The notes under the pieces are model-generated. The model saw only the letters and a program-made list of their open reading frames with translations. It searched no databases and had not been told where the DNA came from. From NCBI RefSeq assembly GCF_035594765.1, contig NC_085843.1, forward strand, positions 13,717,955-13,781,954: a DNA stretch of 64,000 nucleotides, written 5' to 3'. The translations under genes and the position numbers were made by a program. Origin of the DNA: Anolis carolinensis (Eukaryota). Shown piece after piece: positions 1 to 64,000 of this stretch (positions are counted from its first letter, which is position 1; every line of letters starts with the position of its first letter).

Positions 1-294
1 GAGGACTCAAGTGTTTGGGTTATATATATATATAAAGGTGCAGTAGGCGTACAAGTTTTGACTGAGGTGAAGTAATTAAATCAGAAATATTAGCATTTCT
101 TTTCTCCCTTGATGTGATAACCCATGAGTGTGTGCTTTAACAAGTCTAGATTCAAACTTGTGTTGCTGAGTAGAAGATCTGACAGAAACCAATGAGGAAA
201 CACAAAGGCGCTTTTGTATGAAGACTTCAAGAGATAAAAATCATGAAGTACGTACCATAATCTGGAATAGGATCCATACATAGGGCCTAAAAAC

Positions 295-470
295 ATCAGA
301 ACTCATAAAGTCTTGGAAGCTAAGCAGGTTAGTAGCCCTGGTTAGGACTTGGATGGGAGACTGGAATTAAATATTTCAAAGGAAGGAGCTGGCGAAACCA
401 CCTCTCAGTATTCCTATGAAAACCCTATGAAATTCATGGGGTTACTGTAAAACTTGAAGACATCCATATA
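295..470 (+). mobile_element. 5S rRNA-derived SINE (5S-Sauria-like), degraded
   Basis: Head 'tcttggaagctaagcagg...ccctggttaggacttggatgggagact' matches the 5S rRNA internal promoter region. It is followed by a 'ggcgaaaccacctctcagtattcc...aaaaccctatgaaattcatgggg' body shared with the copy at ~30.7 kb. Confidence 0.7.
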
Positions 471-1039
471 GGTCAGGACAAGAATAGGTGGTGGAACCCC
501 TTTCAACACACTATGAACACCAACACCTTACTTATTGCCTTTACAATTTGACACCTGCTTTGCTTATCTATCTGGAAATTCTATGCTGGAGATCCCATTC
601 CAGTTTAAAACCATCTTAAGATAATGATCATTCCAGAAAATCTAACTACTGAGCCAGATAGTCAAAGAATGATAGTGAAAACCAGTTGACTCCAGTTTGG
701 GGAAAGCATTCAATAACTCAAATAGCTCCTTAAATATTCAGACTAAAAGTCAAATCAGTGACTGCTTCACTGATATCAACTAGTCTCCACTGATGCACCA
801 AAAAAAATATTCCACCTCCTATCTGTTAAGAAACACAAAGTTAATTTTGTTGTGACTAACAGGGTCCGTTCATTTTAAAAGACCTATTTGAGGAAGGAGT
901 GCATTACACTTAGCTTGATGTGTTTCCCCAACTTTCCCAGTGATTCTCCAGAACTTCATTAGCCATTCCAGAAATTCCCAGAAGTGTAGCCATATGAATC
1001 AGTAGCAGCAAAAACAAGGGACCTTATATCACCTTTAAG

Positions 1040-1158
1040 CAGTGGTTCACAACCTGTGGGTTCCTAACTCCCAGAAGTCCCAAACAGTTTACCAGCAGTT
1101 AGGATTTCTGGGAGATGAAGGCCAAAACATCTGGGGACCCACAGGTTGAGAACCACTG
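1040..1158. mobile_element. hAT-type MITE (cagtggttctcaacct family)
   Basis: Terminal inverted repeats cagtggttc.caacctgtggg / cccacaggttgagaaccactg; same family recurs at least 8 times in the window. Confidence 0.85.
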
Positions 1159-1354
1159 CCTTAAATACTGTTAAGTTTTAATTGATGTATTTGATACTCC
1201 ATGCACATGAATAAGTAAATGTTGTGATTATATCTCAAAAGTATACCAAGAAGCGTAATTCCATCTGAAGGGATTTGTTTATTTTTTCATTGTTGAGCTA
1301 TGGCAATACGTTTCTTTCATTTGATGTAACTTGGAGCAAATCAAAACATAAAGC

Positions 1355-1925
1355 AGATCCAGGAGAGAGTGACCAAGATGGTAAAATGTCTACAAATCAA
1401 ACTTTATAAGGAATGGCTTAGGGAGATAGGTATGTTCAGTTTGGAGAAGTGAAGACTTAGAGGTGACATGATATCCATCTTTAAATATATGAAGGGATGT
1501 CAAATGGAAAATAAAGATGGCTTTCTGCTCCTCCAGAGACTAGAACATGAACCAATGCATTCAAATTCAAGACATTCCAATTAAATATTAGAAAGAACTT
1601 TTTTATTGTATGCGCTGTTCAAAAGTACAATAGCATGCCTCATACAAGAGTTGATGTCCCTTCTTCTGATATTTTAAAGACTAGATTACATGATCTTATC
1701 ACAATTTGCTGCTATAATTCTGCATGATAGGGGATCCAACTAGATCAGTGGTTCTCAACCTGTGGGTCCCCAGATGTTTTTGATCTTCAGCTCCCATAAA
1801 TCCTAACAGCTAGTAAACTGGCTGGGATTTCTAGGAATTGTAGGCCAAAAGCATCTGGGGACCCCAGGTTGAGAACTATTGAACTAGATTGTCCTTGTGG
1901 TCCCTTCTAGCTCTATGATTCTGTG
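1355..1925 (+). mobile_element. CR1 LINE 3' fragment (degraded), interrupted by a MITE
   Basis: CR1 3' RT-tail wording (atgttcagtttggagaag...gacttagaggtgacatgata) ending in ctatgattct. Confidence 0.75.
1746..1881. mobile_element. hAT-type MITE with 8-bp TSD
   Basis: TIRs as above, with a perfect 8-bp TSD AACTAGAT at 1738-1745 and 1882-1889. Confidence 0.9.
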
Positions 1926-4900
1926 AAAGCCATTCAAAAGTGAAAGATCTGCAGGAACTTTGGTATCTCCTTTGAATTTCGCTAAACTTTCACAGAAATA
2001 ACAGCTGAACCATCAGTTGAGACTATGACTATCATAGCAATTTTAGGTGTTGAAAATGGATAAAAATTAAAGTCACCCCCAAGCCAGATGGATGTCTAAT
2101 TCACATGGAAGCTTGTCAGCAGACATCCTGGCTTCACTGTGATAAAATATTTGCAGCTATCTGGGGTATCTAACTTGGACAAAGTTAACACAGCATTATT
2201 CATAATGATCAACAGTGATTTGTACAAAGTAGTCAAATAACTGATGGAGGAGGGTGAAGTGATGAATGTTATCTGCCAGTTGAATTGGGGGTGGATGAGT
2301 GGGTGGGAATCCAAGGCAAGTTACCATTTTTATAGGTGCTGAAAATATTTAGAATAGGATGCAAAGCTAACATCTAGAGTTGGCTCTTAATACTTTAGCA
2401 ATTCATTTAAATGATATCTTTTAAGCACAAGCTCCACTCCATACAAACAGATCTTCTTTGCTATATTTCTAATGATGGCGTAGGTGGGCAAGAATGAACA
2501 AAACATGACCTATACATCCCCTGCTGCCCCTAAATAAACATATATAATTGTGGTAGAGCCTCCTCCTTTTTTACATTTCTGGAAGCCTTCCAGAGTGGCA
2601 TGTGGAGTTGGAAACAGGATGCTGAGCATTCCTAACTCTACAAAATCTTCCGGATAAATTATGAAACTTATATCCACTATGTTGTATAGAGACCTCTGTT
2701 AACACAAGGACTCGGGGACTCTTTTTTCTTTTTTTTCTTTTTTTTTTTTGGGGGGGGGAGTCACAGCAATAGAAGATGTTACCACTCCCCATTCTCTTGT
2801 TCAACTGAAATAAATAAAACTGATAGTAGATATACAATGTGATCTGCAAAAGATACCTTCCTGAGCTTACAGTGGAAACAGGAAAGTATAGATACTTAGT
2901 TGTCTTAGAAGACCCAGAAAATTTCTAGAGAGATATTTTATTAAGGAATTTGCTAGGTCCTCCAGAGCAACTCTGAGGTAACTTCCTGCAGACATGTACC
3001 ATAGAAACACTTGAAAGATCTACAAAATGTTTCAGATGTTGGTAAATGAAAATATGGATACCAGTCCCATCAATCTGAAAGTCATACTGTAACTGCAAAA
3101 TAACCAGAACATGGAGCAATGCCTACAAAAAAGACAGTGAACCTATAGTTCAATAGCTTACAGAAAAAGGAATGACACATCAACTGTAATTTACAGGAAA
3201 AGGAGTCACACATTTCCCGTGAATTGGCCCAGGTCATGAGTGGTCAGATTTTAGCATTCTGAATTGGCTATGTTTTGGAAGTTTCTTGCAAAGGTAGTCC
3301 TATTAGACTGCTTTACGGGAGTCTAAATGCATGTAAGCAAAGCATATAATACATATTTTAAAAATTCCATTGAAAACAATACATATCACCAATATATTAT
3401 TGCAAGTCGTTTTTGCATAAGCAGTCGGTTTCCACAAACTTAATGAAACAAATGTACTTTTCATTCCCTTCCCATACATACACACACACACACACCACAG
3501 TTGGGCATGCAAAGGACACCACAGAGGAGGCTAATTTAACTTTCCTAGGAAGGTAGTTCCAGAACTTGAGAGCAACCACCCGTGTTTCTACTTGAGATAC
3601 AATGAGGGTGATGGGAAAAGAGAAAGATCTCTTCTGCAGACATCAAAACCCAAACTACTTCTTACAGAAGAACATGATGCTTCAAATGTCTAGTAGGTCC
3701 TCTACTTTTGAAGGGGTTAGGGTCCAGAGCACCCCTGCAAAAGTGAAAAAACTGAGACAACATCTCTGTAGGAATCTCTACTACCTCCATTGCAACCCCA
3801 TAAACTTCCAGCAGGCATTGACCATAGAGATGTGCAGAAGAAGCTAGAGAGAACATTCCAGTCAAATCTGCAAAGAATCAAAAGTACCTTCAGCATGACT
3901 CTTGACTACAGAACAACACAGGAGGATCTACAAATGCATAGAGAAGTGTTCTCTTTAGGAATCTCTATGTCCTTCAGGGCAACTCTATGGTTCGCTTCCA
4001 GTGGAAGTTGACAACAAATCAATGAATAATCAAATCCACAAAAGTAAAACTTGCAAATGTGGATAGCCAACTATATATTGCTATTGGCCTTAAGATTAAA
4101 AAACAAGGAGAAAACTTTTCATTAAGGATGTGTCCATCTAAAGATATACCCAGAACTAGAAATATGCATGAAGGAATATGATATACTCTAGTTGCATCAT
4201 CTTCAGCATCCAAAACCACAAAGGAAAACTGTGATGGAGCTAAGAATAGCACAGAAGCACATCTGGTTCATGCAGACACTTATACTCTCATCTTCCTCCT
4301 CCCAAAATAGGATCAATTTTGAATTTCAAATAGAGCAATAATGAGTAAAATCTTCGCATCCGCTACTTAATATGTGTTTTGATGGCATGGGTAAGCTTTT
4401 GAGCTTGAGCAAAATACAGGAGAGTCATTCTGAGATACTTGAGTATCAGATCTTGTTCAAAAAAGGACATATCTCCTGATGTCAATAGCAGGATACTAAC
4501 AATCTTAATGGCTCTCTTGAATTCTAGATAAAATTCCAAAGCTTTTATTGAGCAGTCCACAATAGATTTGAAAGCGGTAAATAGGAGTTTTTATTTTAAA
4601 AAGCAAGCGAGAAGGTCAATAACACTGAAGACAGCCAAAAGTAGTTTAAGAGAGACACAAGACATTTGTTTTTATCAACATTTCCTAGACTTCTGAAGAA
4701 ATAAAAAAAGCCTGCAAAATGGTTTACTAGAAGAGACAACAAGAGTCATCTAACATCATTCGTTTTTGGTCATTTCTTAATACAGAGTAGAGTTTCGACA
4801 TATTACTTTTTTGTACCACAGCTCCTAGTACTCTAATAGTTTCAATCTGTTTATTTTTCATGTTTATTTTTTCAAAGCATCCGAGCCTTCTCAATCCAAA

Positions 4901-5278
4901 TGTATGTAGTGGGGTGATAGAGAAAAGTAATAGTTGACGTATGTGTGTATATATGTGTGTGTGTATGTCCTCCATCAAACAGCATTAAGGACCTTCAATT
5001 AGCTTCTATTACATCCCCCAAATAAGGATGCAGATTACAGACTGGATATTTGCACATGAAGATATGCAGCTGTGGTGAAGTACCTGAGGGCATACAAGCC
5101 TGCCATCAAACCATCATGAGCACAGGTCACAACCAACACTCAAGGACAGCTAAGTGGGAGCCAAGGAGCAAGCTCTTTAGAACCACCCTCCACTCAGTAC
5201 TAGAGGAAAGGAAAATCACATTGGTGGGGAATGGAGAGGAAGGCTTGAAAGCAAGAGCAGGACAAAAACTTCTCAATG

Positions 5279-5450
5279 TGTTGTCGAAGGCTTTCATGGC
5301 TGGAATCATTGAGTTGTGAGTTTTCCGGGCTGTATGGCCATGTTCTAGAAGCATCCTCTCCTGATGTTTCACTCACATGAATGGCAGGCATCCTCAGAAG
5401 TTGTGAGGTATATTGGAAACTAAGCAATGGGAGGTTTATATATCTGTGGA
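5279..5450 (-). mobile_element. Penelope-like element pLTR fragment
   Basis: ttgtcgaaggctttcatggctggaatc...gggctgtatggccatgttctagaagc motif, also at 33205 and 55043; contains a degenerate minimal hammerhead core on the minus strand. Confidence 0.75.
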
Positions 5451-6484
5451 AGAAAGAACTCATTTCTCATTTATTCTTATTCTGCTTCACAATGTTCCAT
5501 CTCTGCTTGAGACCCTTCACTTCTTCTAACATTCAGCACGTTCGGATTTGTTTGTGCTCACTTATCCTTCTAATCCTAAATGCAAGTCTAGAGGTTTTCA
5601 TTCAGAATACATTTAATCAAATACCTAAAGGTATCCAACAGAGTTGACAAGAGACTTGCAAAAAAGCAGAGTTAGGATTTGGCTTAATAAAGCTCCTATG
5701 CCAACAAAGCTTTTATATAGAAGTACAATAATGTGTAGATTTTATTTATTTATTTATTTATTTATTTAGATCACTTTTACCCCACCCTTCTCACCTGTAG
5801 GGACTCAGGGTGGCTTACAACAGTTGGCAATTTACATTGCCCAGAACACATTCAATAAAACAATAACAAAATCAATTAAAAACTCTATTAAACTCTATTA
5901 AAACATGAATTATAAAATTTTAAAATGCACATGTAGTTAGATTCGTCCTTTATAGGCCAATATTCATAAGACATATATCCTTCATATTTCGGTTTTACTA
6001 GCAAAGAACCATCAAACTTCCAGCTCAGTTGACCAGTTAAACCACTAAGATAGCACTTTCCATGGAAAGGATAGTAAATACAAGAAGCTGTCAGGTTGGG
6101 ATGCCAATGGAGCTGCAACTCGGAAAGTCAGAATTGGCTCTCTGGTTCAATGTAATTACTGGTGATCACTGGCCTGGGGCTTGACGCTTGCAGATGAAGA
6201 AAAGAGTTGGCAGGCAGTAGCATATCAGGATTTGCACAATGTTTTCAGATGGCTTTACTCCTCGCATTAAAGCTGAAAAGCTAGGCATCATGGTGTAGTG
6301 ATTGAGCATTGGGACCAGGGCCAGCCCTAGGCAGAGTGTGGCGGCTACCTCAGACAGCAAAAAGCCTTGTTATCAACATTCCCACCAGAATACTCTAAGA
6401 TAGCCTATCTGTTGCCATGTAGGTAGCCCCATGCTTCTTAAAATAATGGAATCATAGACACTCAGAAACACAGAGCTGGAAGAA

Positions 6485-6995
6485 ACCACAAGGGTCATAG
6501 AATCATAGAATCATATTGCTGGAAGAGACCACCAAGGCCATTCAGTCCAACCCCATTCTGCCAAGCAAGAATATACAATCAACACTCTCCCAAAAGATAG
6601 ATATCTAGCCTCTCTTTAAACAGCTCTGAAAAAGGAGAGTCCAACATACTATGAAGCAGTGTAGCCCATGTTCAAACAGCACTTACTCTGAGCAAGTTCT
6701 TCCTATCGTTCAGTTGGAATCCCTTTCCCTGAAGGTTGAGTCCATTGTTCCATGTCCTTGTCTCGGGAGCAGTAGAAAACAAGCTTGCTCCACCCTCCAA
6801 ATGACATATTTCCAAAGATTTAAATATCCTTATCCTGTCACCTTTTCACTTTTTCTTCTCCAAGATAAACCTACCAGTTCACTTATCCACTCATCATTGA
6901 GCCTGTCTTCCAGGCCTTTCATCATTTTGGTTGCTCTTCTCTTGACATATTTCTAGCTTGTCTGCATCCTTCCTGAATTGTGGTGCCCAGAACTG
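6485..6995 (-). mobile_element. CR1 LINE 3' fragment
   Basis: (atagaatc)n tail on + (ATTCTATG repeat on minus) followed by reverse-complement CR1 3' sequence. Confidence 0.8.
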
Positions 6996-8719
6996 GAAGT
7001 TACCAATCAGGAAAAGATTAAGGCAATCTACAACTCTTACCCATCCCTATACAAAGCCTTATGCTCTCCAAAAGTTCAGAAAAATATTTAGAAGACAAAG
7101 CCCTTCCAATTCTTAATGAAGATCAAAGAAAGAGACTTGATGAACCAATAACTTGTGGACATCATCTCTGAGATAAAAATGGCTCAATGCTATAGGTCTC
7201 AATTAAATGAATGTAATATAATAATATAATAATGCTACGGAATTCTGGGATTTTTAGTTTTGTGAGTCCCCAGTGCACTTTGGCAGAGAAGGCCAAAGAC
7301 TATGTAAAACTATAACTCCCAGGTTTTCATAGCACTGAGCCATGGTGGTGTTAAACTGCATTCATTCTACAGTGTAGATGTACCCTCAGATATTGTTTCA
7401 ATTTCTATGACAACGTCCCATGAAATCCTGGGATTTGCAGTTTAGAGAAAGGCATTTAGAATTCTCAGCCAGAAAGCTCAATTGTTTAAATGCCAGTCAC
7501 TAAATTATAAAGTTCAGGATTCCATCAGATGTCTCCAAGGCAGTTAGTACTATCATAACACCATCATTTTGTAGTTTGAAAGGACTCCATGTCTTCCTAA
7601 GCAAATGTTATAAAATCCCTAGTGCTATTCTGCACATTCACTGCAACATTTGACTTGCTGAGAAAAAGGGAGTGCTCAACACATCACTGATAAGACTAAA
7701 ACTCTACAGAAAGCTCGAAGCCAACGTTGCTGAACAACCAGCTCCATCCTTCACAGCTGAACAGACTCAGGAGGAGAGCAACGTACCAACACTCATTTTG
7801 AAAAGGCTCTTAGTCATACGTTATTTAAACTCCACAATTGCCATATAGCAGTGCTGAGAGACTTTGACACAACATACACACGCACATATACTTCCATACA
7901 TATTCACAAGTCTGCAAGTATGAGCTATTTCTTAGTCTGACTCAGCTCCAGCCAACACTATTTACAATGAAAAATGCCATGAATAGACATTTACAATAGG
8001 ATTTATACCAGATGGGTTCAGCTCAACCAAAAAAGTGCAGAACTTGGAAGCTGTCTTCCTCTTCTAACCATTAGGTGAAATACACAGTTTGGCTTGAACT
8101 GATCAGTCCAGTGGCTTTTAATGTATCCGACTAAAAGCCATTACAAAAAAAAACAACATTAAAATATCTATTGTTGTGTGCCTTTAAATAATTTCCAACT
8201 AATAGTAACCCTAAAATGAACCCATGGCATCTGAAACCTAAAACACTTTTAATCCCAAGTATTTTGGATAAGAGGGTCTCCGCCTGTATTTTACTATCCA
8301 TACTCTCATATTAGTAATATCATTAAACTGGAGAAAGATAATAATACATCATAGAATCATAGTTGGAATACACATAATTGGCAGTTTGAGGGCAGATAGC
8401 ATTGAAGAATATTGGAGTGGCAACCTCAAACATTTCCAGCATGAGACATTTACATCAATGTGGCTGAAACTCTCATGGACAAGCCCTAAGGCCTCAGCAG
8501 AGCTAAGCAAGCCCACTCACATGTAAAACTATGCTGGTTTATTAAGCTTCACAAAACTAGAATAGAAGTGGAAGATGAATTTCCAGCCTCTTTAGCAGTG
8601 ACATGACAGCATAATAGGGTAAGATTTTTGCAGTTTCTTGATAGCTAAAATTATTATTTCTTGGAAGAAGAATTTCTAGAAAGCAGTCAAGATTGGAGTT
8701 ACACTTTTTTCTTGTGGGA

Positions 8720-8861
8720 NNNNNNNNNNNNNNNNNNNNNNNNNNNNNNNNNNNNNNNNNNNNNNNNNNNNNNNNNNNNNNNNNNNNNNNNNNNNNNNNN
8801 NNNNNNNNNNNNNNNNNNNNNNNNNNNNNNNNNNNNNNNNNNNNNNNNNNNNNNNNNNNNN
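8720..8861. other. Assembly gap (run of N)
   Basis: 142 consecutive N. Confidence 1.
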
Positions 8862-11061
8862 CTGTGTCCAGTTATGAGCACCACAATCAAAGATGAATAA
8901 TGACAAGCTGGAATATATTCAGAAAATGGCAACCAAAAAACTCCTAGGATGCCAAAACATGGAGCCTAGTTAAACATAGTTAAAGTGCATCAGTCTGCAT
9001 TACTTCTGCAGTGTAGATGCACCCATTGAGGATAAGAAAACTTAAGAATATTTTTTACATTCCTACTTTGGTGAAGCAGTTACAGTGTAAGAAAATGCAG
9101 CCTTCCAGCCAGAAAATACTCATAGCAGGCTAAGCCTAAGGTCTATCACTCACCCTGACTTTCCTTCTATGCATTTATGGTGAGCATAAAAATGATGTGG
9201 CATGAATCCTCTATGCTTTTACTGTTAGGAAAAGACTTATAGTCCAGGGTTGGAAAGAAAAATATTCACAATCTATTGCCCAATGTTCAGTAAATCTGAG
9301 TGCTTTAGCTATGCATCAACATGCATTTTATAGGCACCACATTCAAGGAAACGAGTTCTTGAAAATATGGCCATCTTATATTCATGTATATTCCTATCCC
9401 ACATACATATACTATTTACTACTGTCTTCCTTTTTTTTTCTTTACTTTTTTTCTCCCCTTTCTCTGTAATACTATTTTAATGACCCAATAAAAAATAAAA
9501 AGGAAAGAGAAACTTGTCACCTTGAGCTCCTTAGAGAAAAGACATGATAAGAAGGTAGAGCATACATAAATATACCCAAACAACAAGCTGGAGATTGAAA
9601 TTGTGTGCTTATAGATGTGAGAGATAAAATACTTGTGGGAAGATGGAAGACAAAAGGGAAAAAATGCAGGTGGAAAGACATATAAGGATGCAGGGAGCAG
9701 AAGAAATGATACAGATATTATGTGCTAAGTTGGCTTCAACGAGTAATGACCCCACAGCTGTCCAAGAAACCCTGTTATTAACAGCCTAGATCAGGTCTTG
9801 CAAAGTAAGGGTCATGGCTTCTTTGACTAAATCAATCCACCTGCCATGCCATCTTCCCCTTTTCCTCTTCCCTTCTATCTCACTAAACATCATGGTATTT
9901 TCCAGTGAGTAATGGCACCTCTCAATATGAATGATGTAGGAAAAACATGAATAATTTTCCCATACAGTACAGCCCCCAAATCCACAGGGATATTTTTCAG
10001 GATCCCATGTGACTATCTGAATCCATAGATAATAAGAAACTATATATGTTTACTACATGTGGGTCAAAAGCATACTGTAGAACCACACTGGATGATCTAG
10101 AGAGGCTCTGAAACATTTCCAGGAGGGAATATTTTTTGGACCAAAGATAAGTGAAACTATGGGTATCAAATCCATGAATAAGAGAGTTGTAGGGTATGTG
10201 TGCGGTGAGGTGGGAGGGTATGTAAATACACACAAACATACAGTGCTCAGTAACAATGCTTCCAATGCTGGCATTGAATGTTTGCCTTATACGCTGGAAA
10301 TTGCCCTGAGTCCCTATGGGAGAGAGGGCAGTCTACAAATAAAGTTTTATTATTGTTATTATTATTATTATTAATGCCACCTGCCCATTCCAACAATCCC
10401 ACTACTGACTGAGTCATTCTGGGAAATATCTTTTTTAAAAGTAAGACCAGACTAAACCATCAATTCAGAACTTCTAATGTTTACAGTGCAGCTGTCACTG
10501 TTTACTTGTACAATTTGTGCAGCTTGATGTAGTTTGTGGAGAAATGGTTCTTGCATGTGTGAAAATGTTCCCAAGACTTGTAGATAATATAGCCTACATT
10601 CTGCATGATGTTTGATAAAATTACACTGCATTACACAATGAGATTGTGGTATCTGCCAAAGGGCCCCCTTACTATCCCACTATGCAAGATAGATTAAACA
10701 GGTGTAATTGCTGCAATTCCAGTAAATAAAGTCATATGCTGAAGGCATGGAACAACATCCATTCCATGTGACTGAAATCCTGTGGGTCATTCTCAACTAG
10801 ACTAGACTTATTCAATCAACTGTTTATAGTGAGTTAACACATAGGTAAATCCAGTTAGCTTCTGAAACCTCTGAAACTCCAATTACTCAGCCATGAACTG
10901 AACATATCCATTGTACACTAGCAAAAAAGTATAATGGCACACACCGAGTGAAATTACACAAGATGAATAGCACCACAGGAATTAGTAGGGGTGTGTGGTG
11001 TTGTTGTTGCTTTTCATTCTCACATGGATGAAAGAGAGAAACACTATTTCCACATTTTATA

Positions 11062-12214
11062 TGTTATGGTTGAGCCTCATGGCTCTACTACTGGGAGACG
11101 TGGGCGTAAGACTCCTCGAGAGTCAGATACTCTCGAGGAGCGAGAAAGGAAGCGGCTGCGAGATATCTTTGCAGAACCATCTGACGAAGATTCTTTTGAG
11201 GGGTTTACTGAGAGAATGGAGGAAGAGGTGGTTAGCTCGGAAGAAGATGATATGGAATGGACTCGGGTAAGGGAGGATTTGGGTGCCACTGGCAATGATA
11301 CTATGGAAGACGATTGGGGACCTTCAGGATTAGACCCGTGGACAAGCTGGAGGGATGGGACAGGATCCACAGCTGGGGATGCTGTGGGGCGTAGTCAGAG
11401 GTGTTCCAGTTCTGATGAGGAAAGTGATGAGGAAACGCCCGGGCTAAGGAGAACAGCTGATAGTGATGAGGACTTGTAACTGGCATAAAATGGGGTTTGG
11501 GAGCAATAGCAAATTGCGTTGGGCAAGGTAATCTGGACGAACGCTTGGGATCTGTGTGGGAAGTTTTCCTGAAGACGGGTGTAATTCGTTTGCTGACTAC
11601 GTAAGTTATCCTGGACATTGGGCTCAGACGGCGGGAGGAATTGTGTGGGGTTTTGTTGTGCAACCTCTGCTTAATCTTAATAGCTTTGACCTTCCGTCGT
11701 CTTCTTGACGGACGCCATCTGCTACTCTGGATTTACGGACTGAACTGACTACGGCCTCGGATTCTCCTACCTGTGTCTGTCGTTGGAACTGGTGAACTAC
11801 AAACGTCTGCATCTGCCTTACGACCTTCGGAACGGACTGGGACTACGCTGACTGCTTCAACCCTCGTCTGCTGTGTTTGTATTGGGAATTTGCCTGCTGT
11901 GTGGAGGAGTAACTTCTAAAGTTACTCAAACATAGTTTTTGGCAGCAGAGAAGCATCTGCTGCCAATTAGTTGCATTCTTTTGAACCTTTTGTTCACCGG
12001 CTTCTGTTTGTTTAATCCCAGGCTGAAGCAAGCTGTTTTGATTTAGTCCGAATTAAACTCCGGTTTAATTCGGTTTATCTTTTGAACGTTTTTCTTGTCT
12101 CTTTTTACTTTTAAGGCCAGTGTTTGCCTAGCCCTTGTCTTTTACGGGCATTTTTGGTTCTGTAACTCCAATAAACTCTGTTATCTTTTATCTTGTGGCG
12201 TTCTGTCTTTGACA
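11062..12214 (+). mobile_element. Solo LTR (1153 bp), copy A, probably Ty3/Gypsy
   Basis: Ends TGTTA...TGACA with 5-bp TSD TTATA (11057-11061 / 12215-12219); TATA-like CATAAAA at 11484; AATAAA at 12170; homologous to 13101-14241. Confidence 0.9.
11066..11479 (+). CDS. LTR (U3)-encoded 137-aa acidic protein with basic NLS-like patches and an FxGF IBM/TIM-like motif, copy A
   Basis: Frame is open from the first LTR bases to TAA just before the TATA box. Same length as copy B, no indels, many synonymous differences. Confidence 0.7.
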   Translation: MVEPHGSTTGRRGRKTPRESDTLEERERKRLRDIFAEPSDEDSFEGFTERMEEEVVSSEEDDMEWTRVREDLGATGNDTMEDDWGPSGLDPWTSWRDGTGSTAGDAVGRSQRCSSSDEESDEETPGLRRTADSDEDL

Positions 12215-12477
12215 TTATATGCAGACAAAAATGTTATCTGCACAAACATCCCTGTGTAAATTTTGCATTGAATAAGTCCAAATTGTGAAAATTCCCATCA
12301 GTCAGAGATTTTTGACTCCAGGATTTCTCAACACTTGAGGAAAAAAACCATATACAGTATGACTCTTCTCTTTGTGGAGATATGTTCCGCATATGAATAC
12401 TCAAAACTGTGTATAACAGTGATCCCTAGATTTTAGCTGTGCTTGGGCCAGAAGCATACTGTAGTATAGCACTAGGA

Positions 12478-12612
12478 CAGTGGTTCTCAACCTGTGGGTC
12501 CCCAGATGTTTTGGCCTTCAACTCCCAGAAATCTTAACAGCTGGTAAACTGGCTGGGATTTTTGGGAGTTGTAGGCCAAAATACCTGGGGAACCACAGGT
12601 TGAGAACCACTG
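12478..12612. mobile_element. hAT-type MITE (cagtggttctcaacct family)
   Basis: TIRs cagtggttctcaacctgtgg / ccacaggttgagaaccactg. Confidence 0.9.
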
Positions 12613-13100
12613 GTCTAGAAGATCTAGAAAGGCCCACAAACACTTCTGGGGGAAGTAAGGAGGGATTGTTTTGGACTATAGCTAAGTGAATCCACTGATA
12701 TTAAATCTGTGAATAATGGGAATAGTACTGTATTCTTGCCATCTCTAGAAAAGCTTAAAATGATTATCTGCTTGACTTGATGACTCCTCTTGAGACAGTC
12801 AAGTCAAATGAAGGAGAACAACCAGACTGGAAATAAGAAACATTACTTGCTTGGACTACAACTTCAAAAATATCAACACCAGTACAGTAATCACACTTTC
12901 TGCCACTTCACTAATTTAAAATGTGAAGATCTCAGCTCAGACATGAGGAGGTTTATTGCTGCTATTGTGTCGTGTTATCTGTGCCTGGAAAAGTTATTTA
13001 TTTTTATTTATTTACAGCATTTATATTCCGCCCTTCTCACCCTGAAGGGGCCTCAGGGCGGGTCACATTACACATATAGGCAAACATTCAATGCCTTTTA

Positions 13101-14241
13101 TGTTATGATTGAGCCTCATGGCTCTGTTACTGACAGACGTGGGCGTAAGACTCCTCGAGAGTCAGATACTCTCGAGGAGCGAGAAAGAAAAAGACTGCGA
13201 GACATTTTTGCAGCACCATCTGACGAAGAGTCTTTTGAGGGGTTTACGGAGAGAATGGAGGAGGGGCTGGTTAGCTCGGAGGAGGATGAGATGGATTGGA
13301 CTCGGGTGAGGGAGGAATTGGGTGCCACTGGCCATGATGGGATAGAAGATGAATGGGGACCTTCAGGATTAGACCCATGGTTTAGCTGGAGGGATGGGAC
13401 GGGATCCACAGCTGGAGATGCTGTGGGGCGTAGTCAGAGGTGTTCCAGCTCTGATGAGGAAAGTGATGAGGAAACGCCCGGGTTAAGGAGGACAGCTGAC
13501 AGTGATGAGGATTTGTAACTGGCATAAAATGGGGCTTGGGAGCAATTGCAAATTGCGTTGGGCAAGGTAATCTGGACGAACGCTTGGGATCTGTGTGGGA
13601 CGCTTTCCTGAAGACTGGTGTGTTTTCGTGTGCTGATACGTAAGTTGTTTTGGAATTCAGGGTCAGACGGCGGGAGGAATTGTGTGGGCATTTGTTTGTG
13701 CAAACCTGTGCTTACTCTTATTAGCTTGACCTTCCGTCGTCTTCTTGACGGACGCCATCTCCTGCTTTGAAAACTCGGACTGAACTGACCACGGCTTGTC
13801 TTCCCCCTTCTTGGACTTGGAAACTACAAACGTCTGCTTCTGGCTTTGATCTACGGAAAGGAACTGGGTCTACTCTACTGCTACAATCCTTGGCTGATCT
13901 GTTCGTGTTGGAAATCCTGTCTGCTGTGTGTGTGGGAGCGACGCAAGTTACTCTAAGCACAGTGTTGGCAGCAGAGAGGAATCTGCTGCCAATTAGTTGC
14001 ATTCTTTTGTATCTTTTGTTCCTCGGCTTTTGTTTTGTTTATTCCCAGGCTGAAGCAAGCAGTTTGTTTTTACCCGGATTAAACTCCAGTTTAATCCGGT
14101 TTATCTTTTGAACGTTTTTCCTTGTCCCTTTTTGCTCCTAAAGGCTAATACTGCCTGGCCCTTGTATTTTACGGGCATTTTTGAGTTCTGTAATCCAATA
14201 AACTCTGTTATCTTGAATCTTGTGGCGTTCTGTCCTTGACA
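13101..14241 (+). mobile_element. Solo LTR (1141 bp), copy B, probably Ty3/Gypsy
   Basis: Ends TGTTA...TGACA with 5-bp TSD TTTTA (13096-13100 / 14242-14246); CATAAAA at 13523; AATAAA at 14197. Confidence 0.9.
13105..13518 (+). CDS. LTR (U3)-encoded 137-aa acidic protein, copy B
   Basis: MIEPHGS...RLRDIFAAPSDEESFEGF...DSDEDL*; 15 aa differences from copy A by manual alignment, mostly conservative (D/E, V/I, V/L, M/I). Confidence 0.7.
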   Translation: MIEPHGSVTDRRGRKTPRESDTLEERERKRLRDIFAAPSDEESFEGFTERMEEGLVSSEEDEMDWTRVREELGATGHDGIEDEWGPSGLDPWFSWRDGTGSTAGDAVGRSQRCSSSDEESDEETPGLRRTADSDEDL

Positions 14242-15254
14242 TTTTAACATAGAACAAAGACAAACAAACATAGGCTCCGAGCCGGGCTTCGAACTCATGA
14301 CCTCCTGGTCAGAGTGATTCATTGCAGTGATTGATTGCAGCTGCTCTTCCAGCCTGCGCCACAGCCCGAGTTACTTTCAAAGTTACTTTTATACACTACA
14401 GTTCTAAACCTTTCTCCAGCCAGCATGCCTAGTGGGCCACATTAGCTGGGGAATTCTGGTAGTTTTAGTTCCAAAAAGTAACTTCTCCAAGCTTTAGACC
14501 AGGTGAGTACCAACACCCTCCAAGGTATCTCAATCTCAACAGAAGTAATGTATTTTATCCATACCATTCTTCAAATCCAGACAGTTAAAAAATATACACC
14601 TAGAACAATTTTTCAAATACAGCGATTTTCATGACTTACTTCTTAGTCATAGAGGGAGAGCAGAAAAGCATCAAAGGAGTTTCCTTTACAAATAAATACA
14701 GGATGGAAAGAAGAATCATGCTTCTGGGCAGGGAATACATATTATATCATTGTCCCCAGGAAACTGCCCTATCTTTCCATGATTGGTACCTCGTATTTAA
14801 TTTCCCATGACTAACAATTTGTTTATCGTAATATCCAGGAGCAGATGTATAGGTTTCATAACCTAATGTATTAATTGCTCTTATGAAACAAGACTGATCA
14901 AATGTTCTGTGTCATTAGCAATGCTCTGACACAGAAATTAAAGAGGGAATTGCTCAAAGCAACTTTTAAACTCTTCGGGACACTTACAAAGCTGGTGTGG
15001 AATTAAGAAGCCTTTATGTTAGGTGGAGTGTGACGGGGAAGCGATATTCAAAATTAAACAGGAGAAACCTTACTGAAATGTGTATATGATAAGCAATATT
15101 GCATATGAAGCTTGAGAGGTAATATGATGGAGCTGGCTTGAGCACTGCATTAGAAAGATCTGAATGCAAGTCCCTCTGTAGCTTTGTATGTGACTTTGGA
15201 TCCATCAAAATCTCTCAGCACAAAATAGGATCCTTCAGATTACCATAAATAATT

Positions 15255-15389
15255 CAATGGTTCTCAACCTGTGGGTCCCCAGGTGTTTTGGCCTACCACA
15301 CCCAGAAATCCCAGCCAGTTTACAAGCTGTTACAATTTCTGGGAGTTGAAGACTAAAACATCTGAGCATCCATAGGTTGAGAACCACTG
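15255..15389. mobile_element. hAT-type MITE (cagtggttctcaacct family)
   Basis: Same TIR family. Confidence 0.85.
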
Positions 15390-16160
15390 ATATAATGTTA
15401 GGGATATTCTTTGCGATATTTCTTCTTGAAAGAAGCAACAAGTAATTTTAGGAATTTTCTTCCCACTGAAAGTCTTCAAAATGATGCTGTTTTCGAAACC
15501 TATTCACAATTTAAGATTGCTTCTGCAAAAAAGTTACACTTGGTTGTTTTGCATAAAAGGCAGCATTTTCTACACAGTAAATAATACTTTCTGTGCAGAA
15601 AGTAATATTCTGATATGTTATTTTCTGCCCAGAAAATCCTGTTTCATGTGCATTATATTCAAGTCCCTAATTACAGCTGTTTCTGCAAGGAGGGGATTAA
15701 ATGTAGCATTATGACCAAATAGTGTGAAAGCACCCTACTTTACAGTGATTAATATTTTCATTCTGCTCTGAGCTGATCAGAGAAAGAAATGGATTAAAAT
15801 TTAAGCGGTACTACATATTTATTTATGTATTTAAAATATTTGTTGCCTATCAACCCAGCAGGGTGCCCAAGGCAATGTAGCATGGATTTTAAAAGTTTGA
15901 ACTCTAAATACATACATAAAATTACTTATAAAATGAAATATCACAAATTCAGTACACATCGTTTCACCTATCCACACTGCAAAACATATCCCCACCTTCC
16001 TGTGCATCTCAAGTGTGATTCTATTGTATTTTTCCAGTCTAAGAATAGTGGAATATATAGAATTCACTATTATCCATAGTAGCCACTGGGAGCCTGGGAA
16101 CATATCCCCTGAAGATGCACAGGTTGTGCCATAGTTAAAATTGTGGAAGCTTAAGAGTTA

Positions 16161-16310
16161 GGGCCCTTTCACACAGCCATATAACACAGAATATCAAGGC
16201 AGAAAATCCCACAATACCTGTTTTGAAGTGAGTTATCTGAGTCCACACTGCCATATATTCTAGTTCAAGGCAGATAATGTGGGATTTTATTTAGCTGTGT
16301 GGAAGGAGCC
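16161..16310. mobile_element. Short palindromic MITE, PIF/Harbinger-like
   Basis: gggccctttcacacagc...gctgtgtggaaggagcc termini with TNA flanks; relatives at ~24750, 52203, 52390, 53773, 57830 and 60405. Confidence 0.6.
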
Positions 16311-16452
16311 TGAGATGGGACCACGAGGGCCATTTCTAGTACAACTCCTTGACTAGGGAACTAAGGCACTGCTGAAAAGTGTTTAAAACCTTCAGAGATG
16401 GAGAATCCACAGAGGGTTTAACCACAGACAATTAAATGTCCAGTGGAGCCAC

Positions 16453-16454
<2 letters not shown>

Positions 16455-16508
<54 letters not shown>
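16455..16508. repeat. (AAT)n microsatellite
   Basis: Directly visible. Confidence 0.95.
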
Positions 16509-16509
<1 letters not shown>

Positions 16510-17116
16510 TTTATTTGTATCCCGCCACCATCTCCCCTGGAGGGGACTCGGGGCGGCTCACAGATATATCAAATACAAAACAATAACAAAATACAATACA
16601 TCAATAAACAATAACATGCACTCTGCTTTTAAAGATGTGGGAGGGATCATATGGTGCTCCAGATATAATTATAACTGCCTTCAGGAAGCTCAGGGGGAAT
16701 GATTTTCATTGGAAGGGGGTTCCATAGACAGATGCTGCGACAGATCTCACAGACTCACCAATCTATCCTAGAACATGCAACAGGTCTCCATTAAAGACAT
16801 CAAACTTCAGCCAAATCTCAAATTTCTAGCAGATAAATAAGCAGCGGTCCATATGCATTCAAGAACAGAAATACTCCGGGCTCTCAGTTGCATAACACAT
16901 AGTTAGACTTGATGTAGGGTGTAGGTGTCATTACTGCCCAAGAACACAATGCAGGGCTAAGTTCATGTTTAGAGCTGTACCTCTTGGAATCTCCCAGACA
17001 CCATGGTTATTTGGCATGCCGGCTAGGTTTTTCATAGTTACAGCCTGCAATACTATTTTTTTCCATTCTTTGATATGATAACTTAGTAATGGCAAGAGGT
17101 CTTTTTGTGTCTAAGT

Positions 17117-17252
17117 CAGTGGTTATCAACCTGTGGGTCCCCCAGGTGTTTTGGCGAACAACTCCTAGAAATCCCAGCCAGTTTACCAGCTGTTTGGATT
17201 TCTGGGAGTTGAGGGCCAAAACATCTGGGGACCCACAGGTTGAAATCCACTG
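17117..17252. mobile_element. hAT-type MITE with 8-bp TSD
   Basis: TIRs; TSD gtctaagt / gtctaagc. Confidence 0.85.
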
Positions 17253-18550
17253 GTCTAAGCTAAGAGGACAAGGCTGCTCTTGATATCAACTCCTTGTTGA
17301 TTTCCCTCCTTTTATACCAAGAGTATGGATACTGAGATATTATTGAACCATTCCTTTCACCTTTCCTCACTCATGGGTATGCCTGCTAGGACTCATGGGA
17401 GTTTCAGTTCAACCACTCCTGAAAAGTTATGCATGCCTTATCTCCCCAGCCTTCCTTCACTACTACATTGAGTTATGTTAATTTTCTGCCCCTTTTGCTG
17501 GAAGGGGTGAAGTGACTTGCCTGTGACCAGTCTTGAAACTACAACACCCAAAATCCCCCAGCTGTTATGCCAGCTGTACAGTTGGCCTCCCATATCCATG
17601 GATTACATATCCACAGATTCAACCACCCACAGCTTGACAATGCTTTTTTAAAAAATCCAAAAAGCAAACATGGATTTTGCCATTTCATTTAAGAGATTTT
17701 ACCATTCCACTGTATATAGAACTTGAGCATCCACAGACTTCGGTATCCATGTGGAGCAATGGAACCAAACCCCAAGAGGTACCTCAGTAATCCTAAAAAT
17801 ATCCCACTCCCCATATTCTAGCTTTGGGATCTCAAGCAAGTAGCTAATGTATCTTCCCTGCAAGATTTGTTGAGTAATATCAAGTTGTTCTGAGTACTGT
17901 TTCAACACTTGTTGCTTTTCTGCTGCTTTGAAACTGAGTAAGTTTATTTTAAAAGTTCTGTTACATTTCAGTTTTGAGCTGAAATGTATAATTATGTTAA
18001 TCTCAGTTTAGTTATCATCTTGCTAGACAGCTTCAGAAAACCTACTCCTGTTTTCATATTGGTAATGAAAGGTTAACCCTACTGACCTAGCCTAATAGAT
18101 TGTGATAGATTGTTGTAAGAGCTACTGAGATATTGCTGTAAATATTTAGAAAGAGGCATCATCACTAATTTAGGAGTGTTCATTAGATACTTGTCAATGA
18201 GTCTCCACCACTTTGGAGGACTTCTGGGTACTCTTAAAGTCACAGGCCAAAATGTTATTTTAGCTCCTCTGAATCAACTAGATTTATTTACAGGTTTATT
18301 TGCCATTCAACATTTATTGCATAGGTCTGTTTTCATTTGGACTAAGAATGCATCTATACTATAGAAGTAATGTCATTTAATTGTCATGGCTCAATGGATG
18401 CCTAGGCTTCGTAGTTCGGTGGGACACCAATAGTCTTTAGCAGAGAAGGCCAAGGACTTTATGAAACAACAACTTGATGAAACAATGATTCCAAGGGATT
18501 GAGTTAAAGTTAAAGTTAAAGTGGGGTCAGACTGCATTAATTATATCTTA

Positions 18551-18882
18551 AGGTAAAGGTAAAGGTTTCCCCTGACGTTAAGTCCAGTCGTGACCGACTC
18601 TGGGGGTTGGTGCTCATTTCCATTTCTAAGCCAAAGAGCCGGCGTTGTCCATAGACACCTCCAGGATCATGTGGCCGGCATGACTGCATGGAGCGCTGTT
18701 ACCTTCCCGCCAGAGCAGTACCTATTGATCTACTCGCATTTGCATGTTTTCGAACTGCTAGGTTGGCAGGAGCTGGAGCTAACAGCGGGTGCCCATGCTG
18801 CTCCTGGGATTTGAACCTGGGACCTTTTGGTCCACAAGTTCAGCAGCTCAGTGCTTTAACACACTGTGCCACCAGGAGCCCC
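18551..18882 (-). mobile_element. Sauria SINE, full length
   Basis: tRNA-like head on minus (ggtggcacagtg..., ggttcaaatccc), (ACCTTT)n tail, and 12-bp TSD aattatatctta (18539-18550 / 18885-18896). Confidence 0.9.
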
Positions 18883-20408
18883 ACAATTATATCTTAGGCG
18901 CACCCTAATATACAATCCATATTTACAACCTCCTCAGACACACAAAATTGCCCATCCAACAGTTGAGGCACAGAGCCCACTGGCTCCCATCACACAACAT
19001 CAATCTACTTCTGGCAGGGCTTTGTATCTCAAGTGAAGCCCAAGTGTGCCAGGAGGCCTCTTCAGCAACATGGGAGGATCTTGCTTACATTATATCTGTT
19101 GAAATGATCATACTCTCATATTTTCTAACTTACTCCATTGATTTTAATAGATCTGTTCTAAGCATGGCCCCAGCCAATAATCTGGAATGGATAAAATATC
19201 TACAACTAATACTTATTCAAATTCCTGCTTTAGATATTAGCATATGGTACCTGCTGCTTACACTGATTATAATATCGGAAACAGGAACTGATTAGCATTA
19301 GAAGTAAACTCATCTTTATTCATCAGAATCAACTTTAACTGTAAATAACTCAACATTTGCCTGCTCTGAACAGCCCCATTGCTTCTGAATGGTAAAAACA
19401 GTGAAAAGTCAACAAATACCCCAAAATTCAACTCTTTAACTTCAAGAAGCCAATTCTGTCATGCTGTCAATAAATGGAAGCTCCATCATTGACAAATGCT
19501 ATGAAATGAAATGCTACATTTTCCTTACTGAACCTAACTCACACCAGCTGAAATTTGAAGACATGGCTAATAGCAATTCCTATTGTTTCATTGTGTCGTC
19601 CAGCACTTTTTTTTGCCTTGTTTTAATTTTTTTATAGCATCTCTGGAGGCAACCACCCTTACAAGTGACCCAAAAATGATTTCAGTATTTCTGTGAAAGT
19701 TTTTTTCTTGTGGCCATTCTGAATGTTTTCCAAGGCCTTGGGCTGACCCTTACCTGGGCGAGGGCGCCACCTCTCGATTGAACTCCTACTGTTACATTTT
19801 TCAAGAACTGCCATTCAATTAGACTTTGTCCAAATTATGTTCTATCCAACATCCTTTGCAAAGCTTTTAGTGATGCCATGAACTCTTTCAACTCACTGCT
19901 CTCTGTATGTTAAAAAAAAAAAAAAAACAAACCCAGTGGGGAAAGAAAAAAACCCAACTCTGCATTATCTGACATCTCTCGTCTAATTACGAGCAAAGGC
20001 GATTTATTGGAAGAGACAAGCTGGTCCACTCCTGCCTATTTCAAGGTTTTTTTTTTAGATGAGCAGGCAGTGATGTCTAACTCTTGAGCACATAAATAGC
20101 AATGTCCTGGGTTAAGCAGTCTTCAGTTCAAAGCATGCAGCCACTTTCAAGAGAAAATGATATCAAATCCTTTAGATCTCCATTTAGACTTTTCCAGACA
20201 AGCTCTTTAGACTGTTTTATTTCTAAACCCTGCTGTACTTTCACAGTTCCCCAAAAGCTTTCGTTAACACAGACACATAGCAGACACTGTTTTCAGCATG
20301 AACCTAACCCCCACAAGCTATAACTGCTATCAGGAAATAAAACAAGCTGTCCATCTCAGGAAAAGAGATGCACAGGAGATACAGAAGCCTTGTCCCTCAT
20401 CCTCCTAC

Positions 20409-20510
20409 CTTGCATCCAAACATCAACGACAAAGTGTTGTTGGTGCAGGCAACTTTGCAGTGGCAAATCATTGGTGTAACGCGGTGGGAAGAGTGAACAA
20501 TACGGCACAT
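20409..20510 (-). CDS. DLG2: DLG2 (PSD-93/chapsyn-110) alternative first coding exon, palmitoylation-type N-terminus
   Basis: Minus strand translates MCRIVHSSHRVTP-MICHCKVACTNNTLSLMFGCK followed by a phase-0 donor AAG|GTAGGA. MICHCKVACTNNTLSLMFGCK matches the recalled N-terminus of a vertebrate PSD-93 isoform that continues KYRYQDED in the next exon (not found in this window). Confidence 0.9.
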
Positions 20511-21370
20511 TCCTTGCAGGCTGCAGCAGGAGCAGCCAACCGGCAGATCAAAAACAAGCAGCTAGCACAACACATGGAGAAACAACATTTCCATCCCAAG
20601 AGCTAGCTCAATTCACTCTCTCTCCCTCGGCAGTCAGAAGCGGCATCCCCATTCCGTCGACACCTGTGCCCCCAAGTCAACCATCCCCTTCCTTGTAGAT
20701 GAATCAATGCTGCAGCACCAAGCATGAAGTGTCAGGATTTCCCCCCTCGTCACAGGGGTGGGGTGGGGGATTAATTTTAAAAAATCTCCTCTCCCCTCCT
20801 CATGTACACTGAAAAATGGAAATGAAGGTGGCACGGCAGGTGCAAGAGCATTAGCATGTAAAAGGGCACCGCCGCCTACTCGTAATAATCACACAAGATT
20901 GTCATGCTAGCTCAAGTGGGCTGAGAAATTATGCCATCGGAAGAAAAAGACTGCAGCTCCTGATTTGGTCAAAAGCCAGTGGTTTGCTGCAATACATAGT
21001 CATTGTGGAAGGGAAGAAAAAGTCGCCTCAACAGCCTTCAGTCCTTTGCCGAGAGGTGTTCCAGAAGGACGTGTTCACCCTTTCTCTTGACACCGCTGCA
21101 CTCCGAGTTGAGGAGAAGGAGACGGATCCAGCAGAACTCAAAGCAGCACCAGCCACCCCCTGGTCTCAAAGCTGAATCTCTGCTCGAAAGAAATCAAAGC
21201 TGAATGTGCCGGAGGAGGAGATGACAACCCCACACTGGTGCGAGCAACGTTCACGTTATCCTCGCCAGACACGGTGTGGAGTTCGGGGAGGGAGGGGAGA
21301 TGTCTATCCCCAGGGACCAATTTATCAAAGACGGGTTGGGGGTCTGAAAGGGACAGCTGTGCACACGCTA
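20511..21370 (-). promoter_or_regulatory. Putative 5'UTR/promoter region of the DLG2 isoform
   Basis: Repeat-free, locally CpG- and GC-enriched stretch immediately upstream of the first exon. Confidence 0.5.
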
Positions 21371-22879
21371 AGTTACTTATAAAGTAAGATACATCGGCTT
21401 GTTTATGAGAGTCATCCCTTCAAGGGGAATAGCAGATTGAGCTGTTTGTTCACCAGTTACCCATGGCTTCAAAGCAACTCCGGAATATTGGTTAAAACCC
21501 ATGTGCTACTCTTTTGGGAGAAAAGCAGTGAATTTGCAAAAGGGCGCAGAGAGAGAGAGCTGGAATAACACAGTAGCTAGGAAACTAAACAGTCTCAGGA
21601 ACTCAGAGCTTTCAACTATTCATGGGGTACCTGTACAAATTATTATTTACTCACCCAGCCTCAATCTTCCATGTGTGATATAGTATTTCTGTTGGTCCAA
21701 CTTACAGAATGATTGTAAGGGTTTTTTTTAAAGAAAACTCAATTTTTTCTTAAACAGAATGAGAAATTCCTAGTGAACATATTAAAATGTCATCATCATC
21801 ATTTGGTAGTCACTTTCATAACTCCAGTTAATAACTGAGAACTATGTGATGAATCCTCCTGTGTGTGTTTAAATACACACAGACAAAGATAAAGAGCAAT
21901 CTATTGTATATATACTTTGGATTGTGCTAACACACAATAATACAGTGGGTCCTCGGTACCTGCTGGGGGTTTGGTTCCAAGATCCCTCGTAATTTCATAG
22001 TGAATGGATGCTCAAATCCAATAACCTACCATACAATACAATGGCAAACTGCTCAAAAATGTGCCAAAGCGAGCCTAAGGATCTGTGAAATGGCAGGGGG
22101 ATGTAGCAGGGTGAGGGTATGCCAAACATAAGTATAATGTTCAGTGCATGACAAAATCAATGCAATGAGAATTAAGCTTATGTACAACTATGACAAAACC
22201 AGCTCTTGCTTTTGGTATCCCTGACTCTTTCCTAATATATGTTCCAGCTGTAATTGCTTGAATCCAAGGACAAAGAACCCATGGATACAAAGAGCGGATT
22301 CTACTGCTTTTTGCAACTGTCCATCTTTGATAAGGTTTTTCTTTTGGTTAAAACTGTATTTTTCACCACTGGGACAAGGGTGGGCAACTTATAAACTTCC
22401 AGATGTTGTTGAACTACGACTCCTATCATTCAGAATCACTGGTTAGGCTGGCTAGTCACAGCGACGCAGTATCTGGAGGACCACACACTTCCAATCCATC
22501 AGCTACATCTAATACATCATGAAAGAGAAACACAGCCATTTACTCCATTAGTGGAAACCCCAAACAAAGTGCGGTAACACATGTTTAAAAGTCTTTACCT
22601 GGAAGAGACCTAAAGAGGAATCATAGACTTGTAAGAGAGCACAAGGGCTGTCCAGTCCAACACTATTGTGCTATGCAAAAATATACAATCAAAGCACTCC
22701 CATCCAGCTTCTGTTTGGAAAGCTCCAAAGAAGGAAGTTCCACCACACTCCCAGGCAGGCAGCAGCATATTCTTCTATCAAACAGCACTTACGATCAGGA
22801 AGTTCTTCCTACTATTTAGGGGAAATCTCTTTTCCTGAGGCATGAACCCATTGTCCTATGATATAGCATGAGGCCTGTA

Positions 22880-23112
22880 GTACAATGAAATACTTTGGCC
22901 ACATAATGAAAAGACAAGAAAGCTTGGAGAAGACAATGATGCTGGGGAAAATGGAAGGAAAAGGGAAGAGGGGCCGACCAAGGGCAAAATGGTATCCTTG
23001 AAGTGACCTTTAATGAGTTGGGGTTGCGACGGCCAACAGGGAGCTCTGGCATGGGCTGGTCCATGGGGTCATGAAGAGTCATAAGAGACTGGATGAATAA
23101 ACAACAACAACA
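22880..23112 (+). mobile_element. RTE/BovB-type LINE 3' fragment
   Basis: tactttggccacataatg...ggagaagacaatgatgctgggga...ggtccatggggtc...(caa)n tail. Confidence 0.8.
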
Positions 23113-23697
23113 TGTAGTGAAAACAGGGTTCTAAGTTGCAAGACAGTCTAACTGCGAGAGACTATGACATGATCCAACACAAAGACTCCCAACTTCATTC
23201 TACTCTATGAGTTCAACTCCAATAACCACAGAATTATAGAGTCAGAAGGAAGGATAAAGTCACCTAGGATAATTTCTTGCTATACACAGGCCCACATCTA
23301 AAGAACTCCCAAGCAATAGCCATACAACCAATTAAAAATAGTTCACTTCTGAGGTAGTCTATTTCATTGGTGAACAGGTCTTGTCCTCAGGAAGTTCTTC
23401 TTAACATTTCAATGGAATATTTTTCTTACAATTTCAGTCTCCTGGATTGTATCTTAGGGTGCATCTACACTGCAGAATTTATGTAGTTTGATGCTACTTT
23501 AACTGCCATGACTTAATACTTCTCTGCTTAAGGGTGCTGTGCTCCACCAAACTATAACATAAATGATTCCATGGAAGTGGTGTCAAACTGCATTAATTAT
23601 ACAGCACAGTTGCACCTTAAAGTCTCTGAAGGAACAGAAAACAAGCTTGCTCCATCTTCGATGAAACACCCCTTCACATATTTAAATATGGCTATCT

Positions 23698-24400
23698 TCA
23701 CACATGCATGCCCAGTGTGGAATATATATCACTACATTAAAACAGTGGATGTGGCTCTTAATGAGACAAGCCGCATTATCACAGGATGACTACAGCCCAC
23801 ACCATTGGAGAAATTATACTGTTTAGCCAGTATTGCACCACCTGACATCTGCCGGGAAATAGCAACCAATAATGAAAGGACCAAGGCAGTGACATCTCCA
23901 GCCCATCCTCTGTTCAGGTATCAGCCAGCATGCCAATGCCTTAAATCAAGAAATAGTTTTCTAAGATCTACAGAGATGCTCACAGGAACACCTCAGCAAG
24001 CGAGAGTCCAAAAGTGGCAGGCTAGAACCCGGAACCTCAAGCCAAGGCTGATACAAATGAGAAACTCCCTCCTGGCCACACAGAAGACTGGGGTGACTTG
24101 GAAGGAGCTGAACAGACTGCACTCTGACACCATGAGTTGCAGAGCCAACTTTAAGCAATGGGGCCACAAAGTGGAATCCGCAAAATGTGAATGTGAAAAA
24201 GAGCAAAGCACAGACCACCTACTATAATGCAGTCTGAGCCCTGCCACATGCACAATGGAGGACCTTCTTATAGCAACACCGGAGGCACTCCAAGTGGCCG
24301 GCTACTACTCAAAGGGCATTTAGTAGAATGTCAAGTTTTTAACTTAATGTTTTTCAATACATTACAACTGTACCCTCGGTTCATTTCTGATACGATACAT
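23698..24400 (+). mobile_element. Vingi-like (Ingi/I group) LINE 3' fragment
   Basis: Degraded translation RIITG..PTPLEKLYCLASIAPPDI.REIA and W..LNRL....C.AN...WG....C.C; inserted within a minus-strand CR1 remnant. Confidence 0.7.
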
Positions 24401-37876: not shown

Positions 37877-38549
37877 TGATGATGATGCTTCATCATCTTA
37901 TTAGAAACAATTTTATTAGAACTTTTTTTTCCATATTTTGATATTTCAAACACTGAGCTGGCCCACACTGTAAAAGAACATAAAACTTTATTTTCTAGTC
38001 ATATCTAGATTACAGATGATTATGAGAACAGTAAGTTATTTAGGCAAGATGGAGTTGAAAGTGACACTGGAAAAAAATCAATGACCTCAATGGAATGTAA
38101 TATTAGTAGTGGGAATTTTTGTGATGACAGAGTTCTACTGTTCCCCCCGTTATGTGCTCAATATGAATAATTTCTATTATTCTTATCACCATCATCAAGA
38201 ACAATGTCTGAGCACTTCAGACATTGCTGTGATAATGGGGGACAGCAGTGACATTCTTCATCCTTTTAGGCTTTTGCATGAAATCTGTTTGCACTAAAAT
38301 ATGTTTTTGGGGGCAGCAAACTCAGTTTTGTTCAGAATCTTTTGTGGTGGAAGGTTTGACCCAAAAATCATGGTCTTTTTGTGTTAAAAAGTCTACGATT
38401 TTCGCAGTCTCACCCCCAGCAAAAGAACAACTCTGGGGTGAAGATTCATCAGAAATCGCTCACAAATCCTTATATTCTCACCTAACACTGAGAAAGCAGT
38501 TGAAATTGTGTATCACACAAAAGATCCAATATATGACCCACTAGGATCC

Positions 38550-38688
38550 CATGCAGTCATGCTGGCCACATGACCTTGGAGATGTCTATGGACAACGCCG
38601 GCTCTTCGGCTTAGAAATGGAGATGAGCACCAACCCCCAGAGTCGGTCACGACTGGACTTAACGTCAGGGGAAGCTTTTACCTTTACC
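38550..38688 (+). mobile_element. Sauria SINE 3' fragment
   Basis: Reverse complement of the 18551 element, ending tttacctttacc. Confidence 0.85.
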
Positions 38689-39779
38689 CAGGATCCCTAG
38701 TAAGCAGGAATACAGTTGATAATGTGATGCTTGTGATTGTTACTGCTTGTGCAACTGATGGTATGACCCACTTTGCACAACCAGTTCCAAATTTCTGACA
38801 TATTGAATACTTTCTTTGTACAGAGAGCCCAGAAATAGGTACCTTCAAATACAACCTCATTCACAATTGTGGAACATCATCACTAGTTACTGACAATCAT
38901 CAAATGTGAAAAGATATTCAGCCAGCTCTAACAACTATGATTCACCATGGTAAGATCAGGTACTGGGATTATTTGGCTCTCCAGAGGTCTGCAGATTCAG
39001 CTCCCAGGAGCACCAGACACCACAACGAATAGCAATGGATTATGAGAAACGTAAGTTTCCTAGTCTTGCTATTTTGATGTAGACCTATCTATGGAGATGC
39101 CTTTTCTTTTCCTATCATCCCCACAAATGCCGTTTGTTTATGTTCTATTTTCCACATAATATATTTTGAGTATGTTCAATGAGACAATTGAGTATAATTT
39201 CAACAATGAATTCCATGTTTATATTACATTCAGCTATTAATGCTATTTGAAAAGGTTTTATGCCCAAGAGTGTCTGCAGAAATTCTTTGTGAACATTATG
39301 ATTCTAAGGAAAAATGAGCCTTAAAATGCCACTTAGAGCTGTAGAAACACACAGAATAATGGAGCATGACGACTTTGTTGCTCTTGAAAGACGAATGTTC
39401 AAGTGATGACAAAACATCTTTACACCTTTGCACAAATGAAGGTTTTAAGTGATGTAACAGCAACCACAGAATAGTGCAGAACCAGCAACAGTTGTTCCCT
39501 TATTTTAGGACAAAAAGAAGAACACTTAGACCACTAATAGATAACATCCATGCCCATACATGGGGGACACTGAATTCCAAGGTTTGCATATCCTCCAATA
39601 TTTCACAGATGAAAACCAGGGCACATAGCCAAGCAACCTCAGAATGTGAAAGATGAAAAGAATTATTAAAGACGAAGAACAGACCAGTTTGGAGAGGATG
39701 CAGTAGTTTGCCTTTGCTTGAGCTTCCTGGGAATGACAGCATTCCATCTCCTCCTTTTATTTTTTTTTCCTCCTCTGGT

Positions 39780-40695
39780 TTATTATTATTTATTTACTAT
39801 ATTTATACCTCGCCCCTCTCACTCTGAAGGGGGGGGGCTTAGAGTGGCTTACAAATTGGCAACAATAAACAAATGTAAAAACAATAAGCATATACATAAA
39901 ATCATAAAAGTTAAGAAAAAAACATCTATACACTAAAAACCAATTGTTAAAACCACACAAATCCAAAGTACAGGATGTTTGAAAAAGAACTCCCTAGTTT
40001 CCATTTACTTTACCCTAGTCCAGAAACTATTCCAGTCATGATTGCACCTATTTCATATCTACTGATTGCACTGAATTACTCTGTAAAGGCTTGGTCCCAC
40101 AGCCAAGTTTTTAATTTCTTTCTAAAGATCAGGAGGGAGGGAGTTGATTTGATTTCACTGGTGAGGGAGTTCTACAGCCATGAGGCCACCACTGAGAAGG
40201 CCCTGTCACTCATCCCCACAAGTCATGCCTGCAAAGGAGGTGGGACCGAGAGCAAGGCCTCTCCAGAAAATCTTAATCTCCGAGGTGGTTCATAGAGGGA
40301 GATAGGTTCAGACAGGTAAGCTGAACCAGGACCATTTAGGGCAGTGGTTCTCAACCTGTGGATCCCCAGGGGTTTTGGACTACAATTCTCAGAAATCCCA
40401 GGCAGTTTACCAGCTGTTAGGATTTCTGGGAGTTGAAGGCCAAAACATCTGGAGATCCACAGGTTGAGAATCACTGGTATAGGGCTTCATAGGCTAAAGC
40501 CAGCACTTTGAATTGTGCTTGGTAGCAGACTGGCAGTCAGTGGAGCTGGCATAACAGGGAGGTTGGACTGCCACCCGTTCGACCACTTGAAGCTTTTGAA
40601 CAGTCTTCAAAGACAACTCCACATAGAGCGCGTTGCAGTAGTCTATTCGAGATATAACAAGAGCATGGACCACTGTGGCCAAGTCTAGCTTTGCA
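39780..40695 (-). mobile_element. L2 LINE 3' fragment, interrupted by a hAT MITE (40342-40476)
   Basis: Minus-strand translation ATVVHALVISRIDYCNALY is typical of the L2 ORF2 C-terminus. Confidence 0.8.
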
Positions 40696-41378
40696 AGGTT
40701 TGCACTCTATTGTTGAGCGAATTGTGTGCAAACTACTTCTGAACTCTGTTGGCAGCAATTGAAGTAAACTGGGAACAACTGGGAAAGTGGAAGAAGAAAG
40801 AAACCAGTACATTTTTAAAACTGCTGAAAAATGTGGAATTACACAAGATTTATTGGGACTATCCCTGCCGCACTGGGACCAGGGGGTTATAGGTATGATA
40901 GTGTAAAGACTCTTACAGAGAAGAAGGGGTATAACTATTCCCAGCTGTTTCAGAGGGTAAAAGTAGATCTTATGGTTTGAAGTTATAAGAGAGTAGATTT
41001 TGGCAACATTAGAAGGAACCAAGCCTTTAGGGAGCTGGGGATGAAGGCAGAGGGGAGACATAATAGCCACATTGAAATATTTGAAGGATCTCACATTGAA
41101 GATGGAGCAAGTTTGTTTTCTGTTGCTCTGGAGACCAGGACATAGAGCAATGGATTAAAATTGCAGGGAGAAATATTCCACTTAAACATTGGGAGGAATT
41201 TTCTGATATTAAGAATGATTCAGCTATGGAATATGCTGTCTTGGAGTTTCTCCTTCCTTGGAGGTTTTTCGGCAGAGACTGGATGGCCATCTGCTGGGGG
41301 TGCTTTGATTCTGTGTTCCTGTACCTCTAGCGTGCCCTGAGTGGCTGTGTAGAAAAGTGAATTTCAGCAAATGTTTCG

Positions 41379-41742
41379 TGTCATGGGACCGATTCCAAGA
41401 GCTGAATCTGCAAGCTCTTGAATCGGAGCCATAACAATACGCACTCCTCGATAGCTCCTACGGACACCTGGCAGCCAAGCATGGGAAATTCTGGAGTGAG
41501 AATCAAAACAATTTTAATGAGTAGTTTGTGTTGTAGTGATAGTCATATGATACATGGGGTGGGGTTTGGGTGATGATATTTACGTGTGGTGTGACGTTGT
41601 AGCAAAGGTAATAAAAATGATTGTATGTAAACATTATGTCATTCTCGACTTTTCCAAGTCGTGTGTTCTTCAATAAAGATTGGTTTTGATAGCAGATACC
41701 TTTGGTCTGTGTTCATGCTGATCGTTTGAAGTAAGCGTGACA
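41379..41742 (+). repeat. 5' LTR (364 bp)
   Basis: Direct repeat of 46587-46950; TATA-like taataaaaa at 41609; AATAAA at 41672. Confidence 0.97.
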
Positions 41743-41744
41743 TT

Positions 41745-41755
41745 AAGTCGAGAAT
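41745..41755 (+). other. Self-priming primer-binding site
   Basis: AAGTCGAGAAT is the exact reverse complement of ATTCTCGACTT at 41641-41651 in the LTR; no TGG-initial tRNA-type PBS is present. Confidence 0.8.
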
Positions 41756-41794
41756 CCCATTCTCACCCTCCTGCGGAGCCGCAGTGAAGTGAAA

Positions 41795-44700
41795 ATGAGT
41801 GGAGGGGGCGATCGGAGCCCGAGGGGGGCAGAGGGCCCCTTACCAGATGTCCGGCCGCTGGGAGAGGAAACGCTACAGGCCATCGCTTCCTCCACCGGCT
41901 ACCCTAGGCCGAATGGAGTGACGCAGAGGATCCCCAGAGGAGGGAGAGGAGTCTCGGCGGCTGCGGAGACCAGTTAGGGATCCGGGGGGAGCATGCCGGA
42001 GACCGTGGCGCTACGGTTGTCCATCTTGGAGACCAACTTGTCACGGCTGTCGGAAACCGTGGGAAGATTGGTGCCGTTGTTGGAAGAGAATCTCCAGAGG
42101 GAGCCCACCCAGTACGGCACCGAAAGAGGACCGGGCAAGGATGAAGCCTGGAGCCAGAGGGGCCAGCGCGCGTCAACGCAGAGCCCAACGGCAGCAGGCG
42201 GTGATGGAGACGAGGAGTATTGGCAGGAGCTGGAGTTCCAAGAGAGGATGGCTCGGGAGGTGGATCACCAGCAAACCTTGGGAACTCTGAGGCCACCAAC
42301 CCCAACCAGAATCCCAACCCCCCGAATTGGTATCGGAGTCGAAATACCGCTAGGACCCGGGATCGGGTCTAGTGGGTAGGTGGATGGAAGGGCCGACGGC
42401 AGCGGCGGAATTCCGGGGACCACAGGGGGCGACCGCCGGGCTGGGGTGCGGCGTGGTCAAAAGGTCGGTTCAGGGGAACCTCATGCAACACCTCCCCAGG
42501 CCACCCGTTCAAAGGCAACGTACCGCAGAATGGATGCCTAGGAGAGAGGAGCTTAAACTGGAATACGGAGGGGAATCCTCCGAATTAAACTTTTTCCTCA
42601 TTGGCATCAGAGGGTACATGGAGGATAACGCGCACACATTCCCCTCCGAAGGAAGCATGGTTCGGGCCATCGGAAATACCCTCAAAAGGGGGGCGGCCAG
42701 CTGGTATGTACAATTACACGCCAGGCACGACCCGTGCTTGAGATCAGTGCCCCAATTCCTGGCTGCACTGGAGAACCGTTTTAGAGACCCGCTGGAGCAA
42801 TTAAGAGCTTGCGATCAATTAAAACTCATAAAACAAAGGGACAAGACAGTACCCGAGTATGCAGAAGAATTCCTCCATCTCGCGGAAAGGGTACCAGAGT
42901 GGTCCGAAGTGACCAAAGTAGAAATATTTAAAGAAGGACTGCGCCCTGAGATATTTAGCTGGGCGGCGCACAGGGATGATCCAGAGACGTTACAGGGTTG
43001 GATTCAACTAGCAGGGCGCGTCGAATCTACCCTGTCCCAAGTAAAGCGCTTCCGGAGCGGCGGGGCCCAGCAGCAACCGGCAGCGAGGGGTCGTGGAGAA
43101 ACAAGGAAGCAAGAGCGACCCGGAGGGCGGCCCGGGATCCCCTCCAAAGGAGACGACAACAGACCCAAGCCAGGATGCTTTGTGTGTGGGAAGACGGGCC
43201 ATCGGGCGGCGGAATGTTGGGCCCGGAAGGGAGAACCGCCCAAAGCCACAAAACCCACGCCAGCAGCCGGGAGACGAGCGGAGGAGGAGGTGCAAGCCCC
43301 AGAGCCTCCGGAGCAGCTGGTGAGTCAAGACAAACGCATGATGGTAGTGCCAAACTGCTTATCGGGACTAGAGAATCGAGCCACCTGTAGAGCATTCGTG
43401 GATTGCAGTTGCTCTAGGAACATTATAACTCCAGAATTAGCGGAGGCGCTAAAATGCCAGCAAACTGCACTTAAAGTTCCGATTGCGTTCTCGCAATTGG
43501 ACGGATCGGTGGCTGCTGGGGAAGTATCCACGAAAGAAATACAGGGGATCCCATGTAAAATAGGCAAATGGGAGGGAAGGATATCCTTTATAATAGCCCC
43601 TATCGCCACGTATAATGTCATACTAGGGATCCCGTGGCTGGAGCAGGCAAACCCCGAGGTAGATTGGAGGGGAAAGAGCATGTCGTTTAAAGAACAACAA
43701 ACGGAATGGGAGATAGGCAAGATAGCAGAGGAAGAGAGTGAGGGAGATGAGTCGGAGGAAATAAGCCAAGAACTATTGCCCCCGGAATACAGGGACTTTG
43801 TGGATGTGTTCAATCAGAAGGAAGCAAGCAAATTACCTCCCAAAAGGACTCTAGAAGTGGGAATCGAAATAACCCCAGGGGCAAACTTACCAAAACCTAA
43901 AGTTTACCCCATGTCTGTTCAGGAAAAAGAGGAATTGAGGAAATATATTGATAAAAATCTGGCGCGGGGGTTCATTAAGCCCTCCAGCTCCCCTTTGGGA
44001 GCCCCCGTGTTATTTAGGAGAAAGAAAGACAATTCTTTAAGACTGTGCATTGACTATCGAAATTTGAATGCAATTACGAAGGATAACAAATACCCTATGC
44101 CCTTAGTAAAGGACCTAATTACTGTGTTGAAGAAAGGGAACATATTTACCAAGCTTGATTTGATCGAAGCTTATCATAAGTTAAGAATCAAACCCGAGGA
44201 TACTTGGAAAACTGCATTTTCCTGCGCTTTCGGACTTTTTGAATATTTAGTTTTGCCTTTTGGATTAAAAAACGGCGGCTCCTGCTTCATGCAGCTCATA
44301 AACGAGATCTTACGCCCACTGTTATACCGGGGAGTATTTGTATTTTTAGATGATATCCTTATCGTGAGCGAGGACAGAAAACAGCACATTGAATTGGTCC
44401 GGGAAGTCTTGCAAAAGCTAAGGGAAGCAAAACTGTATGCAAAATTTTCCAAATGTGAATTCAACAAGACACAAATTGACTTTTTGGGGTATCGGATATC
44501 TTCGGATGGATTAGCTATGGACCCATCCAAAGTATCGGACGTAAGGGAATGGGGAGTCCCTCAAACAAGAAGACAATTGCAATCGTTCCTAGGATTCGCA
44601 AATTTCTATAGGTCGTTCATAAAGGGCTTTGCTCAACTGGCCGCACCCCTTACAGAACTTTTGAAAACGAAGGGGAAAGGGGAGACGGCAAAAGTAAAAG

Positions 44701-46511
44701 CCCCTGGCGCTAAGCTGAGTTGGACGCCAGAATGCCAAAAAGCTTTTGAGACTCTAAAAGGATGCTTTACGGAAGAACCCGTCCTAAAGCACCCAAACAT
44801 GCAGAGTCCTTTCATAATACATTGTGATGCTTCGGACTGTGCAAATGGGGCAGTATTATTGCAAAAGGATCAAAATGGGAATTTGAAACCATATGGATAT
44901 TTATCACGGAAGTTTAGCGAAACTGAAAAATGTTGGCCCATATGGGAAAAAGAAGCGTTAGCTATACTGAAGGCATTGGAATGCTGGTGGCATTTTCTTG
45001 AAGGAAGCAAAATCCCATTCGAAGTCTGGTCTGATCATAGAAATCTCCAGTACTTAAAGTCCCCACGAAAATTATCCCCCAAACAAATTAGATGGGCACA
45101 GTACTTCAGCAGGTTTAATTTCCAATTGAAGTTTTTCCAAGGGAAACAAAACATTCTGGCCGATGCCCTTTCACGCATGCCTCAACATGAGAATATAGCC
45201 GCAGCAAAGGAAGGAACTGTATTTTCCGAAAAACAAGGGGGGTTATCAGTCAGCACGAGGGCACAGACAGAAAGAGAGAACTCGGCAGCGGTCAAAATTA
45301 ACGAAGGAGGCATTTGGGAAAAGGAACTGGCACAATCATACGAAGGGGACCAATGGATTTTATCCAACGCAGAAAAAGGGGAACAAAAGGGGGGACTATG
45401 GTTTGTGAAAAGGAAATTGTACATTCCTGCAATATTGAGGGCTAAAATTTTGCATCGTTTCCATGATAACCAGAGCGCAGGACACATGGGAATTACAAAA
45501 ACGACGAAATCCGTAGCGAGGCATTGTTGGTGGCCAGGGATGAGAAAGGACATAAAAAATTATGTTACCCAATGTGACGATTGTGCCATGAATAAATCGC
45601 GGGGGGGGGGGGGAGACCAATGGGACTATTGCAGCCTGTGGCAGAACCTACCAGACCTTGGGAATGTGTGGCTATGGACTTTGTGGGGGAATTACCTGTC
45701 AGCAAGGGGCATCGTTATATATGGACTGTATTAGACTTGTTTTCCAAACAAGCTCACTTTATAGCGCTTGCAAAGCTACCATCAGCAGAGAAACTGGCCG
45801 ACTTATACATAAATCATATTTACAAGCTACACGGATGTCCTAGCAGGGTGGTCAGTGACAGGGGTGTCCAATTCACGGCAAAATTCTGGGGGAAATTCTT
45901 AGAAATATTAGGGGCAGAAAGGAGCATGAGTTCCGCTTTCCACCCTATGACAAACGGTGCAGTAGAACGTATCCAACAGACCCTTGGGCAGTTCCTTCGC
46001 ATATACTCAAATTAGAGACAAAACGATTGGTCTAGGTGGCTAGCATTTGCTGAACTAGCCTTTAATTCTACAATCCATTCCGCAACTAATAAAACTCCGT
46101 TTGAAATAATTTATGGGCACGAAATCCAGCCTTTACCCCAATTGCCAAAGTGGCCAGAGAATGGAGAAACAGGGGTGGGGAAATGGAAGACTCAGATGCA
46201 AGAATGTTGGAGCCACGTGACCTTAAAGGAAGCGCACAAAAAGTATAAAACCTTCGCAGATCGAAAAAGAATTGAGGGCGATAAGTTGGAAAAGGGGGGA
46301 CTTAGTATGGCTAAGTACAAAAAACATAAAACTAGGTCTGCCCTCAAAAAAGTTAAGCCCCAAATTCATCGGACCCTTCAGGATACAGGAAATCATAAAC
46401 GAAGTGACTTTCCAATTACAATTGCCAAAAAGTCTAGGGAAATTACACCCTGTGTTCCATCGCAGCTTATTAAAAAAGTATATGGGTACTTTGGATAAAA
46501 TGGATGCATAG
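41795..46511 (+). pseudogene. gag-pol polyprotein, disrupted
   Basis: Gag with CCHC (CFVCGKTGHRAAEC), protease (AFVDCSCSRN), RT (LDLIEAY, FLDD), RNase H (DASD, EKEALA), integrase HHCC, DDE core and GPF motif. Lesions: TAG 41975, frameshift ~42370, G13 run 45601-45613, TAG 46013, G6 run 46294-46299. Confidence 0.93.
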
Positions 46512-46554
46512 TGTTCATATTTGTTCTGTTTCAGAGTCATGGCGATCGAGGTAC

Positions 46555-46586
46555 AGAAGAAGAGGTCGGCGACAGGGGGGGCACCA
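46555..46586 (+). other. Polypurine tract region
   Basis: agaagaagagg...gacagggggggcacca immediately 5' of the 3' LTR. Confidence 0.8.
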
Positions 46587-46950
46587 TGTCATGGGACCGA
46601 TTCCAAGAGCTGAATCTGCAAGCTCTTGAATCGGAGCCATAACAATACGCACTCCTCGATAGCTCCTACGGACACCTGGCAGCCAAGCATGGGAAATTCT
46701 GGAGTGAGAATCAAAACAATTTTAATGAGTAGTTTGTGTTGTAGTGATAGTCATATGATACATGGGGTGGGGTTTGGGTGATGATATTTACGTGTGGTGT
46801 GACGTTGTAGCAAAAGTAATAAAAATGATTGTATGTAAACATTATGTCATTCTCGACTTTTCCAAGTCGTGTGTTCTTCAATAAAGATTGGTTTTGATAG
46901 CAGATACCTTTGGTCTGTGTTCATGCTGATCGTTTGAAGTAAGCGTGACA
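46587..46950 (+). repeat. 3' LTR (364 bp)
   Basis: One mismatch to the 5' LTR (agcaaaGgta vs agcaaaAgta). Confidence 0.97.
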
Positions 46951-47835
46951 GTTTTGTATCATGCAATCAAATATCAAGCACCTCCAGCTAAAACTTCCTC
47001 TCTCACATAACCATTAAAGATACAGGTGTTCCCTCAAGTTTTCACTCTGGCAAGTTAATCCCATTTTCACATCTATCTCTGATTTCCACCCTGAAAATCC
47101 AAAAGGCAAAAAAAAAAAATCCAGTTATCTAAACATCTACCTTTTTATGCATTTTCCTAACACACATAAGATTTATAGGCAATTTCCTCTAATGTGTGTA
47201 TTTTCTTCCTCTGCATAACATATATTCTTGAGACTAGTATTTTGATTTGCAAAATTACATCACGGAATCCAAATAGAGCAAATATCACCTTTTCCATTAA
47301 ATGCATATCTTCAAAGCATCAATTCATTTCTATTCAATGTTGATCATAAGAGCAGAGACTGGCAATGAGAGACCTTTTAGATATTATGTTGGTCTGTAAT
47401 TTCTATCAGACCCAGCTAGGATAGTGAGTGGTGAGGAATGTTAGAAATTACAATTCATCAACATCTGGGGGAGTATGTTTTGCCCAATCTACTGCACAAG
47501 AATGAAAAAAAACAACTAAGGTCTGGGCAGTCAGGAATAGCAATGGCAGCTCAGATCATTTCACGTCCTCTTCTCAGATTTCTAGGCCAAACCATGATAC
47601 AAAGGGATGGCATTGAAACATCATGCATTAAGTAACAAACACAGTTGGCCCACAGATTCTCATTCAGATACACAAACACATTTACATAGGAAGTGTTTTC
47701 CTGTTTGGAAATCAAGACAGAAATATTAGCTTGCTACCAGATCAAGGTGAAATGTGAGGATTATTCCTCCTCATTTACATAGTGAAATAGCATAAGGGTC
47801 ATTTAATATCGCAGACTTTTAGCTTTTAGCTAGCT

Positions 47836-47970
47836 CAGAGGTTCTCTACTTGTGAGTCTTCAAGTGTTTTGGCCTTCAGCTCCCAGAAATTCCAACAGCA
47901 GGTAAACTGACTGGGATTTCTGGGAGCTGTAGGCCAAAACACCCGAGGACTCACAGGTTAAGAACCACTG
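47836..47970. mobile_element. hAT-type MITE, older copy
   Basis: Degenerate version of the same TIR family. Confidence 0.75.
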
Positions 47971-49865
47971 AGCAAAGTGGATGCAGAATGGAGGGCAAGT
48001 CCTGACATCACAACAGGTAAAGAAGAAGTTGAGTCAATGACCTTTATAAATTACAGCAACACATCAAGTAAGCTTTGACCAGTGTAGCAAGCCCATGATT
48101 TCCTAGGTGAATTGGAGTGTTTGCAACTATGTGTCAGATAACCCACAACAACCAACAACAATGAGAAACTTAAGTTGCTTCTCAGAAGCAATCCCAGCTT
48201 CCAAGATGTAGTACCAGCAAATTTAATCTAGCCTTCTTGCCAGGACATAGATGCACCTTGTATGACGTGTATGCCAAAGACTGAGAGGAAAAGAGAAAGA
48301 AAACTCAGTATCTATGTAGACCCCTCTGGAGAGTCTTTGCAAATTGCAAATAAATTAAACCTCGCAAATTGCAGCAAGCTGCTGCTCTCTTACCTGGAAA
48401 TATTTTTCTTTTTTGCCCAAATGAGCCCCTCCCCCTTTCCCAAAAATTGAGATTTTGCATCCTCATCTCTTTTTTTTCCTACTTGGAGGTAAGACTCCTG
48501 GCAACGTTTTTCAGAAAGATATTGTTTTTGTTGTTGTTGTTATTATTGGTATTATTGTGGAGGAAAAATCACTTTTCTTCACAAACTAAATCTCTGCAAA
48601 TGAACTAGTAGAGAGTTCCCTTTACATCTTGAAAGGCAGTATGTACATCCTTTCCAGATAGCACCATACCTTGAAATCTTTTATGTTTCCTACTTGCATT
48701 ACAATGCAACTCAAAACTAAAATGAGCATCTCATGCACCTCATGTGAGGTGCAAAACCCATGGGCAGTTTCTAAGCTACCTGAGCACAATTTACATAAAC
48801 CCAGGTCCTTAAGGCCTACTATTAAGCAAACAAAGTGAACCTTGTGGTTTGAAGCATATTCCTTTAATGCTACTCTTGACAAGGAAAAACCAGTGGTGGC
48901 AGGCTAGATTTCGGTCAATTAGCTGTTGACAGTTTATTCATCTGGGATCCTCCAAAAATGTTTTGGGGAAAACCCATGTACCCTGCAAATATTCATTCCA
49001 CATAGCCCTTGGGCACTCATTTTGGTTTGTAAGATAATTTGTAGGTCATGTATTGTAGTATTTAAGAGTTCTTGACTGCGCTAGAAGTGTCCTGAATTCA
49101 AATCTCAATTTGATTCTGAAATCCTATGGAAGATCATGACCAGATACACTTATATGATGAACTACTTCGTCATGGGCTGTTGTGAAAATTGGAGGATGAG
49201 GGTATTTTATTTATTACACATCCTTGGATTTCTGCCAGGTTTATCTTCCAGACGGGTGTAGACATGGACTACGTGGCTTTGGCCAGACATTGTCACATAA
49301 CCAAGCTACCTAACAAGGCTGATGTGAAAACAACCTTGGGAGGTGGGAGACTGTAAACTTCAAGGATTGGATGGGATAAGAATTCATTTAAAATGATCGG
49401 CATCATGATGAAATAAACAGAGGTGTTATAGTCAACGAAACCCAATTCCTCATATTTATCCTGGGAAAAGAGCTGAACCTGTTGAACTCCTGTCTGCTTT
49501 GCTTGTCTGGACATTCAAACAGACCTCTCTCCTGCTCTTGAAAGCTCTAAAGGGGATTTTCCCAATGATAAAGGGACCCAAGACACACATAACCCACTCT
49601 GTTGGGGGTGAGTAATTGCCCCAACACAAACGCATACGCCCTCCTTCTCGTAATAAATCTGAGCAAAGAAATAAGTTGTAAAAACTGCTAGGCAGACGGC
49701 TGTCTTCAGCTCTTCTGGTAACTACAGTCTGCATTGTACTTGACTGGGAAGCAGATGACCCCCAAAAGAATGTTGTCATTGAGCTTAACGCCATCCTTGC
49801 CGCTTCCCTCCTCCCCCTAAAAAGCAGGTGTGAGCAGGAGACCACCGCTCTGCTCTGCCCCTTAC

Positions 49866-50003
49866 CTGGGAGGCTTCCCCCTCTGCCTTCTGTTTCTCCT
49901 GCAGTGCAGCAGATGACTTGTCTGGAGCAAGCTTCCAAGAGAAGCAAAACAACCAGGCAGGACACAGTCGGCTTGTGGGCTGTGCAGCGGCAGAAGCATC
50001 CAT
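49866..50003 (-). CDS. Candidate additional alternative first coding exon of DLG2 (46 aa)
   Basis: Kozak AAGATGG; MDASAAAQPTSRLCPAWLFCFSWKLAPDKSSAALQEKQKAEGEASQ; consensus phase-0 donor CAG|GTAAGG; repeat-free GC-rich context; same strand and phase as the DLG2 exon. Confidence 0.55.
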
Positions 50004-53000
50004 CTTAGGTCCAGTGGAAGGAGGGGGGAAGAAAGCTGGGACCAACTCCCTTATTAAAGTTGCAGGGCTGCACTTGATCTGGGGAGGCGATCCTCTTACT
50101 CCAGCGACACCACAAACAGCATCCCTCCTTCTCAATGCCAAGCTCTCCCCAGCAGAGTTAACCCCCCCCCCCTTCCACCACTCATATACACACACACACA
50201 TATTTCACCGTCTCCATTATGGATGCAATACACAAACCACTTAGGCTGGCGTGTGCATTACAAAGCAGATTACTTGGAAGGGAGTCACTTTCCAGTCAAT
50301 AGGACTTGCTTCCAGATCATGTGTTTGATCAGAGGGTTAATATCGAAGCATCAAGGAGAATTCTCTTCCAGCCTATCCTACACACTTCACAATTTACAAA
50401 TATCTTCACATTTGACATGGAGATGACTGGAAAGGCCATGGGTTCTTTACATTGCTGAAAGTGGAATAAAATCAAGTTGACAGAGCGAGGAAACCTCAGT
50501 TGGTCTTGGAGGCCTTATTTCCTCATCTGGGACCCTCTTGGGGCCAGACACACTTCAAAACTGGGAGGTGAACAAGGGGCATCTCTGGTTTTGAGGATTT
50601 TTTAAAAAAAGGGCCTATAATCTGTTGACAAGATTAACTAGCTCTTCTTGAAGGAGGGCAAGTTCTGTCTTTCTCTGATTTTAAGGAGAAACTAAGCTCA
50701 GTCTGTCACTACACACTTAAAACTTCACATTTGTTTTCTTAAGGTGAGTCTAAATCAGGTCTCTATAACCTGTGGCTCTCCGGATGTTTTCAATTTCAGC
50801 TCCCAGGATTCCTGAGCACAACCAGGAAAGCCCTCTGCATCTTCCTGGTCACAAAGGCCAGGATATCAACACAGGATAATCCTAATGACCAGGAGCTTAC
50901 ATGAAGCTCCGCATCTGGCTGCTGGTGGTGATGGCAATACAGAAGGTGAGCTGATGGTACAGTGAGACTGATTGTCTGTGCTGGACCATGTGTACTCCAA
51001 CCCAACATTGCAACAAGTTCAGTACAGAACATATGGCCACCTCTAAAACCACTCCAGAGCATTTTTGCTCAAGACTGGTCTCAGATTTACCATCCATTGT
51101 AGACTAGCCCCAAGACTGAGAATGAACTAAGCAAATCTGATTTTATGATTTTCTTTTCCCAACCAGTTGCCAAATTCAATATGAACAACAGCATGGATGT
51201 GATTATGTTATAGTGGTCTTCTCAGTTAAAGAGGAGGATGTTAGGGAAAAGATCCCAAAAAGCATGATAGGAACCCTAATTTTATACTCAAACGTGTATT
51301 TAAAGACATCTGTCTAGATGGATAAACCAGTATAATTTTTACTTGATTTAACTGATAAAGAAACATGAAGATATTTGTAAAGTTCTTGTCCAAAGAAGGA
51401 AGAGGAGAAAGAAATCACCAGCTAACTGTTGCAGACTGAACCACATCTGCGGTTTTGACTTTTGGGGATTTGATTATTTGCAAATTTGATTTCAAATGTT
51501 CCCTCTAGCAATCTCTAGGGGCCCTTCTACACTGCCATATCTGAACTGGATTATATGGCAGTGTAGCTTAGGCCCTCCAATGGAATTCTATGATCAGACT
51601 CCAGTGCAAGGTGACCAAAAAGTCATTCTAGAATACCTATTTTCCACTTTTATGGTAATCCTGTCCCCCAGTGGATGTGGAAAGGCTGCCTGTAATTCAG
51701 AAGACAGCAGTCTTCTTTCCTGGTCTCTCAAGAGCTCAAAAAGACCATGGTTAGCCAACTACCAGGCTTGGAAAGTGAACTTCCTGTGGAGTCACAAGTG
51801 AGCAGCGAAGGAGGGATGCTGCTGTTTGTTTTCCGTCAATACAAAGCACATTCCACTTCACTTGGAGAGCATCAGTTTTAACAACTGTATCAGCAACCAC
51901 AGTTCCAGGAGTATGATGATGCTTTAATTGTCATGGAGCCACCCTGCAGATTCCTGGGATTTGCAAACTCTTCAGTATTTCCCAAAGGAAAACCAGGCTA
52001 CATGTGGCCAAGCAGCATCGGGTTTGGTCAAGATGGCAAATGTTAGGAGAGACTGCAGCAGTTTGCTTTTGACTCACCTGACTAAATCCCCACTAGGAGA
52101 AAGGTGTGGTATACATTAAGGTGATGATGATGATGATGATGATGATGGGAAGGGCAAGATTATCATTTCCTCTCAACCTTCCTCTTCTGCTTTAGTTAAC
52201 TGAGGCCCCTTCCAGACAGCTGTATAAAATCCACATTGAACTGGATTATACAACAGTGTGGACTCAGATAGCCCCGTTTAAAGCAGATATTGTGGATTAT
52301 CTACTTTGGTATACTTGGTTATATGTCTGTGTAGAAAGGCCCTGAGTGCAAACTACTTTTGCACTTGGAACTAAATTTGTAGCAACTAAGACCCTTCTAG
52401 ACTGCCATATAATATCTCGATTATCTGCTTTGAATTGGATTATATGACAGTGTAGACACCTAATAAAATTCAAAGCAGATAATGTGGATTATCTACTTTG
52501 ATAATCTGTGTGGAAGGAGCCTATGATAAAATGAGGGCTAAACACGGGAAAGTGAGAGAAGGAAAGAGTCATGGGAACATTTAAAATGTGGCTGAAAAAA
52601 GTGGAATGACAGAGGACTGATGGGGACTAATCCTGCCAATTTGGGACACTTGAAGAGTATGGATTGGGATCCAATGTGAGAGATTTATAACATTATAGTT
52701 CAAAGAGGGGCACTAAAGTTTATCTGACAACATAGGCATTTAAACAAACTACAAATCCAATTCAGTGGAGGCACAACATTGCCCAGATGTATACAGTATC
52801 CAGATTTATGCAAAGTAAGACCTACATTTTCTCATTGGACTCATTCAAGCATTGATAACTTGGCAAGTTAACATTATGTAAATTTCATTGGTTAAATGTG
52901 GGGATAACATGAGGATTTAGACTGCTTAATTAATTGATTAACTAATTGTAAGTATCAAGTAATGACAAACTATAGTTCTCTGTAATGACTATTCACATTT

Positions 53001-53233
53001 AAAGTATGAGTCCCTTATTCATGAACTCAATGTCCAAAGTTTCAGATACAGTTGTTCATACTTTCAGCTATCCCCATGGGTATCTTGGAATGTATTCCCC
53101 ATGGTCATATTGTACTTAGGAGGAGGAGCAGCAGCATTTCTTTATGCACCATCATAGCATTTACAAGTAAGATAACCAAAAACACTAGATCTTGCCAAGG
53201 GCATAAAAACTAAAATTATTATTATTAGTAGTA

Positions 53234-53556
53234 CAGTAAAGTCTCACTTATCCAAGCTAAATCGGCCAGCAGAACCTTGGATAAGCGAATATCTTGGATA
53301 ATAAGGAGGGATTAAGGAAAAGCCTATTAAACATCAAATTAGGTTATGATTTTACAAATTAAGCACCAAAGCATCATGTTATACAACAAATTTGACAGAA
53401 AAAGTAGTTCAATATATAGTAATGTTATGTTGTAATTACTGTATTTACAAATTTAGCACCAAAATATCACGATATATTGAAAACATTAACTACAAAAATG
53501 CATTGGATAATACAGAAGCTTGGATAAGCGAGTCTTGGATAAGTGAAACTCTACTG
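53234..53556. mobile_element. Tc1/mariner-type MITE
   Basis: TA-flanked TIR cagta.agtctcacttatccaag / cttggataagtgaaactctactg; partial relative at ~28540-28883. Confidence 0.85.
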
Positions 53557-55042
53557 TAGTAATATTCATATTTATATCCCACTTTTTCTCTCCCAAAGGA
53601 TAGAGCAAAGGAAAAAAAATTAATATAAAAATACAATACAATCTCAAAATAAAGTATTGAGATAAAATACAAAAAAGTACAATCCGGTATGAAACAAACT
53701 GACAAATACATGTGATCAAAACATATAGTATTTATAAAACAATATCAAATTTATTTCTGCTGTCACTGACTTAGGGCCCATCTATACTGTCATATAATGC
53801 AGTTTGACTCATATAATGTAGTTTAACTGCATTATATGAGTCTATGATGACCATATAATCCAGTTTCAAATTGCATTATATGGCAGTGTAGATGGGGCCA
53901 TTGAATCGTGGGAACTGAAATCTGGAACATCATCAGATTTGGTAAAACCTCACTAGTCAAAGTGACTCATGAAAGAATAGAGTACGAATAGCATTTATCT
54001 CTGAGGCTTTAAGAGTCATCAGTTCCAAGCAATGCTGTGTAGTAAATATTAAATTAACATGTCATCTTTGGTGCTGACCTCACAGAGGTTCAGTATTACT
54101 ACCATATTCCCATTTGAAATATGAAAACACAGAGGGAGTGATGCTAAAGCAGGAATTACCAAAATGTGTTAGAAAAAACAGCGTACAGAAAACCGTGCGA
54201 TAAAGGACAAATTTGAACCTAATGTCTCTCCCTAATTCTCTAAGCAGCTGGAAACCATCATTAAGGCTGCTGCCTTTTATTTCCTTAGAAAATCTTCTAC
54301 ACTTTTAAGATCTGTAGAATAGATGGAAATTTATTTGTACAATAGATAGAAATTCAGAACCAAAATGCAATGCTGAAGATAAGGCAGGGGTGAAATCTTC
54401 AGCTCCCATCATTCATTACTAATGAATATGTTGGGTGAATGCTGCAGAGAACTCCAAATTGCCTTTTACTGTACTAAAAGAGTCAAGCCTTCTTGGAGGG
54501 AAGATCACAGTTTGTAAAATAAGCAAGAATCTTGGTTATCTACACGGAGTTGCCAAATTTTTAATTCCTTGCCTTAGAAAGCAACCTGCCTGAACCTCAA
54601 AAATCAAGCCACTGAAGCTTTCTCTGTTACCTACATCTCTATGCCAAACAAAACTTCATCTCCTAAATTTCTGTGTTTCAGGCTGCTGGGTCAGGAATGG
54701 GACTTGAGCCAATTTAAAAGCTGGCAACCTCACCAGCTGCTTACTACAAGGGTTTTAATGCTGAGGAATACGTTTCACCTAGTGCCTGGATTTGTTGTTC
54801 TTCCAAGCGGTTCATTTCTTCCTGCTGTATGGTGGATTTTGATTAGAGCAATACTGCACATGTAGCAAGTGCAACCTCCTTTATTTCCATGATTGCTATA
54901 GTTCCAAGAAACACAAGTGGCTATTTAACTGGTACTCAAACAAACATATACACAGATTTATAGAACAACGAATTACTGCAAGTTGAATAAATAAATAAAT
55001 AAGCAATGAGCATTTCACCAATGGGGATGTGATATTTTTTGT

Positions 55043-55540
55043 ATTGTCGAAGGCTTTCATGGCTGGAATCACTGGGTTGTTGTGAGTACCAGAGAAGCCA
55101 CTGAAATACACAAGCATGTGGACAATTTCAACAGAAAGGAGAAAACCATGAAAATGAACAAAATCTGGCTACCAGTATTTAACAAAAAACTCTAAAATCA
55201 GAACAGTAAATAAAGATCAAGACTTAAAAAGCAGGGGAATTGCAGACAAGAATCAATCAGGGCCAGCTAACACCTCCCAACAAAGGATTCCCCGAAGCAG
55301 CTACCAGCCAGGCCTTGAAATTATGTGTCATTAAAATGCTAATCAAGATGGCAAATTGCAACATTCACACATATCTCAAGCAGACGAGAGTTGTTTCCCC
55401 CACTCTGGACATTTCACAGATATATAAACCTCACTTACTTTGTTTCCAACAGACCCCTCAGCCTTTGAGGATGCCTGCCATAGGAGCAACTGCTTCTGGA
55501 ACATGGCCATACAGCCCGGAAAACTCACAACAATCCAGTG
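55043..55540 (+). mobile_element. Penelope-like element 3' end with inverted pLTR stub
   Basis: C-terminal endonuclease-region remnant (REA.EIHKHVDNFNRKE..MKMNKIWLPV), pLTR and a short inverted arm at 55043-55087; flanked by direct repeat gtgatatttttt. Confidence 0.8.
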
Positions 55541-57404
55541 ATATTTTTTATTTGGTAGGCTAAACCATAATAGCTAAATTTGGGGCTGTTGTGCATTATA
55601 CTTATCATGATATGACCTGCCTCATTGGGAAAAGCAGCAATGCTCAGTAATGTGGAAGGCAGAAGAAAAGGAAGGCCACACTATAGGCGGATTGCTTCCA
55701 TCAAAGGCTGCACTTTTAAGAGGTCTGCAGGACAGGCGGCAACTCGTTCCTAGTGATGCCATATGTTGAAGTTGACTTGATGGCAAATCATAGCAAGGTG
55801 TGCATCTACACCAGTCTTTCATAACATGTGACCCTCCAGGTGTTTTGAACTTCTGTTCCCAGAATTCCTATTGGACAAGTTGGCTTTGGCTCCTGGGAGA
55901 GTTCCAAACACCTGAAGGACCACAAGTTGTCCAGGACTGATCTACACTGTCTGTTCAATGGAGTTTGACATCACTAACTACCAGGATTCTGTGGAATGCA
56001 CTAGCACTCTTTGTCACAGAAGGCAAAAAACCTTCATGGCAGCAACACAACCAGGAGTACAACAGACTCCTCAGCTTGAAAATTGAACAAGAGCACCTCC
56101 CCATGGCCAGAGTTGAGCACCGCTTCCAGAAAGCTGGATGAAAGGGGAAGTCTTGATCTTTGTTCTGTGTATGTGTATGTCATTGTTATGTCTACTGTAT
56201 TAAAGGCATTGAATGTTTGTCTACCTGTGTATGTTTAATCCGCTCTGAGTCCCCTCAGGGAGATAGGGCGGAATATAAATAAATTGCTGCTGTTGTTGAT
56301 GTTGTTGATGTTGTTGTTGTAAGACTAAGTGTTGGAATCACAGACGGGCCAGACTTAAAAGTGTTTTTACTGTTTGTAAAGTTACTCACAGGCTCTACTA
56401 CAACACTAAAATTCCCATGGTTCCATAACTCTAGACCATAGTGTCAAGCTGCATTAGTTCCACAGTGCACCCAAAGGCTGTCAAATACTTTTTGGCATAA
56501 ATGTATTGCAAAGGTCATTTTGGTATCTACAGGTTTTTAATGGTTTCTTCCTTAGTCTCATATCTAGAAAATACTAACCTAAACTGAATACAGGCAGTTA
56601 TCTGATACAAAGTCAGATTTTATCCCTGGTTATCTGCACGGACTGGAGGCAGCTCTCCACAGACTGCCTCTTTTCCCTCCCTCTAAGTCAGATGGTGATG
56701 ATGACAACGACAACAATGATGACTTCTCACTATATACTTCTCTAAAATGTGCACAAATAGACTTTGTTCAGTTTGGCATGCATCCATTAATATGTCCATT
56801 TGAAAAATTTACTCATCCTTCCACCTCAAAGGCTGCTTCTGCCATGCTGACAATGCCAATGCAGTCTAGACCTTCAAGTTGAAATACAGGCCTCCAGACA
56901 GTAGAAGTCAATTTGCTCTCACTATCATCACTCGGAGGCCTTACAAGTCCTACTGAGAGTATAGTTGGCTTCTCCATTGCCAACCAAGCTATGATAAGTC
57001 TGTCTGAGGAAGTGAAATCCTTTGTCTGTTTCTAAGGATTTATATTACTGCTGCTGACATGTCTCGTGACTCAGGGCCTGCCTTCTCAAGCCAAAACCTC
57101 CAGGCTTGCTGTGAATGAGAAAGGCTATCTGTCTTCATGATGTAGAGCTACTTCCTGTGACTATCACAAGTTTTTTTAGCTTTAAACCTACCCAACTAGT
57201 TGAAAGCATGAATTTTAAAGTCATGTCCTGTGTTTTGGTCTCTTTCTTGCATGATTAATGTGTATTTTACAAAACTGCTTTGATATATATCTTTTATGGA
57301 ACTGCATTTTAATATGTGTGTTTGTAGAATTTTTATAGTATTTATGTGTTTTTGACTGTGCTGTGACCCACTTTGAATTATGGGGAGAGGCAAGTAAGAA
57401 ATAA

Positions 57405-57523
57405 AATTATTATTATTGACACAATGACATAGTATGACACAGCAAACAAGATAGATGTGCTGGATTTCATATCACAAAATCACAAGTTGAACACTTCCCA
57501 AGCGTTTAGGACTGTGTGATGTA

Positions 57524-57581
<58 letters not shown>
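57405..57581 (-). mobile_element. Very short R4/Dong 3' end in (TAA)n
   Basis: Reverse complement of tacatcacacagtccta...3'UTR, abutting (TTA)n. Confidence 0.85.
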
Positions 57582-57582
<1 letters not shown>

Positions 57583-58400
57583 CAACTTTATTCGATTTCA
57601 GGCAACATAGGGGGATGCTATGGCATTTGCTTGAAACTCCAGAGTATCCCACAGTTTTGTGATACTCTAAGCATCCTGACTGGGTCTGATTCAGCATGAT
57701 TCATTGTCCAAACAGGGTACCAGTGTCATCATCCTTTCTATCAACACAGAGAAATGGGATGGATTGTATTCATGCCACCACTGCTCCTTGCTGTCCACAA
57801 AGCTCTGTGAGACTGAATCCTCACTGCTATATATCCCAGAATCATATTCCACATTATCTGCTTTGAACTGGATTATATGAGTCCTCATTTCCAGACAATC
57901 TGGAATAAGTAGATAGCCTGGGATCAGATCCTGGGATATAAGGACAGCATAGATCCAGCCTGAGAGCTCCTAACAATCATGGGCATCTTTGCTGACATCA
58001 GAAGGGGGCATCCACACAGCCAGGAAGAAGAAGGAGCAGTATTTCAGGGTGGCTTGGCTGTGAACAGGCAATGAAGACTAATTAGCTTTACAAAAGATCT
58101 GCTCCTGGGAGAGTGGAAAGAAACTAACACTGGTTTCTTGATATGAATCAACAGCACAGCCTACAATTCTGAATTCTCCTTCATGGAGACTGTCATGACA
58201 CAAGCTTGCACACTAGAATGTTCTGCTCCATCACTGCCCACATCTACCCAAATAACAGAAACTTCTATGGTCAGTGAGGTAAGTCCTACTCAGCCTACAA
58301 GTAACAAGGTGTTTGCTTTTTTTGCAGCATGTGTTTGCAAATATATCTGGCCTCTCTTGTTCCTTGGTAAAATGTGCATCTGAACAAATAGATTGTGCAT

Positions 58401-59507
58401 TAGACGTGTGCATGATATATGTTTCCTTTGTTTCCTTCATACATTCGTTTTATGTCGACCGTTCATCTACACAAAACAAATGACGACATTTTCATACAAA
58501 ATGAGAGGTGACATAGAAATGAAAGCTGCACATTCATCATGCTTGCTTTTGTTTTCTGGCCACATGGCCTCTATGCCTGCAGTTCACTTCTTCATACGTC
58601 AGAGAAGGAGGCAGGGAGGAGATGATCCTTGGCCAATCGGAGGCCAAGGAATCACTGAAGTGGGCTGGGCAGGGAGGGCAGGGAGGGTATATAAGGGGGG
58701 GACTGCTCCAAAAGCAGCCATTGCTGCTGGTGGTGCTGGGTGCTGGGGCTGGCTGTGGGTTTCTGTTGCTATGTCTCCGCTTGGATTGCCTTGGCTTGCC
58801 TTTTTCCTTTTGTGCCTTGCCTTTCTGGTGGGGACACTGAGAATGGGATTTTGGGTTTGGGGTTTTGCCTGGCTGCTTGCCTTATTTTAATTTTTTCCTT
58901 TCCTTGTTGTCTCCCCTTCTCTGTTTATCTCACTGGCTCTTTATGTATTGCCTGCCTGCCATGGCTAGATTATGAGGAACATTTTCTTGCCCACCCAAAG
59001 GATGAGCAAAAAGACTTTGAAGGAGTTGCTTGATGTTGTAATATTTTTATTAAGAAGTGAAATCTTGGGGCTAGGCACCGGGCTATGTGGATGGTGTTTC
59101 TGAGGAGCATCTTTCCCATTTGGCTGGCTGGCAGCTCCCCGGCCTCCTTTTGCTGCTGCAGAAGTTAAGATGGCCTGGCCAGCTGCGAGGAAAAGGGAAT
59201 GCTTTAATAGAGGATTTTATTTATAAAAAGGAAAAAAAATGCTAGGAAAGACCCAAACGTTTAAAAAGTTGGTGGGCTAAAAAGGGTCGATATGCCCTCA
59301 GTATACAGTGATTTTCATCCCTTTAGCCCTAAATCTGAGCAAGGTGTGAGCATCAGAAGCCCTCCCATTGCCGCCAATGGCACAAAATTTTTAATTTTTA
59401 GTAAGCAAGACGAAAATTCTATTCATATAGAAATAAATATGAAAATGAGACAAAGCAAATGAAACTGCACAAAACGAACAGCAATTCCATACAAATGCAC
59501 AACACTA
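58401..59507. mobile_element. Non-autonomous hAT-like DNA transposon (1107 bp)
   Basis: Degenerate TIR tagacgtgtgca / tgcacaacacta with a perfect 8-bp TSD TTGTGCAT (58393-58400 / 59508-59515). Confidence 0.7.
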
Positions 59508-59861
59508 TTGTGCATCTATCTTATACCCTGCTCTTTTCCCAATATGGGAAACATTACTTACACTGCAAGTTAAAAATTTATCTTGTAAATTGAAGAGTAT
59601 GCCGTGTTTGTGGAGTTTGTTTCCAATGTGTACCAAATGCACCTGAATTTTTTTAGAGGAATTGAAAAAAGTGCAGAGGATATATATTTATTATTTTGCT
59701 ATAAAATGTAATTTTCCAAGCCTTGAATCGAAGTGACTAGATACATTTTGATAGCTTTGATCTGTACATAATAGTCTACTCTTACCGACAATGTACTGCC
59801 ACCTATAAGCACTTTTTCAATATATATTTTTTAGATTTGGTATCTTTTGCAAACAAACAAT

Positions 59862-60250
59862 GTTTAGGCATGTTTAGCCTGCAGAAGAGAAGGCTGAGAG
59901 GAGACGTGATAGCCATGTACAAATACGTGAGGGGAAGTCATAGGGAGGAGGGAGCAAACTTGTTTTCTGCTGCCCTGCAGACTAGGACGCAGAACAATGG
60001 TTTCAAACTACAGGAAAGGAGATTCCAACTGAACATTCGGAAGAAACTCCTCACTGTGAGAGCTGTTCAGCAGTGGAACACCCTGCCCCAGAGTGTGGTG
60101 GAGGCTCCTTCTTTGGAGGTTTTTAAGCAGAAGCTGGATGGCTATCTGTTGGGGGGGGGGGATGCTTTGAATGTGATTTTCCTGCTTCTTGGCAAGGGGT
60201 TGGACTGGATGGTCCACAAGGTCTCTTCCAACGCTATGATTCTATGATTC
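59862..60250 (+). mobile_element. CR1 LINE 3' fragment
   Basis: LGMFSLQKRRLRGDVIAMYKY...; (ctatgatt)2 tail. Confidence 0.92.
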
Positions 60251-61944
60251 TAGAGTTCTTTCTCTTTCTCTCACTTTCCTCCCACTAAATCCTCATTTAA
60301 ATTTAATTGTGGCAAACTGAGTTTAAATTTGAGCAATAGTTTGCATTCTGTTAATGTACTGGGAGAAAAGGAAAGGAAGTGAAAAATCCTTCCTTCCTGG
60401 TAAACACAGCCATATAACCCAAAATATCAAGGCAAGTAATCCGCAATACCTGCTTTGAACTGGGTTATCTGAGTCCACACTGCCCTATAATCCAGATCAA
60501 TGTGGATTTTATACACTGCTGCAGCCTCTCCTAGTTCATCTGTTTTTCCTCTTTAATAACTACAGCTATCTTGACCACACATCTGTGAAATGCATGTAAT
60601 TATATTGAAAGCATTAATTTGCAACTCTTTATAAGGGGCTAAACATAATTATGATTTTAAAAACCAGGGTATAACACAGTTTTAAAACCCCCTCTCTAAT
60701 TGCAATGGTAAAGCAAGATTGAGCCAGCTCAACCTCATGAGAAATAATTCAATGTCATTTCTATTTACAAGATTTCAGAATAATGATAACTAAGTTCAGA
60801 ATGCAGGAAAAGCCTGGGAGGACTTCCTTTTCCAAGGTCTGAAAACAACAGAGATATGCTGAAATATTTTTTATGAACTCTGGCATGTTGGCCAGGCTAG
60901 GCTGAATGGCCTCCCTAAGGGTCCTGGCTGAGCAACAAAGGTTAAAGAGCAGCTTAATGAGTTTTCAGCCAGCTGCTTCATTACTGTCTCATTACGGCTT
61001 ACTTCCACCGAGAATAGCTGGATACACAAATCAACATGCAAAATTAACAAGTTGCATCTTTCAGGCCCAGTGTAATCACTTGTCTCTATCTGTTGACTCC
61101 ATTGAGCTAAAAAGGAAGTCTTACAGAAATAGTTGCTCATGATTTACATTACTTATTGTGGTTGACCCTTCTGGGTGTATGTGGGGGGAAACTGTGGCCC
61201 TGGGACCCCACTTTTGTGGTACCTGAAATCCCTCACCAATTCCCCTCAAGCAACCTGCTGCTCAATTAAAAACAAAATTAGTGTCTCAAGCAATGTCTGC
61301 CCTAAAACTATGCAGAAAGTCTGGAAAATGGGAGAAAACAAACACAAATCCTTCCACTGCTATCCACACACTCCTAAACTCCATATTATCATCAAATATC
61401 CTTGTTTCCTTCTGGAGTTAGTCTGAGAAAGAACACATGAAGTGACATAGAACACTTTTGCAGGAAGTGCAGGAAAAGGCAGAGGTCTTTGGGTTTACAG
61501 TCAGGATGTTGAGCTTCAGAGGGTCTGGAGGTCTGGCCTCTGCCTCTCACATAGTTATACACCTCTGCTTTAGTGTTTAGGAGCAGCCACAACTGTAGCA
61601 AGGAGCAGGTGGTAACACTGATCTCTGCTGTGTTATTTGTACATCAGCCGCCTTTAAAAAATAGACATAGGGTATATTTACAATGCAGAATTAATGTAGT
61701 CTGACAGTACTATAACTGTCATGGCTCAAGGCTATGAAATCATGGGATTTGCAATTTTACAAAAACTTTAGTTTTTTCTGCCAAAGAATGCTGATGGTCA
61801 TCCCATGGTTGTATAGCATGGAGTCATGGTGTCAACATGTTTGAATTCTCACCATCTGGCAAATTTATAAAAGCATTTATCCTGGATCAGGCGGGATTAT
61901 TTGACTTCCATATCAGTGAGATGGAGAATCCATTTCATTTTTTA

Positions 61945-61945
<1 letters not shown>

Positions 61946-62003
<58 letters not shown>
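61946..62003. repeat. (TAA)n microsatellite
   Basis: Directly visible. Confidence 0.95.
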
Positions 62004-62004
<1 letters not shown>

Positions 62005-62446
62005 TATTTATATACCGCCCTGTCTCAGGGACTCAGGGCGGTTTCCAATCATAAAAACAACACATAAATTACATAGCAACACAATAACACACCATCAAGC
62101 AAAGTAAAACAATACAATTTTACAGCAATAAATAACACATGACCTGATCAAGGGGACGGGAACCATAAACCCAATATATTAAAATGTATCATTTTAGTCA
62201 AGATAAATCCTGTGCAATACATTCAGGCCCAGAAATCGGCGGTATTCCAATGTAATTACACACTTTATAGTACATATCCAAAAGACTTTGCCTCTTTGGA
62301 GAATGGGGCTCAGCAACCCAGTTAATGTTTTGAAAGTTCAAGCTGAAACTGGAGAAGATTCTCCACCTTGTTGGAACAGAAACCATCATTTGCCCTTGCT
62401 TGGAGCCTTACTACATAGATTAACTTTGAGCTAGTTTGTGGAATAT

Positions 62447-62447
62447 A

Positions 62448-62510
<63 letters not shown>

Positions 62511-62640
62511 CCAAAAATACATCACACAGTCCTAAACACTTGGGAAGTGTTCGACTTGTGATGTGGTGATATGAAATCCAGCATATATATCTCATTTGCT
62601 GTGTCATACTATGTCTTTGTGTCAATAAAATAATAATAAT
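62447..62640 (+). mobile_element. Very short R4/Dong 3' end in (TAA)n
   Basis: (TAA)n, then aaatacatcacacagtccta plus the Dong 3'UTR, then TAA repeats. Confidence 0.85.
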
Positions 62641-63867
62641 ACGCTTTATTTATATTCCACTTTACCTCTCTGGAGGGACTCAGAGTGGATTACAGTACAC
62701 ATATAGACAAACATTTAATGCCTTTTAAACAGGGAACACAATGTCATACAATACACAGACAAGAAACAGTTGTAGTTTTACTTGTCTCACTGCTATACAA
62801 GTTAAATATTCCTTATCAGAGTATACCTTATACAAATCGCCTGAAGACAATTTAATGCAATATTTTTGATAATTGTGTGTGTATATTAGAAAGCAAATTA
62901 GAAAGCAAAGGGGTCACTTTTCCAGCCAGCCACATGGACAATTTTGGATTTCAAAGTATTTTGGATTTTGAAATTCCAGCTAAGGGATGCTCAACCTGTA
63001 TATGATTGCTTTTAATTCAATTATATTTTATATGAGAGTTTATTACTTGGTTATTTGTTCCTGTGTTTGTATCTGGACCTTTTTGACATTATCTGGATGC
63101 ATGAGGCTGTCCTGGCCATTTTGCGAGAGGGAAGGTGGCAGTCAAATAATCAGTGCATACCGATCCCCATCTTTCTTGACCTTCCAAACTTTTCTGCACA
63201 CAATCCAGCAACAAAGAAAAATTCCCTCTTCTATGCATTGTATACAGGAGACTTCCCCAGTTTCTAGAATCCTGTTCACCAGCCATTCCAGATGCAGCAT
63301 TGTTCACAATTACAACTCCCATGATAGTTGGAAGACAACATGACGATGAAAACATCTTCTAAGAGGGTGTTGACACTGGGCTGATTCCTTCCTGTCAAAC
63401 ATGCATTTCATTGATCTGTATTTGCACTTGCTTATCCTTAAGGAACATCTATACCAACTCAACAGAAAAGTGCTGCTTCTGAGATGATTAGGGTCAATAT
63501 GAAAATCTTCTCTGTAGTGTCAGAGCCACATAGATCTATTCATACTAGCAGATACCTAATTGCTATATATGGCTATCTCTATTGCTGTTGTTAACTGCCA
63601 TCAAGGCAACTTCAACTTATGGTAACCCTATGAATGAGAGCCCTCCAAATTACCCTAACACAACCACCCTGCTAAGTCTTGCAAATTCAGAGTTGTGGCT
63701 TCATTGACTGAGTGTATTCATCTGAGATGCAGTCTTCCACTTTTCCTGCTACCTTCTGCCTTACCAAGGATTTCTAATAAGTCATGTCTTCTCATGATAT
63801 GGTCAAAAAACAATGACCTCAGTTTAGTCATCTTAGCTTCTAGGGAAAGTTCAAACTTGATCTACTT

Positions 63868-64000
63868 TAAGGTAAAGGTAAAGGTTTTGCCCTGACATTA
63901 AATCTAGTCATGTCCAACTCTGGGGTTGGTGCTCATCTCCATCTCTAACGCAAAGAGTAAGCGTTGTCCATAGACACCTCTAAGGTCGTGTGGCTGGCAT
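63868..64000 (-). mobile_element. Sauria SINE 3' part, cut by the window end
   Basis: aaggtaaaggtaaagg tail and body matching 18551. Confidence 0.85.

Follow-up and report, generated by a model that had tools for sequence, protein, structure and literature searches.

An integrase tail encoded in the LTRs of an Anolis Ty3/gypsy family resembles LEDGF/HRP2-binding motifs

Two long terminal repeats (LTRs) lying close together in the Anolis carolinensis genome each open with a reading frame of 137 codons plus a stop (11066-11479 and 13105-13518), raising the question of whether a protein is made from a stretch of retroelement DNA that ends just ahead of a TATA-like sequence and, if so, which protein. 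Coordinates refer to the window, the whole stretch of 64,000 nucleotides that was analysed (NC_085843.1, positions 13,717,955 to 13,781,954). The initial annotation had described the open reading frame (ORF) as 414 nt long and free of indels in both LTRs, and we indeed count zero indels between the copies. The LTRs are about 86% identical overall and, since each has its own 5-nt target duplication, represent two independent solo LTRs of different subfamilies, A and B; a reading as the two ends of one element was ruled out by these separate duplications (TTATA versus TTTTA). Neither copy in the window has pol upstream. Their parts are as follows.

11062..12214, plus strand: solo LTR of subfamily A, TG...CA, 1153 nt, with 99-100% identical copies elsewhere
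11057-11061 and 12215-12219: target duplication TTATA, flanking LTR A on both sides
11063..11479, plus strand: U3-encoded integrase tail, copy A, 138 codons counted from the LTR edge, in frame with pol in full-length copies
11066: ATG of copy A, an internal Met of the fused protein
11132..11206, plus strand: TIM/IBM-like motif, copy A, with predicted helix, acidic linker and FEGF (definition in the available text of PMC9987994)
11484..11490 (B: 13523-13529), plus strand: TATA-like CATAAAA, recognised from sequence, putative in function
11516..11526 (B: 13555-13565), plus strand: 11-nt complement of the primer-binding site (PBS), putative RNA 5' end and U3/R border (self-priming, available text of PMC6317226)
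12170..12175 (B: 14197-14202), plus strand: AATAAA near the LTR end, recognised from sequence as a putative polyadenylation signal
13101..14241, plus strand: solo LTR of subfamily B, 1141 nt, with identical copies elsewhere
13096-13100 and 14242-14246: target duplication TTTTA, flanking LTR B on both sides
13102..13518, plus strand: U3-encoded integrase tail, copy B, in frame with pol in full-length copies
13171..13245, plus strand: TIM/IBM-like motif, copy B, an exact fit to the published D/ExExFxGF pattern

The two insertions (11062-14241) lie less than 1 kb apart, an arrangement with a chance of about 0.5-1.5% per element. LTR B interrupts a minus-strand repeat (12997-14370) with a B-box-like stretch near 14290, which looks like a tRNA-derived SINE.

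The ORF is under selection for protein. Copies A and B differ at 41 ORF sites, distributed 8/6/27 by codon position; 19 codons carry silent changes only and 15 change the residue, close to the roughly 20 and 15 counted by hand in the initial annotation, and dN/dS is 0.21 (Nei-Gojobori). Read in other frames, the same alignment gives 1.5-3.5 in four of them and 0.32 in the antisense frame, which has its third positions in common with the ORF. The remainder of the LTR, which had been said to differ by indels, contains 19 between A and B. When nine other LTRs were compared with LTR A as the reference, all four indels inside the ORF were multiples of three, and among 169 indels downstream of it 17 were multiples of three and 152 were not; a further six indels, each of one base, fall at the stop codon and do not alter the length of the protein. 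A codon-based comparison across many copies, which the initial annotation had proposed, yielded dN/dS of 0.13-0.54 in 75 between-subfamily pairs and 0.45-0.76 in three within-subfamily pairs among 13 natural copies, these pairs being mutually dependent and the deep ones near saturation. The ORF was whole in 29 of 30 A loci and in all 29 B loci read (one B locus was missed by the pattern). Constraint on the promoter at the level of DNA was ruled out as the cause, because the changes sit at third codon positions.

The identity of this protein becomes apparent at the 3' LTRs of longer copies. Following the frame upstream through the polypurine tract (PPT) to pol, a check suggested earlier, gave a positive answer at all 13 junctions of A and B, where a single open frame runs from the SH3/GPY-F module by way of a 26-residue linker and the PPT into the LTR ORF, and the whole 1214-aa pol is open in 10 of them. 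Automatic gene models in UniRef and RefSeq already hold the fused protein, uncommented. A motif pattern with codons unused by A and B returned 2561 further matches (reversed control, 0), from which further subfamilies were identified, together with two older families, C and D; compared with the tail of B, identity is 47-49% in C and 37-39% in D. Nine junctions were read from these other subfamilies and older families: the SH3 module is in frame in six (two of them family C), two have no pol upstream, and one, a broken family-D copy, carries an integrase remnant out of frame. Since pol is open through the PPT into the 3' LTR, the ORF is the C-terminus of integrase and not a nef/sag-like gene, and we regard it as almost certain that the ORF is real, selected and explained as an integrase tail.

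The position of the PBS complement at 11516-11526 would place the RNA start downstream of the ORF, so only the 3' LTR copy should lie within the element's transcript. This agrees with the earlier placement of the ORF within U3, before the start site of the LTR itself, and of its stop 4 nt ahead of CATAAAA, located at 11484-11490. A nef/sag-like accessory gene had been proposed at the outset; read as a separate gene that starts at its own ATG or comes from a spliced RNA, it draws on an ATG located 4 nt into the LTR in A, B and close subfamilies, on donor-like sites in R and on the fact that solo LTRs could be read from host promoters. The fusion to pol and the absence of the ATG in families C and D, whose LTRs start in the same phase as those of A and B, largely refute it; the ATG in the window is thus incidental, and the ORF lies upstream of the inferred RNA start. 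Among contigs of runs guessed to be RNA, none was listed that joins the 5' LTR to an acceptor ahead of the ORF, a weak negative as it comes from contigs only. The earlier idea of expression from the 3' LTR accordingly survives as a fused C-terminus, on the in-frame junctions, and not as a spliced exon, to the extent that such contigs can tell. HIV nef and MMTV sag also overlap U3, but they are separate proteins from spliced or own-promoter RNAs, whereas the Anolis ORF is the end of pol. Taken together, an accessory gene and a DNA-level constraint on the promoter, the latter at odds with differences concentrated at third codon positions, are the most improbable of the accounts considered here.

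Contigs of four presumed RNA runs show an 83-84-nt GT..AG skip in R (11601-11683), which is barely present in one unlabelled run; with sides shorter than 31 letters it hints only weakly at a small intron in LTR transcripts. No LTR group without this stretch stood out among the loci examined.

DNA searches returned 2209 and 2339 candidates, and the many candidates together with the 99-100% identity of the best 40 of each indicate a young, abundant family. Sixty loci were sorted into 24 solo LTRs, 13 5' LTRs and 13 3' LTRs, the rest remaining unresolved. Head-to-tail tandem arrays of the element with shared LTRs were seen at C5:69.73 Mb and C1:26.75 Mb. Contigs of eight sequencing runs cover the element, although start, strand and level are not readable from contigs. 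Full-length copies measure about 6.3 kb, with a gag of 274-278 codons; pol follows in the -1 frame and is preceded by a GGGAAAA site and a hairpin (-20.8 kcal/mol), from which we infer that Gag-Pol is made through a -1 frameshift, in an arrangement that we take to resemble that of PEG10. Pfam identified on a full-length copy a Ty3 capsid and DUF4939 gag, then protease (PR), reverse transcriptase (RT), RNase H (RH) and the integrase (IN) zinc finger, core and SH3 domains. With its LTRs, gag, PR-RT-RH-IN order, TG..CA ends and 5-nt duplication, the family belongs to Ty3/gypsy (Metaviridae).

The Pfam search found no chromodomain (PF00385) in pol of the Anolis family at E <= 1, and the domain is present in 98 of the 120 relatives listed; after the SH3 module come the 26-residue linker and then the LTR tail. 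The PBS is complementary to the 11 nt at 11516-11526 in A and B copies, a complementarity that was not found in the one old family-C copy examined. Self-priming from the RNA 5' end is the arrangement of the Tf1/sushi group in the available text of PMC6317226, and RT and the self-priming PBS point to a placement there. In an RT-RH tree of 99 sequences (FastTree), built without a named sushi/Amn reference, the sisters of the Anolis family (support 0.93) are a chromodomain element from Podarcis and a truncated protein from Gekko. Like the V-clade chromoviruses of the Tf1/sushi group (sushi-ichi, Amn-ichi/ni/san), it combines the PR-RT-RH-IN order, a self-priming site and a 5-nt target duplication with an RT-RH nested among squamate chromodomain elements; unlike them, it has a conserved LTR-encoded FxGF tail of 138 residues and is without a chromodomain, so that it is not a chromovirus in the strict sense.

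Elsewhere in the window, 41379-46950 holds an unrelated gypsy element whose LTRs, each about 570 nt long, are near-identical. Its pol is interrupted near 45600 and ends after SH3 without a chromodomain; a pyrimidine tract and CAG stand just before its PPT, and its RT is sister to Crotalus chromodomain elements. Two repeat fragments at 33636-34140 and 34300-35030 are presumably the 3' endonuclease end of a non-LTR retrotransposon.

LTR-resident ORFs had been called unusual for Ty3/Gypsy elements, which holds only in part. Plant CRM group A elements read through into the LTR, and chromoviruses keep a targeting domain at the integrase end (PMC3059260). Judging by junction sequence, chromodomain-bearing lizard relatives also read into the LTR: an Anolis chromodomain family (L034:2063-6660), for which the LTR edge was shown, reads pol into the LTR and has a tail with an acidic stretch ending LGF, the first Phe missing, and in a Podarcis chromodomain family with the same GD-S/G-VM junction residues pol extends past them. 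Read-through therefore seems older than chromodomain loss. The Anolis family shares with CRM group A a pol that reads into the 3' LTR, but it sits on the vertebrate Tf1/sushi-type RT branch, far from plant elements in the RT-RH tree, self-primes, is dispersed rather than centromeric, and has a recognisable host-type motif in its tail. To our knowledge, the CR motif of plant CRM elements, the only close precedent, has no known partner. No plant sequence was among the best 150 matches to the tail, which was unrelated to CRM in any search. Tail homologues were likewise not found outside Anolis, with 2 matches of 1769 candidates, both Anolis; in a representative library only 2 of the best 150 matches cover the tail, one of them named Anolis.

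What the tail does is suggested by a short motif near its start, which the initial annotation had not noticed. The available text of PMC9987994 defines a TIM as a helix, an acidic linker of 8-16 residues and FxGF, with FxGF marking LEDGF/HRP2 partners and CK2 raising the affinity. In tail copy A, a predicted helix at residues 23-36, ending LRDIF and with the F/V/L/I anchors of this motif class, precedes an acidic linker of 8 residues; S39 in this linker has a CK2-type context, and FEGF follows at 44-47. The pattern D/ExExFxGF (PMC8022399; patterns also in the available text of PMC7337902 and PMC6877644) is exact in B and D, with D for E in A, C and others, and S/T-D-E-D/E occurs in the linker of all 16 aligned tails. 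Family D tails have a second FxGF (TFMGF) about 40 residues past the first. The tail matches no Pfam family, and its predicted model is low-confidence coil save for helix 23-36 (pLDDT about 70-78). Among 177,635 PDB sequences, the best match of a 43-residue query was JPO2 motif 1 in the LEDGF IBD complex 6EMO (12/20 identical), at an E of 0.11 that is not significant by itself; a profile of the 16 tails gave chance-level PDB matches only and did not return 6EMO at E <= 10. Shuffled tails contain [DES]xFxGF in 0.16-0.37% of cases, an optimistic value because the motif was spotted after the fact.

Between A and B, dN/dS is 0.06 in the helix and FxGF window, 0.19 after it, 0.04 in the integrase core and 0.57 in the 26-residue linker between SH3 and the tail, each from few sites. 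Conservation of the motif in C and D is partly built in because the older families were found by the motif pattern; the helix, which played no part in that pattern, has 5 of 12 positions identical across the four families, compared with 14 of 90 in the rest. Four Trp and an acidic C-terminal end are also conserved and are unexplained by the motif. The tail shares its helix, acidic linker with CK2-type serine, FxGF and disordered setting with cellular IBM/TIM proteins (JPO2/CDCA7L, POGZ, MLL1, IWS1, DPF3a, fly JIL-1) but, unlike these, it is a predicted binder only and stands on the integrase of a recently multiplied retroelement. Its layout is of the LEDGF/HRP2-binding type, closest to JPO2 motif 1, and it is a likely binder. 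Anolis PSIP1 has a conserved IBD. A PSIP1 (LEDGF)-like copy at C2:143.72 Mb has no introns and carries a stop within its IBD region, and is probably a processed pseudogene.

Our main reading, to which we assign a probability of roughly 55%, is that the C-terminal 138 residues of integrase, encoded in U3, likely bind the IBD/TND of LEDGF (PSIP1) or HRP2 through the helix-acidic-FxGF layout. The RNA would start about 26 nt after CATAAAA and prime itself, leaving the ORF copies of 5' and solo LTRs outside their own transcript, and the -1 frameshift would deliver, as part of Gag-Pol, an integrase with a disordered tail. After processing, this tail would likely dock on LEDGF or HRP2, whose PWWP reads H3K36me2/3 and would hold the integration complex on such chromatin; CK2 phosphorylation of the linker would strengthen binding, and basic stretches of the tail would serve nuclear import. 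Lentiviral integrase binds LEDGF by a folded core dimer, not by a linear FxGF tail; the likeness would lie in the same host reader placing integration (available text of PMC9987994). FxGF on a retrotransposon integrase was not found in the literature listings examined, at the level of titles and abstract openings, and mention of the motif was not found in the text of a pogo-transposon paper (PMC7386202).

The same features could serve other ends. With 29% D+E and 15 CK2-type sites, the tail may be a general acidic, phosphorylated, NLS-bearing extension for import, solubility or histone contact, its FxGF a chance look-alike, as the bare E of 0.11, the negative 16-tail profile and the chromodomain-bearing relatives that read into the LTR without a full FxGF would allow. 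Such an account is at variance with the full three-part layout, which has the lowest dN/dS in the tail, and with the recurrence of the motif in Podarcis elements at a different position, and we think it quite unlikely. Still less probable is that the element protease releases the tail from Gag-Pol to act as a small protein of its own, such as one competing with host partners of LEDGF: the weakly constrained linker ahead of the tail would suit it, but no cleavage site was identified and the linker is of equal length in all subfamilies seen.

The Podarcis recurrence bears on how an LEDGF/HRP2-binding tail might have arisen. Among 254 proteins with the SH3 module, the strict motif is present in four; two belong to this family, one is a Podarcis integrase and one a relative of the latter. 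Two helix-acidic motifs lie between the chromodomain and a PPT-like stretch in 12 of the 14 proteins of this Podarcis group, the second with FxGF in 12 of 12 and the first in 1 of 12. The group falls on another RT branch, and because support between the branches is weak (0.5-0.6), the motif may have arisen once or twice. We tentatively propose, at a little less than even odds, that squamate gypsy elements, perhaps more than once, gained a host-type LEDGF/HRP2-binding FxGF on their integrase, in Anolis in place of the chromodomain and inside the LTR.

The distribution of insertions shows no sign of gene-dense targeting at a coarse scale: they are dispersed and not enriched on microchromosomes. 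A-type 3' LTRs off the six large chromosomes number 3 of 41, compared with 15.3% of the genome there (P<=3 = 0.11; 0.0006 under an assumed figure of 30%), and along 60 Mb of C1 a hot-spot test of 88 merged sites found no clustering. This chromosome-scale distribution is confounded by the selective removal of genic insertions, and the control family gave only two matches. An apparent absence from microchromosomes (80 of 80 best-match rows on C1-C6) was dropped as likely search bias, because the density of B junctions on C1, 0.55/Mb, is not above the genome mean of 0.62/Mb; B-type 3' junctions number at least 1141. The missing coarse bias favours a further alternative, in which the motif binds a TND, but that of IWS1, TFIIS, Elongin A or MED26, or serves chromatin retention or continued transcription rather than target choice; TIMs bind many TND proteins, although the available text of PMC9987994 ties FxGF specifically to LEDGF and HRP2, and the integrase end is where chromoviruses carry their targeting domain (PMC3059260). 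We consider this alternative unlikely, if less so than a general extension or a free protein.

The fusion to pol accounts for the protein-coding appearance of thousands of solo LTRs in this genome and for their entry into gene models. Beyond that, the tail points to a specific candidate partner with solved complexes and bears on target choice by vertebrate Ty3/gypsy elements. If the tail binds, LEDGF tethering is not special to lentiviruses, and the proposed gain of the motif would, if true, represent a second, lentivirus-independent route by which a retroelement hijacks an H3K36me reader, as well as a natural exchange of a heterochromatin-type tether for one to active chromatin. Sister families, some carrying a chromodomain, others an FxGF tail and, in Podarcis, some both, allow a direct comparison of insertion landscapes.

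What the first reader, a model, noticed from the sequence alone, without database searches (positions are those of the whole stretch)
11162..13245. Retrotransposon LTR encodes a LEDGF/p75-IBD (TND)-interacting motif resembling JPO2/CDCA7L
Seen: both solo LTR ORFs contain helix-like RLRDIF, an acidic Ser linker and FxGF. Copy A reads DIFAEPSDEDSFEGF (11162-11206) and copy B reads DIFAAPSDEESFEGF (13201-13245). They are preceded by basic patches (RRGRKTPR, RERKRLR) and followed by further CK2-like S-D/E clusters. Known: host IBM/TIM motifs (acidic stretch + FxGF, CK2-enhanced) in JPO2/CDCA7L, MLL1, PogZ and IWS1 bind the integrase-binding domain of LEDGF/p75 and related TFIIS-N-terminal domains. 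The JPO2 motif as I recall it (DIFNAPSDDEEFVGF) has the same spacing. Lentiviral integrase uses the same LEDGF domain for targeting. Inference: this LTR family may encode a short-linear-motif mimic that tethers its integration complex (or transcription) to LEDGF/HRP2 or TND elongation factors on transcribed chromatin, which would fit insertion in a host intron. I know of no description of this in a vertebrate LTR retrotransposon.
Basis: partly seen in the sequence, partly recalled or inferred. Interest (0 to 1): 0.92.

Follow-up and report, generated by a model that had tools for sequence, protein, structure and literature searches.

The report
Lizard retrotransposon integrase tail, LEDGF-like motif
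The "LTR ORF" is really the last 138 codons of the integrase gene of a young Anolis Ty3/Gypsy retrotransposon that has lost its chromodomain. This conserved tail carries a close look-alike of the host peptide (JPO2/CDCA7L motif 1) that docks onto the chromatin tether LEDGF, so the element may use HIV's host tether by a different trick, although binding is untested.

Summary
Both peptides sit at the stated coordinates, in two independent solo LTRs (TG..CA ends, separate 5-bp target duplications).

The ORF is not an LTR gene of its own. In five full-length 6.3-kb Anolis carolinensis copies, pol (protease, RT, RNase H, integrase) reads through the polypurine tract into the 3' LTR. The motif therefore lies about 95 residues after the integrase SH3 domain.

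The tail is under purifying selection (dN/dS 0.16-0.27), strongest on the motif: 16 synonymous against 4 conservative amino-acid variants. Both Phe-x-Gly-Phe phenylalanines, the glycine and the upstream Phe are invariant in 23 distinct tails.

A PDB search with the 20-residue motif returns one hit, the LEDGF IBD-JPO2 M1 chimera 6EMO (11 of 16 identical, ungapped, E 0.24).

The nearest relatives all carry a chromodomain at this position. This family, nested among them, has none.

Best reading (about 0.5): a tethering peptide on the integrase tail that mimics cellular LEDGF/HRP2 partners. Binding and insertion preference are untested, and five annotated insertion sites show no gene-body bias. 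No paper describing this was found. Rated a new variant of a known kind.

The parts
11062..12214 (+). Solo LTR copy A (1153 bp), TG..CA ends, 5-bp target-site duplication TTATA at 11057-11061 and 12215-12219
   Evidence: 92% identical to the LTRs of the full-length element in L002
13101..14241 (+). Solo LTR copy B (1141 bp), TG..CA ends, 5-bp target-site duplication TTTTA at 13096-13100 and 14242-14246; a different subfamily from A
11063..11479 (+). Copy A of the LTR-encoded integrase tail: 138 codons plus stop, open from LTR base 2
   Evidence: The same frame is continuous with pol in L002, L004 and L005. Its translation is identical to the tails in L004
13102..13518 (+). Copy B of the LTR-encoded integrase tail: 138 codons plus stop
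11132..11206 (+). TIM/IBM-like motif, copy A (tail residues 24-48): predicted helix ending in L-R-D-I-F, an 8-residue acidic linker AEPSDEDS with a CK2-type Ser40, then FEGF
13171..13245 (+). TIM/IBM-like motif, copy B (linker AAPSDEES, then FEGF)
11093..11119 (+). Basic patch GRRGRKTPR upstream of the motif. A role as a nuclear localisation signal is possible but is only an inference
   Evidence: mostly conserved in 23 tails
11484..11490 (+). TATA-like CATAAAA, 5 nt after the pol stop codon (LTR position 423). The same element in copy B is at 13523-13529
11516..11526 (+). GCGTTGGGCAA (LTR 455-465), complementary to the sequence that follows the 5' LTR in full-length copies. It is the likely 5' end of the transcript, used for Tf1/sushi-type self-priming, and it marks the U3/R border
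   Evidence: 9-11 nt of complementarity in five elements; the mechanism is inferred
12183..12188 (+). AATAAA polyadenylation signal near the 3' end of LTR A

Best explanation
Shown:
- The window holds two solo LTRs of a young Anolis carolinensis Ty3/Gypsy family derived from chromoviruses.
- In intact copies, pol runs through the polypurine tract into the 3' LTR, so the first 417 nt of U3 encode the last 138 residues of the integrase.
- The tail is acidic and Ser-rich, with a composition typical of disordered regions.
- The tail is under purifying selection, and the constraint is strongest on residues 24-48.

Inferred:
- Residues 24-48 act as a TND-interacting / IBD-binding motif. It consists of a helix ending in Leu-x-Asp-Ile-Phe, an 8-residue acidic linker with a CK2-type serine, and Phe-x-Gly-Phe.
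- The motif would dock onto the integrase-binding domain of LEDGF/p75 (PSIP1) or HRP2 (HDGFL2), as the cellular partner JPO2 does in structure 6EMO.
- This would tether the intasome to H3K36-methylated, transcribed chromatin.
- It would replace the chromodomain that the family's relatives carry at the same place.
For: Architecture:
- Full-length copies are L002 5182-11509, L004, L005, L006 and the inner element of L001. All have 5-bp target duplications and LTR pairs 99.5-99.9% identical.
- pol has protease, RT, RNase H, integrase H2C2, rve and SH3_Tf2-1 domains. The frame stays open for 1214 codons into the 3' LTR in three copies.
- More than 20 database proteins show the same GDSVM junction followed by the tail.

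Selection:
- dN/dS between intact copies is 0.16-0.27 for the tail, 0.04-0.11 for the enzymes and 0.34-0.57 for the linker just upstream.
- In the motif there are 16 synonymous codon variants against 4 amino-acid variants (I/L, S/T, D/E, E/A). The rest of the tail has 41 against 48 (Fisher p 0.007).
- F36, F45, G47 and F48 are invariant in 23 distinct tails.

Motif identity:
- The only or best PDB hit is the LEDGF IBD-JPO2 M1 chimera 6EMO.
- The features match the published TIM definition: a helix, an acidic linker of 8-16 residues with CK2 sites, and an FxGF that is essential for LEDGF/HRP2 (PMC9987994).
- Single-sequence AF2 places a helix exactly on tail residues 24-36, ending at Ile-Phe.

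Context:
- All seven nearest non-family relatives have a Chromo domain after SH3, and this family has none.
- The family is nested among them in the tree.
- A short peptide in the integrase C-terminus that tethers to a host factor is an established mechanism, for example Ty1 (PMC10050235).
Against: - No binding or structural test of the complex was possible here.
- The PDB E-value (0.2) is borderline on its own, and the motif lies in an acidic, low-complexity tail.
- The family is young and has only been seen in A. carolinensis, so invariance has limited power.
- Of five insertions with annotation, one is intronic (an EBF-like gene), one is 2 kb from PRRT3 and three have no gene within 10 kb. 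That is no sign of gene-body enrichment at this tiny sample size.
- Insertions instead cluster near other copies of the family.
- AF2 also puts FEGF at the start of a second helix, whereas bound IBMs are extended there.
- Synonymous divergence in the tail is half that of pol, so part of the conservation is at the DNA level (U3).
Confidence: 0.5

Rival explanations
1. The tail is a generic acidic, CK2-phosphorylated disordered region. It might bind histones directly through acidic-aromatic contacts, regulate integrase, or serve nuclear import through the basic patch. On this reading the resemblance to JPO2 M1 is a coincidence of composition.
For: The tail is 29% Asp/Glu and 20% Ser/Thr with 15 CK2-type sites. 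The PDB match has E 0.2, not a significant value by itself. Other tail segments (residues 93-116) are equally conserved. There is no gene-body bias in five loci.
Against: The match covers 11 of 16 positions without a gap. It includes every contact-type residue: Ile-Phe, Pro-Ser-Asp, and Phe-x-Gly-Phe at the same spacing. The motif core occurs nowhere else in 212,000 translated codons. The excess of synonymous over amino-acid variants is concentrated on this segment.
Confidence: 0.25
2. The motif is a functional TIM, but its partner is another TND protein (IWS1, TFIIS, Elongin A, MED26, PPP1R10). Alternatively it acts on transcription of the element rather than on the choice of integration site.
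For: TIMs are read by several TNDs that share a helix plus acidic linker (PMC9987994). The tail is encoded in U3, and insertions show no obvious gene-body bias.
Against: According to the review, FxGF is the feature specific and essential to LEDGF/HRP2 partners. The motif sits on the integrase, the protein that selects targets, at the position where relatives carry a chromatin-reading domain.
Confidence: 0.12
3. The ORF is an independent LTR-encoded accessory protein (sag- or nef-like), translated from its own ATG at LTR bases 5-7, as the title 'LTR encodes' implies.
For: An ATG at codon 2 is present in all copies. Gene predictors have called the 137-residue ORF on its own (P0001).
Against: The frame is continuous with pol through the polypurine tract in every full-length copy, with no stop between SH3 and the tail. 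Relatives show the same read-through into the LTR. The 5' LTR copy lies in U3, upstream of the likely transcription start.
Confidence: 0.04
4. The ORF has no coding function. It persists because U3 regulatory DNA is conserved and the family is young.
For: Synonymous divergence in the tail (0.18) is half that of pol (0.35-0.38). This indicates DNA-level constraint or LTR homogenisation.
Against: dN/dS is 0.13-0.28 in every comparison between different insertions; the two LTRs of a single element differ too little to give a ratio. This includes a copy with dS 0.6-0.7, and there is no indel or stop in 414 nt, while the rest of the LTR is full of indels.
Confidence: 0.03

Closest known systems
JPO2/CDCA7L IBD-binding motif M1 (structure 6EMO) and other cellular IBM/TIM motifs (MLL1, IWS1, POGZ, ASK, MED1)
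   Same: A Leu/Val-x-Asp-Ile-Phe helix end, an 8-residue Pro-Ser-Asp acidic linker with a CK2-type serine, and Phe-x-Gly-Phe. 11 of 16 residues are identical to M1 with no gap. The sequence context is typical of disordered regions.
   Different: It is carried by a retrotransposon integrase, not by a host transcription factor. Binding is untested. Whether it was captured from the host gene or arose by convergence is unresolved; relatives have a shorter acidic segment ending in Leu/Met-Gly-Phe at about the same place.
Lentiviral integrase-LEDGF/p75 tethering
   Same: The proposed host partner and domain are the same (the IBD), and so is the proposed outcome: integration guided to H3K36-methylated, transcribed chromatin (PMC9987994).
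   Different: HIV-1 integrase offers a structurally prearranged binding site, whereas the cellular partners offer only an unstructured motif (PMC10854676). Here the interface would be a disordered linear motif on the C-terminal tail that copies the cellular partners.
Chromovirus integrase chromodomain
   Same: Same position (after the integrase SH3 domain) and same phylogenetic clade. All nearest relatives have one.
   Different: The chromodomain is absent. Only 33 residues lie between the SH3 motif HPVFHRSLL and the GDSVM junction at the LTR border, against about 85-90 residues in the relatives P0007 and P0009. A linear motif, not a folded reader domain, would do the tethering.
Integrase C-terminal tethering peptides: Ty1-AC40 (PMC10050235); Ty5-Sir4 and MLV-BET (from memory)
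   Same: A short segment in a disordered integrase C-terminus that binds a host chromatin or transcription factor. Phosphorylation dependence is possible here, as for Ty5 (from memory).
   Different: The partner is different, the motif copies a known host motif, and it is encoded inside the LTR.
Host-derived targeting modules in retrotransposons, e.g. the MBD captured by arthropod Copia elements (PMC6673714)
   Same: A retrotransposon carrying a host-like chromatin-addressing module.
   Different: That case is a folded domain with proven host origin and binding. Here it is a 25-residue linear motif of unproven origin and function.

Membership tests
LEDGF/HRP2 IBD-binding motif (IBM), a TND-interacting motif (TIM) | Phe-x-Gly-Phe, essential for LEDGF/HRP2 partners | tested here: met
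   FEGF is present in both window copies. F45, G47 and F48 are invariant in 23 distinct tails, with synonymous codon variation at F45 and G47. The definition comes from PMC9987994.
LEDGF/HRP2 IBD-binding motif (IBM), a TND-interacting motif (TIM) | Acidic linker of 8-16 residues, rich in Asp/Glu with CK2-type Ser/Thr | tested here: met
   The 8-residue linker is AEPSDEDS or AAPSDEES. Ser40 lies in S-D-E-D/E, and its only variant is Thr.
LEDGF/HRP2 IBD-binding motif (IBM), a TND-interacting motif (TIM) | Short amphipathic helix with Ile/Leu/Val/Phe anchors upstream of the linker | tested here: met
   AF2 (single sequence) predicts a helix on tail residues 24-36, ending at Ile-Phe, with the highest pLDDT of the model (64-74). 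L32, I/L35 and F36 are conserved. This is a prediction only.
LEDGF/HRP2 IBD-binding motif (IBM), a TND-interacting motif (TIM) | Lies in an intrinsically disordered region | tested here: inconclusive
   The composition is typical of disorder: 29% D/E, 20% S/T, 14% G/P. No Pfam domain was found. The low pLDDT is uninformative, because the adjacent SH3 domain also scored low without an alignment.
LEDGF/HRP2 IBD-binding motif (IBM), a TND-interacting motif (TIM) | Physical, Phe-dependent binding to the IBD/TND | not testable with these tools
   No complex modelling or assay was available. Chimeric inputs are not accepted by the structure tool.
Ty3/Gypsy (Metaviridae) LTR retrotransposon | LTRs with TG..CA ends and a 5-bp target duplication; gag; pol in the order protease, RT, RNase H, integrase | tested here: met
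Chromovirus (Ty3/Gypsy with a chromodomain on the integrase) | RT-integrase phylogeny within the chromodomain-bearing clade | tested here: met
   In the quick ML tree the family is sister to a Podarcis chromovirus (SH-aLRT 89) and then to an Anolis chromovirus (91).
Chromovirus (Ty3/Gypsy with a chromodomain on the integrase) | Chromodomain C-terminal to the integrase SH3 domain | tested here: not met
   There is no PF00385 hit in the L002 pol or in P0004 at E 0.01, nor at E 10 on the tail alone. Seven relatives score 1e-7 to 1e-17.
LTR-encoded accessory gene (sag/nef type) | An ORF separate from gag/pol/env with its own expression | tested here: not met
   The ORF is the in-frame continuation of pol in all full-length copies.
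Tf1/sushi-type self-priming elements | The primer-binding site is complementary to the 5' end of the element's own transcript rather than to a tRNA | tested here: inconclusive
   There is 9-11 nt of complementarity between the sequence after the 5' LTR and LTR 455-465, 32 nt after a TATA-like box, in five elements. The transcription start was not mapped.

The most novel reading that the evidence does not exclude
In squamate chromoviruses, the LTR-encoded integrase tail may serve as an evolvable address label made of host-like linear motifs. The ancestral state would be a chromodomain plus a tail ending in an HMGN/Dsup-type nucleosome-binding motif (RRSARIAAK). One Anolis lineage then discarded both and evolved or captured a mimic of the JPO2 LEDGF-binding motif. 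That change would redirect integration from heterochromatin or bulk nucleosomes to LEDGF-marked transcribed chromatin. It would be a retrotransposon converging on the lentiviral host tether through a different interface.
Probability: 0.35. Interest if true: 0.9.

Novelty: new variant of a known kind. Interest (0 to 1): 0.8.

Why it matters
Integration-site choice decides how harmful a retroelement is and how useful a vector can be. The known tethers are a handful of cases: LEDGF for lentiviruses, BET proteins for gammaretroviruses, Pol III for Ty1/Ty3, Sir4 for Ty5, and chromodomains for chromoviruses.

If this motif works as proposed, it would be the first LTR retrotransposon I know of to use LEDGF/HRP2, and it would do so by copying a cellular partner's linear motif. 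It would show that the LEDGF hub has been targeted twice by different routes. It would also offer a natural module swap (chromodomain to linear motif) between sister families in one genome, which can be checked simply by comparing their insertion maps. Finally, it would extend the TND-TIM interaction network to mobile elements.

The family looks recently active: LTR pairs are 99.5-99.9% identical and the ORFs are intact. The key peptide test is simple.

Tried and rejected
- Pfam on the tails gave nothing, apart from one non-significant CUSTOS hit.
- A PDB search with the whole 137-residue tail gave only chance hits. The JPO2 chimera appears only with the motif alone.
- HMMER of the tail against 1.84 billion representative proteins found only two Anolis-type hits. 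No host donor gene is recognisable, and there is no evidence for the tail outside A. carolinensis. Three word-index searches agree.
- The idea that A and B are the two LTRs of one element was rejected. They have different target duplications and belong to different subfamilies, and the 886 bp between them contain no retrotransposon genes.
- The bacterial promoter/terminator scan was irrelevant.
- The primary IBM papers (Tesina 2015, Sharma 2018, Cermakova 2021) are not held in the library. The motif definition was taken from the review PMC9987994.
- Capture from CDCA7L against convergence could not be tested, because no tool gave the Anolis CDCA7L sequence and I did not type a host or human sequence from memory. 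From memory only, human JPO2 also has Ser-Ser-Glu-Glu nine residues after Gly-Phe, as the tail does. This is an unverified lead.
- Pfam and PDB gave no support for the HMGN-like motif of the relatives. Its identity rests on the literature string RRSARLSA.
- P0009 is not on record for a locus look-up; P0073 was used instead.
- The gene context of the window itself could not be established. All long ORFs there derive from transposable elements.
The consensus lines that the alignment tools print automatically were not used.
Full report
OBSERVATION. Window 11162-11206 reads DIFAEPSDEDSFEGF and 13201-13245 reads DIFAAPSDEESFEGF, each inside an ORF of 138 codons. The surrounding repeats are 1153 bp (11062-12214) and 1141 bp (13101-14241) long and 85-88% identical. 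Both start with TG and end with CA. No other copy lies in the window.

WHAT THE ORF IS. The ORF is open from the second base of the LTR. Protein searches found Anolis carolinensis models in which the same sequence follows an integrase SH3 domain (P0003). The locus of that model (L002) holds a full-length 6328-bp element:
- 5' LTR at 5182-6322.
- gag of 266 residues (Retrotrans_gag, Ty3_capsid, zinc knuckle).
- pol in the -1 frame, with protease, RT, RNase H, integrase H2C2, rve and SH3_Tf2-1.
- 3' LTR at 10369-11509.

The pol frame runs through the polypurine tract (GAGAGGGGATAG, which encodes ..RGDS) into the 3' LTR and stops at LTR position 416-418.

Four more full-length copies were recovered: L004, L005, L006 and a copy nested in L001. 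All have 5-bp target duplications and LTR pairs 99.5-99.9% identical. Three have the whole 1214-codon pol frame open. More than 20 database proteins show the same GDSVM junction followed by the tail. So the 'LTR ORF' is the C-terminal tail of the integrase, and the solo LTRs in the window carry orphaned copies of it. The motif starts about 95 residues after the SH3 domain.

A TATA-like CATAAAA follows the stop codon by 5 nt. Thirty-two nt further on lies an 11-mer complementary to the sequence just after the 5' LTR, in all five elements. This suggests Tf1/sushi-type self-priming and means that U3 is almost entirely coding. The mechanism is inferred.

IS IT CODING AND CONSTRAINED? Nine LTR copies keep the 414-nt frame without an indel or a stop, whereas the rest of the LTR is full of indels. 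Pairwise dN/dS is 0.13-0.28, including comparisons with a copy at dS 0.6-0.7. Between intact elements, dN/dS is:
- 0.04-0.11 for the enzymes.
- 0.34-0.57 for the 30-residue linker between SH3 and the LTR.
- 0.16-0.27 for the LTR-encoded tail.

Synonymous divergence in the tail is half that of pol, so there is also DNA-level constraint (U3) or LTR homogenisation.

Within the tail, the motif segment (codons 24-48) shows 16 extra synonymous codon types but only 4 extra amino-acid types. All four are conservative or tolerated: I/L, S/T, D/E and E/A. The rest of the tail shows 41 against 48 (Fisher p 0.007). In 23 distinct full-length tails from at least three subfamilies, D34, F36, D41, E42, S44, F45, G47 and F48 never change. 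The one copy with FEGS is a 5' LTR whose 3' partner still reads FEGF, so that change arose after insertion.

IS IT A LEDGF-TYPE MOTIF? The review of the TFIIS N-terminal domain defines a TIM as three parts: an obligate short helix with Phe/Val/Leu/Ile anchors, an acidic linker of 8-16 residues often phosphorylated by CK2, and an optional FxGF. The FxGF is present in, and essential for, all known partners of LEDGF and HRP2 (PMC9987994). The tail has all three parts.
- Single-sequence AF2 predicts a helix on residues 24-36 that ends at Ile-Phe.
- The linker is 8 residues long, with Ser40 in a CK2 context.
- FEGF follows the linker.

A phmmer search of the 20-residue motif against all PDB sequences returns exactly one hit, chain 6EMO_A. 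This is the LEDGF/p75 IBD fused to JPO2 motif 1, aligned without a gap to DIFNAPSDDEEFVGFR at 11/16 identity, E 0.24. A profile of five family variants gives the same top hit at E 0.2. The core [ED]x[ED]xFxGF occurs nowhere else in six-frame translations of 106 kb.

EVOLUTIONARY CONTEXT. The closest non-family Pol proteins are P0007 from Podarcis muralis, P0009 and P0010 from Anolis, and several metagenomic sequences. All have a Chromo domain 20-25 residues after SH3; this family has none. A quick ML tree nests the family inside the chromodomain-bearing group, sister to the Podarcis element (SH-aLRT 89). The chromodomain was therefore lost. Only 33 residues separate the SH3 motif HPVFHRSLL from the GDSVM junction at the LTR border, against about 85-90 in the relatives P0007 and P0009.

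The relatives also read into their LTR through the same polypurine tract (L007). Their tails are otherwise very variable, but they end in a conserved RRS(A/L)R(I/L)AA(K/R). This matches the HMGN/Dsup nucleosome-binding motif RRSARLSA (PMC12487698). In our family the corresponding place reads LRRTADSDEDL. At roughly the motif's position the relatives have a shorter acidic stretch ending in Leu/Met-Gly-Phe. The JPO2-like motif may therefore have evolved within an older tail rather than been captured. This is unresolved.

MECHANISM. The position on the integrase, the loss of the ancestral chromatin reader, the protein-level constraint and the full feature match together make a tethering peptide for the LEDGF/HRP2 IBD the best-supported reading. 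I put it at about 0.5. The steps from 'motif present and constrained' to 'binds the IBD' and then to 'directs integration' are inferences.

Some evidence points the other way. Among five insertions with annotation, one is in an intron of an EBF-like gene, one is 2 kb from PRRT3, and three have no gene within 10 kb. The gene context of the window itself could not be determined; its long ORFs all derive from transposable elements. What stands out instead is clustering. A and B lie 0.9 kb apart, one full-length copy sits inside an older family LTR (L001), and another lies 4 kb from a related LTR (L005).

The rival readings are: a generic acidic phospho-tail or direct histone binder; a TIM for another TND protein; a separate accessory protein; and no coding function. 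They are weighed in the structured fields.

NOVELTY. Full-text searches that combined retrotransposon, integrase, LEDGF and TND-interacting motif, or chromovirus and Anolis, found no description of such a motif in a retroelement integrase. Tethering by an integrase C-terminal peptide is a known principle (Ty1, PMC10050235), and so is acquisition of host chromatin modules by retrotransposons (PMC6673714). I therefore rate this a new variant of a known kind, contingent on binding.

LIMITS AND CONDUCT. All tail-bearing sequences found are from A. carolinensis. No contig taken for human was met. The N run at 8720-8861 was left alone. One bench step that would mobilise or alter the element is referred.

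Noticed in passing
P0007 residues 1219-1227; P0009 residues 1200-1208; L007:7757-7801: Chromodomain-bearing relatives in Anolis and Podarcis end their LTR-encoded integrase tails with a conserved RRS(A/L)R(I/L)AA(K/R). This matches the HMGN/Dsup nucleosome-binding motif RRSARLSA (PMC12487698). It is kept across subfamilies whose tails are otherwise very different, so it may be a second host-like chromatin tether. Pfam and PDB searches gave no support.
   Followed up: partly
window 41379-46886: A second Ty3/Gypsy element of a different family (P0055/P0058 type, with no chromodomain and a short tail). It has 300-nt LTR segments that are 100% identical, a 1120-codon gag-pol ORF at 42372-45734, and a broken integrase end.
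   Followed up: partly
window 11062-14241; L001 10525-17851; L005 2-992 and 5171-11520: Copies of the family cluster. Two independent solo LTRs lie 0.9 kb apart in the same orientation, one full-length copy is inserted inside an older family LTR, and another lies 4 kb from a related LTR (73% identical). Three of six loci is far more than a dispersed family should give, which hints at a regional or self-directed insertion preference.
   Followed up: no
P0054, P0017, P0022, P0073, P0074; window 11267-11272: Host gene models contain pieces of these elements. A glucosidase II alpha model carries 53 in-frame residues of the tail, and a dystrobrevin-like model carries an integrase fragment. Models named OGFRL1 isoform X4, PCBD2 isoform X1 and KCNQ5 isoform X3 belong to retrotransposon Pol clusters at 90% identity; P0022 (OGFRL1) was checked and aligns with Pol over its whole length. 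A GTAAGG at tail codon 68-70 is probably the splice donor that predictors use.
   Followed up: partly
L002 6323-6336 and LTR positions 455-465 (window 11516-11526): The sequence after the 5' LTR is complementary to an 11-mer 32 nt downstream of a TATA-like box in the LTR, in five elements. This suggests Tf1/sushi-type self-priming and a U3 that is almost wholly coding.
   Followed up: partly
L007 2224-6326 and 7534-11624: The chromovirus relative sits in a tandem LTR-internal-LTR-internal arrangement (4.1 kb repeated at 98.9% identity), inside an intron of the PCBD2 gene.
   Followed up: no
L002, L004, L005 pol codons 1076-1214: Synonymous divergence in the LTR-encoded tail is about half that of the rest of pol between the same elements. 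This fits a double constraint (protein plus U3 promoter) or homogenisation of the LTRs.
   Followed up: partly
window 8720-8861: A run of 142 N. It was left as it is.
   Followed up: no
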